Positions 1 through 20,000 of a stretch of DNA of 20,000 bases are shown here, one piece after another. The position numbers were made by a program, and so were the translations under genes. Positions within the stretch are counted from its first letter, which is position 1, and the number at the start of each line of letters is the position of its first letter. The notes beneath the pieces were generated by a model. That model made no database searches. It was not told the DNA's origin and saw only the letters and a program-made list of their open reading frames with translations. Source of the stretch: Xylographa opegraphella (lineage: Eukaryota); contig JALDZX010000011.1 in assembly GCA_022813865.1 (NCBI GenBank), forward strand, positions 480,474 to 500,473, read 5' to 3'.

Positions 1-1310
1 CTGGCGCACTTGTTTGCTGAACCATTCTCGGAAGAATTGCACAGCGATCCAGGCTTCGGGCGAAGTTTTCAAGGAGACGTCGAGGCCGCCTTTGATTTCT
101 TCCAGCGTTTTGATGAATAGATCCGCAATGGTCTCCGTCTTGAGACGTGCTAGTCCGTCCGCTTTTGCTTTCACAATGGAGATGAGGTTGTCTGGTAAAG
201 TCTTGATGTCAATGGACCAGGGGGAGTGCGGATAGCAGCCCGAGCAATGGATCATGGCCTCATGGAAAATGGAGTTGGACTCGAGTGCTACGGAGAGTCT
301 GAGCCAGCGAGGAGGATCTTTCGCGATTGCAGTGTAGAGTTGCCGATGATATTGAGAAATATCATAAACAAGATGTGGCTGCACAATTGGCAAGCTTCCG
401 TAGTATCTAGCTAGCAAAAACAATCCTCTCGCATTGATCAAGCGCGCATTCGATGTTAACAGTTGATATTTTCGGAGCTTTACTATAGTACATTCCTAGT
501 AGTGACTCATGTGCCTCGATGTATTTCTGGCAGTCATGCTTCTGCTTACTTGACTTCTCATCCTCGATCGGAGTTATTATTGGTGTGATGGCCAGCCCTG
601 TTTGCGCAGTTCCAGCTTCCTGATTTTGAACCGCCCAGGCTTGTGATTCTAGCTTCACTGAGGGCTCCTTCTGAGAAAGTTCAACGGATGTCATCTCAAC
701 TATAGTCGCCGTAGCGAGGCTTTGCTTTTGTGCCTTATCTATTGTTGCCGAAAGTGTAGAGGCCTTTGTGGACATTTGAGATGCCGTATTTGCAACAGCG
801 CTTCTGGACCCCATGACTGAAAGGGCTTGCTCCTGTATCAATGCAGGCTTGATGTCATAACTGAAATCCTGGTGTTCGTGAGTATAAAACTTATTGTTGG
901 ACGATTTGAATTACCGTTTGCATAAGCAACGGAACATTGTGCTCGGATGATAGTAATAGAGTAAACTTGTGGCTGATACCATTCTTGACCACGCTAGGCT
1001 TTGCAAGTTCTCTTGCAAACCAGGAGGAGTCGCGCTCAAGTACAGTTCGGTGGAGTTGGAACTCAGGCTGCAGGCTGTCGCGGAGACGTATAAGTACCCG
1101 ACCCGACTTGAAAACTGGAAATGCTTCCGCAATAACAACAATAGCCTCGGTATTCATTTCAGTACAACGACCAACTTCTGAACTTTTCATATCTGAAGCC
1201 TGGCTACCAGCAATTCGTCTTGAGGCGCTTGGAGCAGGATTTGGCTTCAGTGCCTTCGCTCTCCGCTTTGGAGGCTCCACCGAGCCGCGAGTACGCTTCC
1301 TTGTAACCAT
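1..1310 (-). CDS. Fungal BTB/POZ-like hypothetical protein, 3'-partial, with an apparent +1 frameshift at 416-420 (pseudogene or sequence error)
   Basis: ATG 1310. Exon 915..1310 contains FPVFKSGRVLIRL...FQLHRTVLERDSSWF, a BTB-like start. Intron 869..914 (GTAATT...ACTCAC...CAG, phase 0). Exon 2 from 868 reads ...ALDQCERIVFAS* (stop 407-409). Removing one T of the T5 run gives ...CERIVLLARYYGSLPIVQPHL...AIAKDPPRWLRLSVALESNSIFHEAMIHCSGCYPHSPW...AWIAVQFFREWF, open to the window edge. Confidence 0.65.
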
Positions 1311-1882
1311 ATTTCTAGCCTTCCTTGTGTCAAGTTCCTTCTGCTTCAGGATATCTAGATTGATGATTTGAGGAAGAGAGTAAGACCTGGAACAGAAGGT
1401 AGACTAGACCCTAGGTTGAATGCAAGAAGTGACAGAAGTCAAGAGTTGATTTGTTCGGCTATCTGATGGAGGGTGATGTCGATTTGAGGAAACGACGAGT
1501 TGAACAAGGATAGACTAGTATAGTGTCGTCAAGTTTTGAGTCCAAGTCGGCACCGCCAGACACGGTTAAGCAACTTAGTAGACGAAGGCGAAAGTTCACT
1601 GTGCCACTAGTGTAGCCGGTGACAACAGAAACAGAGCATAATACGAGTCTAAGTTAAAGTGAAGTATAGACCAAATGAATATTGGTAAGGATCCAGTTAT
1701 CACTGATTTTAGACGTTCAACTCATGAGTGGTACCAGTGAAGATAAATCGTGTGTTTCTAGAATATGATCAGTTGAAGAGAGTGTGTGGGTACTGTAGGC
1801 TGCCCGTACACTAAGAAAGTACCAGCTTTCGGACCGAAGGATTGGCTGATATCCATTCTGCACATCTGCGAAGTACAGTCCA

Positions 1883-3328
1883 TCAAAATCTGGATCATGT
1901 CAGAAAAGGACTCTCGAAGCAATCGAAGCCGATTAAAGAAATGAAATACCTGATCTCATAACTCCCAGCTCTTGTCATATAGCGCACCCATTTGACGCTA
2001 CCATAATTGCTCTTCTCAAAAACCTTCAAATACCGCACCAGCAGGCCAGAACTGGTGAACATCAAAAGCGAAAAGCTTAGACTCAGTGGCGGTCGACTCC
2101 ACGCTTTCTGATTTGTCATGGATGTCAAAGAGGCCTCGGCTGATAAGACATACTCACTTTGACCAGAGAATCGAGGGATTTTCCATACAATGTTATTGTG
2201 CTCTGGCTCATATTTGGCCTTACCTTGAGATGTTCTCTCTGTAATCTTGGCTGTATTCAAAGGTGTCGGGACGCGCACAACCACGTTGGTGGCGAAGAGT
2301 TTACTTCCGTAGTTCGCTTTTATGGCAATGCTGTACTCAACCTTGGTCTTTCCAAGCTCATTGACGATTGCATGCACCTTGAATGGTAGATTGACATTTT
2401 CAGTGGCGCGATATCGCATCAGCTCGAACTCTCCGTCTGGTGGTATAAAAGAGATAATCCGATCTGCGTCGAATTTTCCCAGCTTGACGCACTGGTGAAA
2501 CTGACAATCTTCAAGAGTAACACTACCAGCTGCAGCTTTCGTGGCTTTTGTCCCTGCTGTATTGCCTATGGGCCCTGCAAGGCTGTCACCATCCAAGAGG
2601 AGTCGATCATTAAGACCAAATTTGCATTCTGGGGTTCCGGAAAGATAAGCTCGCATCACAATTTGCCCATTGACATCTGCACGAAGTACAGTGCCCGTAG
2701 CGGACATGAGAAGGTTGACGTCCTCGATTACATCCACGAATGCTTCATTTTTCCTATATTTAATATCTGCCCGCCTCCACGATAGCGCTCCGGTAGCTTG
2801 CATAGTGATCTTCGAAGAGTCCTCCATCGTTCTCTCTGATTTGACGCCTTCAGTAGTAATGTACATCTTCAAAGTATCAGTCTCAGTATTTTGTGGATAT
2901 CCAAAATCAAGGATCTCTGCAATTTGGCAATGTATCAGTATTTCCTTGGATACGTAAAAGCTTAAACCTATGACTTTGAAGTAGCACGTACCATCGAGTA
3001 ATTCGTACACAAGGACGAAGTTGTTCTTCACAGCTTCTTCGTCAAACTTTCCAAAATAACCCTTCCCCAAAGCCACCAATCTGTAGAGAAACTCGAACAC
3101 GAGCGCCGCGTTGGCATTACTCTTCGTCACAGCCACTAGGTATATGTTCTCATGTTTGACATGGCTAAATGTCGTCGACCCCAGAGTCAGGATCGGGGAC
3201 CGCACTTGGGCATTTGATATAACTTGAATGCGGAAAACATCAGCCAGACGCGGACGACAGTCATTCCTGAAGGCTCGGAAGATAAGATTCTCTCCTTTCT
3301 GGTTGAAGATCAGAATGCCGGAAATCAT
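1883..3328 (-). CDS. APM4: AP-2 adaptor complex subunit mu, 436 aa; complement(join(1883..1889,1950..2916,2992..3328))
   Basis: Motifs MISGILIFNQKGENLIFRAFRND, YELLDEILDFGYPQ, WRRADIKYRKNEAFVDVIE, LEDCQFHQCV, ISFIPPDGEFELMRY and KWVRYMTRAGSYEIRF. Introns 2917..2991 (GTACGT...CAG) and 1890..1949 (GTATTT...CTGAC...CAG). Spliced length 1311 nt. Confidence 0.97.
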
Positions 3329-3451
3329 GATTCCCAAAATTGTCTCGACTGAAATACTTTTCGTTGGTCAATTGAAGAGCCCTGTAGGAATATGTTTGAC
3401 GTGCCAAGCATCCGGGTAGGACTTAGGACTAGACTACTGTAGGTACGAAGG

Positions 3452-3509
3452 TACCTTACCTAGGTAAGGTATTTCGAGTCGGGTCACGGCATTTAGTAGG
3501 TAACCCGAC
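3452..3509. repeat. Perfect 20-bp palindrome plus an adjacent imperfect inverted repeat in a divergent intergenic region
   Basis: TACCTTACCTAGGTAAGGTA at 3452-3471 is its own reverse complement. GTCGGGTCAC (3478-3487) and GTAACCCGAC (3500-3509) pair with one mismatch. Confidence 0.85.
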
Positions 3510-3810
3510 GTACTGGGGCTTACATGTGGGGTCCGCACATATCATATACTTCAGGGTATCTCTGATATCAATTTTCCTTTCATCTCAGTGGGTACACCCT
3601 CCGTTAGTCCACATGGCTTAAAGTATGGTCAGTTTCCTTCATACTGTGGTAACACACGGCTGAGACGGCGTAATCAAGCCGCGTATTGTTCCGATTATCC
3701 AATGAAATGATTGTTGCAAGGTCATAGCATGTACGCTGTATCTAAGAGCGCGACTCTCTGTTTGAAACTCTCCATCAACTCTTGATTGCTTAATTACATG
3801 TCATCTCAAG

Positions 3811-5222
3811 ATGTTCATGTTCTCTCGTTCTGCTGTGCGTGCTCATGGACCTCGTCTACCAGGCACCCGATTCCGACCGGAATATTACTTTGTACAGCAT
3901 CATCCTTTCGCTATTCGCTTTACCAGCAGTGACCGCAAGAGATTCAAGTTTCCTGCATCTTCTACAATCACTTCTGCGTTCTTGGCTGTCGCCACTGTAG
4001 GGATTGGGATGATCATTGGAGTGCGTTTGCGAGCTGCGTCAGTTCCCCTCGATGCAGCAGCACAGAGTGAAGGTTCAGTAAACAATGGTGAACTGAGTAA
4101 CAATGTTATCTTGTCCCGGGGCGGTGACAATGAAGATCAATCAAGTAATCCTCGTTCAATTAATGAAGCTCAAAATTCTCCCAAAGACAATGATCAGCCA
4201 GCAATTTTCATGCAGTTTGGGCCGGATGCATCGTTCTTTATATCGTCTGAAGATCGATGGCAATAGTGAGTATGACCAACTTTGTTCCGATTGCATTGCT
4301 CAATTCTGGCTAGTCATGGTTCAGCAACAACAGCCAGAGCCATGGATGAATTAGAGATGGATACTCCGTATATTGTGGCTCTTGCTTCCAACGGCGGATT
4401 GTTCGCCGCATACAAATCTATAGTTGGTAGTGTACCGGCTTGGAATTTATTCGTCGATGATACGCAGAAGCAGAAAGTTCAAGTCTGGCAGCACAAAGAT
4501 GATGAATGTATGGTATAGTGAGCGTCTGATATTTACTCTTTCTTACAAAGTCAGGGATCCACGAGTGCACCAGTCACGATGCATACCAGATGCTTGCGAA
4601 ATGGCTCCCACAAAACTTCGAGAACGATACCGCCGGCTTTCAAAAGTGTAACTTGACCTTCGGGCCTGGTGACAGTTTCTATGTGCGATCTCCCAAGGGC
4701 TGCTTATGGAACAATCTCCCCGCCTCCCTGGAAGATATTATTCTCAAACAAATGGGAAAGGGCGGCCTGGGTCCACCGGAAACGGTCTCACTCGGTGCTG
4801 GAAAAACTTGGGTTACAACCTGGGACGGTAAACATTATCTTTGGATGCTTGGCAGTCACTACTACAACGACGTTCACGAAGAACTCAAAGTGAATAACAA
4901 AGACCATACTGGCGGCATCAATTATATAGCGATAAGTCCTTACGAAGACGCATACTTCATCCACTTCAATAACGGGATATTTAAGTACCACTGCCGTGTG
5001 GATAAACGGGCAGAGAAGGATTTCAACCATTTTATTTACAAATTCTTGCAGGAGCGAGCACTCGTCGACAAGGTCAGCTACAACTTAACTGATAAAAATG
5101 ACAGGAAGAGCATTGTCATCTCGCCGACCACGAGTTTTGAAGAGTTTGAAAGTTTCATGGAGTTGTCGAAGGAACCCAGCCTACAATCATGGATGAGATG
5201 GCTGTGGAAGAAGATATTGTGA
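3811..5222 (+). CDS. Hypothetical protein, 438 aa; join(3811..4265,4314..4507,4555..5222). Possible mitochondrial presequence, one TM helix and repeated beta-rich units
   Basis: Three consecutive ORFs join in frame through introns 4266..4313 (GTGAGT...TAG) and 4508..4554 (GTATGG...CAG), total 1317 nt. Arg/Ser-rich N-terminus, hydrophobic SAFLAVATVGIGMIIGV, and repeated FGPxxSF motif. Confidence 0.75.
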
Positions 5223-5528
5223 CCCTGTCGGCTATTCTTCGCTTTAGACTACATTACTCCTTGCACCCAGGAACACAGAGAACAGTATACGGGAGGGTTG
5301 ACACTCGTGTGTCGCAGATGGTGTCTAGAAAGAAGTGGAAGGACGGGGAGCAGATAAGAGCCTACACTTTGCCTTGCAGACCAGGCGGGGTTCTAGCGTC
5401 GCAGCAGGAAGATAATAGATAGTATTCGACAACGCTAGAGGAAGTGGCTACTCCTGTCGTATGCCTGAGGTTCAATAGCACAACCCTTTTAACGTATACA
5501 AATACGGCGCCCCGCAGTGTTCACGCTT

Positions 5529-6885
<1,357 letters not shown>

Positions 6886-7167
6886 CGTGGCCACGGTGCA
6901 GATCAGCAAGTCAATAGAGAAGAAGGGTAATCGACGTATGTATAGCTTCGTAGCTACAAGCACCTGGAGCGGAGCTGGGCTTAGGATTCTCGGCTAGTAT
7001 CGGACTAGCGTTTACGAACTTTACATCTCGCCAAGTTAATTATTCCAGATTGACGTTCACGTGCTAAAAAGCTCCCTCAATTCTCAGCCAGCACTTCCAA
7101 GTCAAATCTGAGAGTCGTGGTTGCAATTGATTGGAACCCTTCTGCATCTGCCCAGGGGTAAGTAAGA
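6886..7167. promoter_or_regulatory. Compact bidirectional promoter region between LSC1 and ELP3
   Basis: Only 282 bp separate the divergent start codons. It contains TGACGT (7051-7056) directly followed by TCACGTG (7057-7063, bHLH E-box-like). Function of the motifs is inferred. Confidence 0.55.
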
Positions 7168-8913
7168 ATGGCTACAAAAACTGTGACGGCCCCGGTGGCT
7201 ACCAAGATCAAGCTGCCAAAGAATCTCAAGCTTCCTCCAGAAAGTGAGCGCTTTATGCAGGCTTGCTCGGACATTGCAAGTGCTTTGATACAAGACCATG
7301 AGGCTCAGTCAGATGATTCGAAGCCGAAGAAAGATCTAAATCTCAATAGTTTGAGAGGTCAGATGGCTAAGAAACACAGACTGAGCAATCAGCCACCATT
7401 GACAGCCATCATTGCAGCTGTGCCTGAGCATTACAAAAAATACATTCTACCAAAGCTGATCGCAAAGCCAATCCGCACATCTTCGGGAATCGCAGTGGTA
7501 GCGGTAATGTGCAAGCCACATCGGTGTCCCCATATTGCATACACTGGCAATATATGTGTCTATTGTCCCGGAGGTCCTGATTCAGACTTCGAATATTCAA
7601 CGCAGTCATACACTGGATATGAACCGACGTCAATGCGAGCAATAAGAGCACGATATGATCCTTTCGAGCAAGCTCGTGGGAGAGTCGACCAAATAAAGTC
7701 TTTGGGGCACAGTGTGGACAAGGTGGAATATATCATAATGGGGGGCACCTTCATGTCACTTCCAGAAGACTATAGAGATGGATTTATCTCGCAACTCCAC
7801 AACGCTTTGAGTGGTTATCAAGGAGAGAATGTCGATGAAGCGGTCGAGGCGGGGGAGATGAGTAATATTAAGTGTGTGGGAATTACCATCGAAACAAGAC
7901 CTGATTACTGCTTGCAACCTCATTTGAGTAGCATGCTACGCTACGGCTGCACACGGCTCGAGATAGGCGTGCAGTCCCTTTACGAAGATGTGGCTCGAGA
8001 TACAAATAGGGGTCATACCGTTGCAGCCGTGGCCGAGACATTTAGACTCGCCAAGGACGCAGGCTTCAAAGTAGTCAGTCATATGATGCCAGATCTACCA
8101 AATGTTGGTATGGAACGGGATCTTGATCAGTTCCGGGAATACTTTGAAAACCCAGCATTCCGTACTGATGGACTGAAAATTTATCCAACCCTTGTGATCA
8201 GAGGAACTGGTTTGTATGAACTATGGCGAACAGGTAGGTATAAGAATTACACGCCCAACGCCTTGATCGACCTGGTGGCACGAATACTGGCGTTGATACC
8301 TCCGTGGACCCGGATATACAGGGTACAGCGAGATATTCCGATGCCGTTGGTGACTTCCGGTGTAGAGAACGGAAACCTACGAGAACTTGCACTAAGCAGG
8401 ATGAAAGATTTCGGAACCACATGTAGAGATGTAAGGACCAGGGAGGTTGGCATCAACGAGGTCAAAAATAAGATAAGGCCGTCCCAAGTCGAGCTGGTGC
8501 GACGAGACTATGCCGCTAACGGTGGCTGGGAAACGTTTCTGGCATACGAAGACCCAAAACAGGATATTCTGATTGCACTCTTACGCCTACGTAAATGTAG
8601 TGCTACACATACTTTCAGACCGGAATTGACACCCCAACAAACAAGTCTTGTGCGCGAGCTACACGTATATGGATCAGCAGTACCAGTTCACGCGAGGGAT
8701 CCCAGGAAGTTCCAGCATCAGGGATACGGAACTCTCCTGATGGAGGAGGCAGAGCGTATAGCGCGAGATGAGCACGGAAGTCAGAAAATAAGTGTCATTT
8801 CTGGAGTTGGAGTGCGATCCTATTACTCCAAGCTGGGATACCATATTGACGGACCGTACATGAGCAAGGTATTAGATGCAACCGTATGGACAGAAGATAG
8901 TGATGAGGACTGA
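7168..8913 (+). CDS. ELP3: Elongator complex catalytic subunit 3 (radical SAM + GNAT domains; tRNA U34 modification), 581 aa, intronless
   Basis: Motifs [23 protein letters not shown]...[87 protein letters not shown] and [10 protein letters not shown]. Confidence 0.99.
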
Positions 8914-9221
8914 CTATAGGGTCTTCCAATGAGCCAGCTATGCATTTATCGGTGTTCGCCTTGTCGGTTCGATCGTCCGAGGAAGAGGAACGTATTAAGC
9001 ATAGCGACGGCGTTCGTTGATAGTAAGACGTGAAGACCTGGACCATCTTGACTCGTTACTAAAGCGGATTCTCATTTCATCCACCCGAGTTACCTCTTTA
9101 GCACTATAGCTTCTATACAAACATGGTACTGATATTCATAAAAGCGCCCTTGAATGTGAAAAAACGCCTACGGAGCTCCCCGAGCACTCGCATAACGAAC
9201 TTCTGTACAACGACTCGTCCT

Positions 9222-9744
9222 TCAGCTCAGCGTTATCTGTCCCTTTCTCGATTCTTGTATGTGGAAGTAGGCTTGTAAACCGCAGAAAATAAGGAAGACC
9301 TTGGCAAATTCCGTCAGCCTTTCACCGAGTTAGTCTCTCTGACATAATCTTGCTTACTCCATAGATGCCAACAGCTCCGAATATGCTCCCTGCAACGGCT
9401 GCACCGTTCTTAGGATCGTTCACCGAACCCATCAAGGTGTGGTGATTTGACTACAAAATCAAGTCTTGTTAGCCTTCACACAATATTAATCAACAAAGAC
9501 AAGTCAAGAAAGTGCGTGGTATGGCCAGATGGCGCAAATCCAGCAGAGCTTCAAGACCGCTCATCATGTGTGAGGCGGAACGTACGTTGAAGAGAGCACC
9601 GATAGTGCTGAGGATGACGATTGCAAAGATACATACGACAACACTATACATCTTCGGTCAGCCAGTTGTTCAACATGGGCAACGGCATACAGAGGAAAGG
9701 ACTGACCAGCTCCAAGCATTGAGCGCCGAAACAACGGGTTTCAT
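9222..9744 (-). CDS. V-ATPase V0 subunit f (yeast YPR170W-B / animal RNASEK family), 88 aa; exons 9707..9744, 9586..9643, 9358..9450, 9222..9299
   Basis: Spliced protein MKPVVSALNAWSCVVVCIFAIVILSTIGALFNSNHHTLMGSVNDPKNGAAVAGSIFGAVGIYGVFLIFCGLQAYFHIQESRKGQITLS has two TM helices and closely resembles yeast subunit f as I recall it (MRPVVS..AWCC..GS.NDP.DG.AVA..FCGFQ). Introns GTCAGT..GCTGAC..TAG, GTACGT..GCTAAC..TAG and GTAAGC..GCTGAC..AAG. Confidence 0.92.
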
Positions 9745-10256
9745 GATAAGTAGAGGAGAGGTTGAAAACAAGCCACCTTCCAACAGAGTAATCGACGTTC
9801 GATCGGATAGAACGCAGTTCGTTTTCAATGAGAGCGCGGTGCAGATAGTAGAGTAAAGTCGTAAGACAGCGCTTCGCACTACCCAGTACGGATGAGGTGT
9901 TCGTCGAGGTTCGCCATGACGCCGCTCGAAGTGGAAAGAAGTTAGCGTTCCCTCGTAGGGCTGACAGGCAAGAAGCGAGTTTATCGAAATGGAATCGGTA
10001 AAACGCTTGACCACCAAGTCTCCGTTCATCTTACCACCGACAAATTACTTACTACGTGAATTGTATGACGCAAGTGAGACTATTGAGACTGTATGTTTGG
10101 TAGTTACAATACGATTGATGCATATCGAATATTATTCGTGCCACTAAGCTTTATACTCGCGCTCCGTTGGATTTGTCCATGTAACGAAGCTTTACTTTAT
10201 GAGACATTAAATATGTATTGACCTTTATTTTCTTCCTACTACGTTCTTAAATCTTG

Positions 10257-11441
10257 ATTCTACTTGGATGGCACTGCTTGATCGCAATACCAGCGACCAT
10301 CCTCCTCATCCTCGGACTCCTTTGTCTTCCTTCTGATATCGAAGGGTGCACCATTGGTAATCAAGGCGCCATTTCTCTGTCCTTCAAGGCCACCATCAGG
10401 CTTTTCGATGCCACATCCTTCTCTGACTGTATTTTAAGTCCCACTGTTGGTTCTTCGGTTGCCTTTGCCGATTTGTCCACTCTGAGATATCATTTCCATG
10501 CCTTGTACCTGATTCTGCTGTTGGCTCTTCCCAGGTTATAGTCTGAACGTTTGTGTTGGCTGCGGTATGGGATCTGCGGCTGTGCCTGACTTTGACTCTG
10601 GCACATGCTTTAGAGATGGCTCGGGCCACTCCGTCCGCTTTTTTGCCCGGAGATAGAAGTTGACTGGCTTGACGAGTTGATAAAAGGGATGTACTCGACC
10701 AGGTCCTCTCTCGGATTTGAGAACTCATAAATGTATACTGTCAACGGGACAAGGTACCGTTACTTCCTGGAGGGGAAAGCTCAAACCAAGAACCTTGCTG
10801 ACGGAACCCAAATGGAAGCTATGCGCACTCGATGTATTTCGTAACATTTTCCGTTCCCATCGATCCAAACCGAATCTGTGGAGGTTCTCCCAGACTGCCG
10901 AATTGTTATCATGCGATGCAAGGTCTTACCTTCGTGAGCTATAGGCTCGAGCTCGAAAAGCTTCTACACGTTGCTTCTAGCGATAACAACTGCCTTCGCG
11001 GGCATTCTATATCCATCGGGCAGAATGGAATCCTCTTTTGCAGTCCAGCTCAGCTTCAACGAAGGATTGTGTAGCCTCTAGGTCTCCTTGATGCATCACC
11101 TTGATAAATTCGTCGACGAATGAGAGTGCATAAGTGTTGTCGCAGGTCCATTCCGTATCATTGTCGATTAACTCTTGCCAAAAACGGTCTTGCATTCCCG
11201 AATACGCAACCAAAAGGATACCGAAACCTGGAAACGAGGCCAGCTGTGGTTTCAAACTCTGCACCACTGAGGATTCATATGCCCCATGATCATGTTCTGT
11301 CTGTGTCCCTGTTGATCCGCAGCATGACCTACACTGTCGACGATGCACGAAACGCTCCTGTCTGCATCGCTCATCGGACGTTCTTTTTGGCAGTCTTAGA
11401 TGGCTTGTTGCTTCCAACGTACCTACCATCTCGTGCGCCAC
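10257..11441 (-). pseudogene. Possible decayed protein-coding relic of unknown family
   Basis: Protein-like segments in changing frames, broken by stops: FWQELIDNDTEWTCDNTYALSFVDEFIKVMHQGDLEATQSFVEAE, then EDSILPDGYRMPAKAVVIARSNV*KLFELEPIAHE. A plausible 54-nt intron 10876..10929 (GTAAGA...CAG) follows, then DSVWIDGNGKCYEIHRVRIASIWVP. No recognisable family. Confidence 0.3.
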
Positions 11442-12065
11442 CTTCTACGCGGAGTATGTATCACCTGCCATCCTTCCGTGCCCGTGAACCGAAACAATGC
11501 CGTGTCGTAAAGAAGTCCCCCACAAATCATGGAGCGTAGCACCTCCAACGTGGTGAGCGGTGCGGGGGCAAATGAGGCCCAGAGTCGTGGAGCAATCTTG
11601 GTGAGAACGGTGCAACCTACCTCGCTCAGTCGCTCAATCGGGGTTGCGCGTCGTGGCGACGTTGGTAAGCCGGGTTGTATTCTACTGTTGCTGAGTCTCA
11701 GAGCCGGGGATAGCGGTTCGAGTCGTTTCCCTCTTGGGTAAAACCAGAGGAGAGTTGGTACAACATGACAAGTGATCGACTGCGACGTGGCCCGTCTACG
11801 GAGCTTAGAAACCCACGTTGAATCTATCGTACAGTAGACAAGCGGTCCCAGGATCCAAGATCCCTTCTATTAATATCTAGTTCTACAATACGCTCACACA
11901 TAGATCCCTTATGCAATATGCCGCCCCCTCCCATGCCACAGACGCCGCGCTCAGTCGCTAAGAAAACAAATAAGGGAATGGTGGTGGTGCTGCTGCGCCC
12001 GGGGCCACACTGCTCGTGGAAAGCCCGGAATGCAAACAGACTGGTGGTTATGAAGGCTGGGAGGG

Positions 12066-13617
12066 TCAGCTTCCTCTGTCTGGCCGCTCCGGCGCTGACT
12101 CCTCCCGTGCTAGCGGCGTCCGAGGTGCAGTCGCGGGTCTGGACTTGGGTTGGGTGGCGGCGGAGGGGAGGCCGTCGATTTTCGGGTCGGGGATCTGGAA
12201 GTCGAGCTGTGCGGAACAGGGGGTTAGCGAGAGCTTATAGCGAGATAATGCGGAGCCAAAGACCCGCATCAATTGCCAGCCTTCGCACAATGTAGCATCG
12301 AGGGTGAGAGAAAGCGATAGGAAGCCAAGCACTCACGGTCATGTACGCCGACTCCCGCAATCCCACCACCCGCACCAGGTCGTCATCCCCGCCGGCGCTG
12401 GCTTTGCGCCGCTGGGCGTTCCAGTCCTCCAACAGCTGCTCCACCTGGCGCACGCGCCGCTGGGCCGAGGTCAGGCCGAGGTCTTCCCATATCCAGCCGG
12501 TGGCGAGGCCGAGGAAGGCGTCGAGCCAATTGCAGATGCTCCAGGGGTCCATGGCTTTGATGAGGCCCGAATTCACCTTTTCGATGAGGCTGCGGAAGTC
12601 CTGCTCGCTCACCCAGGGGGAGAGGATCTCCGGGTAGGTGTTGGAGAAGGTGGGGGCTAGGTCGCCGACGATCATCCAGTCGCGCGGGATGCGGATGATG
12701 CGGGTGGTGCTGTAGAGGGGGGAGGAGAGGGGGACGTGTTGGTTCCGGTGCGGGTAGCAGGGGTGGCGTTCTGTCCAGAGTAGGGAGGGGGTGGGCAATC
12801 CGCCGGGACCGCGCTCGGGGTCATTGCTGGTGGTTGAGGGCTTGGCTTCGTGGGTGTATGTGGGCGAGTGGGAGGTGAACGGTGCGTGGCTGCCTCGGGA
12901 TTGTGGAGGGGTGTCTTTGGGAGGAAGGGATGGGGCTGGTAATGAGCCGAGAGGGAGAGAATCCCGCGAGAGTGAGGGATCGTCCAGATGCTTCATCGCA
13001 TCCATCAGTGGAGGGAGAGGTGGCAGCGGGCGTGATGTGGAGTGGGCAAGATGTTGCGAACGGTGACCTTCCACAGGCAGGTCGTATACAGGTTGTTTGC
13101 CCTTGCCCTTGCCCTTGGGATCTGAGAAATTCGGGCGCGCGCTGTTAGGCAGTCCAATGCTGGGTCTGGGAGACGTCGATGACGCAGCAGCCAAGGGCTC
13201 GACCAGCAAGCTATTGAGGGAGCGGAAATTGTAGACTTGTGGCGGGATTGGGAGTAGAGGATGTTCGGAATGGCTTTCGGACAAATTGCGTAGGCGCGAG
13301 CGTTCTGGGTCTGTGGGATTGTTTGATGAACGGCGGCTCAGAGGATTGAAAGCGTTGTTGGTCGAGTTCAGAGGGTTCCACAAGTTCGGGGGAGTGATCC
13401 TGCGGTTTTGTCTGCTTGCTCGGAATATCGACCTGCGAGCTATGCGATTCGGAGGCGAGGAGCGTCGGGGAAGACGGGTGTTTCGAGGCGGCTGAAGGCC
13501 AGAGAGATTATTGCTCTGTTGGCCCGGTCGAGCTTCAGTCGTGGAGGGTGATGCGTGCTGGGCGTCTTGCGTGGCCGTTGAAAGAGCCGTTCTGGTTGCG
13601 AGATGAAGGACTGGCAC
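12066..13617 (-). CDS. ERF4: ERF4/golgin A7-family protein (accessory subunit of the Erf2 Ras palmitoyltransferase); last exon 12066..12206, intron 12207..12336; 5' end uncertain
   Basis: C-terminal domain HPCYPHRNQHVP...TRIIRIPRDW..GDLAPTFSNTYPEIL...F..LIEKVN...WLDAFLGLATGWIWEDLG...LRESAYMT|LDFQIPDP. Intron GTGAGT...GCTAAC...CAG, phase 0. Long Pro/Ser-rich N-terminal region. First in-frame ATG only at 13005. Confidence 0.85.
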
Positions 13618-14684
13618 ACAATGGGAGGTGGTGAGCTATGACGATTCAGGAGACGGTAAGGTTTAGCGCTCGCCCTGCAGCTGCACGGTGGACTCGAGGG
13701 CGGGAAAGACGACGGAGGCATTCTGCTGCACTCGACAGCTGGCCATCTGTGAAGGAAGGAAGCACAGAATACGAAGTTAAGAAAAAGAGAGTGAAAGCAG
13801 TTCCCCTCCCGCCAGGTCGAGCAGGATGGGGCAACAAGCAGCCACGCCCTAACTTCTAGACCTGCGGTGAATCGGCCTGTGCTTCAGAAATGCGTTCACG
13901 ATACGGCCATGATTTGGTACTGTGCCAGACTCCCTCGTAGGCTGGGGGAAAGCCCGCAAACCTCCCAGGAACGGGCGGGCCCATGTGCTCCGATTTGGTG
14001 CTACGAGGGACCTGCAGACGTTCTGCCTGAGCAGGGGAAATGAACGCTGCCCGAGGATTGGCTCCTGCCCGTTGCTTATTTACCGTCCCAGCCCGGCATC
14101 CCTGGTATCGGGAGACAGTGTCGTCCCCGGGACATGGCTCTGCCACAGGCTAGTCGAGATAGTCGATGATTTTCTCCGTCCCACGCACGAATACAGACAC
14201 CGACCCAGTTCATCCAGCCTGCTTGCCAGCGACGTGTTTGCCTTCCACGTTGTTTCATGACTGTCTGGAACAGCAACATGTCTGCTGTGACCGGGTAGCG
14301 TATATCAGTTCGCACGAGTCATGATGTCTTCACCAGAATACTTATTACCGTCACGGATAGGGGTCGCTTCCACATATCACACATCGGTTCGATGTGGAGT
14401 GAGGCTTCGGACTTAGACTCGGTTACGAGGCGATCTACTCCACCAGCTCTAATGGTCGCCTTGTTTCTATACTACCGGTTCTAGTGGTCGCCTTGCTGCG
14501 TCCCAAAGAGATGGCAGGGTCCGTTCCAACCTTGCTGGCCATCAAGGGAATCCCTTATACACACCACGCTTGTATGGCCCTAGATGCCCTAGACGCTTCC
14601 ATATCTTCCATGCCTTTGCCGAGACTCCACGGTCCGTCGTTTTTCATTAATGACCCGATATTATTCTGCTGACGAGTCCTGTCA

Positions 14685-16136
14685 TCACAACTTTTTGCCC
14701 GCCCTCCCAGACGGCCTTGGTCCTACAGCCCTGCCCGTCCTTCCGGCAGTCCTGAGCTCGACCCGAACTTTCCGACCCAAGTAGCCTTCCAATACCTCCA
14801 ACATCCTTGCAGCCACCTTGGCTGGCAGACTCATCACGCTCCACGCCGTTTGCGCTGGCAGGACTACCGCTGCACAAATCCAGTCAAGGAGGATGCCTGC
14901 GGAGCCCTGCTTCTGTTGGGAAGTACTTCGCTCGGCCGCTGCGGCCAGGGTGATGGCATCCGCCATTCGAGCCTCGAGATCTTGCAGGCGTGCTTCCGTC
15001 TGCATTGTCAATATTGTGGCGCGCTTCTCATAACGTCGGACAGCTCGGTTGAGAGCGTCTAGTTCAGGCTGCAGGCTCTTCCGGACTTCGGTAGATACTT
15101 GGCCAGTGTTGGAAGCGGACGAGTGTCCGTTCGATGGAAGGGCGGCAGATGTATCGGCAATGTGGGCTTCTAATTCGTCAAGCCGTTTACCAAGATCCTG
15201 AACCTTCTCCTTGTCAATCTTCTCTTCTTCGTATGGATTGCTATTCAAAGTACGTTGCAGATGAAGGGTACGAGACTGGACCATCTTGATAAGGTGGGAC
15301 AACGGACGTAGTTCGGCACCAAGAAGAAAAATGGTCAGGTTGTAGTTTGATACGAGACCCTCGGAAGGACGAGAAAGTTGACCGCGGATGGCATGAAGAA
15401 GCCATGCTCCGATCATTGGGGAAATGAAACATGCAAAGAGTGCAGTTAGCTCATGCCAACGTAGTTCAGATTCTGCATCGTGATGAACGTCGGTCTGCCG
15501 TGACTTCGAAGCAGATGGTGGTAACTGAACAGGGTCAGATCCTTGTGCAGCCTCTTTGTTGCCCACTTCTCCCTCGCTCTCTTCCTCTATGATTGTGTCA
15601 TTGTTGCCAGGATAGAAGTCGTCTGAGGCATGAGAATCTAGTAGCCGTATCCTCTGCGCTGAACAATACCAATCCCTAATTAATTTTAGCCTATGTTCCT
15701 TGACTTCTCTCAGGAAAACTCACCATGGAATCCTAACCGACCAGTTGAGAAATACGGCTGCCAATAGTAGCAGCGTGATGTCTGTCACCACAGCACTACC
15801 ATTATTGAAGAACAGTCCACCTACGGCGGGTAACAATGCCAAAGCAAGAGGTGCAGAATGCCAATGCGAGGGTTCATGGTGAGTCTCTAGCCCGGAACTC
15901 TTTACCCTGGGCAACAGCAAGTCGTCGGTAGAAGACTTGAAGGACTGGCGAGCATCATCTACGGACTCAGTCATCGACGAACCGCGTCGGTTCCCAAGCG
16001 GAGAGCCCGGATCCGCGACAGTGGAGGCACGAGAGAGCAGCCGTTGCCGAAGAGGCGATCGACTGGCACGAGCTGAAGTCCTTGCATTGCTCACGCTGCT
16101 CCGCCGGTCCGATGGCGGGGCTTCATCCGCGGCCAT
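14685..16136 (-). CDS. Conserved fungal hypothetical membrane protein with C-terminal coiled coil, about 467 aa; complement(join(14685..15675,15724..16136)); alternative start 16208
   Basis: Two ORFs joined by intron 15676..15723 (GTGAGT...TAG), giving HWHSAPLALALLPAVGGLFF..DITLLLLAAVFLNWSVRIPW|DWY. Further hydrophobic segments ALFACFISPMIGAWLL and NLTIFLLGAELRP, and heptad-like ELDALNRAVRRYEKR..EARLQDLEARM. ATG 16136 lies in ACCATGG context. Confidence 0.85.
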
Positions 16137-16679
16137 GGTGGTTGTTGGCGTTGGCGAAGGCGAGGGGGGATCGAGCTGCAGACCAGCTGAAAGCCGTGAC
16201 TGCATCATGGACGGCTTCGTGACGGGTAGTGACGCGACAATGAGTGAATGGACGCCAACGACGACCTTGCCATCCGAAAGGGTGGATCTAGACTCTTCAT
16301 CATCGGCCGCGGTGTCGTGTGCCTGCCTCTAGTTTTCTTGGATTCCATCGATGGCTCAATCGCCGTGATTGGCGTGATTGGCCTCCGCCATCCCTTGTGC
16401 ACGAGCGTTGTGCAAGAGCCCCTCGTACAGCATGGATGCTGCATAACTTTATGTGCGCTCGCTTGGCCGCCTCCCGCTTTGGACATTCGGAAGCTCACAC
16501 ACTACTCGTCGTACAACTAAACACAATACTATCAACTCTTGCATGAGATATTCTAGGTGCGAGTCAAGGTGTCGGTTGTGCCCGTATACTGACAGCTTAT
16601 ACGCTGTCCTGGCTGCTGGGATCCCGACGACTGCACAAGGACTTCCCGGCTCTCCGCGATGGATGGACTGCTTTATCTA

Positions 16680-17058
16680 CGCTGTGGCTATTGTGTGTCC
16701 TGACATGTTGTGCACTCATGCTAGATCCTTTTCATCTACGTTGTTTCTCTAGTGTAAATCGGACTGATCTTTGTGGCGCAGAAAGACTTCATTTCGTGTC
16801 GCTTGTTGTGCTTATTGTGTAGGGCTTATTGAGCACCGAATTCGGCCTATTGATGCCACACCACCCCCGCTCGAGACATTTGACAATAGCAGGATCTCAG
16901 ATTTCTCATCTTATATCTTCGCAAGCTTTATGTTTGCGTCAATAGCCGTTCCTAGCATGGATGTCCTCCTATTGATGGCCTATTGGATGTGATGGAGCTC
17001 CCGCTGTGGCTATTGACATGTATCATCTTGCCGTCGGTCTATTGACCCGCCTGTTGAT
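16680..17058 (+). promoter_or_regulatory. Cluster of CTATTGA motifs, putative MAT1-1-1 (alpha-box) binding sites in the STE3 promoter
   Basis: Exact CTATTGA at 16847, 16969, 17010, 17039 and reversed (TCAATAG) at 16939. One-mismatch copies at 16688, 16826, 16883 (reverse), 16980 and 17051. Confidence 0.7.
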
Positions 17059-17118
17059 GATGGCTATAGAACTTCAGCACCACCTCTTCCACTACTATTT
17101 CATCGTCTTTACTTCTGA

Positions 17119-17148
17119 TCTTTCCTTCCTCCCTTCCTTCCTTCCTTC
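17119..17148 (+). promoter_or_regulatory. 30-nt pure pyrimidine (CTTC-like) tract, probable core promoter / TSS-proximal element of STE3
   Basis: TCTTTCCTTCCTCCCTTCCTTCCTTCCTTC just downstream of the motif cluster. CT-rich tracts near the TSS are common in filamentous fungi. Confidence 0.5.
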
Positions 17149-17316
17149 ATCCACTTTGCTACCATCTGTCTTGCAAGGTCTCTCACAAGTCAAAATACAT
17201 TACTTTCTTCAATAATCTTGTCTTTGACCAGCCCTTCCGTCTCATCATACTTTGTCAGACAGCACAAGTTCCGCTGTTCTTTGTCTGAGTCTTGTGGTCA
17301 TTTCAGAGTCAACCTG

Positions 17317-17540
17317 GTAAGCAGTCCCAACTGCATGTACCAATCTGCAATGTCAATTCAATGCACACTTTGTGGCTATGGAGCCAGAATCTGTCGGGCA
17401 ACCTCATTAGATTCTCGAATCTATGGCAGCACTGATGCTAGACTTCCTCGCATCCTCACATATACTTCGACCAGAAGCCCCCAACTGTTGACGCCTGCTT
17501 AATTATCACTTCGTTGTCAGGATACTCACTGCTTTCACAG
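17317..17540 (+). other. Putative 5'UTR intron of STE3 (224 nt)
   Basis: Donor CTG|GTAAGC at 17317, branch ACTCAC at 17524-17529 and acceptor TTTCACAG ending at 17540, 22 nt before the ATG. All six ATGs between 17149 and 17562 fall inside it. Confidence 0.55.
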
Positions 17541-17562
17541 TATTGAACATAAAATCATCAGC

Positions 17563-18951
17563 ATGTTATCAACCAACAGCACCGCTTCCATGGACCCATT
17601 CGTCCCAGAAATGGGCATTTCGCCAGCCGCCATCGCAGTTCCTCTCCTTTCACTCTTTACCATATTCCTCGACTTCCCCGCCTTTATCTGGCATCTGAAG
17701 CACCGCAACCTTCCCACTGGCAGCCTCATATTCTGGATCCTTGTCTCGAATCTCGTGAACCTTATCAACGCCCTCCTCTGGCCCAATGACAATATACCAA
17801 CCTGGTTCTCCGGCACCATTCTCTGCGACATCGAAGTCAAGCTCGACCTCGCTGCAACCCTCGCACTTGTCGGCTCCGTCCTCTGCATCACCAGAGCGCT
17901 TGCCCGTGCCCTTGATACCAGTAAGCCCGCCATCTCCACCACCGGACAGCAACGGTTCCGCCGTAACCTTTTCGACTGCGCTCTTTGCTTCGGCCCACCC
18001 CTCTACATCATCATAATCCACTACGTCGTTCAACCCTCGAGGTATTACCTCTTCGCTATCTCCGGATGCACCCCCTCTGTCGACAATTCCTGGCCCACCA
18101 TTGTCCTGATCTTCATCTGGGCCCCACTCCTCAGTCTTCCCTCGATCTACTACGCTCTCCTAACTATGCACCGTCTGCGCAAGTACCGCCGCGAGTTCGC
18201 CGCCATCCTCGCCTCTTCCACTTCGGGGCTCACCCGCTCGCGCTTCCTCCGCCTCTTCGCCGTTGCATTCATCGTCGTGGCCATGGTGCTGCCTGTGCAG
18301 GCATACATTCTCTACACCAATGCCTCGTTCCCGCAAATTCCCTACTCCTGGGCCGCCATCCACGACCCCGATGCCTGGGACGTCATTGTCATGGTCCCCA
18401 CCGCCGGCACCGTCACCTTCGACCGCTGGATCCGCATTGCCCTCGGCATCGTTGTCTTCGGCTGCTTCGGTACCGGCAAGGAAGCCACGCGCATGTACAA
18501 AGCCTGGCTTTGCACTCTCGGTCTCGCACACATTTTCCCCGCCCTGAACGGCACCTCGCCCCTCCCATCGCACAATCGCACGGGCCGGTCCTCCGGCCTC
18601 GACACCCTCAAGGACAAAGCCGCCTCTCTCTTCAGCAGCACCTTCTCCCGCTCTTCCCTCAGCAGCTCCACGCTCTCGCCCCACGACCCAGCCAAGTCCT
18701 TCCCCCGCTGCACCGAAGCGCAACCCGCACGCGCATATGCGCCGTCAAACATCTCGCATCCGGATCTGCAAGCCGAGAAAGCAGATTGCACAGCCGTACG
18801 ACACGGCGCTGTTGAGTCTGCACCAACGAGGGAAGATCCATGGAGCTGGTACTACAAGTTGCCGCGCGTCGGACACCCGCAGGTGCCGAGGCACGACGAG
18901 GAGCGCGCGGACGCGGCGGCGGTGGTGGTGGGCGCACGGAGATGCACCTAG
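17563..18951 (+). CDS. STE3: STE3-type (a-factor-like lipopeptide) pheromone receptor, 7-TM GPCR, 462 aa, intronless CDS
   Basis: Family motifs P.FIWHLKHRNL, NLINALLWPNDN..W.G..LCDIEVKL, HYVVQPSRYY...GC.PSVDNSW, RLRKYRREFAAIL, SRFLRLF, PYSW..IH and VFGCFGTGKEA..MY. Seven hydrophobic segments and a Ser-rich tail. Confidence 0.96.
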   Translation: MLSTNSTASMDPFVPEMGISPAAIAVPLLSLFTIFLDFPAFIWHLKHRNLPTGSLIFWILVSNLVNLINALLWPNDNIPTWFSGTILCDIEVKLDLAATLALVGSVLCITRALARALDTSKPAISTTGQQRFRRNLFDCALCFGPPLYIIIIHYVVQPSRYYLFAISGCTPSVDNSWPTIVLIFIWAPLLSLPSIYYALLTMHRLRKYRREFAAILASSTSGLTRSRFLRLFAVAFIVVAMVLPVQAYILYTNASFPQIPYSWAAIHDPDAWDVIVMVPTAGTVTFDRWIRIALGIVVFGCFGTGKEATRMYKAWLCTLGLAHIFPALNGTSPLPSHNRTGRSSGLDTLKDKAASLFSSTFSRSSLSSSTLSPHDPAKSFPRCTEAQPARAYAPSNISHPDLQAEKADCTAVRHGAVESAPTREDPWSWYYKLPRVGHPQVPRHDEERADAAAVVVGARRCT

Positions 18952-19465
18952 CCGCGCGTCGGGATCCGGGAGGGCTGGTGAAGAGAATTCGGGGGGGTTG
19001 TCATGGAGGAGTCCCTACGTCCGTAGCCGATCGGCGGGACGAGCGGTACGAGTTTTCCGTCTGAACAGCACTCTTCCACTGGCGAAAGCGGCCGGGTTCA
19101 GATGGTGCCGCTAGGGTTCTCTAGCGCAGTGGTTGCCTGGCTGGCTGGTGGGCGGATGGGGAACAGAAGCGGCTGCGTGCTTTCCCATGCTCCCCGCCCT
19201 GCTCCGTACTGTTGTTTGCCATCGTGCTATGGGCGTGCGGGCGAGGTGGTCCGTCCGTCGGTCCGGCTGTACTGTCGTGCGGTACGGTGTCGCTTTTTCT
19301 GCCTGGGTGCGTGAGTGTCTCTCTTTCCGTTCTGTTCCCGTCGGCCGGGTAGGGTGGCGTGGGAGTGGGGGAGCAGCGGGGAGTATTTCATAGCTTACCT
19401 TACGTTACGCTTAATGTTAATTGATCTGGTTCGTTTCGGGTGGGAGTCTCGTACGTTTGATACAT

Positions 19466-19530
19466 ACATACACAAACATACACAAACATACACAAACATA
19501 CACAAACATACACAAACATACACAAACATA
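19466..19530. repeat. Perfect 10-bp minisatellite (CACAAACATA)x6 with partial flanks
   Basis: Six identical units at 19471-19530, preceded by ACATA and flanked by TACA repeats. Confidence 0.97.
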
Positions 19531-19672
19531 TACATACCGCACCTGATCCATATGCTTCCACGACTGGGCGGGGTCACTCTCGTGGCTTGTGCTCTGTGCG
19601 TGCGTGCTCTGCTTGCGAGGGGAGCGCTGAAGAAAGGGCGGGTGATGAATGGATAGATTGCCTATCATACCT

Positions 19673-20000
19673 TACAGTTTCACGTCAAAAGTTTTCGCCG
19701 AAATTAACCGAGAATACGTAAAATCGCGTTCCTCGCGTAAATGACCTTTCTATTGTCTATTATTATATAATGTAAAAGCTCTATTAGGGCCTATATCTGG
19801 CAATAAGCTTTATAAAACCGAGCTTTTATTATATTAAAAAGGAATTGTAATTGATTAATCTATATTAAACGCTATATTTATTCAAATTAATAAAAATATT
19901 GGGGTCCCTCGCAGTACTATTCGCAGTATTATTTAATACTGTTAGAAATAGAGTCCCGGCCTGCCTGCAGGATAGCGAGAGCTGCTAAGCGAGAGCTCGG
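19673..20000. mobile_element. AT-rich, RIP-like transposon remnant; possible Tc1/mariner terminus at 19675 and possible LTR start at 19940
   Basis: TA followed by CAGTTTCACGTCAAAAGTTTTCGCC resembles Tc1-type TIR starts (TA|CAGT...AAAAGT). Composition turns AT-rich there, with many TpA and few CpA/TpG by eye. TGTTAG at 19940 precedes a return to GC-rich sequence. Confidence 0.5.

Follow-up and report, generated by a model that had tools for sequence, protein, structure and literature searches.

MAT1-1-1 of Aspergillus fumigatus recognises the consensus YYATTGA[GTC], which was defined by EMSA and permits G, T or C at base 8, and it binds probes from the preA promoter with a reported Kd of 1.5-1.8 uM (PMC8022922). 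This protein and its Penicillium chrysogenum counterpart bind in vitro without a co-factor (PMC8022922), and MAT1-1-1 homodimers form (PMC8022922, PMC10512297); no adjacent MADS box is described in the available parts of the two papers. The targets in these fungi are preA/pre1, ppgA/ppg1 and tomA/tom1 (PMC8022922, PMC10512297), together with kex1 and kex2 as reported for P. chrysogenum (PMC10512297). Several sites occur per promoter, with two strong matches and three bound probes for preA and five matches for tom1, and the clustering of the motif had been noticed earlier, as stated in PMC10512297. A CC-N6-GG box is missing from the tom1-2 probe (PMC10512297).

In yeasts, the pairing of alpha1 with Mcm1 is a known arrangement (PMC2253631, PMC2999568). 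Mat1-1-1 and Mcm1 of Fusarium and Sordaria interact in two-hybrid tests, and the Mcm1 consensus is quoted as CCNNNWWRGG (PMC3691137). In Podospora anserina, the alpha-box factor FMR1 activates PRE1 (STE3) and the alpha-type pheromone gene MFM, and KEX1 and KEX2 are not mating-type-specific; the study is at transcript level, with no occurrence of an ATTGA motif in the part available and with the STE13 orthologue not found there (PMC3125171). MAT sites and genes are also used outside sex in other fungi (PMC11077750, PMC13097639): both MAT proteins of V. dahliae bind ATTGA and AACAAT and lowered a pre1 reporter (PMC11077750), and loss of MAT1-1 has little effect on ste3 in F. oxysporum, where the gene is expressed in both mating types (PMC13097639).

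The site array upstream of STE3

The window, a stretch of 20,000 nucleotides from the lichen-forming Lecanoromycete Xylographa opegraphella, contains a cluster of CTATTGA motifs about halfway between two divergent genes. The gene downstream of it is STE3, as the initial annotation held (PF02076, E 1.6e-87), and its nearest named proteins are Xylographa a-factor receptors (69-83%); the array thus sits upstream of the orthologue of a proven MAT1-1-1 target. The features of the region are as follows.

14685..16208, minus strand: divergent conserved gene without assigned function, sharing the intergenic region with STE3
16680..16693, plus strand: copy 1 of an exact 14-bp repeat (copy 2 at 17002-17015), comprising a core and 8 bases upstream, perhaps a short duplication
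16688, 16812, 16883 (minus strand), 16980, 17051 and 17064 (span 16688..17070): weaker variants of doubtful function
16826..16845, plus strand: composite element of TTATTGA (16826-16832), a 3-nt spacer and a CC-N6-GG box (16836-16845), Mcm1/CArG-like
16847..16854, plus strand: candidate stand-alone MAT1-1-1-type site CTATTGAT, which fits YYATTGA[GTC] and comes immediately behind the CC-N6-GG box
16938..16945, minus strand: candidate stand-alone MAT1-1-1-type site CTATTGAC, 13.9 bits with the single-site matrix
16969..16976, plus strand: candidate stand-alone MAT1-1-1-type site CTATTGAT, exact core
17010..17017, plus strand: candidate stand-alone MAT1-1-1-type site CTATTGAC, CTATTGT in a relative's low-depth contig
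17039..17046, plus strand: candidate stand-alone MAT1-1-1-type site CTATTGAC, no listed difference in the relative's contig
17081..17160, plus strand: pyrimidine-rich tract (78-93% C+T), probably the core promoter region
17317..17441, plus strand: candidate 5'-UTR intron (GTAAGC...TAG)
17563..18951, plus strand: STE3, receptor for a-pheromone, with a 462-aa open frame whose start may be a later Met

The five exact CTATTGA copies of the initial annotation were all recovered at 16847, 16939 (reverse), 16969, 17010 and 17039, as were both copies of the 14-bp repeat, at 16680 and 17002. The chance rate it had given was also correct (recomputed for uniform composition as 0.024 per 200 bp), and the rate measured in the fungus's own genome was about 0.028 per 200 bp (28 in 199,844 nt). 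Shuffling the intergenic region 16329-17560 gave 0.18 exact copies on average, and none of 5000 shuffles attained the five observed; in 200 shuffled windows, five copies inside 200 bp were not seen for any 7-mer. The CTATTGA cluster is real and, for exact copies, far above chance. The one-mismatch copies listed beside them (16688, 16826, 16883 reverse, 16980 and 17051) were likewise at the right positions and strands, but the count of one-mismatch copies is at chance level over the whole window (62 versus 53.85 expected, with 62 reached in 23 of 200 shuffles), and 16826 is the single one of the five that matches the published consensus. Altogether, six of the 13 candidate sites of the array match YYATTGA[GTC] as derived for A. 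fumigatus, and three CTATTGT/TTATTGT variants lie inside the cluster. A test for tandem or dispersed repeats found irregular spacing, sites on both strands and just short families of two to four copies.

The contig of the relative is a single one of 286 nt at depth 2.7, which spans 16971-17261, stops short of the composite element and is too weak to count. Among the sequencing runs listed as holding the sequence, none is of RNA. The segment 17317..17441 takes in all six upstream ATGs of the stretch from 17061 to 17562, and a branch-site test found no canonical donor-branch-acceptor set in it; it is possibly a 5'-UTR intron. Within the probable 5' UTR, positions 17274-17285 read TGTTCTTTGTCT, which we take to resemble a Ste11/HMG5 box, a class of word with no clear enrichment in other STE3 promoters. 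Beyond the gene, a 10-bp unit is repeated in tandem about six times at 19462-19530, and an A+T-rich stretch follows at 19650-19950.

For comparison, the best 80 of 85 STE3 loci from a metagenome scan were reduced to 47 by collapsing near-identical ones; of these, 37 offered 1 kb or more of upstream sequence and were used, the ten shorter ones being left out; these loci are related to each other, and counts over them are not independent. The enrichment check suggested in the initial annotation, run de novo, returned TATTGA, YTATTGA and CTTATTGA as the top 6-, 7- and 8-mers, YTATTGA being the top word in the 37 loci. YTATTGA occurs upstream of these STE3 genes at 3.65 per kb, versus 0.157 in flanking control DNA (23-fold), with at least two copies in 29 of 37 promoters, at least three in 27, at least five in 11 and none in two. 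TGAAACA, the Ste12-type word, and HMG-type words were not enriched in the STE3 promoters. Among variants, enrichment was 8.5-fold for YTATTGG, 4.7 for YTATAGA, 2.4 for YTATTGT and 1.6 for YTGTTGA, against 28-fold for YTATTGA, and an A3-to-G change, as at 17051, lowered A. fumigatus EMSA binding by 50-90% (PMC8022922).

Clusters of YTATTGA upstream of STE3 are normal in filamentous ascomycetes. The array, which had been regarded as unusual, resembles those of other STE3 promoters and lies toward the upper end of their range: it has seven sites, and at least seven are present in three of the 37 others. A shift of the eighth base to C/T in this lineage had also been proposed. Over 135 sites of the other promoters, base 8 is C in 37%, G in 36%, T in 16% and A in 10%; in the window it is G in one of seven sites, which is not different (Fisher p 0.42), and the published consensus permits G, T and C anyway. 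As the other promoters share both the motif and the spread at base 8, we conclude that the array is a general feature and that the proposed shift is not real.

The divergent gene (14685-16208) is also found upstream of STE3 in 17 of the 37 other loci, across classes. It was considered as the target of the array and rejected, the clusters persisting where it is absent: the mean number of YTATTGA per locus is 4.25 in the 20 loci without the divergent gene and 2.9 in the 17 with it. Because the clusters follow STE3 and persist without the divergent neighbour, we take STE3 to be the target.

A composite element at one site

Alignment of nine promoters revealed one conserved block, longer than the motif. 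A CC-N6-GG box starts at +3 after YTATTGA in 13 of 134 sites and in 0 of 63 control sites (p no better than 0.01 when the +3 sites are compared only with these controls); it starts at +2 in five sites, which are overlapping reads of CCC...GGG, and in at most one site at each of 38 other offsets. An EM run on other fungi only, seeded with the 7-base core alone, gave TTC-YTATTGA-nAC-CCAAAWnCGG. Untrained DNA of the fungus's own genome was scanned with this composite, namely the 20 kb window, 200 kb of random DNA and 751 kb of candidate loci, which overlap. The promoter of a pheromone precursor gene (see below) ranked first (21.9), window position 16826 second (21.2 bits) and a STE13 promoter fourth (17.4), and the best random score was 10.8. 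The match ranked third, L159:274, lies inside an open frame and was taken as chance.

Position 16826 is the top place of the whole window and kept that rank in three leave-clade-out runs, with scores of 19.6-21.1. In a quick tree, the 37 loci fell into six Lecanoromycetes, 16 Dothideomycetes, four Eurotiales and 11 elsewhere. When each of the three clades was left out in turn, the held-out promoters scored above the best of 200 random tiles in 26 of 26 cases; in these runs the pheromone precursor scored 20-22 and STE13 18-20, and KEX1, KEX2 and STE2 remained below 4. In the 11 loci that belong to none of these clades, the composite is weak or missing. The array had been described as homotypic, but one of its sites, 16826, is half of a composite element, and the composite flank is found at this single site of the window. 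The STE3 and precursor promoters are alike in having a second YTATTGA within two bases after the CC-N6-GG box.

Judged from its letters, the composite is probably an Mcm1-like site paired with one alpha-box site at a fixed spacing. In its description it resembles the yeast Matalpha1-Mcm1 element, an ATTGA core beside CC-N6-GG at constrained spacing, once per promoter, present at STE3 and the alpha-pheromone gene (PMC2253631, PMC2999568). Unlike the yeast element, it is surrounded by many stand-alone sites, its core is YTATTGA, and STE13 is included. We favour, with some reserve, a MADS dimer on the CC-N6-GG box, most likely Mcm1, that works together with MAT1-1-1 in the manner of yeast alpha1 and Mcm1, because the window box agrees with the quoted Mcm1 consensus at 9 of 10 positions, the yeasts offer a precedent, and contacts are reported from Fusarium and Sordaria (PMC3691137). 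The in-vitro binding of MAT1-1-1 without a partner (PMC8022922) and the lack of such a box in the tom1 probe (PMC10512297) speak against this step.

With the cores still being MAT1-1-1 sites, the conserved flank could instead be contacted by MAT1-1-1, as a dimer or through an extended contact, or be bound by a zinc-cluster factor with a preference for CGG triplets. The window box is a perfect CCG-N4-CGG palindrome, its 3' half in general prefers CGG over RGG, and MAT1-1-1 homodimerises and binds alone (PMC8022922, PMC10512297). Against this, the base after CC in the other fungi is A in 54%, C in 24% and G in 14%, the core of the box is A/T-rich, several lichen loci with CCAAAAAGGG match the quoted Mcm1 consensus in full, and the alpha1-Mcm1 pairing is known from yeasts (PMC2253631, PMC2999568). 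We consider such a reading of the flank unlikely.

In the literature searched, which covered few subscription papers, no description was found of these sites in a lichen fungus or of the composite in Pezizomycotina. The composite for filamentous fungi may well have been published already, since an alpha-specific motif of filamentous fungi is said to have been derived by Baker in 2011. A MADS gene noticed along the way (L186) presumably belongs to the MEF2/Rlm1 type.

Other candidate targets and the mating-type locus

The initial annotation had expected the motif to lead to the rest of the regulon, and an alpha-pheromone precursor and STE13 were indeed reached. In the 1 kb upstream, YTATTGA occurs seven times at STE3, four times at the precursor and twice at STE13, and not at all at STE2, KEX1, KEX2 or MAT1-1-1. 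Of 200 random 1-kb tiles, 161 had none, 33 had one, six had two and none had more. Enrichment of clusters at mating genes, on which the earlier proposal depended, was thereby found for STE3, the precursor and STE13 against random tiles. Two of the four alpha-pathway genes examined carry the motif (the precursor and STE13; not KEX1 or KEX2), and the opposite receptor STE2 is without it. This is as in Podospora, where STE3 and the pheromone gene, not KEX1 and KEX2, are controlled (PMC3125171), and unlike P. chrysogenum, where kex1 and kex2 are targets (PMC10512297). With the P. chrysogenum and A. fumigatus clusters the locus shares the core, the consensus, the target genes and the several sites per promoter; it differs in belonging to a lichen-forming Lecanoromycete, in its seven sites, and in that STE13 has sites and KEX1/KEX2 do not. 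The two further loci are as follows.

L198:3099-3696 (G000:C198): unannotated alpha-pheromone precursor-like gene with two exons; sites at L198:2336, 2358, 2763 and 2861
L214:2229 and 2426 (G000:C1): two strong sites upstream of a STE13-type dipeptidyl peptidase gene, one with a composite-like flank

In a genome scan, same-strand motif pairs outnumbered those of the reversed control (18 versus 3, and 68 versus 12), part of them being tandem repeats. Among the matches listed, 74 stretches were taken; A+T-rich and tandem rows and 70 further rows were left out. Over 75 stretches, the cluster score of a single-site matrix trained on other fungi was highest for STE3 (53.3), followed by a 13-bp tandem repeat (48.2) and the rest at 26 or less, and the best of 20 unselected 10-kb stretches reached 17.5. 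The pheromone gene ranked only seventh of 75, behind the tandem repeat and matches in or near unrelated genes; the bare motif is therefore a noisy finder of the regulon. A search of the genome for TATTG triplets was swamped by A+T-rich repeats, and no tom1 orthologue was recognised among the candidate stretches.

The stretch L198 was chosen solely for its motif pair in the blind motif search. The protein predicted from its gene begins in the manner of a signal peptide and contains X-A/X-P dipeptides as well as four Cys-containing units that precede KR; three of these units end in FCYRIGEPC. It has no Pfam match; its 57 homologues share the repeats, and all are unnamed or hypothetical. The spacing of the units is that of the Paracoccidioides alpha-pheromone (PMC3464258). 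From this architecture we infer an alpha-pheromone precursor. Atlas matches for the pheromone were below 0.9 except for one unnamed cluster and serve as leads only. A direct peptide-pattern search gave five matches versus nine in the control, none of them the precursor, and the pheromone regular expression missed the precursor in its own stretch, where it was recognised from the listing of frames.

Several other clusters were seen. An inverted YTATTGA pair around a CC-led box, with two further sites, lies at L183:2192-2444 (G000:C46) upstream of a 232-aa frame without Pfam match, a candidate target with a composite score of only 8-10. The 13-bp unit, which holds CTATTGA, is present in six tandem copies at L166:4861-4935 (G000:C192), 3' of a Velvet-domain gene. 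Six CTATTG[A/T], four of them CTATTGT, lie upstream of an RCC1-family gene at L165:3959-4125 (G000:C220). Smaller clusters lie upstream of a coiled-coil frame (L163:4977-5159), a SWIRM gene (L164:4876-4914), an RNR-inhibitor gene (L168:4622-4696) and a PHD-finger gene (L171:4270-4479), none of which scores as composite, and an inverted CTATTGA pair lies upstream of an HMG-box gene (G000:C1:160259-160396, L254).

A single alpha-box match was found in the genome (PF04769, E 4.5e-28, contig G000:C6), flanked by APN2-like and SLA2-like frames, which we take to be APN2 and SLA2. No MAT1-2-1-like HMG box was recognised, by eye and location, among the five HMG genes or between APN2 and SLA2, and with the alpha box present this fits a MAT1-1 idiomorph. 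Frames without Pfam match lie between the APN2-like gene and MAT1-1-1 (L020:7865-8641), presumably the place of MAT1-1-7 in lichen fungi. In MAT1-1-1, the alpha box is intact, but the conserved acidic region at the C-terminus lies in a different frame (L001:1927-1978, G000:C6). Four close homologues (P0098-P0101) read straight through the 19-residue stretch concerned, of which a Met-Ala-Ser/Thr motif is present in distant homologues too. The database model of this very locus (P0097) removes the stretch as a 52-nt GT..AG segment, which, unlike intron 1 of MAT1-1-1, is without a branch-site consensus. The frame change could stem from an error in the assembly, from a recent frameshift or from a new intron. 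Conservation is 74% after it versus 73% before, so the part beyond has not decayed, and any break would be recent or an artefact.

A maintained sexual circuit had been deduced from the array. It does not follow, since such sites and genes serve outside sex elsewhere (PMC11077750, PMC13097639), and the MAT1-1-1 frame change weakens it further; for this fungus it is a plausible candidate reading.

Proposed control of STE3 by mating type

The initial annotation was borne out in calling these MAT1-1-1-type sites upstream of STE3, on the fit to the consensus, the enrichment across STE3 promoters and the alpha box in the genome. As an array, it is an unremarkable instance of a regulatory motif already known. 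We propose, with a probability of roughly 0.7, that the region is an upstream activating region tying STE3 to mating type MAT1-1. It would consist of one composite site and five to six stand-alone YTATTGA sites. MAT1-1-1 very probably binds the YTATTGA cores, and Mcm1 would occupy the CC-N6-GG box adjoining one of them. The extra sites would give higher occupancy for a weak binder with micromolar affinity, and the outcome would be STE3 transcription in MAT1-1 cells. Points against this reading are the lack of sites at KEX1 and KEX2, the observations in V. dahliae (PMC11077750) and F. oxysporum (PMC13097639), and the MAT1-1-1 frame change.

The sites could also be a general MAT/HMG-box element used by MAT1-1-1, MAT1-2-1 or another HMG factor, with a control of STE3 that is not mating-type-specific or not activating. 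Both V. dahliae MAT proteins bind ATTGA and AACAAT (PMC11077750), MAT1-2-1 binds the tom1 probe (PMC10512297), ste3 of F. oxysporum is on in both mating types (PMC13097639), and the cluster has its three CTATTGT/TTATTGT variants in a genome with five other HMG genes. The sites are nevertheless present at STE3, the precursor and STE13 and absent at STE2, which is an alpha-specific pattern, and STE3 promoters show no clear enrichment of CTTTGT (27 versus 19.9 expected) or CATTGT (12 versus 23.6), so that we regard a general element as quite improbable, more so than the alternative reading of the flank. It is very improbable that the array is a relic or a product of local duplication, now functionless in this lineage: the 14-bp repeat, the tandem repeats with the same core elsewhere (C192, C2) and the MAT1-1-1 frame change would suit it, but the sites lie on both strands with unrelated flanks, the STE3 and pheromone frames are open, and MAT1-1-1 is equally conserved beyond the frame change.

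The activating region under MAT1-1-1 is thus the reading we retain. The claim that the composite works together with Mcm1 and has so far gone undescribed in Lecanoromycetes, Dothideomycetes and Eurotiales is tentative and rather doubtful. If it is true, MAT1-1-1 in filamentous ascomycetes works with a partner at the core mating targets, and the composite, conserved in these three groups, defines a small core regulon (STE3, alpha-pheromone precursor and STE13) with enough specificity to find unannotated pheromone genes in unculturable fungi. Two proteins and a single 36-bp probe would suffice to test whether the alpha-box factor of filamentous ascomycetes requires Mcm1 on DNA, like its yeast counterpart, or acts alone, as the EMSA work in Penicillium and Aspergillus suggests. 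Should reads confirm the MAT1-1-1 frame change, this isolate would serve as a natural experiment on the need for the acidic C-terminal part. Lichen pheromone precursors are mostly unannotated, with none of the 57 homologues bearing a functional name, and the composite matrix offers a sharp handle on the mating genes of lichen fungi, which are hard to culture.
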